Source of the DNA: Chitinophagales bacterium
GTDB taxonomy: Bacteria; Bacteroidota; Bacteroidia; Chitinophagales; JADIYW01
Reading direction: 5' to 3'
Assembly (NCBI GenBank): GCA_023957215.1
Contig: JAMLHH010000001.1
Coordinates: forward strand, 17,383 to 81,382
Length of the DNA stretch: 64,000 nucleotides
Shown piece by piece: positions 1-64,000 of the stretch (its first letter is position 1; each line of letters begins with the position of its first letter). Under the pieces are notes generated by a model that made no database searches, was not told the DNA's origin, and worked only from the letters and a program-made list of their open reading frames with translations. The translations under genes were made by a program, and so were the position numbers.

Positions 1-24
1 TTGATAATCTTTCTCTCTTTTGAT

Positions 25-124
25 AGACGGATACACCGATACATTGGTACATTGTTACATCGGTATATTTTCACATTTCCAAATTAGCTAATTATCACAT
101 TTATTGGTACATCGGTAAATTACA
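25..124. repeat. degenerate 8-bp-period tandem array (ACATNNNN-type units) upstream of the aminotransferase gene
   Basis: Read in 8-nt phase from 25: AGACGGAT ACACCGAT ACATTGGT ACATTGTT ACATCGGT ATATTTTC ACATTTCC AAATTAGC TAATTATC ACATTTAT. A 4-nt phase slip follows, then ACATCGGT AAATTACA. TACATCGGTA occurs twice (55-64, 108-117). Confidence 0.6.
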
Positions 125-166
125 CTTCAATACACCACTTTTTAATATTCATCCTTATCTTTAGGT

Positions 167-1261
167 ATGCAAAATGAACTAACGAAAGAAGAACTCAAAG
201 TGTACTTTCCTCAGATAATAAAATACAACTATCTCAATACACCTGCAAGCGGATTATTACCTCAGCCGGTTTTACAATGGCGACACAATAGAGATGAAGC
301 TTTTGTAGATAATCCCAATGATTTTATGAACGGCGCCAAAGATTTTCTTCAGTCTGTAAAAGAAACTATTGCACAGTTTTTTGATGTACAAACCAAAGAC
401 ATTGCTTTAGTACCAAACTTTTCATATTCTATCAATATGATATTGGAAGGATTGGTCAAAAAGCAAAAGATTTTATTGCTAAAGGAAGATTATCCATCTG
501 TCAATTGGCCGGTAGAGTCAAGAGATTTTGAGATACATTATATAGAGGTCAATCAGGACTTAGAACAGAATATAAGGACTGCTATCGAACGTGAGAAAAT
601 GGATATTTTTATTTTTAGCAATGTACAATGGCTGTCGGGAATGAAGTTGGACAAAGAGTTCTTGAAAGAGCTTAAAAATGACTTTCCCTATCTTCTACTG
701 ATAGCTGATGGCACACAATATTTGGGTACTGAACAATTTAGTTTTAAAGAAAGTCCGATAGATGTGATGGCTACCAGTGCATATAAATGGCTGACTTCTG
801 CTTTTGGTTGTGGTTTTTTGATGATAAAAGAAAGTGTTAGAGATAGGATTTTACCTAAGACTATTGGATTTAACTCATCTGAAAACTTTGCCGATAAACC
901 GGGAGAGGAGAGTTATATGAAACGTTTTGAACCGGGACATCAAGACACTTTGACTTTAGGAAGTATCAAGGCTTCACTGTTGTTTATGCAGACACTCGGC
1001 GAAAATAGAATATACGAACAAGTCAAACATATTTCTATCGTGGCAAAAGAGATATTTTCTGCCTTAGGTATCATAGATGAAACAATTATGTTTAGAAAAA
1101 ATTATTCTTCAATTTATAATCTCCATCTCAATGAAACAACTTTTGACAAACTCATTGCGAACCACTTGATTTGTTCTTGGCGTGGCGGTGGTATCAGGGT
1201 AGGTCTTCACTACTACAACGATGAAAACGATATAGATAAATTGATAGAATTAATTAAATGA
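167..1261 (+). CDS. class V aminotransferase-fold PLP-dependent enzyme (cysteine desulfurase/selenocysteine lyase-like)
   Basis: 364-aa ORF. SAYKWL-type PLP-lysine motif, an ADGTQ segment and overall length fit the class V fold. Substrate not inferable. Confidence 0.65.
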   Translation: MQNELTKEELKVYFPQIIKYNYLNTPASGLLPQPVLQWRHNRDEAFVDNPNDFMNGAKDFLQSVKETIAQFFDVQTKDIALVPNFSYSINMILEGLVKKQKILLLKEDYPSVNWPVESRDFEIHYIEVNQDLEQNIRTAIEREKMDIFIFSNVQWLSGMKLDKEFLKELKNDFPYLLLIADGTQYLGTEQFSFKESPIDVMATSAYKWLTSAFGCGFLMIKESVRDRILPKTIGFNSSENFADKPGEESYMKRFEPGHQDTLTLGSIKASLLFMQTLGENRIYEQVKHISIVAKEIFSALGIIDETIMFRKNYSSIYNLHLNETTFDKLIANHLICSWRGGGIRVGLHYYNDENDIDKLIELIK

Positions 1262-1283
1262 ATCTATCGGATATCTAATTTCT

Positions 1284-1347
1284 ACATCAATACTTCCGTA
1301 TATCATCACATTAATACATTAATACATTAATACATTGGTACATTACC
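1284..1347. repeat. 8-bp tandem array (ACATTAAT x3 plus degenerate flanking units)
   Basis: In phase: ACATCAAT ACTTCCGT ATATCATC ACATTAAT ACATTAAT ACATTAAT ACATTGGT ACATTACC. Shares the exact 13-mer ACATTGGTACATT (1332-1344) with the upstream array (41-53). Overlaps the stop codon of the dipeptidase gene. Confidence 0.75.
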
Positions 1348-2500
1348 ATTTCTCCAATAAAAATCGCTTCACATTTTCTCCCATTATCAAACGGATATCC
1401 TCATGTGAAAAACCCACTTTAAGTAAAGCTTCCACCAATAAATTGAGACCACGGATATCATAAGGTGTCTTCACTGCACCATCGTTATCTGTACCCAAAG
1501 CAATATGTTCCACACCTACAAGATCGGCTGTATATTTCATCGCTTGTGCAGTCGCCTCAGCACTAAGTCCACAAACAGCTTCTTCAAAAATGGCAATCCC
1601 TATCAATCCTCCACTATTAGCGATTGCTTTCAGATGTTTGTCGGAAAGATTCCTTTGTGAAGGACAAGTTCCTTTTACACCTGTATGTGAACTGATAAAA
1701 GGTTTGTGATAAATAGCAGTGACATCGTCAATCAAATTCGGTGAACAATGTGCCACATCTAAAATGATATTTTTTTGCTCAATGACCTTAACAACTTCTT
1801 TACCAAAATCCGTCAAACCACCCAAACTCTCCCCGTGTGCAGAACTTCCTAATTCATTGTCTTGAAAATGTACTGCCGACATCATTCTAATACCGGCATC
1901 GTACAAAACATCCAAGTTATTGATATCACCCATCAAAGGATACAATCCTTCTGCTCCTAAAAAGCCGGCAGTAATAGCAGTATTACTTTTCCTGTCAGAA
2001 AGATATTTCTTAAAATCATCAGCATTGTATATCACTCTAAATCTTCCATCTGACTTTTTTGCAAAAGCTTTCAGTTCATCACATTGTGCTAAAGCTCTAT
2101 TTTTAGGACTCCACCAAGTTTTGGGTTTCCTTCCGGAAACAAAAGATTGTAACTTCAATAAATCCGAATCCGTAGAATTACTTTTAAAATTGATACCCCA
2201 AGGTACTTTTGATACTATCGTAAAAGCTTGCAATGCAACCCGCGCCTCTATCAATCTCGGTATATCTACCTGTCCTCTTCCATTTTCTTTATTGAGATTA
2301 CGTTTCCAAAGCAATGCATCACAATGTAAATCAGCAATAAAATCTAATGAATTATACAAATCTTGCGTCTCTTTAGAAACCGTATAAGGTGCTTTTTGCG
2401 CTACCCTGTTAATGGCAGTATCTATTATTTGTGGCAAAGTAAAGATGACAATCACATACAATACTATGATTGCGAAAATAAATTGAAGGAGCTTTTTCAT
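1343..2500 (-). CDS. membrane-anchored dipeptidase, peptidase family M19 (renal dipeptidase-like)
   Basis: 385 aa with an N-terminal TM helix (LLQFIFAIIVLYVIVIFTL). M19-type motifs DLHCDAL, HFQDNELG, LDVAHCS and ALGTDNDG. Confidence 0.8.
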   Translation of the reverse strand: MKKLLQFIFAIIVLYVIVIFTLPQIIDTAINRVAQKAPYTVSKETQDLYNSLDFIADLHCDALLWKRNLNKENGRGQVDIPRLIEARVALQAFTIVSKVPWGINFKSNSTDSDLLKLQSFVSGRKPKTWWSPKNRALAQCDELKAFAKKSDGRFRVIYNADDFKKYLSDRKSNTAITAGFLGAEGLYPLMGDINNLDVLYDAGIRMMSAVHFQDNELGSSAHGESLGGLTDFGKEVVKVIEQKNIILDVAHCSPNLIDDVTAIYHKPFISSHTGVKGTCPSQRNLSDKHLKAIANSGGLIGIAIFEEAVCGLSAEATAQAMKYTADLVGVEHIALGTDNDGAVKTPYDIRGLNLLVEALLKVGFSHEDIRLIMGENVKRFLLEKW

Positions 2501-2504
2501 CTTA

Positions 2505-3989
2505 TTAAATATTAGGTCTTCTATTCTTCCACGGTTGCGCTTCCTCTAATTGTCCCGCGATACGGAACAGGGTTGCTTCATCACCCATTTTAGCAGTCAA
2601 CATAACACCTATTGGCAAATTGCTTTTTGACCAATAAAGTGGAACATTCATAGATGGCTGTCCGGTCATATTGGCAATCGGCGTATAAGGGATATATCCC
2701 AAAGTTCTTTTTGCAATTGTATCTACGATACTGCTATTTTTTAAAGTTGGTAAAACACCCAATCCAATAGCCGATTTGAGCGCAAGTTCTTCTACTCTAC
2801 TGACTTGTAGTTCACCGTTTTTGATGGGTGGTCTGGAAAGTGTAGGGCAAAGCCACAAATCGTAAGTTTCGTGTATTTTACCAAATCTTCTGGAAATCAC
2901 ATTCCACTGTTTCCTTGAATAGGCAAAATCTCTTGCCGAAAAACTCCTTCCCAAAACATTTAACAACCAAGTGGTCAATTCTACCTCATCTTTTTGAATC
3001 ATTTTGCCACGCATTTCTCCCAAAATATCCAAATCCGCCGCTACATCTGCCATCATCATAAAGAAAACTTTGGTCAGAGTAGCTTCTTCATAAGGTAAAG
3101 GTATCTCCTCAATCTCATGTCCCAAATCTGTCAATATTTTGATAGTATGATTGATGGCATTGATACACTCCACATCTACTTTTTCTCCGAAAGGATGTTG
3201 GGTGCTAAATGCAATTTTTAATTTTTTAGGAGTATTTCCGACCTCTGATAGAAAGGTATTTTCCGGTTTTTGAAAAATGATTGGATCTCCTGGACTTGAG
3301 CCTAATAAACTATCTAACAATGCTGCACTGTCTCTCACTGTGCGCGAAAGTGCAAATGAAGAAACCAATCCACTCCATGCCTCTCCGCTATATGGACCTA
3401 AAGTCAATCGTCCTCTACTTGGTTTCAGACCAAAAAGTCCACAAGCTGAAGAAGGGATTCTGATGGAGCCACCGCCGTCACCGGCCGCTGCAATCGGTAA
3501 AATACAGGCTGCGACAGCGGAAGCTGATCCACCACTACTACCGCCTGCACTATGTTCCAAGTTCCACGGATTTTTAGTAACTCCATTGGCTTTGGGCTCT
3601 GTATAAGGTGTAATTCCAAATTCAGGGGTATTCGTTTTGCCAAAGATATTCAGTCCTATTTCTTTCATTTTAGCCACCATGAAGCTATCTTCTTTTGGAA
3701 CAAATTTCTTTAGTGCATTAGAGCCATGTGTCATAGGTTCACCTGCGAGATAAAACTCCAAGTCTTTCAACATAAAAGGCACACCTGCCAAGATATGATC
3801 GGGCAATTTTTCCTGTGCTCTTTTTCTTGCTTTATCATAAAAAGTAAGGACAACGGCATTTAATTTCGGATTGATTTGTTCTGTACGTTCGATAGCAACT
3901 TCAAGCACTTCCAAAGCCGTCACTTCTTTATTCTTAATCAGCTCTGCCAGACCTATGGCATCATACTGTACATACTCTTCAAACTTCAT
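2505..3989 (-). CDS. amidase (amidase-signature family)
   Basis: 494 aa. Canonical AS motif GGSSGGSASAVAA and the upstream catalytic Lys context (FMLKDLE). Sits 4 nt upstream of the dipeptidase gene on the same strand. Confidence 0.85.
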   Translation of the reverse strand: MKFEEYVQYDAIGLAELIKNKEVTALEVLEVAIERTEQINPKLNAVVLTFYDKARKRAQEKLPDHILAGVPFMLKDLEFYLAGEPMTHGSNALKKFVPKEDSFMVAKMKEIGLNIFGKTNTPEFGITPYTEPKANGVTKNPWNLEHSAGGSSGGSASAVAACILPIAAAGDGGGSIRIPSSACGLFGLKPSRGRLTLGPYSGEAWSGLVSSFALSRTVRDSAALLDSLLGSSPGDPIIFQKPENTFLSEVGNTPKKLKIAFSTQHPFGEKVDVECINAINHTIKILTDLGHEIEEIPLPYEEATLTKVFFMMMADVAADLDILGEMRGKMIQKDEVELTTWLLNVLGRSFSARDFAYSRKQWNVISRRFGKIHETYDLWLCPTLSRPPIKNGELQVSRVEELALKSAIGLGVLPTLKNSSIVDTIAKRTLGYIPYTPIANMTGQPSMNVPLYWSKSNLPIGVMLTAKMGDEATLFRIAGQLEEAQPWKNRRPNI

Positions 3990-3991
3990 AC

Positions 3992-5158
3992 TTACTGATT
4001 TTTATCCCAATTTTCAACAAATTGTATCAAAGCAAGCTTTAAAGCTTCCAAACCATCAGGGTTGAGATGTTCCAAATTATCCAATCTCGTATGATAACTT
4101 GGATCATATTTTTTGGAGTCCATCCCGATGATACAAAGTGCCGGCAGACCGGCTAATGCAAAAGAGGTTCCATCCGATGCTCCGATAGGCAAAGGCAACT
4201 TTTTATATCCCACATTCGCTTCTTGAAAGGCACTTTCCATTTTATTGACTAAATCTTGCGGATATTTGACCAAGGTATTGGTCTCTGAAGATACAATAGT
4301 CAGATTTTCTTTTTCTTTAATAGTATCAATATTGATCAAAACGGCATTTTCTTGTAAGAGTTCCTCTTTATGCATTTTCACATAAGCTTCCGAACCTCTC
4401 AAAGCAGGTTCTTCACTACCAAAACTGACAACTTTTATTCTTGTATGCTCTAACTTCTCTTTTGAAAAAACTTTTGCCATTTCTACTGCGGTTGCAACAC
4501 CGGTCAGGTTATCAATTGCACCATCTACCGGATCTTCACCATGCTTGAAAAACATAGAAAGAGCAGCCGGTGAAATAGCCACAAAAACATAATAAGGCCA
4601 CATCACCGCACCTTCCGGTGGCATAAAATAAGTCAGTAGCCATAAAATACCGAGATAGACCGGTAAAAGTACATACCCGAAACCTGCTATGACATTCAAT
4701 GCAACTCCAAAGGTTTTGAAGTGATACCACCATTGAAATTCATACACACTGTCTATGTGTCCGGCAATGATAATTGTAGATTTGACTTCTCCTTTAGGTT
4801 CTATTTTACCTTCTACATTCCAAGAAGTTTCTTTTGGAAAAAGGAAATCCAAAACATGTCTATAAGTTAAAAAGTGCCAGATAAAAAAGATAGCTCCTAC
4901 TCCCGAAATCAAGGTACTCAGTAATATTCTCTGTTGATAATTGGTCGTCATAAACCAAAGTGTAAACCAATAAATCAAGCTAAAAATCTTCAGCGATTCA
5001 AAATGAGAAGAGAGTGGACTTTTAAAAGCTTCTTTTTTCACGTTGTCACAATACTGCTCCATGACCTGAGCGGTATATTTTTGTGCATCTTCTTCTTGTT
5101 GGGAACCTCCGGGTCTGCCCCCGAATTTTGATATGACATCCGAAATAAACTGTACCAT
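3992..5158 (-). CDS. polytopic membrane M28-family metallopeptidase
   Basis: 388 aa. M28 metal-ligand motifs GHIDSV, GAIDNLTG, GSEEPALRGS and YHTRLDN. Several hydrophobic helices lie N-terminal to and inside the domain. Sits 2 nt upstream of the amidase gene. Confidence 0.75.
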   Translation of the reverse strand: MVQFISDVISKFGGRPGGSQQEEDAQKYTAQVMEQYCDNVKKEAFKSPLSSHFESLKIFSLIYWFTLWFMTTNYQQRILLSTLISGVGAIFFIWHFLTYRHVLDFLFPKETSWNVEGKIEPKGEVKSTIIIAGHIDSVYEFQWWYHFKTFGVALNVIAGFGYVLLPVYLGILWLLTYFMPPEGAVMWPYYVFVAISPAALSMFFKHGEDPVDGAIDNLTGVATAVEMAKVFSKEKLEHTRIKVVSFGSEEPALRGSEAYVKMHKEELLQENAVLINIDTIKEKENLTIVSSETNTLVKYPQDLVNKMESAFQEANVGYKKLPLPIGASDGTSFALAGLPALCIIGMDSKKYDPSYHTRLDNLEHLNPDGLEALKLALIQFVENWDKNQ

Positions 5159-5308
5159 CTTTTAATGAAGTTTTTTACAAAATACAAAAATATTTACAAT
5201 TTCATTCCATGATGTATTACTTATAAAATCTTATTCTATACATCAATGTGTAAAACTATTCCCAAAGATTCATTTCGGCATAGCGATAAAGCTCCTTATC
5301 TTTACCAC

Positions 5309-7657
5309 ATGGATATTCTCAAAGAACTCAATAATGTTCAAGCCCAAGCAGTCAGTAGTATTGACGGTCCGGTAATGATAATCGCCGGTCCCGGCTCAGG
5401 TAAAACACGAGTTCTCACTTATAGGATTGCCTATCTGATACAACAAGGGATAGATCCTTTCCGAATTCTTGCATTGACTTTTACCAATAAAGCCGCAAAA
5501 GAAATGCGTGAGAGAATACAAACATTATTGGGCGGGAGTGAAGCGAGAAACCTATATATGGGAACTTTCCACTCCGTTTTTGCAAGGATTTTGAGAATGG
5601 AAGCTGCGAAAATCGGATATCCTACCAATTTTGCAATCTATGATACCGATGATGCAAAAAGTCTTCTTAAAAGTATCATCAAAGAATTGGGACTCAATGA
5701 TAAACTGTACAAACCATCTAATGTTTCGTATAGAATTTCATCCGCAAAAAATAGTTTGATTAGTCCGCAGGATTACTTGGCAGATCCGGATTTGATGTCC
5801 GAAGATGAACAAGCCGGTCGTCCGTATATGGGAAAATTGTATGAAAAGTATCAGCAGAGATTGTTTTTGGCAGGAGCAATGGATTTTGATGATTTGTTGG
5901 TGAAAACGTATGAGCTTTTAGACAATTTTCCGGAGGTATTATATAAATACCAAAACCGTTTTTCGCACTTGATGATAGACGAGTTTCAAGATACCAATTT
6001 TGCACAATATTCTATCGTAAAAAAGTTAGCTGCCATACATGAAAACATCTGTGTAGTAGGTGATGACGCACAAAGTATTTATGCATTTAGAGGTGCAACA
6101 ATTTCAAATATTTTAAACTTTGAGAAAAACTATCCCGATTTAAAAATTTTTAAATTAGAGCAAAATTACCGTTCCACTCCTTATATCGTACACGCTGCCA
6201 ATGAATTGATATCCAATAATAAAGGGCAGATTAAAAAAGAGATTTGGACAGATAAAAAAGAAGGTGAAAAGATCAAAGTTTTTAGGGCAGGCAGTGAAAA
6301 CGAGGAAGCAAGGATGATAGCCGAATCCATTTTTGAACAAAAGATTACCTACCATATTCAAAATCAGGATTTTGCAATTTTATATAGAACTAACTCACAA
6401 TCAAGAGCTTTTGAAGAGCAACTCAGAAGACTCAATCTACCGTACAGAATCTATGGCGGTTTGTCTTTTTATCAAAGAAAAGAAATTAAAGATTTTGTAG
6501 CCTACCTTAGAGTACTTGTCAATGAGAATGATGAGGAGGCCATGAAACGTGTATTGGGACTGACCAAAGGTGTCGGTCAGACGACCATCAATAAAATTAT
6601 TGCCACGGCTTCCGAGAAAAATGTCTCTCTTTGGGAAATGATTAAAAAGCCTGAACTGATTCAAGAAATCACAAAAGGGGCTTATCGTTTGCTTTTTAAT
6701 TTTAGCATGATGGTACAGAGTTTACAAGCTCAGCTCCATACAAAAAATGCTTATGAAATCGCCGAAATGATAGGCAGACAAACCGGAATGTTGGAAAGTT
6801 TATTTTTGGACAAAACTTCTGAAGGTATTGGAAGATATGAAAACGTGCAAGAGCTTTTGAGTGGTATCAAATCTTACACTTTAGAGGAAAAAGAAGAACC
6901 GGAAGAAGATGAGGTAAGTCCTGAAAACGATTTGGCCGCTTATTTACAACAAATTTCTCTCTTGACAGATTCGGATAAAGAAGATGAAAATCCCAATAAA
7001 GTAAAATTGATGACTGTCCACGCTTCAAAAGGTTTGGAATTTCCATCTGTTTTTGTGGTAGGTCTGGAAGAAAATCTTTTTCCGTCCATGCTTTCACTCA
7101 ATACAAGAGAAGAATTAGAAGAAGAAAGAAGACTGTTTTATGTAGCCATTACGAGAGCGCAAGACAGATTGTATCTCTCTTATGCAAATACCCGTGTTCG
7201 TTTTGGCTCAATACAATATAACGAAGCAAGTAGATTTATCGAAGAGGTCGGTCTTGACAATTTGAATATGCCGAGAAACCGTGTGTTTTCAAATACGCCT
7301 CCAAGCCAACAAAGAAGTGGAAATACTTCTTACAATGGAATGCAGAACAATTATTACGAAAAAAAGAAAGAGCCGTCTCCATCAACAAATAGTAATAGTG
7401 GCGGAGATCAGTTCAATAGTATGAATCTGAAAAACAAAAAACCTATTGCTCAAAGTATTAGAAATTCGAGTGCAGTCGTTCCATCGGATTTGAAAGGTTT
7501 GAAAGTAGGAAATATGGTCGTACACGAAAAGTTTGGTCAAGGTAAAGTCACCCTTGTGGAAGGAGGCGGAGACAATGTATTAGCTACAATATTTTTTGAA
7601 GGAGTAGGTGCCAAAAAGATTATGCTTCGTTTCGCAAAGCTCCAAATTATTTCTTAA
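5309..7657 (+). CDS. uvrD: ATP-dependent DNA helicase, UvrD/PcrA/Rep family
   Basis: Walker A GPGSGKT, DEFQDT, a QNYRS motif, and a C-terminal Tudor-like tail (VVHEKFGQGKV). The ORF opens at 5246, but the conserved N-terminus MDILKELNNVQ begins at the ATG at 5309. Confidence 0.9.
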   Translation: MDILKELNNVQAQAVSSIDGPVMIIAGPGSGKTRVLTYRIAYLIQQGIDPFRILALTFTNKAAKEMRERIQTLLGGSEARNLYMGTFHSVFARILRMEAAKIGYPTNFAIYDTDDAKSLLKSIIKELGLNDKLYKPSNVSYRISSAKNSLISPQDYLADPDLMSEDEQAGRPYMGKLYEKYQQRLFLAGAMDFDDLLVKTYELLDNFPEVLYKYQNRFSHLMIDEFQDTNFAQYSIVKKLAAIHENICVVGDDAQSIYAFRGATISNILNFEKNYPDLKIFKLEQNYRSTPYIVHAANELISNNKGQIKKEIWTDKKEGEKIKVFRAGSENEEARMIAESIFEQKITYHIQNQDFAILYRTNSQSRAFEEQLRRLNLPYRIYGGLSFYQRKEIKDFVAYLRVLVNENDEEAMKRVLGLTKGVGQTTINKIIATASEKNVSLWEMIKKPELIQEITKGAYRLLFNFSMMVQSLQAQLHTKNAYEIAEMIGRQTGMLESLFLDKTSEGIGRYENVQELLSGIKSYTLEEKEEPEEDEVSPENDLAAYLQQISLLTDSDKEDENPNKVKLMTVHASKGLEFPSVFVVGLEENLFPSMLSLNTREELEEERRLFYVAITRAQDRLYLSYANTRVRFGSIQYNEASRFIEEVGLDNLNMPRNRVFSNTPPSQQRSGNTSYNGMQNNYYEKKKEPSPSTNSNSGGDQFNSMNLKNKKPIAQSIRNSSAVVPSDLKGLKVGNMVVHEKFGQGKVTLVEGGGDNVLATIFFEGVGAKKIMLRFAKLQIIS

Positions 7658-8961
7658 AGTCGTCTGATTTCCGCTCCCAATTCTTTGAGACGCAGATCAA
7701 TATTTTGATAACCTCTATCTATCTGATGGGCATTAGAAATGATACTAATACCATTAGCAGAGAGTGCTGCTATTAAAAGAGAAATTCCGGCACGGATATC
7801 AGGTGAAGACATCTTTATACCTCGGAGTGCATATTCTCTGTTGATACCTATGACTGTTGCACGATGTGGGTCACACAAAATAATTTTCGCCCCCATATCT
7901 ATGAGTTTGTCCGTAAAAAACAATCTACTTTCAAACATTTTCTGATGAATGAGCAGACTACCTTTTGCCTGACAAGCTGTAACCAATAAGACAGAAAGTA
8001 TATCAGGAGTCAACCCCGGCCAAGGTGCATCATAAATGGTCAAAATGGAGCCGTCTATAAAAGTTTCTATCTCGTAATGCTTTTGTGACGGAATATAAAT
8101 ATCATCGTTATGATATTCTAAATGAATACCGAGTTTTCTAAACGCATTGGGTAATAAACCGAGTTGGTCTATCCTACAATTTTTGATGGTGATTTCAGAT
8201 TGGGTCATTGCAGACATACCGATAAAACTTCCTATTTCTATCATGTCGGGCAATAAAGTGTGGGTCGTACCTTTTAGGCTTTTTACACCTTCAATTTCCA
8301 GTCTGTTAGAGCTGATACCGGCGATTTTTGCTCCCATCTGATTGAGCATTTTGCACAACTGTTGAATATACGGCTCACAAGCGGCGTTATAAATAATCGT
8401 ACTCCCCTCCGCTAAGACAGCAGCCATGATTAGATTAGCTGTACCCGTTACAGATGGTTCTTCAAGATGAACAAATTTTCCCTTTAATCCCCCATCAGCT
8501 ATTAGAGAGTACTCTTGTTTTTTATCGTCATAATGGAACTTAGCCCCCAATTCCTTGAATCCGTTGAAATGAATATCTAATCTTCTACGACCGATTTTAT
8601 CTCCACCCGGTGTCGGAATCAGTGCTTTTCCAAATCGTGCAAGCAAGGGACCGATAATCAATATGGATCCTCTCAAATTACTCACTTTTGCTTGGAATTC
8701 TTTTGAAAAAATCAGTTCGGGATCAATGTTACCTGCATTAAAAATATAGGTATCAGTTGTAAGCTTTTGGATCGTAACACCCATAAAGTCTAACATTTTG
8801 ATTAAGGTATTGACATCTAAAATGTCCGGTACATTCTGTACTTTCACATCTTCATCTGTCAGCAAAGTAGCAGCAATAATCTGCAAAGCCTCATTCTTTG
8901 CACCTTGTGCCTCTATGCTCCCTTTCAGCCTGCATCCACCTTTTATTTCAAAAGCATCCAT
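7654..8961 (-). CDS. murA: UDP-N-acetylglucosamine 1-carboxyvinyltransferase (Asp-type active-site loop)
   Basis: 435 aa with full-length MurA architecture. The active-site loop reads PGGDKIGRRRLDIH. Its stop codon overlaps the uvrD stop in a shared TTAA. Confidence 0.93.
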   Translation of the reverse strand: MDAFEIKGGCRLKGSIEAQGAKNEALQIIAATLLTDEDVKVQNVPDILDVNTLIKMLDFMGVTIQKLTTDTYIFNAGNIDPELIFSKEFQAKVSNLRGSILIIGPLLARFGKALIPTPGGDKIGRRRLDIHFNGFKELGAKFHYDDKKQEYSLIADGGLKGKFVHLEEPSVTGTANLIMAAVLAEGSTIIYNAACEPYIQQLCKMLNQMGAKIAGISSNRLEIEGVKSLKGTTHTLLPDMIEIGSFIGMSAMTQSEITIKNCRIDQLGLLPNAFRKLGIHLEYHNDDIYIPSQKHYEIETFIDGSILTIYDAPWPGLTPDILSVLLVTACQAKGSLLIHQKMFESRLFFTDKLIDMGAKIILCDPHRATVIGINREYALRGIKMSSPDIRAGISLLIAALSANGISIISNAHQIDRGYQNIDLRLKELGAEIRRL

Positions 8962-8968
8962 CGCCTGA

Positions 8969-9601
8969 TTATCTGTTATTACGTCTGTTTTTGTTGTTTC
9001 TACCCGGTTTGCGTTTACCGTTTCGCTTCTTCATATTATTATTGTTTTCATTTCTTACAGAGGCCGAAATTTCAATTTCTATATCATCGTGTATTTTTAA
9101 CTGACCTTTAGAAAGTGCCTTGATATCTGCCTTTATCAGTTTATTGTCCACCTCCTCATTGCTCCATGTCAAATAAGCCATTTTCATAAAGTTAGCAATG
9201 ATTTGCACTATTTCCTTTTTCTGTTCTTCATCTTCTGCTTCTATGGCTTTTTGAATCAGCGATTCTATGTTTTTGCCATAGTGTTTCATTTGGATTTTTG
9301 CCTGTGGATAGGGTATGACTGGTGGAGTGGGGACTTCTTTCGTATGAGAAATATCATCATAAGGACAATCAACGTCCAAATTATAGTCAGCCATGATAAA
9401 AAGATGTGTCCAAAGTTTCTTTTGATAGTCCTGTGATTGTTTGAGTTGGGGATTGAGTGTCAACATCATATCTATAATATTCTCAGCAGCAGTTTGTCGC
9501 TGTTTTTTATCCTGAATAGTTTTAGTAAAATTGACGTAGCGTTGTATGTTGCGACCATACTCACGTATGATAATCGCTTCCCGGCTGGTGTTATAAATCA
9601 T
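8969..9601 (-). CDS. DUF4290 family protein
   Basis: 210 aa. The N-terminus YNTSREAIIIREYGRNIQ matches my recollection of DUF4290. Lies immediately upstream of murA, as is typical in Bacteroidota. Basic Asn/Arg/Lys-rich tail. Confidence 0.65.
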   Translation of the reverse strand: MIYNTSREAIIIREYGRNIQRYVNFTKTIQDKKQRQTAAENIIDMMLTLNPQLKQSQDYQKKLWTHLFIMADYNLDVDCPYDDISHTKEVPTPPVIPYPQAKIQMKHYGKNIESLIQKAIEAEDEEQKKEIVQIIANFMKMAYLTWSNEEVDNKLIKADIKALSKGQLKIHDDIEIEISASVRNENNNNMKKRNGKRKPGRNNKNRRNNR

Positions 9602-9674
9602 AAAGAGAAGTCTTTATTTAATATTATTTGTAATTAGAAATGAGATTTTATTTGCTGTCTATTCCTTAAAATGG

Positions 9675-9710
9675 AAAATCCTACCGTAAAGATAGGATTT
9701 TTATTTTTTT
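9675..9710. terminator. hairpin with flanking A/T runs (probable terminator of the 9767-10441 gene, bidirectional in form)
   Basis: AAAATCCTA (9675-9683) pairs perfectly with TAGGATTTT (9693-9701) around a 9-nt loop. TATTTTTTTT follows on the + strand and CCATTTT on the - strand. Confidence 0.5.
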
Positions 9711-9766
9711 TATCATAATTCGTGTAAAACGAGATATGGATTTATTGAAATACTAATCAATTCGTT

Positions 9767-10441
9767 TTAATCTCTTCTATTCAATAGACTGACATAGTAT
9801 AAGAGTTGTGCCAATGAAGCCAAAGCAGCAACGACATAAGTCGAAGCGGCCCATTTTAAAGCATCTTTGGCTTTGTCGTGGGCCTCTCTATTGAGGATAC
9901 CTGCACCATCTAACCATTTTAAAGCTCTGGATGAGGCGTCAAATTCTACCGGTAAAGTGACGAATGTAAACAGTGTCGTCAAAGTGTACATCGCCACACC
10001 GATGGCTAATATTACCGGACTGCCGGAAAATGCCATCACTGCAATGCCTCCCATCAACAAGAAAGGCATCAATCGGGAAGATATAGTCAATGCAGGCACC
10101 ATTTTAGATCTAAAGCCTAACCACACATAAGCATGCGCATGTTGTACTGCGTGACCACATTCGTGGGATGCAACAGCCGCCGCGGCAACAGTCCTTTGCG
10201 CATATACCCAATCACTCAAATTAACGGTTTTGTCCATCGGATTATAATGGTCAGTCAATGCACCCGAAACCGATGTAATTTGCACATCATTAATACCGTT
10301 ATCTCTCAACATCATGGCTGCAATTTCAGCTCCTGAGTATGGAATCGGAATTTTGGAATATTCCTTAAACCGACTTTGCATTTTGTGACTGACATACCAA
10401 CTCAGTCCACCAAAAAAGATAATAATCAACCAAAAAAACAT
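9767..10441 (-). CDS. membrane zinc metallopeptidase (putative neutral zinc metallopeptidase family)
   Basis: 224 aa. HECGHAVQH zinc motif, N-terminal TM helix plus C-terminal hydrophobic helices. Confidence 0.75.
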   Translation of the reverse strand: MFFWLIIIFFGGLSWYVSHKMQSRFKEYSKIPIPYSGAEIAAMMLRDNGINDVQITSVSGALTDHYNPMDKTVNLSDWVYAQRTVAAAAVASHECGHAVQHAHAYVWLGFRSKMVPALTISSRLMPFLLMGGIAVMAFSGSPVILAIGVAMYTLTTLFTFVTLPVEFDASSRALKWLDGAGILNREAHDKAKDALKWAASTYVVAALASLAQLLYYVSLLNRRD

Positions 10442-10453
10442 AATCTCTTTATT

Positions 10454-10756
10454 TTAAAGTTTTTCTAATACACTACAAAAATATAATACTTTATCACCAT
10501 ACTTTTTACTTACTTCATTTTTTAGTTGAAAGTCCGTCGTACTGAGGTGATGATTATAAGCATTCATATCTTTTAACTTGTATTGCAAGCTCAGGGTCAT
10601 CGTTTCACTTTCATCTACATTGAGCAGTTTAAAAAGCGTGTAATCTATTACTCTGTCATCTTGTTGCAAATTAGAAATATGGTGGTCATTCAAATACGCC
10701 TTGAAATCATTCACATACTCTAAATCAACATAAAAGGTGATATTGTATAGAATCAC
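10454..10756 (-). CDS. DUF4286-like small protein
   Basis: 100 aa. The N-terminus MILYNITFYVD resembles DUF4286 family members as I recall them. Function unknown. Confidence 0.5.
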   Translation of the reverse strand: MILYNITFYVDLEYVNDFKAYLNDHHISNLQQDDRVIDYTLFKLLNVDESETMTLSLQYKLKDMNAYNHHLSTTDFQLKNEVSKKYGDKVLYFCSVLEKL

Positions 10757-10790
10757 GATATAAAGATAAGCTTCTTTATTTGAACAAAAA

Positions 10791-12605
10791 CTAAATAGAA
10801 TCTCCTCTTAATAATCTATAACGTTTTCGGGCATCAATCGTAAAAATACTATCAGTATATTCTAATAATATCTTCTCATAAAAAATCTTTGCTTTCTCCT
10901 TATCTTCCAACTGATTTTCATATAACTCCGCTAACTGAAAAACTGCATCGTCGGCCAAAATACTTTTAGGAAACTTTTCGTAAATTAACAACAAATACTT
11001 TTCTAAGTCGTCATAGTTTTGAAGTTTCCGGCTAATTTTAGCCTTCATAAAATAGAAGTCGTCTTCTAACGGGTGACCGGTATATAAAATGAGTAATGAA
11101 TCTGCCATCTGATTAGCCCTACTCAGGTCATTCTGAAAAAACAACAAATCCATTTCTGAAAAAGCTTTCATTGCAGCTTTGTCTTCTTGGTAATCCTGAT
11201 TGTAATTATCAGAAATAAAGCTCGCAAGCTCAATGGCATCATTGCTAATAAGTTCGAAAGTGTTTGCTTTGATAACTTTTAACCTTGTCAGGGCCCAATC
11301 AAAATCACCTTTGAAGTAAGCCAATCTGGCATTTCTAAACTTTGCCTCTTCTCCGGTCGGTGTGCCTTTGTATTCTTTTTCTATTTGTGTGTAAAGTAAT
11401 GTCGATTCCCAATGCTGTCCGTCCATGATATAATAATCACCCAAATCAAGTTTGGCTCTGACTAATAAATCTTTGGGTGTCGCTCTGTCTTCTACTATAT
11501 TTTTCAAAATGGCAATGGCAGTATCTACTTCAAATAAGTATTTGGCTTCTAATTCTCCCAATTCTATTTTTGCCAATACCGTATTATACTGGTTAAATTT
11601 TTGTGCGATAAAATGTTGGTAGCTTTTCTTTAAATCCAGTAAGTCGGCTTGGTCATATTTCTTTTTGTCAAAGACTATCGCTTTCTGTACATTAATAAGT
11701 TCTAAATTTGCAACGATGTAGTATGGATATTCACTACCTTTACCTATCAGGTATTTAAAAGCTCTGGTAGCTGTCCTGTAATCTTTTTCTCTTTTACATA
11801 ATCTTGCTATTTCTAAAACTTGGCTTCCATCTTCGCCTCTTTGAATGTCCAAAGCTCTGACTTGGTCAAAAGCAGATGCATAATCTCCCTGTTTTTTATA
11901 GAGCCATACTAAAAGGTCTATTGCAGACCATGCTTGTTTGTCTTTTCCTATCACTTTGAAAATTTCGTTTTCCAAAGTTTCAGCGTTGGCTTTATCTTCT
12001 ACTTCTTTGTCTAAAAGAAAAATAACGTCGTTGAGATCTTGTGGATTCTCCATAATGTCTTGAAGAAAACCTTGCACCATCGCTTCGTAATTTCCTTGCA
12101 AGCCGAAAATGTGTGCTATCTCAAGGTCAAAATCATTTCCTTTTAATAAACTTTTCCCTTTTTGCAACACTTGTTTTGCCCATTCATACTGTTGTTTCTG
12201 TATTAGATTTTTGGCTATGTTTTGTATCTGAAAGGTATTGGGTTTTAAAGATGAGATAGCTTGTTTAAATTGCTTATCAGCTTGTTTTTCTTTGTCATCA
12301 TCCAAATAAAACTGTGCTAAATCAAAAAGGTATAGGGGATTTTGATTGGAAAGCTTATAGGCTTGTTCTATTAGACTTTTTTCTAATTTTTCATCTTTTA
12401 GGTAGTGGAGTGCCTTTTTATAATTATCATAGATATCAAAAAACAAATCAGACTCTTTGGCAAGGCTTTTGTATATATCTACCGCTTTTTCATATTCGTT
12501 TTGGTCTAAATACTGTTGCCCTAACAGTAAATTTTCTTCTTGACTCTGTGCAGATGCTGTCAGACATGAAAAACTGATAAGAACCAAACTGTATATCCAC
12601 TTCAT
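10791..12605 (-). CDS. secreted tetratricopeptide-repeat protein
   Basis: 604 aa. Signal peptide (MKWIYSLVLISFSCLTASAQ) and repeated TPR-like helices with Y/A/L periodicity throughout. Confidence 0.7.
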   Translation of the reverse strand: MKWIYSLVLISFSCLTASAQSQEENLLLGQQYLDQNEYEKAVDIYKSLAKESDLFFDIYDNYKKALHYLKDEKLEKSLIEQAYKLSNQNPLYLFDLAQFYLDDDKEKQADKQFKQAISSLKPNTFQIQNIAKNLIQKQQYEWAKQVLQKGKSLLKGNDFDLEIAHIFGLQGNYEAMVQGFLQDIMENPQDLNDVIFLLDKEVEDKANAETLENEIFKVIGKDKQAWSAIDLLVWLYKKQGDYASAFDQVRALDIQRGEDGSQVLEIARLCKREKDYRTATRAFKYLIGKGSEYPYYIVANLELINVQKAIVFDKKKYDQADLLDLKKSYQHFIAQKFNQYNTVLAKIELGELEAKYLFEVDTAIAILKNIVEDRATPKDLLVRAKLDLGDYYIMDGQHWESTLLYTQIEKEYKGTPTGEEAKFRNARLAYFKGDFDWALTRLKVIKANTFELISNDAIELASFISDNYNQDYQEDKAAMKAFSEMDLLFFQNDLSRANQMADSLLILYTGHPLEDDFYFMKAKISRKLQNYDDLEKYLLLIYEKFPKSILADDAVFQLAELYENQLEDKEKAKIFYEKILLEYTDSIFTIDARKRYRLLRGDSI

Positions 12606-12633
12606 ATCTTAAAGTTACGATTTTATATTTGTC

Positions 12634-13455
12634 CTACTCAAAAATATTTGACTGCTGTAAATTAACCTTGCTTTTATAAAAAAGATGAGTCGTCTTTTCA
12701 AAACTGTCCGTATAATCAGAAACAAAGAAATGTCGCTCTTTTTCTTCTTGATTGGTGTTGAGTAGCTCTTCCCGTGTCAAGATATTTTTTACGTAAGCGG
12801 CTACAATTTCGTTTGTGGCAAGTATATCAACGTTTCTTTTATTTTCTTTATAAAAATTACCAATTTCATTTTTGATGAGCGGGTAGTGTGTACAAGCTAA
12901 TACAAGACTTTCTATATCATCTAAAGCTTCATCAGACAGATAATTTTCTATAATGACTTTACTGATTTCTCCATTGACAAATCCGGACTCTATCATGGGT
13001 GCTAAAAGAGGAGTGGCTAAAGTCTGTATTTGTAGCTTAGAATTTTTCTGTTTGATTTTATTAGGGAAAACTTGTGAATTAATGGTCGCATTGGTACCGA
13101 TAACACCTACTCGTTTGTATTTTTCATGGAGAATAAAATCTACGACCGGTAGGATGACATTGACAACTGTAACACCTCTTTTATTGGCTAAATTTTTGAC
13201 AGTTTTGTATGCAACGGATGAGGCACTGTTACAGGCAATAATAATCAGCTTGACACCTTTATCCAATAAAAAATGGGTGATGACTGTACTATATCGGATG
13301 ATAATATCAGGTGATTTTTCGCCATAAGGCATGTGGGCAGTATCTCCAAAATAGAGAATATCTTCATTGGGCAACGCCTTTAAAACAGCATTGGCGACCG
13401 TGAGGCCGCCAATACCGGAATCAAAGATTCCTATAGGTCTCTCCGCTTTTTCCAT
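12634..13455 (-). CDS. murI: glutamate racemase
   Basis: 273 aa. DSGIGGLTV, plus the catalytic Cys motifs IIACNSAS and LACTHYP. Confidence 0.9.
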   Translation of the reverse strand: MEKAERPIGIFDSGIGGLTVANAVLKALPNEDILYFGDTAHMPYGEKSPDIIIRYSTVITHFLLDKGVKLIIIACNSASSVAYKTVKNLANKRGVTVVNVILPVVDFILHEKYKRVGVIGTNATINSQVFPNKIKQKNSKLQIQTLATPLLAPMIESGFVNGEISKVIIENYLSDEALDDIESLVLACTHYPLIKNEIGNFYKENKRNVDILATNEIVAAYVKNILTREELLNTNQEEKERHFFVSDYTDSFEKTTHLFYKSKVNLQQSNIFE

Positions 13456-13457
13456 AC

Positions 13458-13991
13458 TTACTTAGTAGTTGACAAGCCGAGTTTTGTTTTTAAAGTGTTG
13501 ATAATATTTTCACTTTCATCAGCGTGCAAGATAGAGCCGGCACTTGAATCAAAGATATACGTATATCCGCCTTCTTTAGCAACTTCCTCAATGGCTTTAT
13601 TGATTTTATCTACCAATGGTTGATACAATGTTTGACGTTTTTTGGCAACTTTGTCATCAGCACCATCTTGAAAATCTTGGATTCTTTTTTCCAAATCTTG
13701 AATTTCTTTTGCTTTAAATTCTTGATCTATATCGGAAAGCTTGCCGTCTTGGGCTGCCTTTTGATAATCCTGAATCTTTTTTTGGTATTCTGTGTACATT
13801 TTTTCAAGACTGGCATAAAGTGAATTGCCGTATTTCTCAATTTCATCATCTGCCACCTTTTTTTCAGGCATTGCATTTAATAGCTCTAAGGAGTTAACGT
13901 AAGCCAGTTTGTACGCCTTTATCTGAGCATTTGCTTTGAATGTAAATGCTGTTATTGCTATAACAGCGAAGGATAAAAGTAGTTTTTTCAT
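13458..13991 (-). CDS. OmpH/Skp family periplasmic chaperone
   Basis: 177 aa. Signal peptide, coiled-coil K/E/Q-rich core, and position downstream of bamA. Confidence 0.8.
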   Translation of the reverse strand: MKKLLLSFAVIAITAFTFKANAQIKAYKLAYVNSLELLNAMPEKKVADDEIEKYGNSLYASLEKMYTEYQKKIQDYQKAAQDGKLSDIDQEFKAKEIQDLEKRIQDFQDGADDKVAKKRQTLYQPLVDKINKAIEEVAKEGGYTYIFDSSAGSILHADESENIINTLKTKLGLSTTK

Positions 13992-14026
13992 TTCGTTTTT
14001 TCTAATTGTTTAATAATCAAATTTAT

Positions 14027-14545
14027 TTAGGGTTGTATGCTTTTTAAAACTTGTTCGCTAATATCGTACTTTGAATTGGTATATAAAAGAGATGAACCGC
14101 CTGAAGCTTTATCTAATACAAAATCAAAACCCAAATTCTTAGCAATTTTCTCTATTGAGTTATAAATTTTCTCTTGTAAAGGTTGTATAAACTCTTGTCT
14201 CTTTTTAAACAAATCACCTTCATATCCGAATCTTTGGTTTTGAAGATCGTTGGCTAATTTTTCCTTGGTAATGATTTCGTCTTGTCTTTTCTTTTTCATT
14301 TCGTCTGTCAACAAAAATTCTTCTGCCTCATATTTTGAATACAATTGTTTCACTTCGTTGTATTTGGTGTCTATCTCATCGTTCCAGGTTTTTACCAAAC
14401 CGTCTAACTTTGATTGTGCATCGCTATAAGCAGGAATATTTCCCAAAATATAGTCAGTGTCCACATAAGCAAATCTTTGGGCAAATACATTGCTCAGAGT
14501 AAGAAGTGCGCATCCTAAGGTAAAAAATATTTTTTTCATCATCAC
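14027..14545 (-). CDS. OmpH/Skp family periplasmic chaperone (second paralog)
   Basis: 172 aa. Signal peptide, FAYVDTDYIL start of the mature part, coiled-coil core. Sits directly downstream of bamA. Confidence 0.8.
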   Translation of the reverse strand: MMMKKIFFTLGCALLTLSNVFAQRFAYVDTDYILGNIPAYSDAQSKLDGLVKTWNDEIDTKYNEVKQLYSKYEAEEFLLTDEMKKKRQDEIITKEKLANDLQNQRFGYEGDLFKKRQEFIQPLQEKIYNSIEKIAKNLGFDFVLDKASGGSSLLYTNSKYDISEQVLKSIQP

Positions 14546-14550
14546 TTATT

Positions 14551-17271
14551 TTATTCCGGTTCAAATCCTAATATAATCGAGAAAGCTCCATTTTTTGCAA
14601 TATAGTCAAAAAATCCTTTCGCCGACTTGATTTGATTATCCGTATCATTTCTTGGTTGGTCAAATCTTATGCCATAATCTACGCCCAACAATCCAAACAT
14701 AGGTAAATATGCTCTAATTCCAATACCCACGGCCTTATTTAATTGGAAGGGATCGTAATTTTTGAATGTTCTATAACTGTTACCGGCTTCCGCAAATACC
14801 AATCCATAGATGGTTGCAGATGGATTGAGTGAGAAAGGGTATCTCAACTCCATTGTAAATTTGTTAAAAATGGCATCTCCTCCATCATCAGAATAGACAC
14901 CGTAACCTCTTTGCGATATAATATCTTGCCCAAAGAGTACAATGTTGCTTGGCAGACCATTGCCTCCCACTTCAAATCTTTCAAATGGTGATAAGCCTAC
15001 TTTTTTGTTGTATTGTCCTAAGAAACCAAACTTTGCACTGGTTTTAAATACCAATTTATTTTTCTTGTCCAATGCCTGATACCAGTCAAAGGTCATTCTC
15101 CATTTATGATATTCTACCCATTTCCATTTTTGATCGACAGAAACATCTGCATAAAAATCGTCTTTTCTAAATAGTGAATAAGGTAAAGTAAACTGACCGG
15201 AAACGCTGATATTAGAACCGCTTGCCGGGTAAATCGGTTGGTCAATGGAGTTTCTCGACAAAGTCAACTGTAAATTTAAGTTGTTAAAATTACCGTTCTC
15301 TATGGTAGTATTTTCACTATAAATCTTTTCAGTAAAATTAACTAATTTATAGTTTTGATAATTTAATGCCGCTTGGAAGATAAAGTAATCATCAGGGAAT
15401 TTTAATCGGGTCGCCAAAGCAAGTGAAGCACCATTGGTGACTTGTCTTCCGTAAGCTTTATTTGTGCTATAATTGAGTAATTGATATCTGGATCTGAAAG
15501 CGGAAAACGATAAGGCGTTTGGTTTTCTGCCTCCGAGCCAAGGTTCTGTAAATGACATGCTGTAAGTTTGGTATTGCTTACCATTACTTTGTACTCTCAG
15601 ACTCAACTTTTGTCCATCTCCCGTCGGCAGCGGAGTCCAAGCTTTTTTGTCTTTGATATTTCTCAGTGAGAAGTTGTTAAAAGACAGACCTAATGTACCT
15701 ATAATTCCTTGTGACCCTCCCCAGCCGGCAGAAAGCTCTATTTGATCGGCAGACTTTTCAGCCACTACATATTTGATATCTACTGTACCATCTTCGGGGT
15801 GTGGGATAGGGACAACTTGCGTTGCTTCCGGGTCAAAGAAACCCAAATTGGCAATTTCTCTCTGTGAACGTATCAGATCAGAACGGCTAAATTTCTCTCC
15901 CGGCATGGTTCTTAACTCTCTTCTGATGACATGCTCACTGGTTTTATCATTCCCTTCAATAATCACTTTTCTGATAGTAGCTTGCGGCCCCTCCGTAATC
16001 CTTACTTCCAAATCTATGGAGTCACCATAGACTCCCACTTCTTTTGGATCAATAGAGAAAAACAAATAACCATCATCATAATAGAGTGATGATACATCAG
16101 CTCCATTCGGATCCATATTAAGTTTTTTTTGTAAAAGCTCCGTGTTGTAAACATCTCCTTTTTTGATACCAAGCACCTTATTTAAGATATCACTGGAGTA
16201 TTTTGCATTTCCTTTGAAGTCAATATTTCTAAAATAATATCTTTTCCCTTCGTCAATTTTCATTTTGATATAAACTTGATTATCATTTATGTATGTAGTG
16301 TCATAAGTGATAATTGCATCTCTATATCCTTCTTTATTATAGTTGTCAATTAAAGCTCTTTTATCTTTAACAAATTTTTCTTCATTGTACTTTTTACCTT
16401 TAAAGAGATTGAGTATAAATCTGTCATCAAAAAATCTTTTTACGGAAGACATATTCATATTTGCCAAAGTATAAGCTGCTCTTTTCAGCCTTTTCCCATT
16501 GGTCAAAATTTCTTTATCGGATTTATTAAATAACTTTATATACGATTTTTGTCGGGTGTCTTTCATAGATTTTCTCACTTTAGACATACTCAACTGGTTG
16601 ACACCTTCTATGTCAATGGCTACGATTTTTGCCTTTTTGCCCTTATCTACATTGATGTACAATGAGGAGGTATTGACTGAGAAAGTATCGCGTACCTGTG
16701 TGAAACTCACCGTCGGAGATAAATAACCTTTATCGCGGTAAAAATCTATGGTAACATTTTTAATATTGTTTTCTAATGCCGGTGTGATAGGTTTCCCTTT
16801 TAGTGCAGTAATCCTTTTCGATATATCTTCTGCCTGTCCCTTTTTGATACCTTTAAAATAAAAATTGGACATACGGGGTTTTTCGCTTACATAAAGTACC
16901 AAATCTGCTCGATTATCTTTTACATTCTCTATTCTAAATTCAACATCCGTAAAAAGTCCTTGTTTCCATAATAGTTTGATGGCTTTCGTAATTTCCTCCC
17001 CCGGGATATCAATTTGTTGATCGACAAAAATTCCCGTGATGCTTCTAATGACGTTTTTATCAAAGTATTGGGAGCCTCTTATGTCAAAAGAATTAATAAT
17101 GAACTTGTTGGGTTCTTTGTAGTTGATGATAGGACCAACTATCGTAGAATCTGTTGACAGGGAGTCCAATGTCTTTATAGAAACAGTATCCTGTTCAGTT
17201 TCCTGGGCGAATACATTACTTATCATAAAGGTGGCTATGTATATTGCAAAAAATGCAGCTTTTAAATTCAT
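14551..17271 (-). CDS. bamA: outer membrane protein assembly factor BamA
   Basis: 906 aa. Signal peptide, POTRA-like repeats, and a C-terminal beta-barrel with alternating aromatic pattern ending in F. The start codon overlaps the uppS stop by 1 nt (TAATG on the - strand). Confidence 0.9.
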   Translation of the reverse strand: MNLKAAFFAIYIATFMISNVFAQETEQDTVSIKTLDSLSTDSTIVGPIINYKEPNKFIINSFDIRGSQYFDKNVIRSITGIFVDQQIDIPGEEITKAIKLLWKQGLFTDVEFRIENVKDNRADLVLYVSEKPRMSNFYFKGIKKGQAEDISKRITALKGKPITPALENNIKNVTIDFYRDKGYLSPTVSFTQVRDTFSVNTSSLYINVDKGKKAKIVAIDIEGVNQLSMSKVRKSMKDTRQKSYIKLFNKSDKEILTNGKRLKRAAYTLANMNMSSVKRFFDDRFILNLFKGKKYNEEKFVKDKRALIDNYNKEGYRDAIITYDTTYINDNQVYIKMKIDEGKRYYFRNIDFKGNAKYSSDILNKVLGIKKGDVYNTELLQKKLNMDPNGADVSSLYYDDGYLFFSIDPKEVGVYGDSIDLEVRITEGPQATIRKVIIEGNDKTSEHVIRRELRTMPGEKFSRSDLIRSQREIANLGFFDPEATQVVPIPHPEDGTVDIKYVVAEKSADQIELSAGWGGSQGIIGTLGLSFNNFSLRNIKDKKAWTPLPTGDGQKLSLRVQSNGKQYQTYSMSFTEPWLGGRKPNALSFSAFRSRYQLLNYSTNKAYGRQVTNGASLALATRLKFPDDYFIFQAALNYQNYKLVNFTEKIYSENTTIENGNFNNLNLQLTLSRNSIDQPIYPASGSNISVSGQFTLPYSLFRKDDFYADVSVDQKWKWVEYHKWRMTFDWYQALDKKNKLVFKTSAKFGFLGQYNKKVGLSPFERFEVGGNGLPSNIVLFGQDIISQRGYGVYSDDGGDAIFNKFTMELRYPFSLNPSATIYGLVFAEAGNSYRTFKNYDPFQLNKAVGIGIRAYLPMFGLLGVDYGIRFDQPRNDTDNQIKSAKGFFDYIAKNGAFSIILGFEPE

Positions 17272-18038
17272 TAACGGTTTATTTGTTCACTAATTTTTCC
17301 AAATCTTCTTTCTCTATTTTGGAACTGACAAATGTATTCATATACATCCTCTTTATCAATTTCCGGCCAAAGTTTATCTGTAAAAATAAACTCTGTATAT
17401 GCAATTTGCCATAAAAGAAAATTGCTGACACGATATTCTCCACTTGTCCTGATTAGAAGCTCAGGATCAGGAATGTTGTAGGTGTAAAGGTAATCTCTGA
17501 TACTTTCAGGATTTATATCTTCGACAGCAATTTTTCCCTCTTGTACATCTTGATACATCCTTATAAATGCTCTGTGAATTTCTTCTCTCGAACCGTAGCT
17601 CAATGCAAGTGTCAAGGTCATGCGGGTATTATTTCGGGTCTCTTCAATCGCTTTTTTGAGTGCCAAATTACACTTATTAGGCAGGCTGTCTATATTACCT
17701 ATTGCATTTAATCTGATATTGTTTTTCTGAAGTGTCTTGATTTCACGACCGATTGTGAATACCAAAAGTTCCATCAGCGCACTGACTTCTAATGCGGGTC
17801 TATTCCAATTTTCAGTAGAGAAAGCGTATAGTGTCAAGTATTCCACTCCTGTTTCTGCACAGGCTTCTGTCACTGCCCTGACGGCTTTAACTCCATTTTT
17901 ATGGCCAAAGACACGAGCTTTCCCTCTTTGTTTTGCCCACCGACCATTCCCATCCATGATGACGGCAATATGCTTGGGAAGACGACTCAAGTCGATAAGA
18001 CTTTTATAATCCGTTTTATTCTTTTCTTCCATCGGCAT
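17271..18038 (-). CDS. uppS: isoprenyl transferase (undecaprenyl diphosphate synthase)
   Basis: 255 aa. IMDGNGRWA, FSTENWNRP and RTSGEYRVSNFLLWQ motifs. Confidence 0.92.
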   Translation of the reverse strand: MPMEEKNKTDYKSLIDLSRLPKHIAVIMDGNGRWAKQRGKARVFGHKNGVKAVRAVTEACAETGVEYLTLYAFSTENWNRPALEVSALMELLVFTIGREIKTLQKNNIRLNAIGNIDSLPNKCNLALKKAIEETRNNTRMTLTLALSYGSREEIHRAFIRMYQDVQEGKIAVEDINPESIRDYLYTYNIPDPELLIRTSGEYRVSNFLLWQIAYTEFIFTDKLWPEIDKEDVYEYICQFQNRERRFGKISEQINR

Positions 18039-18042
18039 TATT

Positions 18043-18915
18043 TTAAAATGTTGGACATTTTATTTTGTTAAAAGAATAAGTGATTCCCACGCTATAAAAG
18101 TTAAACCGGTCATTGTCTTTGGACGAACCTCTCTGTTTGCCCGGTATTCCTATAGGAATAATCCCTTTTTCAGGTGAGCGGTCAGAAAGAATTTCAGACA
18201 TATTTCTACCATCCACATAATAATTGAGTTGGGAAGCATCAGCATAGTTTTTGCTGACATCATCCAGATTATCATTAAAGGATCTGCGAGTCATCATTTC
18301 TACTTGTAAGGTCAAATTTCGAGTCAGGCTAAATTTAAGACCGCCACCAAAAGGCAAAGATACTGAGTAAGGTCCATATCCGTTAGAAACATTTGTCTGA
18401 CTGCTATTGGGATTTTTTTGCCCCTCTGTACCGACAGGAGCCAAATCGTACTTGCCACCTTGATAAAAAGTATAATTTCTAAAATGATAAAAGCTGATAC
18501 CTCCAAAGATATACGGAGTCCACTTTTTCTTTTTCTTCACTTTATTAGGTGCGCTGCCATCGGGATCCCAATCGAAAAAATTGAGTTCAAAAAGACCTCC
18601 CAAGTCTGTCACTCTTGCATTAAATGATAAGTTTCTTGCGCTTAAATAAGGTTGTTTGGTAGAAAGTTTTTCATCGGAAGCAGCTATCCACGCATGTGAT
18701 ATGCCTATACGCATTGCCATCCTGTTGTTAAAATTATATCTGTAAAACAAACCGCCGCCGGCACGAGACTGCTTAAAAGAGTAATTGGGATTCAAATCTC
18801 CAAAATAATTAGTGGCGGCAATGAATACACCATATTCGCTGATTTGCGCTTTCATTTGTATCACACAAAGCAAGAAAAATACCCAACTGATATGTAGTTT
18901 CAGCTTATAAAGCAC
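18043..18915 (-). CDS. DUF6089-like outer-membrane beta-barrel protein
   Basis: 290 aa. Signal-like N-terminus, beta-strand-rich sequence ending in an aromatic residue, and a conserved position upstream of uppS. The start is GTG in the ORF track. Confidence 0.55.
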   Translation of the reverse strand: MLYKLKLHISWVFFLLCVIQMKAQISEYGVFIAATNYFGDLNPNYSFKQSRAGGGLFYRYNFNNRMAMRIGISHAWIAASDEKLSTKQPYLSARNLSFNARVTDLGGLFELNFFDWDPDGSAPNKVKKKKKWTPYIFGGISFYHFRNYTFYQGGKYDLAPVGTEGQKNPNSSQTNVSNGYGPYSVSLPFGGGLKFSLTRNLTLQVEMMTRRSFNDNLDDVSKNYADASQLNYYVDGRNMSEILSDRSPEKGIIPIGIPGKQRGSSKDNDRFNFYSVGITYSFNKIKCPTF

Positions 18916-19156
18916 TCTTTATCTTATAAGTTAAGTGAGCAAAGATAGATAAATAACGAAGAAAATGAATGAGATTATATATAGAATGCTTAGTTATAAA
19001 AATTTAATATTGAAATGTGCCGGTACATTCTTTTAACGTGTCATAAAGATGTGTCAAACGCATTTTACTGATTATGAAGTTACCAACAGTGAAAAATTGT
19101 TTTTCAAACTTTATGGAAATTTTTTCTCAAACTACTCTCAACTATAAAATTTTGAG

Positions 19157-20473
19157 ATGAAAGAGGAGTTTTTGCATTTTGTTTGGAGTAGTCATCGTTT
19201 TAATCATCACAACCTTAAAACTTTAAAGGGACAATCTATACAAATAGTAGATTATGGCAAGTCAAACTATAACGACGGCCCGGACTTTTTGGAAGCCAAA
19301 ATCAAAATAGACGATATTTTATGGATAGGAAATGTCGAAATTCATGTTTGTACCAGCGATTGGGAAAAACACAAGCACAGCGATGATCCACAATATAAAA
19401 ATGTCATTTTACACGTCGTATATAGACAGGATAAAGAACTAAATGGCAATAATATCCCCACATTAGAATTAGACGGACTGATACACAAGTCTATCTATGA
19501 CAGATACAATTCATTGATGCAATCTAAACTCAATTTGCCTTGTCAACATTTTATACATGAGATAGATGAAGAAATCATTCAAATGTATTATCAAAGATTA
19601 ACGATAGAAAGGATACAAAGCAAAACTGAAAGGATAGAAGAATTATTAATCCGGTATAACAATGATTTTGAGCAGACCGCTTTTATTTTGATGAGTAAAT
19701 ATTTTGGCTTGGGAAGTAATAGTGACTCTTTTCAAGAATTAGCAAGTAGAATACCAGTCCAATGGCTATCCAAAATACGTCAAGAAGAAAATGGCATTTC
19801 TGCCCTTTTGATGGGTAGTGCAGGGTTTTTAGACAACATTCAAGATGATGACAATTTGTACATTCATCATCTCAAAGATAACTATATGCATTATCGACAA
19901 AAATGGGAAATCCAAACGATGAATGCACAGTGGTGGAAGTGGAAAATCGGTCGCCCCGCCAGTTTTCCGACATTGAAGCTCGCCCAGCTTGCACAAGTTG
20001 TGACGAATACATCTTCCATTTTTAAAATGATTATTGATCCCAAGTTGTTTAGAAAACAGTTGAAAGAGATAACACTACATTCATTTTGGGAAAGTCATTA
20101 TCAATTCAATCATATTTCCATTCAAATGGAAAAAAACCTATCTGATAGCTTTATAGAGCGACTGATTATAAATGTCAGCATTCCCATGATGTTTGCGTAT
20201 GGGAAGTATATAGGCGAATCCAAATGGTTAGATAGGGCTTTAGAGCTTTTGGAAGAAATGGATGCCGAAAAAAATCAAATTACAAAATCAATGATGAATG
20301 CAGGTCTGAAAAATGACAATGCTCTTAACAGTCAAGCACTCATCCATTTGAAATCTGAATACTGTGATAAAAGGAAATGTTTGAATTGTACGATAGGTAA
20401 TCACATTTTAAAATCAAATATCTATCAACTCAATTCAAACAATCCCGATATTTTACAAGAAGCCTATATCTAA
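19157..20473 (+). CDS. DUF2851 family protein
   Basis: 438 aa. The N-terminal block EEFLHFVW...GPDF...VEIHV.TSDWEKHKH...NVILHVV matches my recollection of DUF2851. C-terminal CxxC pairs. Confidence 0.65.
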   Translation: MKEEFLHFVWSSHRFNHHNLKTLKGQSIQIVDYGKSNYNDGPDFLEAKIKIDDILWIGNVEIHVCTSDWEKHKHSDDPQYKNVILHVVYRQDKELNGNNIPTLELDGLIHKSIYDRYNSLMQSKLNLPCQHFIHEIDEEIIQMYYQRLTIERIQSKTERIEELLIRYNNDFEQTAFILMSKYFGLGSNSDSFQELASRIPVQWLSKIRQEENGISALLMGSAGFLDNIQDDDNLYIHHLKDNYMHYRQKWEIQTMNAQWWKWKIGRPASFPTLKLAQLAQVVTNTSSIFKMIIDPKLFRKQLKEITLHSFWESHYQFNHISIQMEKNLSDSFIERLIINVSIPMMFAYGKYIGESKWLDRALELLEEMDAEKNQITKSMMNAGLKNDNALNSQALIHLKSEYCDKRKCLNCTIGNHILKSNIYQLNSNNPDILQEAYI

Positions 20474-20483
20474 AAGATAGATA

Positions 20484-21017
20484 TTAGAGCTTATAAGTTA
20501 TTTCTGTAGTCACTGATAATTTTACCTTATCTCCTACTACCATGCCACCTGCTTCCATCGCAGCATTGTATTTCAAACCAAATTCTTTTCTGCTAATTTC
20601 TCCACTGATTTCAAAACCTGCTCTTCTGAATCCCCAGTCATCATTTACAATACCGGTTTGTTCTACTTTTAATTTTACTTCTTTTGTAATACCACGGATA
20701 GTCATGTCACCGGTCATTTCATAATCGTCATCGTCTATCTTTTTGATACCTTTAGAAACGAAAGTAAGTTTTGGATGCTCAGCAGCGTTGAAGAAATCAT
20801 CACTTTTCAAATGGTTATCTCTTTGCTCTACACCCGTAGTGATAGAATCTAATGATGCTTCAAATTTGGCTTTCCCTGTAGAAAAATCTTCTTCTTCAGT
20901 TACTAATTCCCCGGTAAATTCTTTGAATTCACCTCTTACATTTGAAACCATCATGTGTCTTACTTTAAACTCGATTTTGGAGTGGCTCGCGTCAATAGCC
21001 CATACTTTTGTTGCCAT
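20484..21017 (-). CDS. YceI family protein
   Basis: 177 aa. WAIDASHSKIEFKVRHMMVSNVRGEF and RDNHLKSDDFF are typical YceI-like lipid-binding-barrel motifs. No signal peptide. Confidence 0.8.
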   Translation of the reverse strand: MATKVWAIDASHSKIEFKVRHMMVSNVRGEFKEFTGELVTEEEDFSTGKAKFEASLDSITTGVEQRDNHLKSDDFFNAAEHPKLTFVSKGIKKIDDDDYEMTGDMTIRGITKEVKLKVEQTGIVNDDWGFRRAGFEISGEISRKEFGLKYNAAMEAGGMVVGDKVKLSVTTEITYKL

Positions 21018-21047
21018 AAATAATTAATTTTTTAATTTTTTTAATAC

Positions 21048-21067
21048 ACAGTTGTATATACAACTGT
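21048..21067. promoter_or_regulatory. perfect 20-bp palindrome ACAGTTGTATATACAACTGT (candidate operator or RNA hairpin)
   Basis: Self-complementary over all 20 nt. Lies 31 nt upstream of the yceI start and 57 nt downstream of the dsbA-like stop. No U-run on either strand. Confidence 0.4.
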
Positions 21068-21123
21068 CACTATAACTTGATAGGGTTTAATTTGTTCGTA
21101 GAATGTTTGTTAACAAAAGTTAT

Positions 21124-21837
21124 TTAATTACAGTTTCCGTCCACATCGCATGAATCACCCTCATTGAGAATTTCTATTTTCTTTTGTTGTTGTGAAAATT
21201 CTCCCCAAGCTTTATTGAGTGCATCAGAGAAAGTATTTTCGTGTTGTGCACCTGAAATTGCATATTTATTGTTCAAAACAAAGAAAGGTACACCTCTTAC
21301 ACCCATCTGGGCAGCAGTCATTACATCTTGTTTTACCTCGTCAGTATAAGCATCGCTTGTCAAAACTTGAAGTGTTTCGTTTTCATCCAAACCTATATTT
21401 TTTGCAAGGTTTAGTAAAGTAGGGTCATCATCAATGTTTTTTGCCTCAATGAAATGAGCTTTGAATAATGCTTCTTCTATCTCGTTGCCCCATCCTTTTG
21501 TTTTTGCAAACTGAATCAAACGGTGTGCTTTAAAAGAATTAGCGACAATCATTTCATCCACATTAAATTTCAAATTGACACCTTCGGCAGAAAATTTCAT
21601 ATTTTTCATCATCATTTTGGCCTGTTCTCTACTGGTACCTTTTGCACTGACAAAATAGTCATAGATATCTATTGAAGTATCCGTCTTTAAATTGGGGTCT
21701 AATTCATAACTATGCCAAACAAGTTCTACTTTATCTCGATGTAAAAACTTTTTTAGCGCATTTTCCAAACTTCTTTTTCCGATATAACAAAACGGACATC
21801 TCACATCCGACCAGATATCAACTTTCATTTTTTCCAT
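21124..21837 (-). CDS. DsbA family oxidoreductase (FrnE-like)
   Basis: 237 aa. N-terminal thioredoxin-fold CPFC motif (DVRCPFCYIG) and a C-terminal GVRGVPFFV motif. Confidence 0.8.
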   Translation of the reverse strand: MEKMKVDIWSDVRCPFCYIGKRSLENALKKFLHRDKVELVWHSYELDPNLKTDTSIDIYDYFVSAKGTSREQAKMMMKNMKFSAEGVNLKFNVDEMIVANSFKAHRLIQFAKTKGWGNEIEEALFKAHFIEAKNIDDDPTLLNLAKNIGLDENETLQVLTSDAYTDEVKQDVMTAAQMGVRGVPFFVLNNKYAISGAQHENTFSDALNKAWGEFSQQQKKIEILNEGDSCDVDGNCN

Positions 21838-21931
21838 ACAAATCTTTTTCTATTAGTAAACTAACATTCAAGGATAAAGATAGTTTTTAGACCTTATCGG
21901 TTCATATTTCAAATTCAATAAAACGGTCATT

Positions 21932-22729
21932 TTATTGCCATACAGCAGAAAGCATTCTCTGCTTACCCATCAAGTCATTGTGAATCGTCACATCTGTAAA
22001 ACCTTGGCTTTCTATCTCGTTTTTTACCCGTGAAGCATTGTACTCATTGAGTTCAAAGTATAGATGTCCCCCTTTGTTCAAATGTGTTTTTGCATAGAGG
22101 GCTATTCTCTCATAAAAAATCAAAGGTTGTTTATTTTCTACAAAAAGTGCGGTATGTGGCTCATACATCAATACATTTTCATGCATCAAATCTTTTTCTT
22201 CAATAGGAATATAGGGTGGATTGCTGACGATTATATCTAATTTTTCATTCTGATTTTGGGACGTATTTAAAATATCATCTTGATAAAATCTAATCTCTAA
22301 ATTATAAGCTTTTGCATTTTCGACAGCCACTTTCAAAGCTTTTTCAGAAATATCACAAGCCTGCACTTTCCATGTCGGTCTGTTAAATTTCAGTGCTATT
22401 GGGATACAACCGCTACCTGTACCGATATCTAAAACACTTAAATTCTGTGATGTGTGATTTTTCAATATCAGATGTACCAACTCTTCCGTTTCCGGTCGTG
22501 GTATCAGCGTATCAGCAGTTACCTTTAGTTCGATATCGTAAAACCACTCTTTACCGATTACATATTGCCATGGTTCACTTCTTGAGAGTCTTCGCAACGC
22601 ATCTTCTTGTTGTGTCTTATCCCATTTGACAGCCTCCGGCAAAATATATTTGCAGATATTTTCAGCTTCTCTTTTCCCGTAAATCGGAGTCAAAGTTTCG
22701 AGCAACGTTTCTAATACCGGATTATTCAT
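21932..22729 (-). CDS. prmC: peptide chain release factor N5-glutamine methyltransferase
   Basis: 265 aa. SAM motif LDIGTGSGCI and substrate motif NPPY. Confidence 0.85.
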   Translation of the reverse strand: MNNPVLETLLETLTPIYGKREAENICKYILPEAVKWDKTQQEDALRRLSRSEPWQYVIGKEWFYDIELKVTADTLIPRPETEELVHLILKNHTSQNLSVLDIGTGSGCIPIALKFNRPTWKVQACDISEKALKVAVENAKAYNLEIRFYQDDILNTSQNQNEKLDIIVSNPPYIPIEEKDLMHENVLMYEPHTALFVENKQPLIFYERIALYAKTHLNKGGHLYFELNEYNASRVKNEIESQGFTDVTIHNDLMGKQRMLSAVWQ

Positions 22730-22767
22730 ACAATAATTGAGAAAGGTTTTGCAATTTTACATCTATT

Positions 22768-23793
22768 ATGAATAATGACACATTAAAGGATCAAAAGTTT
22801 ATCCGAAGATGTATTCAATTGGGCGAAATGGGAACGAGAGCTTCTATGCCTAATCCTTGTGTAGGTGCTGTCATTGTGTATCAGGATGAGATAATAGGTG
22901 AAGGTTATACTTCCCAATACGGTGGATCACATGGTGAAGTGAATGCCATTCATTCAGTGAAAAAGGTCAAACATCTAAAAGAAGCTACTTTATATGTGAG
23001 CTTAGAACCTTGTAGTCATTATGGCAAAACTCCCCCCTGTGCAAATCTCATCGTAGAAAAACAAATCAAACGTGTCGTCATCGGTACTTTAGACCCAAAT
23101 CCCAAAGTGGCAGGGAAGGGTGTGCAAATTCTAAAAGATGCTGGAATTGAAATAACAGTGGGCGTATTAGAAGATGAGGTCAAATGGAGTTTGAGATACT
23201 TTTTAAAATCTATTACGAAAAAACGTCCTTATGTCACTCTGAAATGGGCAGAAAGTCGAGATGGTTTTATCGCAAGAGAGAATGGTCGGGCTGTAAAAAT
23301 TACTAATTCTACTACTCAAATTTTGACCCATCGCATGCGTAGTGAACATCAAGGGATTTTGTGCGGTTGGAAAACAGTGGTCAATGATCAACCCAAATTA
23401 GACAATCGTCTATGGACGGGTCCTACACCAAAAGTCATTGTAATAGATTTACACCAAAAGTTGAATAATGACAGTCATTTTCAACAACAAGCAAAGTGGT
23501 GGCGAATAGTCCATACTGCTTCTGAAAGGGAAAATGACATTCTTGTAGAAAAAGATAATCTGGATGAAATTCTGAATATTTTATATGAGAAAGACATTCA
23601 CTCACTTTTTGTAGAAGGTGGAGCATTCACACATCAGCAATTTATAGACACTCAACTTTGGGACGAGTGCTACAAGTACATCGGCAATGTGGAAATAAAC
23701 AAAGGTATTTCTGCACCGAAACTCACAAATAACCAGCTATTTGAAAGATTTGAAATCAAGGAAGATTTGGTAATGAGATATGTAAGCTTATAA
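22768..23793 (+). CDS. ribD: bifunctional riboflavin biosynthesis deaminase/reductase
   Basis: 341 aa. CMP/dCMP-type deaminase motifs HGEVNAI and PCSHYGKTPPC, followed by a reductase domain. Confidence 0.9.
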   Translation: MNNDTLKDQKFIRRCIQLGEMGTRASMPNPCVGAVIVYQDEIIGEGYTSQYGGSHGEVNAIHSVKKVKHLKEATLYVSLEPCSHYGKTPPCANLIVEKQIKRVVIGTLDPNPKVAGKGVQILKDAGIEITVGVLEDEVKWSLRYFLKSITKKRPYVTLKWAESRDGFIARENGRAVKITNSTTQILTHRMRSEHQGILCGWKTVVNDQPKLDNRLWTGPTPKVIVIDLHQKLNNDSHFQQQAKWWRIVHTASERENDILVEKDNLDEILNILYEKDIHSLFVEGGAFTHQQFIDTQLWDECYKYIGNVEINKGISAPKLTNNQLFERFEIKEDLVMRYVSL

Positions 23794-23832
23794 TTCTTTC
23801 AAAATCAGACATAATCAACCTTCATCATATTG

Positions 23833-25122
23833 CTACGAGTTCATAATATCTTCTATTTCTTCCACGGTTACAGGAATATCGTACATCAAATCAATATTTC
23901 CTTGCGCTTGGACTTGGATATTATTTTCAATGCGAATACCCATATTTTCTTCCAAGATATAAATGCCTGGTTCTATCGTAAATAGATTACCGTTTTTCAT
24001 CTTTTCATATCGAGGACCGACATCGTGAACATCTATACCTAAAAAGTGACTGGCACCATGCATAAAGTATTTTTTATAGAGTGGAGTTTTGGGATTCTGG
24101 TTTTTAACGGCAATCTTATCTAAAAGTCCGATTTGTATCAATTCAGCTTCCATGATACGACCTATCTCTTTGTTGTATTCATCCAAAGAGTAAGAGACAT
24201 TAAACATCTCTATACCGGCTTGATGTACACGAAGACAGGCATTATAAACTTCTTTTTGTCTTGGCAAAAAGCGACCGTTTGCAGGAATCGTTCGTGTCAT
24301 ATCTGCGGCAAAGTTACCGTAATCTGCACCTACATCTAAAAGTATCAAATCTCCATCTTTGACGACACGGTCATTAGAAATATAGTGTAAAACACAAGCA
24401 TTTCTACCACCGGCTATAATAGGTGTATAAGCATGTCCGGATGCACCCTGACGGATAAACTCGTGTGTAAACTCGGCTTCAATCTCATATTCCATAACAC
24501 CGGGCTTGACAAATTTCAACACACGGATAAAAGCATCACGAGTGATTTCACAGGCTTTCCTGTGCATAGCGATTTCTTCCGGTTCTTTGACAGAACGAAG
24601 ATATTGCATGATAGGTCCAAGCCTTTTGAGTTGGTGACCGGGATATTGTTGTTTGAGTCGGTTTGCAAACCTGATATCTTTATATGGAACTTGAGTGGCT
24701 GCTCTATCATTTTCGTTGATATTGACATAGACATTTTCACAATATGCCATCAATGCAGGCAATACTGTATCAAATTCATCTTCCCAATATACATTTAGAA
24801 TCCCACTGGTGGCTTGAGCTTCTTCTATGGTGTATTTGTGTCCTTCCCATATAGAAATCAATTCATCAGTACGTCTGATAAAAAGGGCATCTCTGTAAAG
24901 TGGATTGGGACAATCAGGATAGATAACCAAAATAATACGCTCCTGATCGATTCCGGATAGATAAAATAAGTCTGCATTTTGTCTAAAAAGGTGCGTGCTG
25001 TCACCACTTCTCGGCATCTCATCATTGGCAAAGAAAATCGCCATGCTGTTGGGTGCTAATTTGGCAGAAAGTTTTTTCCTGTTTTTTACAAACAAGTTAG
25101 AATCAATAGGTGAATATCTCAT
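23833..25122 (-). CDS. Xaa-Pro aminopeptidase (M24B)
   Basis: 429 aa. N-terminal creatinase-like domain, M24 metal-ligand blocks (LLDVGADYGNFAADMTRT, HGASHFLGIDVHD, TIEPGIY, IRIENN). Confidence 0.85.
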   Translation of the reverse strand: MRYSPIDSNLFVKNRKKLSAKLAPNSMAIFFANDEMPRSGDSTHLFRQNADLFYLSGIDQERIILVIYPDCPNPLYRDALFIRRTDELISIWEGHKYTIEEAQATSGILNVYWEDEFDTVLPALMAYCENVYVNINENDRAATQVPYKDIRFANRLKQQYPGHQLKRLGPIMQYLRSVKEPEEIAMHRKACEITRDAFIRVLKFVKPGVMEYEIEAEFTHEFIRQGASGHAYTPIIAGGRNACVLHYISNDRVVKDGDLILLDVGADYGNFAADMTRTIPANGRFLPRQKEVYNACLRVHQAGIEMFNVSYSLDEYNKEIGRIMEAELIQIGLLDKIAVKNQNPKTPLYKKYFMHGASHFLGIDVHDVGPRYEKMKNGNLFTIEPGIYILEENMGIRIENNIQVQAQGNIDLMYDIPVTVEEIEDIMNS

Positions 25123-25133
25123 GTTTTTATTTT

Positions 25134-25808
25134 TTATCCCGGAATTCTTGACATGTATTTTTCCATGTCTTTTATAGTCTTAACAAGTTCTGCGGTACTT
25201 GGTTTGAGATTTTTAGCTTTTTTGAAATACATTTTTGCAGCTTTATAATCTTGTCTTTGAACACAAATAGATGAAAGTTGCAAATAAGCGGTCGCTTCAT
25301 TCTCTTTATCTGGCAATCCTAATTTGACGGCTTCTCTGAGTTGAGAATAAGCATCTTTCATATTGCCTTTTTTCATAGAAATAGCTCCTAATTGCAAATA
25401 AGAAACGCCATTATAGCCTTTCATCATGTCACTTTTGGTACTCAAACTCTTACGGATGTTCTTTTCTGCCTCATCAAAATCTTCACTCACCATATCAAGA
25501 TTAGATTTTAAAAGATAGTAACCCGATCTGACCGGCGGAATCAATAGTTTAGGAAATTTTACGCTATTGATAACGTCTCTTGCTCCTTCCATATCCCCTG
25601 TCTCTGCGAGTTGTTGGATATAACGCATCGGACCTATCAGCAAATCCCAAAGCAACAGTAAGACACCACCCAAATAGAATAACCAAGACCATTGATATCC
25701 TTTATAAACAGTCACTTGAATGATGACTCCAATGACTATAATCGCAATAGATAAGTACAATCTATTTTTGATATAAAATCTTTTTACATTACTAAGAAGT
25801 GAAATCAT
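25134..25808 (-). CDS. membrane protein with TPR-like repeats
   Basis: 224 aa. Two N-terminal TM helices followed by about three TPR-like repeats (GNMKDAYSQLREAVKL, QDYKAAKMYFKKAKNL). Confidence 0.5.
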   Translation of the reverse strand: MISLLSNVKRFYIKNRLYLSIAIIVIGVIIQVTVYKGYQWSWLFYLGGVLLLLWDLLIGPMRYIQQLAETGDMEGARDVINSVKFPKLLIPPVRSGYYLLKSNLDMVSEDFDEAEKNIRKSLSTKSDMMKGYNGVSYLQLGAISMKKGNMKDAYSQLREAVKLGLPDKENEATAYLQLSSICVQRQDYKAAKMYFKKAKNLKPSTAELVKTIKDMEKYMSRIPG

Positions 25809-25949
25809 GCTACAAAAATAAGAACTTAGTTTCAGCTATTTACTTCTTTATCTAAAAAGGTGGTAAAAAGCTAAGAAATAGATTAACTTTAAGGTTTGTA
25901 TGGCATAAAGATTGATTTATCTCACGCAAAGACCTTAAACTTATTTTTA

Positions 25950-28310
25950 ATGACAAAACGATATTTACCCATATTATTTCTTTTCGTTTTCACAAGTGTC
26001 ACTTGTCAATTTCTTTTTGCGCAAGACCACCAAAGCTTTTATAATACAGGGATACAAAAGAAAGACAAAGGTGATTTTGAGGGTTCTATTGCAGATTTCA
26101 ACAAAGCAATAGAAATCAATCCCAATTTCTCCGAAGCCTACAATAATAGAGGAACTTCCTATTTTGAATTAAAGAATTTTGAGAGTGCGTTGAGAGATTT
26201 TGACAAAGCCATTTCACTGAATGCGGATGTGCTCATTTATTATACCAACCGAGGTAGTGCATATTACGAAAAAAAGGAGTATCAAAAGGCTCTTTCCGAC
26301 TTTAATCATGTTTTGAAACAAAGCCCCAAGGACTATCAAGCACTTAAAAACAGAGCCGGAACTTTTATCGCTTTGAAAGATTTTGAATCGGCGATAAATG
26401 ATTATGACAATGTAATAGCCATGCGTTCCACTGATTATGCAAACTATACTTTTAGAGGTTTTGCCAAAAAAGAGTTAGGACGTTATAATGAGGCAATCAT
26501 AGATTTTTCAAGGAGTCTGGCCATGCAACCCAATCAGGTTTTTGCCCTTGTACATAGAGGAATCGCTTACTTTGAACTTCAACAATATAGCAAGGCCAAA
26601 GAAGATATGGACAAAGCTTTGACCATCGATCCCAATTCAGCTTTAGCGTATGCGTATCTTGCAGGATTAGCCAATGAAAACAACAATTTCAAACAAGCTT
26701 TAGAGCTTGCCCAAAAAGCAATCAATATAAACGGCCAGACCGGAGAAGCCTATGCTTTTCTCGGCTTTGCGCAATATCGTATGCACTCTTTGGCAGAAGC
26801 ACTAATCAGCCTCAAAAGAGGAATAGATTTAAAACCCAACAATGCGTATCCGTACATTTGGAGAGCAGCCGTGAAATATTCTTTACGTGAAAATCAGGCG
26901 GCACTTAGTGATTTGAATGAGGCAATCAAATTAAATAGCAATTCTGCGAGAGCTTATGCCGTACGTTCGATTGTCTATAATCAGATGTACCAACTTCAAA
27001 ATGCAAAAAATGATTTAGACAAAGCAAAAAATCTGAGTTCCAATGACGGCTTTGTTTTGTGGGCTTCGGCTTTGATGCAATTCAGGACACATCAATACAA
27101 AGATGCCTTGAAAGATATCCATCTCGCTTCAAGACAAGCTCCCAAACATGCAGAAATTTTGGCATGGAAATCTTTGATAGAAACCCAAAACGAACTGTAC
27201 AAACAAGCGGTAGAAGATGCTCAGCTTTCACAACAAGCAAGTCACAATTTTCCCAATGGATTTTATGCTGAAGGATGGGTAAATTACTATCAAAAAGATT
27301 GGAATGCGGCTCAAAAATCTTTTGAAGAAGCACTCCTAAGAGATTCCACTTCTTTGTATGCCATTGCCGGATATACTTTGACACTCAACGAAAAAGGCAA
27401 AAACGCCGAAGTCAACAAATTGAAAGATAAACTAACCCAACTATATCCTTATGAACCATTAACCTGGTCGGTCAATGCCAAAGTTTTATACGATAAAGGT
27501 TTGTATAGTGAAGCATACAAAAGTTGGAATAAAGCTATCCAGATTGACAACAAAGATCCGGAATTATTAGTAGGTAGGGCTTTGAGTTCAAGAGCTTTAA
27601 ACTTGACGACGGAAGGAATTGCCGATTGTAGCAATGCATTGACCCTGAATCCGGATTTTACACCGGCATATACTGCAAGAGGAAATATTTTTTACGATCT
27701 AAAAGATTATAACAATGCTATCAAGGATTATGACAAAGCACTTGAATTACAACCGAATGACTTGGGTGCACTTGCTAACCGTGTCAATATCAAGACGATG
27801 AAAGGTGATTATAAAGGTGCGATGAAAGATGTAGATGCTATTCTCAAAGAAGATACCACATTTATGCTTGGATGGGCCAATCGGGGTAGTCTGAAAGCTT
27901 CTATGGGTGATTTGAAAGGAGCAGAAAAAGATTTGGATAAAGCCATACAATTAGATAGTAAATATTCAACTGCATATTCAAACAGAGGCTTTGTCCGTTA
28001 CAATTTAGATAAGACAGACGAGGCATTGGAAGATTTGAACAAAGCCATTTCTTTAGACGGTAAATATGCTACGGATTATGTCTTGCGATCTTCGATTTAT
28101 CTCAAAAAAGGAGAGTACGAAAAAGTGGTGAAAGATGCCGATAGTGCCATCCGATTAAATGAGAAAGAACAATTAGGCCGGGTATATTATAATAAAGGTG
28201 TGGCAGAAGCCGAATTAGAAATGAACGATGAGGCTTGTGCCGATTTGAAAACTTCAAGTGAAAAATTATATCTTCCTGCTAAAAATGCCCTTAAAAAGTA
28301 TTGTAAATAA
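25950..28310 (+). CDS. secreted multi-TPR protein
   Basis: About 20 tandem 34-aa TPR units (recurrent A..D..KA..L.P....A...RG). The ORF opens at a TTG at 25896, but the ATG at 25950 yields a signal peptide (MTKRYLPILFLFVFTSVTCQFLFAQ). Confidence 0.7.
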   Translation: MTKRYLPILFLFVFTSVTCQFLFAQDHQSFYNTGIQKKDKGDFEGSIADFNKAIEINPNFSEAYNNRGTSYFELKNFESALRDFDKAISLNADVLIYYTNRGSAYYEKKEYQKALSDFNHVLKQSPKDYQALKNRAGTFIALKDFESAINDYDNVIAMRSTDYANYTFRGFAKKELGRYNEAIIDFSRSLAMQPNQVFALVHRGIAYFELQQYSKAKEDMDKALTIDPNSALAYAYLAGLANENNNFKQALELAQKAININGQTGEAYAFLGFAQYRMHSLAEALISLKRGIDLKPNNAYPYIWRAAVKYSLRENQAALSDLNEAIKLNSNSARAYAVRSIVYNQMYQLQNAKNDLDKAKNLSSNDGFVLWASALMQFRTHQYKDALKDIHLASRQAPKHAEILAWKSLIETQNELYKQAVEDAQLSQQASHNFPNGFYAEGWVNYYQKDWNAAQKSFEEALLRDSTSLYAIAGYTLTLNEKGKNAEVNKLKDKLTQLYPYEPLTWSVNAKVLYDKGLYSEAYKSWNKAIQIDNKDPELLVGRALSSRALNLTTEGIADCSNALTLNPDFTPAYTARGNIFYDLKDYNNAIKDYDKALELQPNDLGALANRVNIKTMKGDYKGAMKDVDAILKEDTTFMLGWANRGSLKASMGDLKGAEKDLDKAIQLDSKYSTAYSNRGFVRYNLDKTDEALEDLNKAISLDGKYATDYVLRSSIYLKKGEYEKVVKDADSAIRLNEKEQLGRVYYNKGVAEAELEMNDEACADLKTSSEKLYLPAKNALKKYCK

Positions 28311-28449
28311 TCCCAATAGGCATATCACCGGTTGATATACAAATCTTAATGCGCATACTTTACATAAAGATAAAGTCACGAAGACAATATGTCTTATAAA
28401 AAAATCCGTTTTATTTATCTTTGCTGAAATTCTAACTCAGTACGAAGTG

Positions 28450-28914
28450 ATGGATATCCAAATTCGTGAAGCTGCTCAAAAAGATTTACCTCTTGTATAT
28501 GAACTGATATATGAGCTGGCAGAGTTTGAAAATACATCACAGGAACATAATGTCACTTTAGAACAATTTATAGAAGACGGCATCGGTTCAGATCCACATT
28601 ATCTTTCGATAGTTGCCGAATCTAATGATGAAATCTGCGGAATGGCTTTATACTACTTAGGTTATTCTACTTGGAAAGGTAAAATGATGTATTTGGACGA
28701 TATCGTGGTGAAAGCAAAACATCGGAGAAATGGTATCGGGAAATTGCTTTTTCAACATTTGATACAAAAAGCCATAGAACACGAAGTGAATCAATTGAGA
28801 TGGCATGTTTTGGATTGGAATAAGTCAGCCATAGAATTTTACAAACAGTTCGATGCTTCTTTAGATGGAGAATGGATCACCTGTAAATTAGAAAAAGAAA
28901 AATTATACTTATAG
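28450..28914 (+). CDS. GNAT family N-acetyltransferase
   Basis: About 154 aa. Acetyl-CoA motif HRRNGIGKLLF. The ORF track starts at the GTG at 28447, and the ATG one codon later is used here. Confidence 0.8.
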   Translation: MDIQIREAAQKDLPLVYELIYELAEFENTSQEHNVTLEQFIEDGIGSDPHYLSIVAESNDEICGMALYYLGYSTWKGKMMYLDDIVVKAKHRRNGIGKLLFQHLIQKAIEHEVNQLRWHVLDWNKSAIEFYKQFDASLDGEWITCKLEKEKLYL

Positions 28915-28928
28915 AAAAATATAATACG

Positions 28929-30200
28929 ATGAAAGTATTCAAATTTGGGGGTGCATCGGTAAAAGATGCCACAGGAATCAAAAATGTATCTGAAATTATA
29001 GAAAAATACGCCGACAACGACACTTTAATTGTTGTTTCTGCTACCGGAAAGACTACTAATGCACTTGAAAGTGTGGTAGCTTCATTTTTTGATGAGGACG
29101 GGAAAGCATTGGAAAAATTAGATCACATAAGAGAGTTACATTTTAATATATGTAAAGGACTTTTGGGCGAGTCTAATCATTCTGTGTACAGTCAACTCAA
29201 TGATATAATTGCAGATGTAAAAAAGAAATTGGAAACATACCGCTTAGACTCATACAACTATGTATATGACCAAACAGTTTCAGCGGGAGAGTTATTGTCA
29301 AGTGTGATTTTGAGTGCTTATCTCAATGAAAAAGGCATTAAAAACAGCTGGTTAGACGTTAGAGATGTTTTAAGAACAGATGAGACTTATAGAGAAGGTG
29401 TAGTAGATTGGAAAGAGACGACAGAGCGTTCCAATAAAATCTTAAAACCACTCTTAAAAGAAAGTAAAGTGGTGACACAAGGATTTATAGGCTCTACACC
29501 ACATTATAGCACAACCACTTTGGGCAGAGAAGGATCAGACTACACTGCGGCCATTTTTGCCAATATATTAGATGCTGAGAATCAAACTATATGGAAAGAT
29601 GTACCCGGAGTGATGAATGGAGATCCACGCAAGTTTCAAGATGCAGTATTTATAGACGAATTGACTTATTTGGAAGCAGTGGAGATGACTTATTACGGAG
29701 CAAGTGTCATCCATCCTAAAACCATCAAACCTATCCAAAATAAGAAAATCCCTCTTTGGGTAAAGTCTTTTATTAATCCTGAAGGTAAAGGAACAAAAGT
29801 ATATGAAGCCTCTACCGCTTTAAAATATCCGCCTATCCGCGTACTAAAAGAAAATCAGACACTTTTGACCTTTCATACAAAAGATTTCTCTTTCGTGCCT
29901 GATGATACGGTCGGGGAATTATTAAAAGCTTTTGCGAAGGCAAATCTGAAAATCAATATAATACAAACCGGTGCGATATCTTTACAGGCAGTAGTGACTA
30001 ATGTTCCTGAAAAAATAGCTCATGTGATAGAATTGGTTGAAGGACATTTTAATATCAAGCAGGATGATGATTTGACAATCTTGACTATCAGACATTATAA
30101 CGATGAAATCATTGCCAAACACTTAATCGGTAAAGAAGTCATCATTGGTCAAAAAAGAGCTTCTACTTATCAAGCTTTATTTAAGTTGAAAAAAGATTAG
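28929..30200 (+). CDS. aspartate kinase (monofunctional)
   Basis: 423 aa. KFGGASV N-terminus, the TLGREGSDYTAA motif, and C-terminal ACT-like repeats. Confidence 0.9.
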   Translation: MKVFKFGGASVKDATGIKNVSEIIEKYADNDTLIVVSATGKTTNALESVVASFFDEDGKALEKLDHIRELHFNICKGLLGESNHSVYSQLNDIIADVKKKLETYRLDSYNYVYDQTVSAGELLSSVILSAYLNEKGIKNSWLDVRDVLRTDETYREGVVDWKETTERSNKILKPLLKESKVVTQGFIGSTPHYSTTTLGREGSDYTAAIFANILDAENQTIWKDVPGVMNGDPRKFQDAVFIDELTYLEAVEMTYYGASVIHPKTIKPIQNKKIPLWVKSFINPEGKGTKVYEASTALKYPPIRVLKENQTLLTFHTKDFSFVPDDTVGELLKAFAKANLKINIIQTGAISLQAVVTNVPEKIAHVIELVEGHFNIKQDDDLTILTIRHYNDEIIAKHLIGKEVIIGQKRASTYQALFKLKKD

Positions 30201-30202
30201 GA

Positions 30203-30415
30203 CTATCTTTTCCCGATTTTTACTTCTTTCGGCATAATCGTAGAACGTGTCGCTTTTGAAGCTTTTTTCTTATCCAAATTACCTTGTTTGTTGTCATTGA
30301 CGTTGACCATTCTGTCAGGTGATTTGGAGGCAGGACAGCCTTCACCTCTATTACATGACGACAGTGTCAATAGAGAAAAAACTATCATCATTGTACTCAA
30401 CCATTTCATTTTCAT
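30203..30415 (-). CDS. small putative lipoprotein
   Basis: 70 aa. Signal peptide with a lipobox-like LTLSSC, and a basic Lys-rich mature part. No family recognised. Confidence 0.4.
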   Translation of the reverse strand: MKMKWLSTMMIVFSLLTLSSCNRGEGCPASKSPDRMVNVNDNKQGNLDKKKASKATRSTIMPKEVKIGKR

Positions 30416-30439
30416 ATCTAAAGATACAAATTTTTGGAA

Positions 30440-31054
30440 TTATAACGCAAAAAGTTTTTGATAATCAATCTGTGAACGCCTGATGACTTCATAGGCTTCT
30501 TCTTTACCATACACGTGTGTGATTTCGCAAAGAGCTTCTTCTTCTCCCGGAATATTTTTGTATGTCAAGAAATAATGTTTTAATCTGGCAACTATTGGTG
30601 CAGGTAATTCCGTAATATCTTTATAATTTTGATAGATAGGATCTTTGACCATCACGGCAATAATTTTATCGTCTGCCTCACCTCTGTCTATTAATCTGAA
30701 ACCTCCTATTGGTCTGGAATGAACCAAGATATTACCATGAGCAATACTTCTCTCTGCCAAAACTAAAATATCTAACGGATCTCCATCTCCTATTATTCCC
30801 ACTCTTCCGATCCTTTCCATTGCGAGATCGGCACATCTTTCACCGCAGTAGGTTTGTGGGATGAAGCCATATAATGCAGGCACTATATTAGAGAATTTTT
30901 GAGGTCGATCGACCATCAAAAAACCGGACTCTTTGTCCACTTCATACTTGATTGTATCTGATGGAACGATTTCAATAAATGTGGTAACGACTTCAGGTGA
31001 TTTTTCACCAATAAACACACCATGCCAAGGGTGAGCCTTAAATGAATTTGCCAT
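30440..31054 (-). CDS. ppa: inorganic diphosphatase (family I)
   Basis: 204 aa. EIVPSDTIKYEVD, DGDPLDILV and DDKIIAV motifs of soluble PPases. Confidence 0.82.
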   Translation of the reverse strand: MANSFKAHPWHGVFIGEKSPEVVTTFIEIVPSDTIKYEVDKESGFLMVDRPQKFSNIVPALYGFIPQTYCGERCADLAMERIGRVGIIGDGDPLDILVLAERSIAHGNILVHSRPIGGFRLIDRGEADDKIIAVMVKDPIYQNYKDITELPAPIVARLKHYFLTYKNIPGEEEALCEITHVYGKEEAYEVIRRSQIDYQKLFAL

Positions 31055-31146
31055 GACACAAATCTAAAAAAACTAAATGGCTATCTTATTTCTTATAAGT
31101 TAAATTTTAATTTGAGACCACCACCCCTCCCTTTTTCATTGGCTTA

Positions 31147-34146
31147 TTATATTGAAAAACGCCTTCTCACCAGCCACAGTGCCGATAGCACCAATAAGGT
31201 TGTAACAACTTTGATATTTTTTTGCCAAAACGACGGAGTCAGATTTAGGTTTTCACTATTGCCTTGCAAAATAATTCCTGACCAATATTTGGGATCGGTC
31301 TTGTATTTATCTCCATTTTTCAAGTAATCTATTTTGGCACTTTTAAGTGCTTTTTCTTTAGAATATCCCATAGAGAGATATTTATAGAAAGATACCATGA
31401 TTTCTTTCATGACTTTATCTTCTACATTCCAAAGGGTCATAATAATATTTTTACAGCCGTTGTACATAAATGCATCGGCTATACCGCCTATTTTTATGGC
31501 ACTGGTAGGATTTCCTTTTGCATCGCATGCACTCAGAGTCACTAACTGTGTACGCATCGGAAAACCAAAAATATCATGTGCGTATAAAATACCGTTATCA
31601 TTTTCTCCCGGGGAAAGGTATAACTTACTCTCTAAAGGATTGACTGAGTCGTAGTCAATATGTGTAGAAATGTGTATTGCTCCATATTGGGATATATTTT
31701 TTATAAAATTTTCTTTATTGGCATTTTTACCTATATAATTTATGGTTTTGAAAAAATTTTGTATTCCTTTTACTTCTTTTTCGGATTGTAGGAGCTCCTC
31801 TTTTCCAAAGGAGAGAAAATGAATAGGTGCGAAAGTGAGTATCTTCTTATTAATGAGTTTATCATCTAATCTATAAAAATAGTTTTGGACAGAAGTGTTG
31901 TATATGAAGTCAAAATTTTCAATTGCATATTTATTTTTATATTTCACTGCTTCAATATTCATCCATTTTGATGAGTAGTCAGGAATGACAATTAACTTTT
32001 TGAGTCCTCTTTTTTCCAAATCCGACAGTAGCTGTGTAAAATCTATTTCATCTTGTATTAAAATATTTGTAAAATTTTGAGCAATTAGAAAAAGATATTT
32101 TTTGTTGCCGATATTGACAAACTGACAAATGACACTTTTTGATGATTTGAGTTTGTTTCTGGCTTCATCAGGCTTAATGGGCTGAAAATCATACTTCTTA
32201 TTATAATAATCGGGATGTATTTTTTTTAGGTTTTTGTAAAATCTTTCTTCCTCATGATACAGATTAAACAGTTTTAAATTAATCTCATTTCTATCTTTTT
32301 CTTTAGTTTTCAGTAATAATGACTGATTGTATAAGATATCTTTCTTCAACTGGTATTCCTTTCTGACAGTGGTCAAAGGGAGGTTTGACATTTTGTACCC
32401 ATCCATACCATGTAGGAGTTTCAAGGTATTTTCGTATTTGATTCTTTCGGCAAATTCAAAAGCTTTGTCGAAATAACTTTTATCATCTGTTTGTTGCCAG
32501 ACTGCCACACAAGATTTCAAGCCTGCTTTGAATATGCGGATATATATTTCGTCATACTTTTTATCGATATCGTCAGAGGTTCTTCTTTTTTGATGAAAAT
32601 TGATAATAGCTACGATATTCATTAATTCATCCGTTGATCCTTTTATCAAATCTAATCGATTTGCTCTCATCCCATATTCGTAAATAAGCTGTGATTTGTA
32701 TGCTATAACTTCCAAATATTCGGGAATAAATAATATTTGACTGGGCTTGATATAATATCGCTCTTCTTTAGTGAGTTTTTGTTTCAGACAGGCATTCAAT
32801 GCTTCTTGGATATAAAAATCCGTCAATGCAAAATTATTTTGAGTCCAAGCTAATTTGGAGCCTAATATATAAGTCTGCGCAAACATATAATGAGGTTTGT
32901 CTCCTGCATATTTTTTGCCTAACAGAATAGCTCTTTTTAGTTCTTGTTGTGCTTCCGGATATCTTTTTAGTTGTATATATTTTTCTAATAAGAAAAGTGA
33001 AATTTCCCATTTTCCGATATTGGCATTTAATGTAATCTTATTTTGCATTTGCATGGCTTCTCGTGCCAATAAGATTGAACTGTCTATCTGCTTAGAAAGA
33101 CCCGCTAACTCTAATAAGATGTTGGAGATATAGATATGTTGCTCATCATAAGTATTTTTTCTGATTTTAAGGGCTTTTTCTAATACAGCTTTTGCCAGAC
33201 TGTCTTTCCCTTCCAATTTATAGACACGTCCCAAATCTTCATAGCCCCACGCCGTTTCTATATGATTGTCACCATATAATCGGATAGAAGTTTCTAAGTC
33301 TTTTTCAAAATAATATTCGGCTTTAACCAATTCATATCTTTTTAAATAAATACTACCGAGACTTCCATACACTTCCGCAATATGGTGATGGCTCTTCCCT
33401 AATTTTTTCTGATAAATCTCCAAAGCTTTATTATATAAGACACCAGCATCTATATAAAATCCTTTTTCTTCTTTTATCAATCCCATATTATAGTAAGCTC
33501 TCGCCGAATTGATACTGTTTTTCCCTTCAGACATAGTAGAGATGGTGCGGGACATATCATAGTATTCATAAGCTTTGTCAAGATTGCCTTCATAAAATTC
33601 TGATACACCCATTTGGTTATAAAGGACACTGAGTTCCGCCGAGTCAATCTCCGATGGGACATACGTTTTTAAATCATCTAAGGTCTCATTATAAAGTCTT
33701 TTTGCATCATCCAAGCGATTGAGTGCTATCAAAACCCTGCCAATATCGTTTCTAATCTCCAAAAGTTCCGGAATCTTTTTGTTCTGACTAAGTGATTTAT
33801 AGATTTTAAAAGCCGACTTGTATTTTGACAAAGCATCATTCAACTGTCCTTTTTCATAGAATAAAGTGGCTAAAGTGCTTAAATATTCTGCATTGATTTC
33901 TTTGACAGATGAAATTTTGTGTTGATGGCGATTTTCAAAATTTTTAAGAAGTATTCCGGCACTATCTACTTGACCATAAGTGATGGTTTTCTTAATCTGC
34001 TTGAGTGCTTTTTGCAAATCTTTGACTTGTTTTTTTTCTTTTGAAATGGAAGTTTTATTAAAATCTTCTAAAGCATAAAGATTTTTCTTTTGTGGATAAA
34101 GTATCACAAACAGTATCACCACGAGTAAAGAAAATCGAATGCGCAT
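31147..34146 (-). CDS. TPR repeat plus CHAT (caspase-like) domain protein, N-terminal signal/anchor and C-terminal TM helix
   Basis: The ORF is open to 34299, but the Met at 34146 gives a signal-like MRIRFSLLVVILFVILY. There is a central TPR array. The C-terminal CHAT domain has His (AIHISTH, codons 31660-31662 and 31672-31674) and Cys (LSACDA, codon 31525-31527). The terminal helix is VVTTLLVLSALWLV followed by RRRF. Confidence 0.75.
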   Translation of the reverse strand: MRIRFSLLVVILFVILYPQKKNLYALEDFNKTSISKEKKQVKDLQKALKQIKKTITYGQVDSAGILLKNFENRHQHKISSVKEINAEYLSTLATLFYEKGQLNDALSKYKSAFKIYKSLSQNKKIPELLEIRNDIGRVLIALNRLDDAKRLYNETLDDLKTYVPSEIDSAELSVLYNQMGVSEFYEGNLDKAYEYYDMSRTISTMSEGKNSINSARAYYNMGLIKEEKGFYIDAGVLYNKALEIYQKKLGKSHHHIAEVYGSLGSIYLKRYELVKAEYYFEKDLETSIRLYGDNHIETAWGYEDLGRVYKLEGKDSLAKAVLEKALKIRKNTYDEQHIYISNILLELAGLSKQIDSSILLAREAMQMQNKITLNANIGKWEISLFLLEKYIQLKRYPEAQQELKRAILLGKKYAGDKPHYMFAQTYILGSKLAWTQNNFALTDFYIQEALNACLKQKLTKEERYYIKPSQILFIPEYLEVIAYKSQLIYEYGMRANRLDLIKGSTDELMNIVAIINFHQKRRTSDDIDKKYDEIYIRIFKAGLKSCVAVWQQTDDKSYFDKAFEFAERIKYENTLKLLHGMDGYKMSNLPLTTVRKEYQLKKDILYNQSLLLKTKEKDRNEINLKLFNLYHEEERFYKNLKKIHPDYYNKKYDFQPIKPDEARNKLKSSKSVICQFVNIGNKKYLFLIAQNFTNILIQDEIDFTQLLSDLEKRGLKKLIVIPDYSSKWMNIEAVKYKNKYAIENFDFIYNTSVQNYFYRLDDKLINKKILTFAPIHFLSFGKEELLQSEKEVKGIQNFFKTINYIGKNANKENFIKNISQYGAIHISTHIDYDSVNPLESKLYLSPGENDNGILYAHDIFGFPMRTQLVTLSACDAKGNPTSAIKIGGIADAFMYNGCKNIIMTLWNVEDKVMKEIMVSFYKYLSMGYSKEKALKSAKIDYLKNGDKYKTDPKYWSGIILQGNSENLNLTPSFWQKNIKVVTTLLVLSALWLVRRRFSI

Positions 34147-34175
34147 ACTTGCTTCTTTGTATTTTACTCCAAAAT

Positions 34176-34205
34176 AAGCAATCACTATTGAAATAATGAT
34201 TGCTT
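34176..34205. promoter_or_regulatory. 9-bp perfect inverted repeat in the CHAT/leuB divergent intergenic region
   Basis: AAGCAATCA (34176-34184) and TGATTGCTT (34197-34205) with a 12-nt loop. TTGTATTTT follows on the + strand. The repeat ends 41 nt before the leuB ATG. Confidence 0.35.
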
Positions 34206-34246
34206 TTGTATTTTCGCAACAATTATATAGAGTGAAAATACAAATT

Positions 34247-35308
34247 ATGAATAAAAAAATTGCAGTTTTACCCGGAGATGGAATAGGACCTGAAGTCATA
34301 CAAGAGGCTGTAAAAGTGTTAGATGCAGTAGCTAAAAAATTTCACCACACTTTTGAATATAAAACGGCAAAGATTGGAGCAGCAGCCATTGACACGGTAG
34401 GTAATCCCTACCCACAGGAAACACATGATATCTGCCTGTGGAGTGATGCTATTTTATTTGGAGCAATAGGTGATCCAAAATATGACAACAATCCAAGTGC
34501 AAAGGTCAGACCCGAACAAGGATTACTGGCTATGAGAAGCACTTTAGGTCTCTATGCCAATATACGCCCCATAAAAAGCTATAACAGTCTTTTAGATGCA
34601 TCGCCACTGAAACCTGAAATCGTAAAAGATGTAGATTTTGTTGTAGTACGTGAATTGATTAGTGGGATATACTTTGGCAGTCCGAGAGGAAGGAGTGAAG
34701 ATGGCAAACATGCTTTTGATACATGTGAATATCATGCTGATGAAATCCTGAGAATCACCGAAAAGGCATTTCAATATGCAAGAAATAGGAAGAAAAAAGT
34801 TACTTTATTAGATAAGGCAAATGTGTTAGCGACATCAAGGCTATGGAGAGAAGTCGTCAGTGGATATGCTGCCCAAAATCCGGATATCACTTATGAAGCT
34901 AATTTTATCGACTCCGCCGCTATGCACATGATTCAAAGACCCAATCAGTACGATGTCATCTTGACGGGAAATATGTTTGGAGATATTATTTCTGATGAGG
35001 CTTCCGTGATTACCGGAACTTTAGGTCTTTTACCTTCTGCCTCCATAGGAGAAAAAGCTGCATTGTATGAGCCGATTCATGGGTCTTATCCTCAAGCAAA
35101 AGGCAAGAATATTGCCAATCCGATGGCAACTATCCTTTCTGCTGCAATGATGTTAGAATATTCGTTTGGATGGTTAGACGAAGCAAAAACAATCGAAGCT
35201 GCCGTAGAGAAAGCATTAGAGCAAAATATTGTTACTGAAGATATCAAGCAAGGTAAGTACGGAACAAATGAAGTAGGTGATGCCATTATCCAGTTTATTT
35301 TGGATTAG
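34247..35308 (+). CDS. leuB: 3-isopropylmalate dehydrogenase
   Basis: The conserved N-terminus MNKKIAVLPGDGIGPEV begins at 34247 (the ORF opens at 34196). Motifs LLAMRSTLGLYANIRP and NMFGDIISDEAS. Confidence 0.92.
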   Translation: MNKKIAVLPGDGIGPEVIQEAVKVLDAVAKKFHHTFEYKTAKIGAAAIDTVGNPYPQETHDICLWSDAILFGAIGDPKYDNNPSAKVRPEQGLLAMRSTLGLYANIRPIKSYNSLLDASPLKPEIVKDVDFVVVRELISGIYFGSPRGRSEDGKHAFDTCEYHADEILRITEKAFQYARNRKKKVTLLDKANVLATSRLWREVVSGYAAQNPDITYEANFIDSAAMHMIQRPNQYDVILTGNMFGDIISDEASVITGTLGLLPSASIGEKAALYEPIHGSYPQAKGKNIANPMATILSAAMMLEYSFGWLDEAKTIEAAVEKALEQNIVTEDIKQGKYGTNEVGDAIIQFILD

Positions 35309-35330
35309 ATAAAAATTAATATTTGCCACA

Positions 35331-35372
35331 AAAAAAGATGAGACCGTCCGAAATGGGTAACCTCATCTTTTT
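35331..35372. terminator. bidirectional intrinsic terminator between convergent leuB and rlpA
   Basis: AAAAAGATGAG (35332-35342) pairs with CTCATCTTTTT (35362-35372). An A-run precedes and a T-run follows, so the hairpin plus U-tract forms on both strands. Confidence 0.65.
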
Positions 35373-35393
35373 ATATTTATATTTTAAAACTTC

Positions 35394-35858
35394 TTAAAAG
35401 ATACCAGATAAATCCTTGGTTTCAGAACAATTTCCATTAATAGTCTCAGGTGTCATGTCGTCTGACAAGTCTGCTTCCTCATCAATAGAATAAGAGTTCC
35501 CATCACTATCTAATACCTCTACAAGTACTTTCGCCACACCGCTTTTAACCATATTAATAGATTCCGCCGCTGATTTTGACAAATCAACAACCCGACCTTT
35601 TGCATAAGGACCTCTGTCGTTGACGGTGACCACTACACTTTTGTTATTGTTTAGATTTGTTACTTTTAATAGGGTGCCAAAAGGCAGACTTCTGTGTGCA
35701 CATGTCATCTTGTTGTGGCTGTATTTGTCACCATTTGCAGTAGTTTTTCCTACAAACATATCTGCATAATAAGAAGCCATTCCTTCAAAATTATCTTTCG
35801 CTGATACCGCAAAAGTAGAAATGACGAACAAGATTATTAGAGCTTTTAAAAACTTCAT
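35394..35858 (-). CDS. rlpA: septal ring lytic transglycosylase RlpA family protein (DPBB domain)
   Basis: 154 aa. Signal peptide and a DPBB block ASYYADMFVGKTTANGDKY...AHRSLPFGTLLKVTNL.NNKSVVVTVNDRGPY. Confidence 0.8.
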   Translation of the reverse strand: MKFLKALIILFVISTFAVSAKDNFEGMASYYADMFVGKTTANGDKYSHNKMTCAHRSLPFGTLLKVTNLNNNKSVVVTVNDRGPYAKGRVVDLSKSAAESINMVKSGVAKVLVEVLDSDGNSYSIDEEADLSDDMTPETINGNCSETKDLSGIF

Positions 35859-36002
35859 CCATTATAAAATTGGTTCAGAACAAATTTAAAACAGATAAAA
35901 AGTCGGGACATGTCAATAAAAAATTAAAATAGTTAAGTCGTTGTTAAAAATAGAATTAGTTTGTGAAAAATGCATCCAAAATGACACCTTTTGCATTCTA
36001 AA

Positions 36003-36641
36003 CTACAAAAGTATGAATAACTTCTCCTGAATTATTTGATGTCCACCCTCAAACTCATTGATATTGAATGTGATATTCTTTTTGCCTAATTGTTGAAGAT
36101 ATTCTTGGATACGCTTTTCAGACAGAAAAGGGTCTTGATTTCCATAAAAAAGATAGAGTTGGCTATTGTCTAACTGATAATTATCAAGTACATCTTGGGG
36201 AATAGTTCCTGACCATGCGGCTAATTTATCAATTTTGTGATGAGATGTATTTGCCCATCTAAAGAGGGTGCTGACTCCTTGGGAAAATCCGAAGGCTATG
36301 AGTCTCTTATTTCTTCTTTGGTTTGCTATTAACTTTTGAAAGACACTTTCTATATAATTTGTGTAGTCTTTGATTTCATTTTCCCTATCTTCGGATGTCA
36401 TCCAAGTCGCACCTATCCGTCCGGTGAAACCGGATTGATAAAATTTGGAGAGTGCTTCCGGTGCAATAATAAAGTTGGTTTTCAGATCTAAATCTTCAAA
36501 CTTCTTGATGAAATACCGGGCAAGCATTCCATAACCGTGAAAAACTATCCATATATTTTCTGTTTGTTCGCATAATGTCCCTAAAGTATATATCCGTGCT
36601 GTTTTTTTAACTTCTAAAGAAAGTGTATTCATTTTTATCAC
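36003..36641 (-). CDS. alpha/beta hydrolase (phospholipase/carboxylesterase-like serine esterase)
   Basis: 212 aa. Nucleophile elbow GFSQG, a late GGH (EFEGGHQI) consistent with the catalytic His. Its start overlaps the gpsA stop by 4 nt. Confidence 0.62.
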   Translation of the reverse strand: MIKMNTLSLEVKKTARIYTLGTLCEQTENIWIVFHGYGMLARYFIKKFEDLDLKTNFIIAPEALSKFYQSGFTGRIGATWMTSEDRENEIKDYTNYIESVFQKLIANQRRNKRLIAFGFSQGVSTLFRWANTSHHKIDKLAAWSGTIPQDVLDNYQLDNSQLYLFYGNQDPFLSEKRIQEYLQQLGKKNITFNINEFEGGHQIIQEKLFILL

Positions 36642-37699
36642 ATAAAATCTACATCAAATTGGTTTTTGTAGTCCATTAAAAAAGCAAGTCCTTCTTTGGT
36701 GTCCCAATCTTCAAACAATACTTTATAGGTTGTTTTCACAATAGGCACATCCAAATTGAGATGGTTGGCTATTCTATTGCAAATATCCACTGTCCTCAGA
36801 CCTTCAGCGACTTCTGACGAAGTAGAGATAATATTATCCAAAGATTCACCTTTTGCCACTCTATATCCTACCGAGAAATTTCTACTCAGAGGAGAAGTGC
36901 AGGTAGCAATGATATCACCTATACCGGCGATTCCAAAAAAGGCTGATTTTTTTGCACCTAAAGCTGTACCAAGTATCATCATTTCCCGAACACCTCTTGC
37001 AAGTAAAAATGCAACTGTATTTTGACCATAGCCCATACCGTTAAGTGCGCCGGCAGTAATGGCTAATGAATTTTTTAAAACACCTGCAAGCTCTACACCA
37101 AAGATATCATGGCTGGCATAAACTTGGAATCTCTGGCTTTTAATCGAATTTCTGACTTTTGCAATCACCTCATCAAATGGGCTGGCAATAACGGTAGCCG
37201 CAGGTTGGTGTTGGGACAATTCTTTTGCTAAGTTTGGTCCGGAGATACATCCTACTCTTCTGACATTGGTCTCCTGAATGATGAGCTGGCTCATCGTTTT
37301 GATATCACTTAGTCTAAATTCGGGTTCTATCTCCAAAGATGTTTCTACCTGTAAATCTTCTATATCCAAGCCTTTCGTTGTATGTACCAAAAAGTGTTCG
37401 GGTTTCAAGTAAGGTGAAAAACTTTTGAGTGTGGCTCTGAAATGTTTGGATGGAACACTTGGAAAAATGAGATTACAATTATTACAAACCTCTTCTATAT
37501 CGTTACTCGCCGTAATATGATTGTGCAAAGTCTGTCCGGCAGACATTTTTGTTTTATTGATTTCATCAACCTTGTCTGCACGTCTCGAATACAATAAAAC
37601 CGGGCCATTTTCTGCCAAAAGATTAGCGATTGTCGTGCCAAAACTTCCGGTACCAATAACTCCCACGGGCTTTTTATGAGATGTATTTATGTAAGCCAT
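36638..37699 (-). CDS. gpsA: NAD(P)H-dependent glycerol-3-phosphate dehydrogenase
   Basis: 353 aa. Rossmann motif VGVIGTGSFGTTIA and GpsA-type central/C-terminal blocks (GPNLAKE, KNSLAI, GLRT). Its start overlaps the upstream acyltransferase gene by 26 nt. Confidence 0.87.
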   Translation of the reverse strand: MAYINTSHKKPVGVIGTGSFGTTIANLLAENGPVLLYSRRADKVDEINKTKMSAGQTLHNHITASNDIEEVCNNCNLIFPSVPSKHFRATLKSFSPYLKPEHFLVHTTKGLDIEDLQVETSLEIEPEFRLSDIKTMSQLIIQETNVRRVGCISGPNLAKELSQHQPAATVIASPFDEVIAKVRNSIKSQRFQVYASHDIFGVELAGVLKNSLAITAGALNGMGYGQNTVAFLLARGVREMMILGTALGAKKSAFFGIAGIGDIIATCTSPLSRNFSVGYRVAKGESLDNIISTSSEVAEGLRTVDICNRIANHLNLDVPIVKTTYKVLFEDWDTKEGLAFLMDYKNQFDVDFM

Positions 37700-39329
37700 A
37701 GCCTTCTAATCTATTATGGTAAAAAAACAATAATTTTAAATCATCGCTGGTGATATCTCCCTCTTTCGTTCGTCGGATGGGTTTTGCAGAGTGATACATA
37801 CTGACATTTCGGATGCCGTGTTCTATTATCTCTTCTGTATCCAAAGTCATGTGAGGTGCTAATTTCAGTTCTTCTGCATTGTTGAGTCGGTACAACTCGT
37901 CTTTCACTCTATTACAACTGAAAACAAAATCATTCCAAGGGATTCTTCTATCTTCCTCCGTCGTTCTGAGAATGGTAAAAATATCTGTCTCTTTGTGATA
38001 TTTTTTTAATATCTCAAATGCTACAAAAGTGACCAAATGAGAGGAGTAAACCGTGTTAGCTTTTAGATATTTCTTAGTGATGATATCTCCCAACATAGAA
38101 GTGTAAACGTGTTCTCTTTGCGGATCATTGGTGATAAGTCCGTTGTTGGAAAAATAATTTCTAATAGCTATTGTATTTCCAAATTTGTCAATACTGTTAC
38201 CTTCATCGTCAATATCATTGCCAAAAATATCCATAGGCTCACTCAATGAAAGCGTGATATCGGATGCTGAGCCAAATAATTGTCCAAAGAACTTCCATAT
38301 TGCCTTAAATCCTTGTGGCGATTTATCTTTCATAAGATAATGTTCCTTTCCTGTCCTTTTCAGATGTTCGGAAATCAGCGAAGATGCTTCTAAGACAAAA
38401 TGATAGCTCACTGTAAGAGGTACAATAAAAATCTTGTTGGTCTTATCTGATGATTGTGTTTCAAAATGCATACGCTGTGCTTCTAAAACAGTTCCCATCA
38501 ATCCAAGTTTCAGATTGGTATCTAAAGTGCCAGAACGAGAACGGGTTCCCCCCGGAAAAAAAATAGTATGTGCCCCTTTAAAAACATTAATTCTCGAAAA
38601 AGCTTTTAGTGTCTCTAAATAAATAGGATTCTTCTTTCTTCTATCCACCCTATATGCACCAAGATTACCCATGAAGTAACCCAAAATTCTATTGTTAAAT
38701 AAATTGATACCGGCACCATATTGGAAGGCAGGAAGTCCTATCATATCCATACCATAACCTATAATAGCCGAATCAAGATTGCTAAAATGCGTCGGCAGTA
38801 AGATAATAGTCCCTTTGGTGGAAAGCTGTCTGATTTTTTCCACCGGTCCGGTGACAAACAGACGGTCTGTCAGGGTTGTCTGCGGTTTAAAGATGGACTT
38901 GATACCTCCGATAGAAGCGTTGAGTAAACGTCCAAAGAAGATGGGTAAGGTCTGTCTGGCAAACCAATGCAATTTGGGGTCAAAGTTGTTAATAATTTCC
39001 TCACTATACCTTTTGATAATACCTTTTAATATAGGTTCTTCTATTTTATCTTGATTATTTTCTTCAATAGATGATGGGTCGTAAGCACTTAATCTCTTTT
39101 TTATTTTTTCCCAGTATTCAAATTCATCTTCCGGATCGACATCCCAGGGTTCAGTTTTCACCCTGATGCGTTCTAAATATAGTGTTTTTGCCAACAAGTC
39201 TCTTCTTGTTTCACGACAGTTAAGATACTTAAAGCTTTCTTCTATTACATCTTCCAAAACTTCATCTTGATGTCTTGCAATTCTTGCAATAGGCCAATCT
39301 TTTCTATCAGGAATAACATATTTATACAT
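37674..39329 (-). CDS. PlsB/GPAT-family glycerol-3-phosphate (or DHAP) acyltransferase-like protein
   Basis: 551 aa. Acyltransferase block I HX4D (PTHFSNLDS), block II-like GAYRVDRR, and block III FFPGGTRSRSG, which resembles the PlsB/GPAT-type G(G/T)RSR(S/T)G rather than short PlsC proteins. Confidence 0.68.
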   Translation of the reverse strand: MYKYVIPDRKDWPIARIARHQDEVLEDVIEESFKYLNCRETRRDLLAKTLYLERIRVKTEPWDVDPEDEFEYWEKIKKRLSAYDPSSIEENNQDKIEEPILKGIIKRYSEEIINNFDPKLHWFARQTLPIFFGRLLNASIGGIKSIFKPQTTLTDRLFVTGPVEKIRQLSTKGTIILLPTHFSNLDSAIIGYGMDMIGLPAFQYGAGINLFNNRILGYFMGNLGAYRVDRRKKNPIYLETLKAFSRINVFKGAHTIFFPGGTRSRSGTLDTNLKLGLMGTVLEAQRMHFETQSSDKTNKIFIVPLTVSYHFVLEASSLISEHLKRTGKEHYLMKDKSPQGFKAIWKFFGQLFGSASDITLSLSEPMDIFGNDIDDEGNSIDKFGNTIAIRNYFSNNGLITNDPQREHVYTSMLGDIITKKYLKANTVYSSHLVTFVAFEILKKYHKETDIFTILRTTEEDRRIPWNDFVFSCNRVKDELYRLNNAEELKLAPHMTLDTEEIIEHGIRNVSMYHSAKPIRRTKEGDITSDDLKLLFFYHNRLEGYGLHKYIS

Positions 39330-39539
39330 ATCAGAAATTTGACTCTATCAGCTAAGTTATAAGATTTTATAAGTTATTTTATAAAAATGTGAATCCGTAT
39401 CTAAGTTAACACACAGATAAAACAATGAATTTTTTGCATATAGATAATAAAAACGGCAAGGAACTCACGATTTAATATTGTTTTAATCTAAGACTTCTTG
39501 CAAATGAGAAAAAAAATATTTTGATTTGTACCTAAATTT

Positions 39540-39581
39540 ATGAGAAACACATTTTTTTATAGCTATTACTTTAATCTCTAA
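39540..39581 (+). CDS. candidate Phe/Tyr leader peptide MRNTFFYSYYFNL (13 aa)
   Basis: ATG AGA AAC ACA TTT TTT TAT AGC TAT TAC TTT AAT CTC TAA. Six of seven consecutive codons are Phe or Tyr. It lies between a divergent gene start and a terminator hairpin, directly upstream of the Phe/Tyr biosynthesis operon. Confidence 0.55.
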   Translation: MRNTFFYSYYFNL

Positions 39582-39624
39582 TACAAGGGACAAGAAAGGC
39601 TATAGAAATAAATATAGAATACAA

Positions 39625-39652
39625 AGTCCCGAATGTTCGGGACTTTTTTTTT
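39625..39652 (+). terminator. intrinsic terminator/attenuator hairpin upstream of pheA
   Basis: AGTCCCGAA-TG-TTCGGGACT (39625-39644) runs into nine consecutive T (39644-39652). It ends 14 nt before the pheA ATG at 39667. Confidence 0.7.
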
Positions 39653-39666
39653 GAAAAAAATGGATT

Positions 39667-40503
39667 ATGAAAATTTCTATACAAGGATTTAAAGCTTCGT
39701 TTCACGAAATAGCCGCCTATAAATATTTTGGAAAAGAAGTCGAAACCATAGAGTGTGACACCTTCCAAAAGCTTTTTGATTCCATGCAAAAAGATGGAGA
39801 AGCAGATTATGCAGTGATGGCTATTGAAAATTCGGTGGCAGGTTCTATTTTACCTAATTATGCCCGACTGCGGGAAGCAGATTTGGAAATTTTCGGTGAA
39901 ATATATTTGAGAATAGAAATGAATCTGATAGCACTTTCCGGTCAAACAATTGATGATATCAAGGAAGTACATTCACATCCAATGGCATTATTACAATGCG
40001 TTCAATATTTTAGACAATATCCTCATATCCAATTGATAGAGTCCAAAGATACCGCTTTGAGTGCTATTGAAATCAAAGAGCAAAACTTGAAAGGTATCGG
40101 AGCCATCGGTAGCCGTCAAGTAGCAGAAAGTTTTGAATTGGAAATTTTGGCAGAAGGTATTGAGACTAATAAACGAAATTTTACACGGTTTTTAGTTCTG
40201 AAAAGAAGAGGTGATACAGTTCCTTTTGAGTTGGGGACATCTGATAAAGCATCCTTATCTTTTAGAGCATTACACAGACCGGGCAGTTTATCGGCTGCAC
40301 TTTCGGCAATGGCCATTTTTGGAATGAACTTGACAAAAATCCAATCTTTACCCGTATTGGGCGAGGAGTGGGAATACTATATGTATGCAGATTTGGAGTT
40401 TAAGGATTATAGAAGTTATCAAGAAATGTTGAAGGTAGTAGAACCTTTGACCAAAGACTTAAAAATTTTAGGAGAATATTCACAAGGAGAAAAATATTTA
40501 TGA
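39667..40503 (+). CDS. pheA: prephenate dehydratase
   Basis: 278 aa. PDT domain (IQGFKASFHEIAA, NFTRFLVL) plus a C-terminal ACT domain. The stop overlaps the next start (ATGA). Confidence 0.9.
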   Translation: MKISIQGFKASFHEIAAYKYFGKEVETIECDTFQKLFDSMQKDGEADYAVMAIENSVAGSILPNYARLREADLEIFGEIYLRIEMNLIALSGQTIDDIKEVHSHPMALLQCVQYFRQYPHIQLIESKDTALSAIEIKEQNLKGIGAIGSRQVAESFELEILAEGIETNKRNFTRFLVLKRRGDTVPFELGTSDKASLSFRALHRPGSLSAALSAMAIFGMNLTKIQSLPVLGEEWEYYMYADLEFKDYRSYQEMLKVVEPLTKDLKILGEYSQGEKYL

Positions 40504-41666
40504 TTATCCAACAAGCAAGTAGATTAGATTTTATACAAGAATACTATTTCTCAAAAAAATTAAGAGAGATAGCAAAAATGATAAAAGAAGGTAAGCCTGT
40601 TATCAATCTCGGTATAGGAAATCCTGATCAAGCTCCTGCCTCAGAGGTGATAGAAGCAATACAAAAATCAGCTGCCAATGTGAAAAATCATGGCTACCAA
40701 AGCTACAACGGTAATCCGGCTTTGAGAGAGCAAATGTCTATTTGGTATGAGCACACTTATCAGGTAAAATTAAATCCCGAAAATGAGATATTGCCACTTT
40801 TGGGTTCAAAAGAAGGTATTACACACATCCATCAGGCATTTATCAATCTGGGAGATAAAGTATTGGTACCTAATCCGGGCTATCCGACTTATTCTTCCGC
40901 TTCAAGATTGTCCGGAGCAGTACCTGTTTATTACGATTTGGACGAAAACAATGATTGGTCACCGGTTTGGAGTTCTGTTTCAGAAAAAGATTTGGAAGAG
41001 GCAAAAATTATTTGGATCAACTATCCTCAAATGCCGACGGGTGCTCCCGGCAGTCTGAAAATCTTTGAGGAAGCCATTAAAATAGCAAGAAAATACAAAT
41101 TGCTGATTGTCAATGACAATCCATATAGTTTAATTCTTAATCAAGATAAACCTATATCTATTTTCCAAGTTGAAGGTGCTAAAGAAGTGGCGATAGAACT
41201 TAATTCTTTGTCCAAATCACATAACCTCGCCGGAGCGAGAGTGGGCATGATCGTGGGTGATAAAGATTATATCCAGACTATCCTTAAAGTAAAATCCAAT
41301 GTGGATTCGGGCATGTATTTGCCCGTGCAAGACTTGGCGATTGCAGCTTTGAAACTTTCTGATGAATGGCATATTGCGAGAAATCAAGTGTATGCTTCCA
41401 GATTATCTTTGGCAAAAGAGATAATGAGAGCTTTAAATTGTGATTTTCAAGAAAATCAGGTAGGGATGTTTCTTTGGGCTAAAATACCTGATACATACAA
41501 GAATGTTGAAGAGTTGACAGAGAAGGTCTTACAAGAAGCTTATGTATTTATTACACCAGGATTTATTTTTGGCACGAAAGGTGAAAGATATATCAGGATA
41601 TCATTGTGTAGTAAAAACGACTCACTAAAAGAAGCTTTAAGCAGAATCAAAAAACTTGTCTTATGA
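40500..41666 (+). CDS. class I/II aminotransferase (aromatic/prephenate/aspartate aminotransferase-type)
   Basis: 388 aa. NPGYPTY, NDNPY, and the PLP-lysine block LNSLSKSHNLAGARVG. ATGA overlaps at both ends. Confidence 0.85.
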   Translation: MIIQQASRLDFIQEYYFSKKLREIAKMIKEGKPVINLGIGNPDQAPASEVIEAIQKSAANVKNHGYQSYNGNPALREQMSIWYEHTYQVKLNPENEILPLLGSKEGITHIHQAFINLGDKVLVPNPGYPTYSSASRLSGAVPVYYDLDENNDWSPVWSSVSEKDLEEAKIIWINYPQMPTGAPGSLKIFEEAIKIARKYKLLIVNDNPYSLILNQDKPISIFQVEGAKEVAIELNSLSKSHNLAGARVGMIVGDKDYIQTILKVKSNVDSGMYLPVQDLAIAALKLSDEWHIARNQVYASRLSLAKEIMRALNCDFQENQVGMFLWAKIPDTYKNVEELTEKVLQEAYVFITPGFIFGTKGERYIRISLCSKNDSLKEALSRIKKLVL

Positions 41667-42520
41667 AAGTTGCCGTTTTTGGATTGGGATTGATAGGTGG
41701 TTCTGTGGGAATTGATTTAAAAAGACGTGGCTTTGCCAGTGAGATTATTGGCGTAGGACGCACTCTACTGAATATACAAAAAGCACTCGATTTAGGCTTG
41801 GCTGATAGGATGATTAGTAAAGAACAAGCAGTCAAAGAGGCTGATTTGATTGTACTTTCTGTCCCAGTGAATATTCTTGTGGAAGAACTGAAATATGTAT
41901 TGGACAATATGAGACCTGATGCTGTCGTGACAGATATGGGATCTACGAAGTCCAAGATAATCGAAGCCGTACGTACTCATCCTTTGAGAGGCAGATATGT
42001 GGCAAGTCATCCGATGGCGGGTACAGAATACTCAGGTCCAACTGCTGCTTTTTCAGGATTATTTGATGGAAAATTGGCAATTATCTGTGATAAAGAAGAC
42101 TCGGATGCGGATGCTTTGGCATTGATAGAAAAGATGTATTTGGTTTTAGGAATGCATCTACAATATATGAAGTCAAAAGCACACGATTTACATGCGGCGT
42201 ATGTCTCTCATGTTTCACATATCACCAGTTTTGTATTGGGTGCTACCGTTTTGGAAAAAGAAAAAAGTGAAAAAGCCATATTGAGTATGGCAGGTGGTGG
42301 TTTTGAATCTACGGTGAGATTAGCCAAAAGTTCGCCTGAAATGTGGTCTCAAATCTTTGAACAAAACGGAGAAAATATTGTAGAAGTTCTCAATACCTAT
42401 ATTGATAAAATTACCGCTTTTAGAGATAAAATTAAGACAGGAGATACTGAATACCTTAAAAATTTTATGGCACAAGCCAATAATATAAAACGAATTTTAA
42501 AAAAAGAAATAGAAAAATAA
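41663..42520 (+). CDS. tyrA: prephenate dehydrogenase
   Basis: 285 aa. Rossmann motif VAVFGLGLIGGSVG, and HPMAGTE / SHVSH blocks typical of TyrA. Confidence 0.88.
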   Translation: MKVAVFGLGLIGGSVGIDLKRRGFASEIIGVGRTLLNIQKALDLGLADRMISKEQAVKEADLIVLSVPVNILVEELKYVLDNMRPDAVVTDMGSTKSKIIEAVRTHPLRGRYVASHPMAGTEYSGPTAAFSGLFDGKLAIICDKEDSDADALALIEKMYLVLGMHLQYMKSKAHDLHAAYVSHVSHITSFVLGATVLEKEKSEKAILSMAGGGFESTVRLAKSSPEMWSQIFEQNGENIVEVLNTYIDKITAFRDKIKTGDTEYLKNFMAQANNIKRILKKEIEK

Positions 42521-42531
42521 AAACGATAAAA

Positions 42532-43608
42532 ATGGGAGAATTAAACATTGCACCTCTATCATCATGGGGTCTAAAAAAAAAGAGACCTTTAATCATATCG
42601 GGACCTTGTAGTGCAGAATCAGAAGAACAGGTCATAGAAACAGCCAAAGGTCTTGCCGATAAAGGTATAGATATCTTGAGAGCAGGTATTTGGAAACCCC
42701 GTACACGCCCGGGATCTTTTGAAGGTTTGGGTAGAATTGCCTTACCTTGGTTAAAAAAAGCAGGTGAGATTATTGGAAAACCGATTGCGGTAGAAGTTGC
42801 CACCAGAGAACATGTTTTTGACTGTTTAAAAGCAGGTGTTGATATCCTTTGGGTAGGCGCCCGCACGACGGCAAATCCTTTCTCCGTACAAGAAATTGCA
42901 GATGCATTGGAAGGAGCAGATGTTCCTGTCATCGTCAAAAATCCTGTCAACCCTGATTTACAGCTTTGGATAGGAGCAATCGAACGTATCAATAGAGCAG
43001 GCATCACCAGAATAGGTGCTTTGCACAGAGGTTTTTCAACCTATGACAAATCAAAATACAGAAACAAACCGATGTGGGAAATTCCTATCGAATTGAGAAG
43101 ATTGTATCCACAAATACCTATGTTCAATGATCCAAGCCATATTTCGGGCAATAGAGAATTGATTGCTCCGGTGGCTCAAAAAGCATTGGATTTGGACTTT
43201 GATGGTCTGATGATAGAATCACACTGGATGCCGGACAAAGCGTGGTCTGATGCCAGCCAGCAAGTGACACCCGATAGATTGGGAGAAATTATATCAGGAC
43301 TAATTATCAGAGAAGAAAAACCTGAAATTACTACAAACGAACTCGATCAACTTCGCTCTAAAATAGATAGATTGGATAATGAAGTCATTGAGATTTTGGC
43401 TGAAAGAATGGACATTGCAAGAAAGATTGGTGAGTTTAAAAAATCTAAGAATATGACGATACTCCAATCCGGCAGGTGGGATGATATTGTCCATGATAGA
43501 GTACAGAAAGGTACGGCAAAAAAGTTGACAGAAGAATTTATCATGGAATTATTTGAATCCATTCATACTGAATCTATCAGACATCAGACAGCGATTATGA
43601 ATGACTAA
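42532..43608 (+). CDS. bifunctional 3-deoxy-7-phosphoheptulonate (DAHP) synthase / chorismate mutase (CM domain C-terminal)
   Basis: 358 aa. Type I-beta DAHPS/KDO8PS-like core (GPCSAES, GIWKPRTRPGSFEGLG, NDPSHISG), then an AroQ-type CM segment (LDQLRSKIDRLDNEVIEILAERMDIARKIGEFK, about 43339-43605). Confidence 0.88.
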   Translation: MGELNIAPLSSWGLKKKRPLIISGPCSAESEEQVIETAKGLADKGIDILRAGIWKPRTRPGSFEGLGRIALPWLKKAGEIIGKPIAVEVATREHVFDCLKAGVDILWVGARTTANPFSVQEIADALEGADVPVIVKNPVNPDLQLWIGAIERINRAGITRIGALHRGFSTYDKSKYRNKPMWEIPIELRRLYPQIPMFNDPSHISGNRELIAPVAQKALDLDFDGLMIESHWMPDKAWSDASQQVTPDRLGEIISGLIIREEKPEITTNELDQLRSKIDRLDNEVIEILAERMDIARKIGEFKKSKNMTILQSGRWDDIVHDRVQKGTAKKLTEEFIMELFESIHTESIRHQTAIMND

Positions 43609-43692
43609 TATTTATTTAAACCCTAAAAAAATATAGATTTTGAGTTAAAAGCGATAAGTCATTTTAAAAGTTACTTTATTTTCATTTTCTTT

Positions 43693-46600
43693 ATGGATAT
43701 GAAATTTTGGCTAATCGCTTTACTCACAATGCTTTCTGTATATCCTACTTATGGCCAGTCTAATCCCGAGGCATATAAGTTGTCAGGAAGTCCATTCTAT
43801 TTTACTAATTGGCCTTCATCATCAGAAGCCGAAACCTTTCCTACCGGTATGGTTTTACAACAATATGACGACGAGGACGATCCTAATAAAAATTCAGAAC
43901 CTATATCAGATTGGATTTGTAACTATAATTTGGAAAGCAAGTCAAGGTTTGTAGGGTTGGGAAACTCAGGCATAGGCTTTTTAAACACCGGAAGTAACTT
44001 GTCAAGAACTGAATGCAATGGTGCTAATGCAGGGAAAGTCGGAGTGGTAACATTAGCAATCAATACAAGTGATATAGAAAATATTGAACTTTCGTGGAGA
44101 GTGAGAATGATTAAGCAAGGAGATGGGTTCCCTTTGCCGAGAGAATATAGAATTACTGCCCAATACCGTTTGGATAGCTCAAGTGCTTGGATGGATTTCC
44201 CTGCTACGAGTCGTTATTCGTCTTTCAATAAAAATGAGGGCAGTATCAAAAATTTTTCTCTCCAACTTCCAAATACTTTTGACAACAAAGAATATGTCCA
44301 ATTCCGATGGAAATATTATCAAGAATCTTCTAACCAAGGAGGGACAAGACCTTTCTTAGCATTAGATGATATTAAAGTAATAGGAGAAAAATCAGATGGG
44401 AACAATACTCCAGTCTTATTTACAGATCAGACGACAATAGGTAGCTTTGGATGTGTAGAAGGTAATTTTTCACAAATTGATTCTATACTTTTCTCAGCAA
44501 ATTTTCTTAAAGAGAATCTCAGTATAGAATCGGATGGTGAGTTTTATATTTCTCTATCGGAAAATGAAAATTATAATCAATCAATACTTATCCAAGCTCC
44601 AAACGGCAAAATAGGTGACACCTATTTATATATCAAAAAGAAATGCTCTTCTATTGGAGAAAAAAAAGGTATTTTAAGTTTTATTTCCGGTAGTCTTAAA
44701 AAGAATTTTGCACTATCAGGAGAAGGCTATTATAAGGTATTTATCAATGAATTAGTAGCTTCCAATTTTAAATCGTATGACGAAAGAGAAATTTACCCGG
44801 ATTGGATAGAATTGTATAATCCGAATGATACCGGCTTTTCTATTGCAGGTTATTATATGTCTGATGATATAAATAATCTAACAAAGCACAGACTCCGGGG
44901 ACCTGAATCATTCATGGAGTCTTATGGTTTTAATCTATTTTTCGCAGATGATTCGCGGACAACGGATAAATATTTACAGTTTAAACTTTCAAATTCCGGA
45001 GAGTCTGTCTTTTTGGTTGGAAAAGATGGGAAGACAATTATAGATAGCGTGACTTTCGGATATCAAAAGACAGATATTTCCTATGGTAGGGAAATTGACG
45101 GTTCTGATAAATGGGTTCAATTTAAGGAGCCTACTCCGGATAAATCCAATAACAATGGCGTAATTCGTTTTGAAAATCAGGCTGATCCTCCGATTTTTTC
45201 TGCTAATGGTGGTAAGTATGAGTACCCCTTTGTGTTAAGTTTAAGCAGCCCTCACCCTGATGCAAAGATATACTATACTATTGATGGGTCAGAGCCAAGT
45301 ATAGATAATTTGGGAGGAAGTGTTTTTGAATATAAGCAGTCATATTATCTAGAACCGGGACATATAACGGAGTCTTACTTTCAGCCATATAGAACTATTT
45401 TTTATTTTGAGCCTATAGAATTGTCTCTATATAAAGATAAGCCATATAAAATTTCAAATATTAGTACGACTTATACGATTGCCCCTTATATACCAAAAAT
45501 AAATAGAAATAACGCAGTTATAATTAGGGCCATTGCAGTACAGCCCAATATGGAAGCGAGCGAAATCATTACCCAGAGCTATTTCTTTTCAAATGGAGAT
45601 CCGACCAAAGATAGTTTACCAATAATCAGTCTCGCTTTAAACCCACATCAATATTTAAGTTTTGAGGACGGAATTGCTGTGCCGGGAAAAGACTATGAAG
45701 ATTGGAGATTTTCGACTCCTATTCAACAAAATACAAACTTTTTGAGACCGGCCAATTTTAATAGAAGGGGAAGACCGGCCGAAATAGCCTCAAACTTGGA
45801 AATTTTTGAAAAAAATAAGCCCTATTTTAATGAAAAAATTGGAATTAGAATTCATGGCAATTCATCAAGAGCAAAGCGTTCTAAGAATATGCGTATCTAT
45901 TCTCGGAGTCTATATGGAAACGAAAAAATAGTTTTCCCCTTTTTTGACAATTTGCCTTATGAAGATTATAAAAGGATACTTTTACGTTTATCTAGTGAGC
46001 GAAAAACTCGTTTTATAGACATGTTTGTCCAACAGATTACCAAATCTCTCAATGTAGATTATCAAGAATATAATCCTTATGTTTTATATATAAACGGTGA
46101 ATATTGGGGAATAGCGAATGCATTAGAAAGAATTGACAAGAATTATTTACAAAGAAAATATGGTTTTGATGATTCTAATTTTGATATGTTAGAGAAAGAA
46201 GGGAGAATCAAACAAGGGAGCAATGCAGATTATCTTCAGTTTATTCAAAACCTAGACTCGATTAATATTAGTTCGGATGAAGGCTATAATTGGCTATATA
46301 GTAAAATGGATGTTGAAAATTTTATAACATATTTTCCATTTAGAATATATACCTCCGATATGGATTGGCCTTTAAATAATATTATATATTGGAAATATAA
46401 TAGCGTCACTAAAAATAATAGAACACCTTATGGGCTAGATGGAAAATGGAGATGGATACATTTTGATAATGATGGAGCATTTAGAGTAGATCCGTCATAC
46501 AACAGTTTAAATGATCTCTTTAAAGAATTTTATATTATAAAAAATGGTGACGGGGAAGATGTCTTTTATGATAATTGGAGTACTACGCTTTTTAGAGCTT

Positions 46601-48264
46601 TGATGAAAAATGATAGAATCAAAATACAGTTTATTACTAGATTTTCAGATATGATTAATACTGTTTACAAAGTTGAAAGAGTACTTAATTTATTGGGTAA
46701 TATTAAGAACCTTTATGAACCTGATATTGAAAATCAAATTGCAAGATGGGAGTATCCATCAACCCTAAGCAATTGGTATTCAAATATCGAAATTGTTAAA
46801 AACTTTGTAACTCAAAGGCCTAATTATTGTTTTGAAAATATGAAAGAATCCTTTCACTTAGGAAGTACTGATTCGGTTTTTATAGATGTCAATGATTTCA
46901 GTATGGGATATCTAAAAATCAACACAATGGAAATCAATGAAAAAACCCCCGGCGTTGATACAGCTCAGGTTTATCCGTGGGGAGGAAGATATTTTAAAAA
47001 TCTACCTGTCACTTTAATACCTCTACCGAGAGATGAATATAGATTTGCTTATTGGGAGATAGACGGTAAGAAGACTGCGACAGATTCTGATACATTGATT
47101 TTTGATTTGTCAAAAAGAACGTCTATAAAAGCTTATTTTGAAGTAGATCCTAATTATATTTACAATCCTGAAGCAGTCAAAATAGATGTATGTCCTTATG
47201 AGTTTGCAGAGTGGAATAAAAAACAAGAAATAGGGACTTATCCCGGTAACATGGCTTTTTATTATACAAGATATCCGGACTCAAGAGCCAATGGCGCTTT
47301 GGAAGGAATCATGGATAGTATCTTATACGATTATTCTTCAAAGACGAGAATCAATGGTCTTGGTGCGAAGGGCTTGTCTTTGATTAATACCGCAACAGCT
47401 AATGATTATTATTATCAAACAAGGTTGGGAGCAGTAGGAGTTGCATTCAATACTATAGATATACCCGGAGCAACAGTCCAATTCACTGTTGGAACTGTCA
47501 AACCTCAATCAAAACAATATGGTATCAGATTACAATATCGCTTTAGCGATAAAGGTGAAGTTTTTGATTTAAAAGATAAAAATGGGAATATAGTCGAGTA
47601 TATAGCCAATGATTTTGCTGATCACCAACAGACATTTAAAATAGAATTGCCTCAGGATTTTATGGGAAGAAAGTATGTACAGCTATTGTGGCGTTACTAT
47701 TTTACCGGTGTGCAAAGATTTGAAGATTCCAAACAAAGAGATGAACTGAGAATTGATGATATTATTATAAAACAGAATGAAATTGCCGGAACCGAGTCCA
47801 AAGAAATGTATAAAAAAACGCTGAACGGGAATCCGCATGGCATTGCTTACCAATGGTATCAATGTGAAGATGATTCATTGAAGTTACTGGAAGGGCAAAC
47901 GAATAGAGATCTCACCATTACACAACCGGGGTGGTATGCATTATCGGTAGATTATGGAGATTGCCAATTTATATCTGATTGCCAGGAATTTTATGTCAAA
48001 GAGCATAAAGACTTCTATCCTAGCATACACACGACTATCATACCCAATCCTTCAAAAGGAATATTTGATTTGGTTTTTGACGAAACAATGAAAGATATTT
48101 CTATTTCAATAGTAGATTTGACAGGTAAAATAGTTCATACAAGATTTGAAAAAGAAGCACGCCAAATAAAATACAATCTAAAAAATTTGGCATCAGGCGT
48201 TTATGTCTTGGATATTAATACAAAAGATGGAAAACAAGCCACAGAAAAAATAGTCATCCAATAA
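43693..48264 (+). CDS. secreted CotH kinase-family protein with lamin-tail (LTD) domain, duplicated flanking domains and a T9SS C-terminal sorting domain
   Basis: 1523 aa. Signal peptide. LTD (VFINELVASN...DWIELYNPND...FKLSNSGESVFL, about 44731-45103). Chitobiase/Fn3-associated-like DAKIYYTIDGSEPS. CotH-like core (about 45610-46720). T9SS CTD (IIPNPSKGIFDL...LASGVYVLDINT...IVIQ, about 48028-48261). Confidence 0.8.
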   Translation: MDMKFWLIALLTMLSVYPTYGQSNPEAYKLSGSPFYFTNWPSSSEAETFPTGMVLQQYDDEDDPNKNSEPISDWICNYNLESKSRFVGLGNSGIGFLNTGSNLSRTECNGANAGKVGVVTLAINTSDIENIELSWRVRMIKQGDGFPLPREYRITAQYRLDSSSAWMDFPATSRYSSFNKNEGSIKNFSLQLPNTFDNKEYVQFRWKYYQESSNQGGTRPFLALDDIKVIGEKSDGNNTPVLFTDQTTIGSFGCVEGNFSQIDSILFSANFLKENLSIESDGEFYISLSENENYNQSILIQAPNGKIGDTYLYIKKKCSSIGEKKGILSFISGSLKKNFALSGEGYYKVFINELVASNFKSYDEREIYPDWIELYNPNDTGFSIAGYYMSDDINNLTKHRLRGPESFMESYGFNLFFADDSRTTDKYLQFKLSNSGESVFLVGKDGKTIIDSVTFGYQKTDISYGREIDGSDKWVQFKEPTPDKSNNNGVIRFENQADPPIFSANGGKYEYPFVLSLSSPHPDAKIYYTIDGSEPSIDNLGGSVFEYKQSYYLEPGHITESYFQPYRTIFYFEPIELSLYKDKPYKISNISTTYTIAPYIPKINRNNAVIIRAIAVQPNMEASEIITQSYFFSNGDPTKDSLPIISLALNPHQYLSFEDGIAVPGKDYEDWRFSTPIQQNTNFLRPANFNRRGRPAEIASNLEIFEKNKPYFNEKIGIRIHGNSSRAKRSKNMRIYSRSLYGNEKIVFPFFDNLPYEDYKRILLRLSSERKTRFIDMFVQQITKSLNVDYQEYNPYVLYINGEYWGIANALERIDKNYLQRKYGFDDSNFDMLEKEGRIKQGSNADYLQFIQNLDSINISSDEGYNWLYSKMDVENFITYFPFRIYTSDMDWPLNNIIYWKYNSVTKNNRTPYGLDGKWRWIHFDNDGAFRVDPSYNSLNDLFKEFYIIKNGDGEDVFYDNWSTTLFRALMKNDRIKIQFITRFSDMINTVYKVERVLNLLGNIKNLYEPDIENQIARWEYPSTLSNWYSNIEIVKNFVTQRPNYCFENMKESFHLGSTDSVFIDVNDFSMGYLKINTMEINEKTPGVDTAQVYPWGGRYFKNLPVTLIPLPRDEYRFAYWEIDGKKTATDSDTLIFDLSKRTSIKAYFEVDPNYIYNPEAVKIDVCPYEFAEWNKKQEIGTYPGNMAFYYTRYPDSRANGALEGIMDSILYDYSSKTRINGLGAKGLSLINTATANDYYYQTRLGAVGVAFNTIDIPGATVQFTVGTVKPQSKQYGIRLQYRFSDKGEVFDLKDKNGNIVEYIANDFADHQQTFKIELPQDFMGRKYVQLLWRYYFTGVQRFEDSKQRDELRIDDIIIKQNEIAGTESKEMYKKTLNGNPHGIAYQWYQCEDDSLKLLEGQTNRDLTITQPGWYALSVDYGDCQFISDCQEFYVKEHKDFYPSIHTTIIPNPSKGIFDLVFDETMKDISISIVDLTGKIVHTRFEKEARQIKYNLKNLASGVYVLDINTKDGKQATEKIVIQ

Positions 48265-48281
48265 ATTCATCTAATTGACAC

Positions 48282-49184
48282 ATGTATATACCACCTTTTC
48301 TTAAAATAGGAGATACTGTTGGGTTGATCAGTACAGCTAGAAAAATTCATGTTGAAGAAGTGGAGTTTGCAATCCAATTGTTTGAAAAAAAAGGTTTTAA
48401 GGTCAAATTAGGAAAAACGATTGGTGCTGAATGCAATCAATTTGCAGGTGACGATCGATTGCGAAAGTCAGATCTACAAAATATGCTTGATGATACACAT
48501 GTAAAAGCTGTCATCTGTTGTCGTGGAGGTTATGGAACTGTCAAAATTATTGATGATATCAATTATACTAACTTTTTAAACCACCCCAAATGGATAGTGG
48601 GCTATTCGGATGTAAGCGTTTTACATGTACACATCAATAATTTGATGGGAATCTCTACATTACATGCAACAATGCCTATTAATTATGAAGGAAATTCAAC
48701 AGTTGCATTGGACTCATTATTTGACTTATTATCAGGAAAAACGATTCATTATCATTTTGATTCTCATCCACTCAATAGAAGCGGAAAAGCAAATGCGCAA
48801 GTAATCGGAGGAAATCTATCCATTCTATACAGTCTCTTAGGAACGAAAACTTATTTAAACACTTCCAATAAGATACTTTTTATAGAAGACTTAGACGAAT
48901 ATTTATATCATATTGACAGAATGATGTCAGCCCTAAAAAGGAGTGGGAAGCTGAATAACCTATCAGGACTCATTATCGGCGGGATGACTGATATGCATGA
49001 TAACAATATATCTTTTGGTAAGTCGGCAGAAGAGATTATTCGGGAATACACGGAAGAATTTACTTATCCAATTTGTTTTAACTTTCCCGCCGGACATATT
49101 TCCGACAATAGAGCAATTGCTTTCGGTGTCGAAGCAGAGTTAAATATAGAAAAAAATGAGGTGTTTTTCTCACAGCACTTTTAA
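48282..49184 (+). CDS. LD-carboxypeptidase (peptidase S66)
   Basis: 300 aa. Nucleophile motif GYSDVS, CCRGGYG, and the C-terminal FPAGHI His. Confidence 0.8.
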   Translation: MYIPPFLKIGDTVGLISTARKIHVEEVEFAIQLFEKKGFKVKLGKTIGAECNQFAGDDRLRKSDLQNMLDDTHVKAVICCRGGYGTVKIIDDINYTNFLNHPKWIVGYSDVSVLHVHINNLMGISTLHATMPINYEGNSTVALDSLFDLLSGKTIHYHFDSHPLNRSGKANAQVIGGNLSILYSLLGTKTYLNTSNKILFIEDLDEYLYHIDRMMSALKRSGKLNNLSGLIIGGMTDMHDNNISFGKSAEEIIREYTEEFTYPICFNFPAGHISDNRAIAFGVEAELNIEKNEVFFSQHF

Positions 49185-50044
49185 AGATTATTTGTATTAA
49201 AGGTGTCTCCCCGATTAATATCTCCTGTACGATATCCTTTATTAAACCATTGCATCCTTTGTTGAGATGTGCCATGTGTAAAAGCATCCGGCACGACATA
49301 TCCCTGCATTCTTTTCTGAATGGCATCATCACCGACTGCACTCGCTGCATCTAAAGCAACTTCTATATCTCCGGGTTCTATATATTGTTGTTCAAAATGT
49401 GACCATACTCCGGCATAGAAATCAGCTTGTAACTCTTGCATAACGGAGAGTTTATTGGCATCGGCTTCGCTCAATCTACTTTCGAGTTGTCTTACCTTGT
49501 CATTAGTACCTAATAAATTTTGAACATGATGACCCACTTCGTGGGCAATGACATAAGCAATGGCAAAATCTCCACCTTCTGCACCAAATTTATTTTTGAG
49601 TTCTTCAAAAAAATCTAAGTCCAAATAAACTTTTTCATCCGCAGGACAATAAAAAGGGCCGACTGCCGATGTTGCATCTCCACAACCCGTACTGACCTGA
49701 CCGGTAAAAAGTACCATTTTGGGTTCTCTGTAATTCATTCCATTTTCACTAAATATTTTATGCCAAATATCTTCTGTATCTGCAAAAATAGTAGAAGCCA
49801 ATTCTCCCAGCTTTTCTTGCTCAGGTGTTAATTCTTGTGGTGACGAAGTCTCTACTTGTGCATTTTGAAACTGCTGTAAAACAGGTGCAAGCATTTTGCC
49901 CGTATCTCCACCAAACAAACTCAATAAAAGTGCAATTATACCGATAGCACCACCTCCGATAAGTGTTTTGGCGCCACCTCCCATTCCTCTTCTGTCTTCA
50001 ACATTACTACTTTGACGTCTTCCTTCCCATTTCATAAAAAACAA
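49181..50044 (-). CDS. ypfJ: YpfJ-like neutral zinc metallopeptidase
   Basis: 287 aa. Gly-rich membrane-proximal N-terminus, HEVGHHVQN zinc motif, and FTHGTSQQRMQWF near the C-terminus. Confidence 0.8.
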   Translation of the reverse strand: MFFMKWEGRRQSSNVEDRRGMGGGAKTLIGGGAIGIIALLLSLFGGDTGKMLAPVLQQFQNAQVETSSPQELTPEQEKLGELASTIFADTEDIWHKIFSENGMNYREPKMVLFTGQVSTGCGDATSAVGPFYCPADEKVYLDLDFFEELKNKFGAEGGDFAIAYVIAHEVGHHVQNLLGTNDKVRQLESRLSEADANKLSVMQELQADFYAGVWSHFEQQYIEPGDIEVALDAASAVGDDAIQKRMQGYVVPDAFTHGTSQQRMQWFNKGYRTGDINRGDTFNTNNL

Positions 50045-50066
50045 TATATGATTATAAAATAAATAC

Positions 50067-50087
50067 GAATGTATAAAACATTCTTTT
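50067..50087 (-). terminator. weak hairpin downstream of the E2 gene (possible terminator)
   Basis: GAATGT (50067-50072) pairs with ACATTC (50078-50083) around a 5-nt loop. T-rich sequence lies on both sides. The stem is only 6 bp. Confidence 0.3.
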
Positions 50088-50115
50088 ATTTGAGGTTTTG
50101 AATTTTAAAAATCAA

Positions 50116-51531
50116 TTAAATTTCTTGCTTTGAATTGAAATTTTCCAAATATTCTGCCACCCTTTTTGCAAAAATACCACCTAATGCACCATCCACCACT
50201 CTATGGTCGTAGGTATGGGAAAGATACATCATTTGCCGAATACCTATTACATCTCCTTGAGGTGTTTCTATGACCACAGGTCTTTTTTTGATGGCTCCGA
50301 CTGCCATGATGGCTACTTGTGGTTGTGGTATGATAGGTGTTCCTAAAATATTATCAAACGAACCTATATTGGATATTGTGTATGTTGCACCTTGAATATC
50401 CGTTGGTAAAAGCAGGCTATTTCTTGCTTTTTGTACTAAGTTATTTAGCTCGGAAGCAATTCCTGTCAAACTCAATCTATTTGCATTTTTAATGACGGGA
50501 ATAATCAAATTGCCACTGGGCAATGCTGTCGCTATACCGATATTGATATTTTTCTTTTTGATAATTTTATCTCCATCTACGGAAATGTTTATCAATGGAA
50601 AATCTATAATAGCCTTGACGATTGCTTCCACAAAAATCGGCATATAGGTCAAACTAAACCCATTTCTGTTTTTAAAACTATCTTTGTATTTATTTCTCCA
50701 CTGAACGATAGTCGTCATATCTACCTCCACAAAAGAAGTTACATGTGGCGAGATGCGTTTCGACTCTATCATATTTTTAGCAATCATCTTTCGCATCCGA
50801 TCCATTTCTATGATTACATCTTGACCATTCTCATCATTTGATATTTTCTTTTGCGGCTGATGGATAATACCTGTTTCACTTATTTGAGTGTTAGAAATTG
50901 GAGCTCCTTGACTCTTTTCTTTTATATATTTTAAGACATCATCTTTCGTTATTTTTCCGACCAATCCACTGCCATTAATTGACTCTAATTCTTTTAAAGT
51001 AATTCCTTCTACTTGGGCTATTTTCTTTACTAAAGGGCTGAAATTCTTTTCACTATCTGAAAAACCTGTGATGCTCTCATCTGTTTTTTGAGCAGCAGGA
51101 ATATAGGGTATATCAACAGCCGGAACATTTGATTTTTCAATATTGGACTTGGATACTTCTTTGGCTTCAATTCCTTTTCGCTCATTTTCATCTATACTTT
51201 CATTCGATTGTGAAGTGATATTTTCTACTTCTTTAGTTGATTTTTCAACTTCGGGCTTCACCTCCAAAGGTATTTGATTTTCTACCAAAGTCTCTGTTTC
51301 AATGATAGCGATCACTGTATCTACTGCTACTGTTTCATCCACTTGAAACAACAGTTTCTTTATCGTTCCATCCACCGGAGTAGGAACTTCTGTATCTACT
51401 TTGTCGGTAGCTATTTCCAAAATAACTTCATGGGCACTTATGGATTCACCTTCTTTCTTTAACCAGTTTAAGATGGTAGCCTCGGTAATTCCCTCGCCAA
51501 GCTTTGGCATGGTTAGTTGGTATTCAGGCAT
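50116..51531 (-). CDS. 2-oxoacid dehydrogenase E2 component (dihydrolipoamide acyltransferase)
   Basis: 471 aa. Lipoyl domain (EIATDKVDTEV), E3-binding segment (SPLVKKIAQVEGITLKEL) and catalytic domain with DHRVVDGA. Confidence 0.88.
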   Translation of the reverse strand: MPEYQLTMPKLGEGITEATILNWLKKEGESISAHEVILEIATDKVDTEVPTPVDGTIKKLLFQVDETVAVDTVIAIIETETLVENQIPLEVKPEVEKSTKEVENITSQSNESIDENERKGIEAKEVSKSNIEKSNVPAVDIPYIPAAQKTDESITGFSDSEKNFSPLVKKIAQVEGITLKELESINGSGLVGKITKDDVLKYIKEKSQGAPISNTQISETGIIHQPQKKISNDENGQDVIIEMDRMRKMIAKNMIESKRISPHVTSFVEVDMTTIVQWRNKYKDSFKNRNGFSLTYMPIFVEAIVKAIIDFPLINISVDGDKIIKKKNINIGIATALPSGNLIIPVIKNANRLSLTGIASELNNLVQKARNSLLLPTDIQGATYTISNIGSFDNILGTPIIPQPQVAIMAVGAIKKRPVVIETPQGDVIGIRQMMYLSHTYDHRVVDGALGGIFAKRVAEYLENFNSKQEI

Positions 51532-51721
51532 ATTAATTTATTTAGCTATTAAAATCTTTTGCTTAGATATAGATTTTGAATATAAATATAAAAAAAATTA
51601 ATTGAACTATATTCAGATTGAAAGTCAATGAAAATATAGAATAAATATTCATATAACTGGTAGGGGAAAATATAAAAACTATATTTATTTTCACCTTTTT
51701 AAAATTTCATTAAGAGTCACT

Positions 51722-53179
51722 ATGTTATTTAACTCCATAGAATTTGCTATATTCCTTCCAATAGTTTTTGCAATTTATTGGATATTGAGCAGAAGTTTGA
51801 GGCTTCAAAACCTATTCATTGTTATTTCAAGCTTCTTTTTTTATGGTTGGTGGGATTGGAGATTTCTTTCTCTACTCAGTTTTAGTATCATTGTAGATTT
51901 TTTTATAGGTCGAGCTCTACAATATCAAGAGAACCTGTCTAAAAGGAGATTTATATTATGGATCAGTATTATAACAAATTTAGGATTTCTAGGATTTTTT
52001 AAATATTATAACTTCTTTGTAGATAACTTTATCGAAGCCTTTTCTTTATTTGGAAAACAACTTGATGTCAGAACATTAAATATTATCTTACCGGTAGGAA
52101 TCAGTTTTTATACATTCCAGACATTGAGCTATACAATCGATGTTTATAAACGGAAATTAGAGCCTACTAATGATATTATTTCTTTTGCGGCCTTTGTTAG
52201 CTTTTTCCCCCAGTTAGTAGCAGGTCCAATTGAAAGGGCAACGAATCTTCTTCCTCAATTTTATAAGAGGCGAGAGTTTGATTATGACAAAGCGGTAAAT
52301 GGCATGCGACAAATATTATGGGGTTTGTTTAAAAAAATAGTGATTGCAGATAACTGTGCTGAGGTTGCAAATATCATTTTTGAAAACGCTACGGATAGCT
52401 CAGGTAGTACATTAGTACTTGGTGCATTATTTTTTACTTTTCAAATTTACGGTGATTTCTCAGGCTATTCAGACATTGCGATAGGCACGGCAAGGCTTTT
52501 CGGATTTGGCTTAATGCGGAATTTTGCATTCCCTTATTTTTCGAGAGATATAGCTGAATTTTGGAGACGTTGGCATATTTCCCTTTCAACATGGTTTAGA
52601 GATTATCTGTATATACCTTTAGGTGGGAGCCGGGGTGGAACTTGGATGAAAGTCAGAAATACTTTTGTGATTTTCATTGTTAGTGGGTTTTGGCATGGCG
52701 CTAATTGGACATTTATAATATGGGGTACGTTAAATGCATTCTATTTTCTTCCTTTACTTTTGGCCAATAGAAATAGAACTCATATAGAAATCGTTGCACA
52801 AGGAAGACTACTGCCTTCATTCAATGATGTAATGAGTATGTTCAGCACTTTTAGTCTTACCGTTTTTGCGTGGATATTTTTCAGAGCCGAGAATCTACAA
52901 CATGCTATATTGTATATTAAAGGGATTTTTTCAAGTTCACTTTTTTCAATTCCTATTGTTAAAGGGCTTAGGACAACAGATAATAGTCTTTCTGTTTTGT
53001 TTGTCTTGCTATTTGTTTTTTTAATGATAGAGTGGATAGGCAGAGAGGAGCAGTTTGCCATTGAGAAGCTAGGTTTAAAATGGAAGAAACCATTTCGCTA
53101 CATGATGTATTATTTGATTGTGATTTCAATTTTTATGTATGCAGGGAGTGAACAACAATTTATTTATTTTCAATTTTAA
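51722..53179 (+). CDS. MBOAT family O-acyltransferase (AlgI/PatA/DltB-like)
   Basis: 485 aa polytopic protein. Signature FWRRWHISLSTWFRDYLYIPLGG with the conserved His, and a second FWHGANW block. Confidence 0.88.
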   Translation: MLFNSIEFAIFLPIVFAIYWILSRSLRLQNLFIVISSFFFYGWWDWRFLSLLSFSIIVDFFIGRALQYQENLSKRRFILWISIITNLGFLGFFKYYNFFVDNFIEAFSLFGKQLDVRTLNIILPVGISFYTFQTLSYTIDVYKRKLEPTNDIISFAAFVSFFPQLVAGPIERATNLLPQFYKRREFDYDKAVNGMRQILWGLFKKIVIADNCAEVANIIFENATDSSGSTLVLGALFFTFQIYGDFSGYSDIAIGTARLFGFGLMRNFAFPYFSRDIAEFWRRWHISLSTWFRDYLYIPLGGSRGGTWMKVRNTFVIFIVSGFWHGANWTFIIWGTLNAFYFLPLLLANRNRTHIEIVAQGRLLPSFNDVMSMFSTFSLTVFAWIFFRAENLQHAILYIKGIFSSSLFSIPIVKGLRTTDNSLSVLFVLLFVFLMIEWIGREEQFAIEKLGLKWKKPFRYMMYYLIVISIFMYAGSEQQFIYFQF

Positions 53180-53183
53180 TTAT

Positions 53184-54050
53184 ATGAAGAGGTTTATTGT
53201 TAAAATATTGGCTTTAATTGTTGTGTTTCCATTTGTGTATCTGACAGTTTATATGTTAATAGATTTTGTCATAAATAGGAAAAGTGCAGATAATTCTCTT
53301 TTTGTTTGGGGAGACTCGCAGACTTATAGAGGCATAAATCTTCCTAAACTTAAAAAAGAAATAGGGATCAATGTCTATTCATCAGCTGAACCGGGAGCTA
53401 GCATTTATGATTTTTTAGTTTTTGCTGATAAAGTACCGAAAAATTCTAAAGTACTCATTTCTATATCTGAATTAGCTTTGTTGAGGAAGAAAGATAAAGA
53501 TAGAAATATGAGTACACTCTCTTTATTTGCATTTGAGACTTTATACAAAAACAATTATACAATAACAGATCTTTATGCTATCGCAAAAAGAAACTTTAAG
53601 ATTAGAAAACTATTTGATGTAAAATCTACACTTCATCAATCATTTGACAAAACTCTAACACCAGAGAAATTTGTAAAAAGTTATAAGGAAAATTACTATA
53701 GTAGTACGATGTTTTTAAATGATAAAGAAAAAGCATCTTTGGAAGGAATCAATAGATTGCAAGAAAAAGGATGTAAGATTTACTTTGTTAAATTTCCTTT
53801 TCATTCAGCGATGCAGAAAATGAAGAAAGAATCTGGTATAGATAGAAAGGTTGACGCCGTTTATAACCATATTTTTCAAACACTTGGGATTTCTAAAGTG
53901 GATTCAATATATCTAAATCAGAATGAACAAATAATGTTTGACTACAATCATTTGAATGCCAAAGGAGCTAATCAAGTAACAGATTATTTAGCAACCTTTA
54001 TAAAAAGTAATAAAACGAATGATACTTATATCTTCCAATTAAAAGATTAG
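53184..54050 (+). CDS. membrane-anchored SGNH-like partner of the MBOAT protein
   Basis: About 288 aa counted from the ATG at 53184, 4 nt after the MBOAT stop (the ORF track opens at 53139). N-terminal TM helix, block I VWGDSQ (Ser codon about 53316), block V-like DYNHLNAKG near the C-terminus. Confidence 0.5.
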   Translation: MKRFIVKILALIVVFPFVYLTVYMLIDFVINRKSADNSLFVWGDSQTYRGINLPKLKKEIGINVYSSAEPGASIYDFLVFADKVPKNSKVLISISELALLRKKDKDRNMSTLSLFAFETLYKNNYTITDLYAIAKRNFKIRKLFDVKSTLHQSFDKTLTPEKFVKSYKENYYSSTMFLNDKEKASLEGINRLQEKGCKIYFVKFPFHSAMQKMKKESGIDRKVDAVYNHIFQTLGISKVDSIYLNQNEQIMFDYNHLNAKGANQVTDYLATFIKSNKTNDTYIFQLKD

Positions 54051-54240
54051 CTCTGTCAATTAGTTTAGAAAACGAAACTTATACACTTTAACTTCTCTTC
54101 TAAAGCTTGTCGCATTATCCTTTACTTTTCTTATAGAAACGTGTAAATTATTTAATACCAAAATGCTTTAAATATTCTTTCTAAAGATTTGAAACTTTTA
54201 CCTTTGTGGTATTCTAAAAATTCATCTAAAAGATTTCAAA

Positions 54241-55764
54241 TTGAAGAGCATACAATCAGCATTAATTTCTGTTTTTAACAAAAAAGGACTTGAGCCTATT
54301 GTTAAATTTTTATACAAAGAAGGAGTAAAAATTTATTCAACAGGTGGAACACAAAGTTTTATCGAAAAATTAGATATCCCAGTCACCCCGGTAGAAAGTT
54401 TGACTCAATATCCTTCCATTTTCGGAGGGAGGGTAAAAACATTACATCCTGTTATTTTTGGAGGTATTTTGTACAGAAGGGATAATAATTCTGATTTGTC
54501 AGAGGCTCAAGAATATAAAATCCCTGCTATTGATTTAATCATTGTCGATTTATATCCTTTTGAAGAAACTGTTGCAAGTGGTAAAAGTGAAGAAGATATC
54601 ATAGAGAAGATTGATATTGGCGGTGTATCTTTGATTAGAGCTGCTGCTAAAAATTTTAAAGATACATTGATAGTTTCAAACAGAAACCAATATGCTGATG
54701 TGTTAGAAGTCTTACAGAAAAACGGATGTGCTTCAGATTTGAATATTCGAAAACAATATGCTGCCGAAGCTTTTGAAGTGACCCGACACTACGATACCGC
54801 TATTCACCATTGGTTCTTGGATGAAAAAGATTCTGATTTCAAAAATTTTGAAGTTTTACCGAAGAAAGAATTGAGATATGGTGAAAACCCTCATCAGAAA
54901 GCTACTTTTTACGGAGATTTTGACGCTATGTTTGAGCAACTACACGGCAAACAAATTTCTTACAACAATTTGGTGGACATTGATGCCTGTGTCAATTTGA
55001 TAGATGAATTTGACAAAAAACAAGCTACTTATGCCATTATCAAGCACACCAATGCTTGTGGATTGGCTACCGGCGAAAATGCAAAGGAGGCGTATTTAAG
55101 AGCTTTGGCAGGAGACCCTGTCTCTGCATTTGGTGGGGTCATCATCACCAATTCAAATGTAGATTTGGCTGTCGCCGAGGAGTTAAACAAGCTTTTTATG
55201 GAAATTCTAATCGCTCCTTCCTATGATATCAATGCATTAGAACTTTTATCAAGCAAGAAAAATAGAATCCTTTTGGTACGTAAAGAAACAAGACAGCCCA
55301 AAGAGACATTCAAAACCATCCTCAATGGTGTATTGATGCAAGACAAAGATTTGAGTATAGAATCTAAGGCTAATATGAAATCTGTCACTAAAAGAGTACC
55401 AAATGTTGAAGAATATGTAGCACTTGAATTTGCCTTAAAAGTTTGTAAGCATACGAAATCGAATACCATTGTTTTGGCAAAAGGCAACCAATTGATTGCA
55501 AGTGGCGTGGGTCAAACATCAAGAGTGGATGCTTTGAGACAAGCAATAGAAAAGGCGAAGAACTTCGGATTTGATTTGAAGGGTGCAGTAATGGCATCAG
55601 ATGCATTTTTCCCTTTCCCAGACTGTGTAGAAATCAGCCATCAAGAAGGAATTGATACAGTCGTACAACCCGGCGGATCTATTAAAGATCAATTATCTAT
55701 CGATTATTGTGATGCCAATAACATGTCTATGGTATTTACCGGTGTTAGACATTTTTTACATTAA
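54241..55764 (+). CDS. purH: bifunctional AICAR formyltransferase / IMP cyclohydrolase
   Basis: 507 aa with full-length PurH architecture (ALISVFNKKG, LHPVIFGGIL, KHTNACG, SDAFFPF). Apparent TTG start at 54241, with no in-frame ATG before the conserved N-terminus. Confidence 0.92.
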   Translation: MKSIQSALISVFNKKGLEPIVKFLYKEGVKIYSTGGTQSFIEKLDIPVTPVESLTQYPSIFGGRVKTLHPVIFGGILYRRDNNSDLSEAQEYKIPAIDLIIVDLYPFEETVASGKSEEDIIEKIDIGGVSLIRAAAKNFKDTLIVSNRNQYADVLEVLQKNGCASDLNIRKQYAAEAFEVTRHYDTAIHHWFLDEKDSDFKNFEVLPKKELRYGENPHQKATFYGDFDAMFEQLHGKQISYNNLVDIDACVNLIDEFDKKQATYAIIKHTNACGLATGENAKEAYLRALAGDPVSAFGGVIITNSNVDLAVAEELNKLFMEILIAPSYDINALELLSSKKNRILLVRKETRQPKETFKTILNGVLMQDKDLSIESKANMKSVTKRVPNVEEYVALEFALKVCKHTKSNTIVLAKGNQLIASGVGQTSRVDALRQAIEKAKNFGFDLKGAVMASDAFFPFPDCVEISHQEGIDTVVQPGGSIKDQLSIDYCDANNMSMVFTGVRHFLH

Positions 55765-55819
55765 TACACATCGAAACTTTCATACCTTTATACCAAAATC
55801 ATCTAAGAAAATTTGTCAA

Positions 55820-56842
55820 ATGGGATTACTCAGCTTCCTTAATAAAGAAATAGCCATAGACTTGGGTACTGCAAATACTTTGATAATATACAAAGATCAA
55901 GTAGTAGTGGACGAACCTTCTATCGTAGCTATTGATAAAAAAACCGAAAATGTAATAGCTGTTGGGAAACGAGCTATGCTGATGCATGAGAAAACACATG
56001 CTAATATTGAAACTATACGCCCCCTCAAAGATGGTGTAATCGCTGACTTTAAAGCCGCCGAAGCTATGATACGCGGATTTATCGCCATGATTAATGAGCG
56101 GAGTCATTGGTTCAAGCCTTCCCTTACTTTGGTTGTATGTGTTCCATCCGGATGTACACAGGTGGAAATGAGGGCAGTTATCGAATCCGCCGAAAGGGCA
56201 AATGCTAGAGAAAGATATTTAATTCAAGAACCTATGGCGGCAGCATTGGGCATAGGATTGGATGTAGAGCAACCAGAGGGTCACATGATTATTGATATTG
56301 GTGGAGGCACTTCAGAGATCGCAGTAATTGCTTTATCAGGAATCGTCTTAGACAGGTCTATACGTGTTGGTGGTGATGAGTTTACATTGGATATTATCGA
56401 ACACGTAAGGAAACAACACAACATGCTCATCGGCGAAAGAACTGCTGAGCAAATCAAAATTCATGTAGGTGCAGCCATTCAGGATTTGGAAAATCCGCCT
56501 GAAGATTTCGCGGTACACGGGAGAGACCTTTTGACCGGTATTCCTAAACAAATCATCGTAACTTATACTGAGATTGCCGGTGCATTAGATAAATCTATTG
56601 CCAAAATTGAAGAAGGTGTGATGAAAGCATTGGAAAGTACACCCCCGGAGCTTGCCTCCGATATTTATCAAAAAGGTATTAACTTGACCGGAGGAGGAGC
56701 TCTTTTACGAGGTCTCGACAAACGCCTGAGAGCGAAAACCAAATTGCCGGTTAATGTGGCTGATGATCCATTGAGAGCAGTGGTAAGAGGAACAGGTTTG
56801 GCTTTAAAAAACCGACATAGATACACTTTCTTAATGAGCTAA
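55820..56842 (+). CDS. mreB: rod shape-determining protein MreB
   Basis: The conserved start MGLLSFLNKEIAIDLGTANT is at 55820. The longer ORF from 55652 would overlap purH. Actin-fold phosphate motifs DIGGGTSE and LTGGGALLRGL. Confidence 0.92.
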   Translation: MGLLSFLNKEIAIDLGTANTLIIYKDQVVVDEPSIVAIDKKTENVIAVGKRAMLMHEKTHANIETIRPLKDGVIADFKAAEAMIRGFIAMINERSHWFKPSLTLVVCVPSGCTQVEMRAVIESAERANARERYLIQEPMAAALGIGLDVEQPEGHMIIDIGGGTSEIAVIALSGIVLDRSIRVGGDEFTLDIIEHVRKQHNMLIGERTAEQIKIHVGAAIQDLENPPEDFAVHGRDLLTGIPKQIIVTYTEIAGALDKSIAKIEEGVMKALESTPPELASDIYQKGINLTGGGALLRGLDKRLRAKTKLPVNVADDPLRAVVRGTGLALKNRHRYTFLMS

Positions 56843-56847
56843 GGCTT

Positions 56848-57669
56848 ATGCGAAATCTTTTCTATCTCGTAGAACGGTTTCATTTAATCATTCTCTTATT
56901 AATATTTGAAAGTGTTTCTATTTCATTTATAAAAAAATTCAATACTTATCAAGATTCTGTCATCAGTAATGCTTCAATTGCTGTTTCAGGGGAAATTTTT
57001 TCCGTAAGAGATAATATCGTCGGTTATTTTAAACTCAAGGAAAATAGCAGGCAATTGGCTGAGGAAAATGCTTTTTTATTAGCGAAGATTAACAGCGAAC
57101 ACTCTTCTATTTATGATTCTATATCCATAGATTCGGCATTTTATAGAATGTTTGATTTTACGTCGGCAAAAGTAATTGATAACAGTATCACGGAACACAA
57201 TAACTATATTACCATTAATAAAGGGAAAACTGACAGTATAGAAAAGGGAATGGGCGTGATAGTGGCAAACGGTGTTGTGGGCATAGTCGTCAATGTTTCC
57301 AAAAATTATAGCTTGGTGATGTCTGTATTAAATACACAATCAAGAGTCAGTGTTAAACTCAAAAAGTCCGGCTCTATCGGAAATATGGTTTGGGATGGAA
57401 ATAGTCCGTGGCAACTCAATATCAATAATATCAGTAAGACTGAATCAGTGATTGTAGGTGATACTTTTGTAACCACCGGATATAGTAACTTTTTCCCTTC
57501 TGATATTTATACGGCTGTTGTCAAGGAAGTCAGTCCCAATCCGGCCACCAGCTTCTTAAAAATTGACGCAGTTTTGTCCTATGATATAGATAAAATTAAT
57601 TATGTCTATGTGGTGAAACCTAAAGATAGAATCCAATTAGACTCACTTCAAAACTCTATTTCAAATTAA
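56848..57669 (+). CDS. mreC: rod shape-determining protein MreC
   Basis: 273 aa. N-terminal TM helix, a coiled-coil (LKENSRQLAEENAFL), a beta-rich domain (GMGVIVANGVVGIV), and position after mreB. Confidence 0.8.
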   Translation: MRNLFYLVERFHLIILLLIFESVSISFIKKFNTYQDSVISNASIAVSGEIFSVRDNIVGYFKLKENSRQLAEENAFLLAKINSEHSSIYDSISIDSAFYRMFDFTSAKVIDNSITEHNNYITINKGKTDSIEKGMGVIVANGVVGIVVNVSKNYSLVMSVLNTQSRVSVKLKKSGSIGNMVWDGNSPWQLNINNISKTESVIVGDTFVTTGYSNFFPSDIYTAVVKEVSPNPATSFLKIDAVLSYDIDKINYVYVVKPKDRIQLDSLQNSISN

Positions 57670-57672
57670 GCC

Positions 57673-58197
57673 ATGTCTTTGTATGATTATCTGAAATATA
57701 TTCTTATTTGCTTGGTTTTGATACTCAGTCAAATTTTTGTTTTTGATCTCATACATCTGGACGGATATGGTAAAATAATGCCGTATCCTTTAGCAATTCT
57801 GCTTTTGCCTCACCGCTTTAAGAATGCGTTTGTCATCATCATCGCTTTTGCAATAGGTTTTATCTTAGATTTTTCTTTAAATACCGGCGGATTACATGCT
57901 GCATCGTTGACCTTGTTAGCTTATTTGAGAGGATATCTGTTAAACATTCTCAAACCTACTACAGAAAGTACCGATAACTCATTTATCTCTTTAAAAAATA
58001 CTAACTTAGGTTGGTTTTTGATATACACTTTCATTTTATTGCTCGTGCAACAATTTTCCTACTATCTGTTTGAAAGCTTTACATTTAATAATCTGACGTT
58101 TATTATTAAAAAAACAATGGTCGGAAGTATTTCGTCCACCTTTATTATCCTGTTGATTTTACTACTTTTTAAAAATTCGGCAAAGAATAGAAATTAA
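57673..58197 (+). CDS. mreD: rod shape-determining protein MreD
   Basis: 174 aa polytopic membrane protein between mreC and mrdA. Assigned mainly from position and topology. Confidence 0.6.
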   Translation: MSLYDYLKYILICLVLILSQIFVFDLIHLDGYGKIMPYPLAILLLPHRFKNAFVIIIAFAIGFILDFSLNTGGLHAASLTLLAYLRGYLLNILKPTTESTDNSFISLKNTNLGWFLIYTFILLLVQQFSYYLFESFTFNNLTFIIKKTMVGSISSTFIILLILLLFKNSAKNRN

Positions 58198-58203
58198 GAC
58201 CTC

Positions 58204-60045
58204 ATGATCCAACGAGAGAGTAAATCCGGAATGCTGAAAGCAGTGATTTATATTGTTGCACTCATCCTTTTGATCAAATTATTTTCAATACAGATAGTGG
58301 ACAACAGTTATAAACTCATGGCTAAAAACAACGTCATCAAAAAGATGACTGTGTATCCATCGAGAGGGCTCATTTTGGATCGGAATGGCAAGGTAATAGT
58401 TTCTAATGATGCAGTGTATGATATTGATGTTCAATACAATTTATTATCAAAATACCCTTTGGATACCAATAAGTTTTGCGAATTATTGAATGTCAGTTCG
58501 GAATTTGTCAGTAAAAGACTGGAAGAAATCAAAAGAATGTCTCCCAATAGACCGGCACCTTTAATAAAATTAGTAGAGCCATCTACTTTTGCCGGTTTCC
58601 AAGAACATCTATTTGAGTTTCCTGCTGTCTCTTATACTACGAGAACTGTAAGAGCCTATCCTTATAAAGGAGCAGCACACGTATTGGGATATTTAGGTGA
58701 AGCAACTAAAGAGAAGATTGATAATTCCAATGGCTACTATGAAATGGGTGATTATGTAGGAGTGACGGGATTAGAATCATATTATGAAGAATATTTGAGA
58801 GGTGAAAAAGGCTTTACTTATCAGATAGTAGATGTACATGGTCGGTCTCAAGGTATTTATAAAGACGGAAAGGAGGATATGCAACCAGTAGCAGGTTATG
58901 ATATAATTACATCCTTGGATATTGATCTACAGACTTATGGTGAAGAGTTAATGCAAAATAAGTTGGGGTCTATCGTTGCCATTGAGCCTTCGAGTGGTGA
59001 AGTTTTAGCTTATGTAAGCAGTCCCGCTTATGATCCTAATTTATTGACCGGTAGATATCGGGGTAAAAATTATATGAAACTTAGTCGAAACCCTCTCAAA
59101 CCACTTATTAACCGTCCTATCTCAGCGACCTATCCTCCTGGCTCTACTTTTAAAATACCTTCCGCTTTGGTCATTTTTGACCACAATATCCATAGCCCGG
59201 ATTGGAGTTATCAATGTAGAGGTGCTTATTTTGCAAAAGGTGTAAGAGTGCGCTGTCACGGGGTACACTTTTTACCGGATGTCGTTTCTGCGCTAAAACA
59301 ATCTTGCAATTCATATTCATGTACTATTTTTAACGATATGGTGATGAGTCCGACCTTGGGAACTCCCGAGCAAGCTTATAATAAATGGAGAAACGGTATT
59401 ATGAGTTTTGGTTTTGGTCATCAATTAGGCATAGATATGGTTGGAGAAAAATCAGGTAATGTACCTTCCGCTGATTATTATAATAGGATTTACGGAAAAG
59501 GTCGATGGAAGGCGAATACTATCATCTCCATAGCTATCGGTCAAGGAGAGGTGCTTTCGACACCTTTACAATTAGCAAATATGGTAGCAGCCGTCTCGAA
59601 TGACGGAGTTTACTACACTCCAAGTCTGATTAAATACATTACAAAAAGTAAAAAGCTATATCAGCCGGTAAAAGAATCTCATGAAGCCAATGTGAGAAAA
59701 GAGTTTTTCCCCTATATAAAAGAAGCAATGGCGGAAACGGTGAGAAGTGGAACTGCAAGAGGTTCTAAATCTAATGATTTTGATTTTGCCGCAAAAACCG
59801 GAACTGCCCAAAATCCACATGGGAAAGACCATTCCATATTTATTGCTTATGCTCCATTAGATCATCCCAAGATAGCCGTGGCGGTGATAGTAGAAAATGG
59901 TGGTTTCGGCGCGACTTATGCGGGTCCAATATCTTCTTTGATGATAGAAAAATATCTCAATGATACAATTTCCTCCAAACGACTGTATTTGCAAGAAAGA
60001 ATGTTCAATGCTAACCTGACTCCTACCCATGAAGAGAAGAATTGA
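58204..60045 (+). CDS. mrdA: penicillin-binding protein 2 (elongasome transpeptidase)
   Basis: 613 aa. N-terminal TM helix and transpeptidase motifs STFK (PPGSTFK), SCN (QSCNSY) and KTG (AKTGTA). Confidence 0.88.
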   Translation: MIQRESKSGMLKAVIYIVALILLIKLFSIQIVDNSYKLMAKNNVIKKMTVYPSRGLILDRNGKVIVSNDAVYDIDVQYNLLSKYPLDTNKFCELLNVSSEFVSKRLEEIKRMSPNRPAPLIKLVEPSTFAGFQEHLFEFPAVSYTTRTVRAYPYKGAAHVLGYLGEATKEKIDNSNGYYEMGDYVGVTGLESYYEEYLRGEKGFTYQIVDVHGRSQGIYKDGKEDMQPVAGYDIITSLDIDLQTYGEELMQNKLGSIVAIEPSSGEVLAYVSSPAYDPNLLTGRYRGKNYMKLSRNPLKPLINRPISATYPPGSTFKIPSALVIFDHNIHSPDWSYQCRGAYFAKGVRVRCHGVHFLPDVVSALKQSCNSYSCTIFNDMVMSPTLGTPEQAYNKWRNGIMSFGFGHQLGIDMVGEKSGNVPSADYYNRIYGKGRWKANTIISIAIGQGEVLSTPLQLANMVAAVSNDGVYYTPSLIKYITKSKKLYQPVKESHEANVRKEFFPYIKEAMAETVRSGTARGSKSNDFDFAAKTGTAQNPHGKDHSIFIAYAPLDHPKIAVAVIVENGGFGATYAGPISSLMIEKYLNDTISSKRLYLQERMFNANLTPTHEEKN

Positions 60046-61297
60046 CAAAGAAAACCAGTATGAATCAAGTGTCATCATTTCGTATTTGATACTGATGTTT
60101 ATTGGCTATCTTGCGATATTTTCCACTCAGTATGATGGGACATTTTCTATTTTCGATTTATCTACGAATTATGGTAAACAGTTGATGTGGATAGGAGTAT
60201 CGGGAATTATTTTTATCATAATTCTTGGTCTGGATACCAACTTAATAAAAAATTTCAGCTACTTATTTTATATAGTAATACTCTTGTTATTAGCTTCGGT
60301 CTTCATCATTGGAGCTGCAACAAACGGTAATCTTAACTGGATAGATTTAGGATTTATGAAGCTCCAGCCCTCTGAGTTTGCAAAATTGGCTACCGCTGTT
60401 GCCTTGGCAAGATTCTTAGATAATCCTGATGTCAGATTTAACAATAAGAAGCATCGGCTTACTTCATTTATTATTGTTGCTATCCCAATGGGGATCATTT
60501 TGGCACAAGGCGATGCCGGATCGGCATTGGTTTTCTTGGGCTTTATTTTCGTTTTTAATAGAGAAGGCTTAGGTAATTGGGTGATATACCTTGGCTTGTA
60601 TCTTATCACCATTTCTCTTTTCGCCCTGGTCATGGATAAATTTTTATTGATAACCGCCGTAGTCATTTTGTTTTCTCTCATTCTTATCTATATCTATGTC
60701 ATTTTGCCCAAGCAGAAAGGAGTGGTAGCATTGGTCGTAGGTGCGATGTTGCTTTCTATTGCCTATGTGGTGGCGGTCGATACTGTTTTTCATTCAGTGT
60801 TAAAACAACACCAGCAAGATCGTATTAATATTATTCTCGGGAAATTAGAAGACAACAAAGGTGTCGGTTATAATCTTGCACAATCAAAAATAGCCATAGG
60901 TTCCGGGGGTCCGATAGGCAAAGGTTTCTTACAAGGTACTCAAACAAGATATGATTTCGTCCCGGAAATGACCACTGACTTTATTTTTTGTTCGATAGCA
61001 GAGCAGTGGGGATTTATGGGTTCGATAGTAATAGTAGGTTTGTTTGTCGTGTTGCTTCAAAGACTTGTGACGATGGCAGACCGACAGCGGACGGCCTTTG
61101 GTCGTGTGTATATCTTGTCGATAGTATCTATCATCCTGATACACTTTTTGGTCAATATCGGTATGACGATAGGTCTTTTGCCGGTGATAGGCATTCCTCT
61201 TCCTTTTATTAGCTATGGAGGATCTTCACTTTTATCCTTTTCAATTATGATAGCGATAGCCATAAAAATTGATAGTGAGAGGATGATGACCTCATAA
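60029..61297 (+). CDS. rodA: rod shape-determining SEDS glycosyltransferase RodA
   Basis: 422 aa polytopic FtsW/RodA/SpoVE protein (QPSEFAKL, TDFIF, GIPLPFISYGGSS). Overlaps mrdA by 17 nt. Confidence 0.88.
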   Translation: MKRRIDKENQYESSVIISYLILMFIGYLAIFSTQYDGTFSIFDLSTNYGKQLMWIGVSGIIFIIILGLDTNLIKNFSYLFYIVILLLLASVFIIGAATNGNLNWIDLGFMKLQPSEFAKLATAVALARFLDNPDVRFNNKKHRLTSFIIVAIPMGIILAQGDAGSALVFLGFIFVFNREGLGNWVIYLGLYLITISLFALVMDKFLLITAVVILFSLILIYIYVILPKQKGVVALVVGAMLLSIAYVVAVDTVFHSVLKQHQQDRINIILGKLEDNKGVGYNLAQSKIAIGSGGPIGKGFLQGTQTRYDFVPEMTTDFIFCSIAEQWGFMGSIVIVGLFVVLLQRLVTMADRQRTAFGRVYILSIVSIILIHFLVNIGMTIGLLPVIGIPLPFISYGGSSLLSFSIMIAIAIKIDSERMMTS

Positions 61298-61413
61298 ATA
61301 AATTTATGAGAACTTCAAAAAGTGATAAAATTTGTGTATTGTAATGAGAAACTCAATCGCTTATGTATCTTCAAAGTTTATTTTTCTATTTTTGACAATA
61401 AATTCTAATTCAA

Positions 61414-64000
61414 ATGAATTCCAAAAAGTATAATTGGATAAACAATATCAATGCTTGGATAGTATTCTTCATTGCTTTTGCGACCTATGCTGCTACCGCA
61501 GAATCCTCAGCCAGCTTGTGGGACTGTGGCGAGTTTATTTCGGGAGCTTACAAATTACAAGTCGTGCATCCTCCCGGAGCACCGCTATTTTTGATGCTCA
61601 ATAGGGTACTTTCACTTTTAGCATCCAATCCATCACAAGTAGCTTATGTCATTAATATTGTTTCCGGTCTATCTACGGCTTTTGCCATCTTATTTTTATA
61701 TTGGATTATATCGAGTATTGCCAAAAGACTGTTAACCCAAGAGGACAAAACGCTAACTTGGGGAAAGATAATCGCTATTCAAGGTTCTGCTTGGGTAGGT
61801 GCTTTGGCTTGTACTTTTTCTGATACTATATGGTTTTCTGCTGTTGAAGGTGAAGTATATGCACTTTCTACCTTTTTCATCTCCATACTTTTGTGGACGG
61901 TTGTCAAATGGGAAAATGCAGAAGATAAATATGCTAATCGTTGGTTGGTATTAGCGGCATACTTAATCGGACTTTCTATCGGGGTACACTTGATGGGATT
62001 GTTAGTGATACCGGTAGGTGTACTTCTTTACTACTTTAAGAAATACAAACCGACTATTATGGGTTTTGTGATTGCCTTTTTTACCGGATTTGTGATGTTG
62101 GGTATTGTGCAATTTGGTGTGATACAAATATTGACATCAATAGCATCCAAAGTAGAATTATTTATGGTCAATAGCTTGGGTCTCCCTTATTTTACAGGAA
62201 TAGGTCTGACTTACGGGATAGTCTTTTTGATTTTAATAGCGGGAATGATTGTAGCACAAAAATACAAACACGTCAATCTACAATTGATTTTTGTAAGCTT
62301 ATTTATGATTATAGTGGGTTTCTCTTCATATTTAATGGTACCTATCAGAGCAGCAGCTCAAACTCCTATCAACATGAATGATCCACAGGATATCTTCAGC
62401 TTAATGTCTTACCTCAATCGTGAACAATATGGTGAACGACCATTAGTAAGAGGTCCGCTTTATACTGCAAATCCATATAAAATAGAAAATGCCGGAAGTA
62501 TCTATTTTAAAGATACAGCAAATGGTGACTATGGCATAAAAGGTACTAAAAGCAAAGCCTTGTATAGAGAAGAAGATAAAATGCTTTTCCCAAGGATGGC
62601 ACCTACCAATGACGGTGAATCGGCAGCAAATATGTACCAATATTGGGCAAATTTTAATGGTCAACCTACTTTTGCCGATAATATGGCTTATTTTTTCAAC
62701 TATCAAGTGGGCTATATGTATTGGAGGTATTTTATGTGGAATTTTGCCGGTCGTCAGGACGATTATCAAGGTACTTTTGAAAATCAAAAAATAAATGGAG
62801 ATTGGCTCAGTGGAATATCTTTCATTGATGATGCTCGATTAGGTAGTCAAAAAGATTTGCCAAAACAACTACTCAACCAGAAGGCTCGCAATACATATTA
62901 TCTATTGCCTCTGCTTTTTGGTCTATTCGGACTTTTGTTTATGATACGCAAAAACAAAGAATATGCTATTGCGTATGGATTGTTGTTTTTGACCACAGGT
63001 TTGTTCTTGACAATATACTTTAACTCACCACCAAGAGAACCAAGAGAACGTGATTATGTGTTGGTAGGCTCGTTTTATACTTTCTGTATATGGATAGGCT
63101 TGGCTATTGCTGCCGCTTATGACAAATTGAAAGACAAGAAATTACCACAAGCACCTCTTGCATTGGCACTTTCCATCTTGGGTCTGGTTTTAGTGCCATT
63201 GATAATGGCCAAAGAAAACTATAACGATCACGATAGGAGCGGTCGGACGATGGCAAGAGATTTTGCTACCAATTACTTAGAGTCATGTCCTCCCAATGCC
63301 ATACTTTTTACTGCAGGTGACAACGACACGTATCCTTTGTGGTACGCACAAGAGGTGGATGGTATAAGACCGGATGTCAGAGTGATGAATACCAGTTTGG
63401 CACAGATAGATTGGTATTTGGCTCACATGCAAAGAAAAGAAAATGAGTCTGATGCTTTGCCTTTTTATTCATCATTCACTCCTGAAAAATACTTGGGAGA
63501 TGAAAGGCAATACAATCCTATCTACGAAGAATCAGGTGTCGTCAGAAAAGGCGAATATTTAGACGTGGACAAAGTCATCAATTTTGTTATGAGCGATAAT
63601 CCCCGTGCCAAAATCACCTCTCAAAGCGGAAATACCTTTAATTATATCCCTACCAAACTGTTGAAACTCGGTGTCAATAAGGAAGCGGCAATCAAAGCAG
63701 ATATCATACCCGAAGGAATGGAAGATTTTGTCACAGATACTATCAAATGGACTTTACCTGGAAATGCATTGATGAAAGATGAATTAGCAATACTTGCTTT
63801 GGTGGCAGGGGAAGATTGGTCAAGACCTATTTGTTTTGCAAATACAGTTCCTTCTTCAAAGTATCTCGGTTTGGACAAGTACATGGTACAGGAAGGATTG
63901 ATATATAGATTCGTACCTATTCGCTTTGATGATAATGAAAGAGGAAACTTTTATGTCAACGATAAAAAATTCTTGGATATCGTTCAAAATAAATTTAGAT
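61414..64000 (+). CDS. DUF2723 domain membrane protein (PMT/ArnT-like glycosyltransferase fold), 3' end beyond the window
   Basis: Not in the ORF track because no stop is reached. My translation from the ATG at 61414 reads MNSKKYNWINNINAWIVFFIAFATYAATAESSASLWDCGEFISGAYKLQVVHPPGAPLF. In frame further on are SYLNREQYGERPL (62401 onward) and DKKFLDIVQNKFR at the window end. It matches my recollection of DUF2723 proteins. Confidence 0.7.
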   Translation, partial: MNSKKYNWINNINAWIVFFIAFATYAATAESSASLWDCGEFISGAYKLQVVHPPGAPLFLMLNRVLSLLASNPSQVAYVINIVSGLSTAFAILFLYWIISSIAKRLLTQEDKTLTWGKIIAIQGSAWVGALACTFSDTIWFSAVEGEVYALSTFFISILLWTVVKWENAEDKYANRWLVLAAYLIGLSIGVHLMGLLVIPVGVLLYYFKKYKPTIMGFVIAFFTGFVMLGIVQFGVIQILTSIASKVELFMVNSLGLPYFTGIGLTYGIVFLILIAGMIVAQKYKHVNLQLIFVSLFMIIVGFSSYLMVPIRAAAQTPINMNDPQDIFSLMSYLNREQYGERPLVRGPLYTANPYKIENAGSIYFKDTANGDYGIKGTKSKALYREEDKMLFPRMAPTNDGESAANMYQYWANFNGQPTFADNMAYFFNYQVGYMYWRYFMWNFAGRQDDYQGTFENQKINGDWLSGISFIDDARLGSQKDLPKQLLNQKARNTYYLLPLLFGLFGLLFMIRKNKEYAIAYGLLFLTTGLFLTIYFNSPPREPRERDYVLVGSFYTFCIWIGLAIAAAYDKLKDKKLPQAPLALALSILGLVLVPLIMAKENYNDHDRSGRTMARDFATNYLESCPPNAILFTAGDNDTYPLWYAQEVDGIRPDVRVMNTSLAQIDWYLAHMQRKENESDALPFYSSFTPEKYLGDERQYNPIYEESGVVRKGEYLDVDKVINFVMSDNPRAKITSQSGNTFNYIPTKLLKLGVNKEAAIKADIIPEGMEDFVTDTIKWTLPGNALMKDELAILALVAGEDWSRPICFANTVPSSKYLGLDKYMVQEGLIYRFVPIRFDDNERGNFYVNDKKFLDIVQNKFR

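Follow-up and report, generated by a model that had tools for sequence, protein, structure and literature searches.

A predicted Phe/Tyr-sensing leader-peptide attenuator upstream of the pheA operon in a Chitinophagales bacterium

How a bacterium adjusts an operon that makes both phenylalanine and tyrosine to the supply of these two amino acids is the question raised by the 337-bp intergenic region at 39330–39666 of the window (the whole stretch of DNA analysed, 64,000 nucleotides). The region is AT-rich (28% G+C), lies between a divergent upstream gene and pheA, and contains an element of ~155 bp, counted from a candidate −33 promoter element to a run of T. The genes that follow it had been described as pheA, an aminotransferase, tyrA and a DAHP synthase/chorismate mutase, and the Pfam domains agree with this content:

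39667–40503, + strand: pheA (prephenate dehydratase), the first gene of the operon (Pfam PDT, E = 3.6e-55)
40500–41666, + strand: class I/II aminotransferase (Pfam Aminotran_1_2), its first 4 nt shared with the end of pheA
41663–42520, + strand: tyrA (prephenate dehydrogenase; Pfam PDH_N/PDH_C), with a 4-nt overlap
42532–43608, + strand: DAHP synthase-chorismate mutase fusion (Pfam DAHP_synth_1+CM_2)

The pheA protein is 100% identical to a Chitinophagales MAG protein. On re-reading, the sequence also agreed with all coordinates assigned to the element in the preliminary description, which had proposed a Phe/Tyr-sensing attenuator of the trp/pheL/his type. This reading is supported by the ORF, terminator and antiterminator, which are present here and conserved in relatives.

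The putative sensor is a 13-codon mini-ORF, ATG AGA AAC ACA TTT TTT TAT AGC TAT TAC TTT AAT CTC TAA, found as described, with Phe or Tyr at six of the seven codons in 39552–39572:

39540–39581, + strand: leader ORF MRNTFFYSYYFNL, stop codon included (direct sequence reading)
39552–39572, + strand: regulatory codons FFYSYYF, about 3–4 Phe and 3 Tyr (sequence and ribosome-position folding)

About 6–7 of the 13 codons of MRNTFFYSYYFNL thus specify the two amino acids that the operon makes. By itself the ORF is only suggestive, because 6 of the 1057 ATG mini-ORFs of 8–45 codons in this window reach the same density of six aromatic residues in seven. Homologues of the leader ORF are found in 17 relatives, forming with this locus a Chitinophagales clade of 18 sequences, and among them TTT and TTC, and TAT and TAC, are exchanged synonymously with retention of aromatic identity, while other changes swap Phe for Tyr. 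The synonymous variation of the Phe/Tyr codons argues for selection on the translated product.

Two candidate promoter elements precede the leader ORF:

39498–39500, + strand: candidate −33 element TTG (conserved spacing; function inferred)
39521–39528, + strand: candidate −7 element TTGATTTG, an imperfect match to the Bacteroidota TAnnTTTG type (conserved TTTG)

The TTG had been proposed previously and is retained, while the −7 assignment moves from TATTTTG (39517–23) to TTGATTTG, since the former is not kept in the 87%-identical relative L161 and the latter is. In 16 of 17 testable relatives, a TTG precedes the conserved TTTG at a start-to-start distance of exactly 27 nt, a spacing of TTG-N24-TTTG. 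Each of the 18 clade members has the TTTG block 4–13 nt before its leader ATG; the distance of 11 nt in this window implies a very short leader 5' UTR. A scan with the sigma-70 consensus, which is unsuited to Bacteroidota promoters, gave no more promoter-like sites than shuffled sequences. Shine-Dalgarno pairing is little used by Bacteroidota. A further upstream mini-ORF, MRKKIF (39504–24), was rejected as a part of the element, being upstream of and overlapping the −7 box and unconserved.

Downstream of the leader ORF, an intrinsic terminator is predicted to end just before pheA:

39623–39646, + strand: intrinsic terminator hairpin, with segment 3 as the 5' arm (39623–32), the loop at 39633–36 and segment 4 as the 3' arm (39637–46) (RNAfold)
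39644–39652, + strand: nine-T run, the U-tract of the terminator (sequence; 6–10 T kept in all clade members)

The hairpin terminator had been recognised in the preliminary description and stands, with a revised geometry: a loop of 2 nt is sterically unrealistic, and RNAfold gives a 10-bp stem, AAAGUCCCGA/UCGGGACUUU (39623–32 with 39637–46), closed by a 4-nt loop AUGU, with an energy of −14.3 kcal/mol. As noted earlier, 14 nt separate the nine-T run (39644–39652) from the pheA ATG at 39667. Compared with dinucleotide shuffles, folding of the 142-nt leader has z = −4.2, the terminator is found in all 17 clade sequences examined, and six of its pairs have changed on both sides in the clade alignment.

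Whether this terminator can be switched depends on the pairing partners available upstream of it, for which the predicted folds give the following segments:

39554–39580, + strand: segment 1, the 5' strand of a protector (anti-antiterminator) helix (RNAfold)
39586–39608, + strand: segment 2, comprising GGGAC (39587–91) and GGCTATAGAAA (39598–608), which pairs with segment 1 or segment 3
39600–39617, + strand: inner antiterminator hairpin CTATA (39600–04)/TATAG (39613–17) (stalled-ribosome fold)

GGGAC at 39587–39591, 5 nt past the leader stop, and GTCCC at 39626–30, part of the terminator 5' arm, are present as claimed, and their alternative pairing is backed by compensatory changes. The outer antiterminator helix is short (5–7 bp), and the antiterminator had been regarded as the weakest part of the proposal. 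This assessment was too pessimistic: the compensatory changes in relatives support GGGAC:GTCCC, and the antiterminator is the minimum free energy (MFE) structure with a ribosome on the Phe/Tyr codons. The helix varies among relatives as GAGAC/GTCTC, GGAAC/GTTCC and AGGAC/GTCCT, with compensation at three core positions. The covariation extends three ways to the terminator arm as GAGAC/GTCTC/GAGAC in L004 and GGAAC/GTTCC/GGAAC in L005, and AGGAC/GTCCT is the form in L081. In the clade, 86% of antiterminator cells are paired, vs at most 44% when the strands are slid. Four antiterminator pairs have changed on both sides, counted in a re-alignment (A5) covering the stretch from GGGAC to GTCCCGA only; this value is matched by 2 of 500 shuffles, a control that overstates significance because the 18 clade sequences are related, and its power is modest because each outer-helix compensatory change occurs in a single sequence. 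With a stalled ribosome, the inner hairpin CTATA/TATAG is predicted in 17 of 17 relatives, with 84% of its cells paired, and none of its pairs has changed on both sides in the clade alignment.

The protector helix, which was missed in the preliminary description, completes the classical logic in the predicted folds, so that 1:2, 2:3 and 3:4 helices are all present. In the RNAfold structure, the Phe/Tyr codons at 39554–64 pair with 39598–39608, and 39575–79 pair with 39586–90. In the clade alignment, six and three pairs of these two helices have changed on both sides, nine in total, and protector and terminator together show 15 such pairs, a value matched by 0 of 500 shuffles. The protector and terminator counts are lowered because the terminator 5' arm is out of register, by one column in about six rows, in the MAFFT and model-based alignments (A2, A4).

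Folding with defined ribosome positions, a check proposed at the outset, gave folds that change with the place of the ribosome: with the A site on any Phe/Tyr codon the antiterminator is the MFE structure of the RNA made so far, and with the A site on the stop codon the antiterminator is occluded. With the ribosome on the last aromatic codon, the antiterminator is the MFE structure in 16 of 17 clade sequences. Once the full leader has been transcribed, the antiterminator (−11.9 kcal/mol) is in every case less stable than the terminator, at −14.3 kcal/mol alone and −17.7 kcal/mol when the inner hairpin is counted, and therefore the switch must be kinetic.

A comparison of orthologous loci, also proposed at the outset, extends these observations beyond the clade. 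A scan of metagenomes with the single protein gave mostly distant relatives, and close relatives were obtained by exact-protein look-ups. Among 126 distinct Bacteroidota pheA upstream regions, with G+C contents from 20 to 61%, a mini-ORF with at least five aromatic residues in seven is found on the sense strand in 117, whereas antisense strands and shuffled sequences gave 2 of 126 each. The mini-ORF is kept even where the nucleotide sequences cannot be aligned. A perfect-stem terminator occurs in 101 of 118 regions with the mini-ORF, and in 72 of these 101 the region left free by a stalled ribosome holds a complement to the terminator 5' arm (z < −2). Distant orders again show the terminator arm AAGTCCCG, and gut-metagenome pheA loci carry leaders such as MNRFSFTYYFYYFYFSRVKAGVCM. 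At the level of sequence comparison, we consider this evidence decisive for the element being real, and a Phe/Tyr leader upstream of pheA appears to be close to universal in Bacteroidota.

These data bear directly on the possibility that an AT-rich intergenic region merely happens to hold a Phe/Tyr-rich mini-ORF and a leaky terminator, the operon being expressed constitutively without switching. Phe and Tyr codons are AT-rich, and the 6 equally aromatic mini-ORFs among the 1057 of the window would fit such a reading. However, the ORF is conserved phylum-wide on the sense strand only, G+C-rich genomes included, covariation is seen in three alternative helices, and it is hard to see what else a terminator would do in a 5' leader next to a divergent upstream gene. 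We consider a chance origin the least probable of the alternatives weighed here, and within the limits of computation the comparative data refute it.

A switch that is real may still have a reader that is not a translating ribosome, for example an RNA-binding protein, uncharged tRNA in a T-box-like manner, or a small molecule, with the Phe/Tyr ORF incidental to a U/A-rich structured RNA. The Phe/Tyr codons form one strand of a conserved helix, so that RNA structure alone constrains part of them, and a tRNA-Trp-sensing element mapped upstream of trpE in F. psychrophilum (PMC9723704) indicates that Bacteroidota use other sensing mechanisms. Such a switch would, however, hardly account for an aromatic ORF running from ATG to stop that survives in 117 of 126 regions despite unalignable sequence and so wide a range of G+C, nor for leader changes that are synonymous or exchange Phe and Tyr, and the Rfam search gave no riboswitch or T-box match at E ≤ 10 within 39000–40000. 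We regard this explanation as very unlikely.

A ribosome-mediated (leader-peptide) attenuator, responding to charged tRNA-Phe and tRNA-Tyr, thus very probably controls the pheA-aminotransferase-tyrA-DAHP synthase/chorismate mutase operon, as judged from sequence and structure modelling. For this locus we infer where transcription starts, that the leader is translated, how termination or read-through comes about and the response to Phe and Tyr as follows. The first transcribed nucleotide is probably a few nt beyond the TTTG (39525–28) of the −7 element, giving a very short 5' UTR to the leader. When Phe and Tyr are plentiful, the ribosome would reach the stop codon (39579–81), where its footprint covers GGGAC (39587–91), and upon its release segment 1 (39554–80) would re-pair with segment 2 (39586–608). 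GTCCC (39626–30) would be left free either way, allowing the terminator (39623–46) to form and RNA polymerase to halt in the T-run, with an expected terminated transcript of roughly 115–120 nt. When either charged tRNA is scarce, the ribosome would stall at 39552–72 and mask segment 1, and segment 2 would then pair with segment 3 (GGGAC:GTCCC plus CTATA/TATAG, −11.9 kcal/mol) while segment 4 has yet to be synthesised. Once formed, this antiterminator would block the terminator and the operon would be transcribed. If translation is absent, the 1:2 helix would form and lead to termination.

The stalling itself may in principle arise from a TnaC-like nascent peptide that senses free Phe or Tyr in the exit tunnel, and the present data fit stalling on tRNA shortage and ligand-dependent arrest alike; alternatively, regulation may act through Rho or through translation initiation at pheA, whose start is only 14 nt from the terminator. 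Yet the peptide outside the aromatic run is unconserved across the phylum, unlike arrest peptides, and sensing at the codon level suits a biosynthetic operon, which has to be induced when its products run short. The conserved canonical GC-rich hairpin with its T-run, and the alternative pairing that tracks the terminator arm, likewise speak against this group of explanations. Arrest-peptide or Rho/initiation control seems slightly less probable even than a switch read without a ribosome, and codon-level attenuation by charged tRNA-Phe and tRNA-Tyr is preferred.

Attenuation of this kind had been thought to be little characterised in Bacteroidota, an estimate of novelty that was too high given an F. 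psychrophilum equivalent with transcriptome support and a prediction in B. thetaiotaomicron. The leader-peptide attenuator of the F. psychrophilum pheA-aspC3 operon has been described with a mapped start site, conditional read-through and proposed terminator and antiterminator hairpins, and expression of the operon is maximal in minimal nutrient media (Guerin et al., 2021, ISME Commun, PMC9723704, supplementary D9 and Table S7). The phylum and the position are the same as for the present element, in that an orthologous pheA-aminotransferase operon follows immediately. The two also share a short leader ORF in which Phe/Tyr(/Trp) codons stand in tandem (MNTNNTFYSNNSFYFYWNIGRDCYMVI in F. psychrophilum) and a GC-rich hairpin that runs into a stretch of T; in F. 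psychrophilum, too, the 3' arm of the terminator is repeated further upstream (GGGATTGT vs ACAATCCC). The two differ in order, in the length of the ORF (27 codons there, 13 here), in the mapped 20-nt 5' UTR before the leader ATG there, and in the location of the antiterminator 5' strand, which lies inside the ORF there and 5 nt after the stop here. Two Flavobacterium loci (L056, L078) have MLNNSTFFYNHSFYFFWRQLRDCCAII-type leaders close to the published F. psychrophilum peptide, and the covariance model of the Chitinophagales clade (R1) matches both weakly, at ~24 bits and E ~0.6–0.7, with the expected location and strand. Common descent of the Chitinophagales and Flavobacterium leader RNAs is plausible from these sequences. 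In B. thetaiotaomicron, an attenuator is predicted ahead of pheA > hisHb > aroA-aroQ > tyrA, as listed from the Merino database in Table 7 of Song et al. (2005, PMC1173090); this is a Bacteroidota operon of the same content, whereas the gene order is different and the entry, as given in that table, is a prediction only and comes without a leader peptide. A Phe/Tyr pheA leader is thus not new in kind, the same kind being already described in other Bacteroidota. Vitreschak and colleagues, writing in FEMS Microbiol Lett in 2004, are also said to mention attenuators in Bacteroidetes/Chlorobi.

In E. coli, the regulatory codons of pheL are all Phe and its control is limited to pheA; tyrA is regulated by TyrR. 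The present leader differs in its mixed Phe and Tyr codons and in preceding an operon with tyrA and DAHP synthase/chorismate mutase, whereas it shares with E. coli pheL-pheA the aromatic codon run, the four-segment 1:2 / 2:3 / 3:4 logic and a terminator just before pheA (pheL mechanism: PMC3082878). At gathering thresholds, no Rfam family matched anywhere in the window. With permissive thresholds on 39000–40000, the best match was Phe_leader (RF01859), spanning exactly 39539–39652 at 37.2 bits and E = 2.3e-4, below the 55-bit gathering threshold, in an alignment with many non-canonical pairs in the stem. The resemblance to E. coli pheL is at best analogy or very remote homology. Mycobacterial leaderless polycysteine short ORFs, reported to be Cys-responsive attenuators (bioRxiv 10.1101/834739), offer a parallel in having a regulatory short ORF at or near the transcript 5' end and in sensing an amino acid through a codon run; they concern another phylum and another amino acid, and the promoter spacing suggests that the present leader ORF may likewise be leaderless or nearly so.

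The Phe/Tyr leader element overturns nothing known. It is a clean, well-delimited predicted example of classical attenuation in Chitinophagales, in which gene regulation is almost unstudied, and in practical terms it is a candidate Rfam family, may help to recognise aromatic amino-acid regulons when metagenome-assembled genomes are annotated, and could provide an amino-acid-responsive expression part for Bacteroidota. A wider reading, to which we give an even chance, is that the leader belongs to an ancient Bacteroidota-wide RNA family absent from Rfam, a dual Phe and Tyr sensor with a (nearly) leaderless mini-ORF and with duplicated tandem copies in certain lineages. Under this wider reading, a single leader would combine the signals of two amino acids to govern both terminal branches and the entry enzyme of the pathway, and the lead ribosome would be tightly coupled to RNA polymerase throughout Bacteroidota. 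Since leader-peptide attenuation needs a ribosome close behind RNA polymerase, its prevalence argues for transcription-translation coupling in this phylum, whose promoters are unusual and whose translation initiation is independent of Shine-Dalgarno pairing.

The sequence at 39498-39669, a candidate Phe/Tyr leader-peptide attenuator, matches its preliminary description on direct reading. The element and its surroundings comprise the following features:

39540-39581, plus strand, leader mini-ORF encoding MRNTFFYSYYFNL
39552-39572, plus strand, aromatic codons FFYSYYF, read from the sequence
39587-91, plus strand, GGGAC, 5 nt past the leader stop codon
39644-52, plus strand, nine-T run 3' of a GC-rich hairpin, ending 14 nt ahead of the ATG at 39667
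37674-39329, minus strand, divergent upstream acyltransferase gene

Because the acyltransferase gene is divergent, the terminator is not its own. The flanking genes also agree with the operon described earlier: four overlapping or tightly packed genes 3' of the leader encode prephenate dehydratase, a class I/II aminotransferase, prephenate dehydrogenase, and a DAHP synthase-chorismate mutase fusion. The PheA of the window is 100% identical to a protein of a Chitinophagales metagenome-assembled genome (MAG). A 1523-aa ORF (43693-48264, plus strand) immediately 3' of the operon carries CotH kinase, lamin-tail, Fn3-associated, and type IX secretion C-terminal sorting domains, as would fit a Bacteroidota origin. 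Folding of the 142-nt leader gives -32 kcal/mol (z = -4.2 relative to dinucleotide shuffles), and the hairpin, previously given a 2-nt loop, has a 4-nt loop and a 10-bp stem (39623-32 with 39637-46) according to RNAfold and a consensus scan.

Judged within the window, the leader ORF by itself is only suggestive, with 6 of the 1057 mini-ORFs that start with ATG and have 8-45 codons attaining six aromatic residues of seven; comparison with relatives is decisive on the question of chance. The pheA loci were drawn from Bacteroidota (80, one genome per species) and metagenomes (80), with further loci of close relatives added by exact-protein look-ups, and were pooled into 126 distinct regions, each 250 nt upstream of pheA. 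A mini-ORF with at least 5 of 7 Phe/Tyr/Trp is kept on the sense strand of 117 of the 126 regions (at least 6 of 7 in 111), as the attenuation reading had predicted for pheA orthologs, versus 2/126 on the reverse complement and 2/126 in shuffled sequences. AT bias does not account for this excess because the G+C content of the regions spans 20-61%. In the pooled leader peptides, Phe makes up 22% of residues, Tyr 16%, and Trp 1%. The leader is followed by a perfect-stem hairpin and a T-run in 101 of 118 regions, and in 72 of these 101 the RNA that a stalled ribosome would leave free holds a complement of the terminator 5' arm (z < -2 relative to shuffled sequences; median -3.2).

Several of the compared loci, numbered with an L prefix, have a tandem pair of leader ORFs rich in Phe/Tyr, for example MKQQTTFGFFGFYYFWYQK then MLQPALGNSFFYYFSYFFYAKKQGTRLQ. 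In L029 (Chitinophaga sp. RAB17, -350..-50 from pheA), L013 (a Bacteroidaceae MAG, -263..-15), and L062 (Hymenobacter fodinae, -324..-35), each leader has its own GC-rich hairpin and T-run, and these look like tandem attenuators. A second such ORF, recorded as an ORF only, also occurs in L026, L034, L037, L045, L047, L054, L064, and L079 and in the Bacteroides-like L012 and L016. The terminator 5' arm AAGTCCCG(A) is near-identical across distant orders (L015, L020, L025, L027, L035, L036, and L041; Bacteroidales and others), which hints that the attenuator RNA is anciently homologous rather than repeatedly reinvented. Four contigs labelled as Cyanobacteriota, Sericytochromatia, or Lentisphaerae MAGs carry a Bacteroidota-like pheA (50-55% identity), likely through mis-binning or horizontal transfer; their leaders are strongly aromatic in L011 and L046 and weakly so in L007 and L032, and that of L011 (-184..-124) is Tyr-only, MNFVNKNYYYYYYTIKKSW.

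Eighteen sequences could be aligned over the full length of the leader: those of the window, L001-L005, L008, L081, and members of L161-L175, whose PheA is 57-87% identical to that of the window. All but L008 were folded, and all 17 gave the same three-state picture. With no ribosome, the Phe/Tyr codons (39554-64 in the window) are predicted to pair with 39598-608 as a protector helix, with an apical stem of CUCU (39575-79) and AGGGA (39586-90), followed by the terminator. When the ribosome is stalled on the aromatic codons, the antiterminator, a predicted outer helix GGGAC(U):(A)GUCCC around a CUAUA/UAUAG hairpin, is in 16 of 17 the fold of minimum free energy for the RNA up to the terminator 5' arm. 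A ribosome modelled on the stop codon covers GGGAC. Predicted energies over the clade are -9 to -17 kcal/mol for antiterminators and -11 to -17.5 kcal/mol for terminators. A codon-by-codon ribosome scan of the window agrees with this picture.

Predicted fold of the nascent RNA in the window, by ribosome position
A site on any codon 39552-39570: antiterminator, -11.9 kcal/mol
A site on the stop codon: inner hairpin only, -2.8 kcal/mol
No ribosome, or A site on the first two codons: protector helix, -15.4 kcal/mol

Once the full leader is transcribed, the terminator is always favoured thermodynamically in the predictions, so switching has to depend on kinetics, as it does in the E. coli trp attenuator.

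The antiterminator has a 5-bp core that co-varies with the terminator arms.

Upstream element, terminator 5' arm, and 3' arm in four relatives
L004: GAGAC, GTCTC, GAGAC
L005: GGAAC, GTTCC, GGAAC
L081: AGGAC, GTCCT, GGGAC (through G-U)
L003: GGGAC (G-U), GTTCC, GGGAC (G-U)

After re-alignment of the GGGAC-to-GTCCCGA stretch, the antiterminator is 86% paired, versus at most 44% with the partner slid by 1-3 columns, and four of its pairs changed on both sides, which 2 of 500 shuffles attain, among sequences that are related to one another and with each compensatory change of the outer helix found in one sequence only. The inner antiterminator hairpin has no double change among the clade sequences. 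In the model-based alignment of the clade, 15 of 30 protector and terminator pairs changed on both sides (0/500 shuffles) and pairing is 77% versus at most 56% when slid, a result that stands although the terminator 5' arm is off by one column in several rows. Within the protector helix, a Tyr codon varying as UAU/UAC is matched by a partner A/G (UA 6, CG 6). The antiterminator, initially regarded as weak, is supported by both folding and compensatory changes with the terminator arms.

Every clade leader has an ATG and an in-frame stop, and its aromatic codons vary synonymously or by Phe-Tyr swaps (TTT 47, TTC 12, TAT 27, TAC 25), a pattern that counts as evidence for translation of the leader. 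The stop position varies; in L005, L081, L171, and L173, the ORF runs through the GGGAC-type element and ends just 3' of it, which remains compatible with the model, since the element would be covered by a ribosome terminating there. The stop position is thus flexible relative to the antiterminator strand. The called PheA proteins of L173 (295 aa; 701-747) and L174 (292 aa; 701-745) begin within the attenuator, in its inner hairpin and upstream of the terminator, with the conserved start about 45 nt downstream, so gene callers over-extended pheA into the leader.

In the window and 17 relatives, a conserved TTTG precedes the leader ATG by 4-13 nt, with a TTG exactly 27 nt upstream (start to start) in 16 of 17 testable relatives. 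This fixed TTG-N24-TTTG spacing, which resembles that of the Bacteroidota -33/-7 promoter type, bears out the proposed -33 TTG at 39498-500; the -7 element moves from TATTTTG (39517-23) to a candidate TTGATTTG at 39521-28. The Flavobacterium psychrophilum pheA promoter entry (supplementary table, PMC9723704) reads ...TAGTATGTTTGTCattc..., with a case change, taken to mark the mapped start, a few nucleotides past TTTG. From the conserved spacing and this entry, we infer a transcription start in the window at about 39530-36, which would leave the leader ORF almost leaderless; given the proximity of TTTG to the ATG, its translation may begin on an mRNA that is leaderless or nearly so.

No Rfam family reached its gathering score on either strand of the 64-kb window (1-64000). 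The best match over the full element was the gammaproteobacterial Phe_leader (37.2 bits against a threshold of 55, E = 2e-4), and many pairs in that alignment are non-canonical. The element would operate as pheL does without belonging to that family. Elements of the same kind have been reported in other Bacteroidota. The F. psychrophilum pheA has a mapped 170-nt 5' region with putative terminator and antiterminator hairpins, read-through in specific conditions, and an operon expressed most highly in minimal nutrient media; its leader element, also conserved among other Flavobacteriaceae, has no Rfam match (Guerin et al., 2021, PMC9723704). An attenuator was also predicted upstream of the Bacteroides thetaiotaomicron operon pheA > hisHb > aroA-aroQ > tyrA (Song et al., 2005, PMC1173090, Table 7), and Ryan et al. 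(2020) remarked generally on short ORFs resembling leader peptides in this species. Our literature search turned up no Bacteroidota attenuator that had been tested by mutation or biochemistry. The leader differs from E. coli pheL in mixing Phe and Tyr, which fits the dual output of the operon; this difference holds as first proposed, but was already visible in the Flavobacterium report.

The attenuator finding is real, and the proposed trp/pheL/his-type attenuation is supported, antiterminator included; it is a known mechanism in another organism and not a new one. The present analysis adds that the leader is near-universal across the phylum, that the upstream element co-varies three ways with both terminator arms, that a protector helix is predicted and the candidate promoter lies near the leader ATG, and that attenuators appear to be duplicated in tandem in some lineages.
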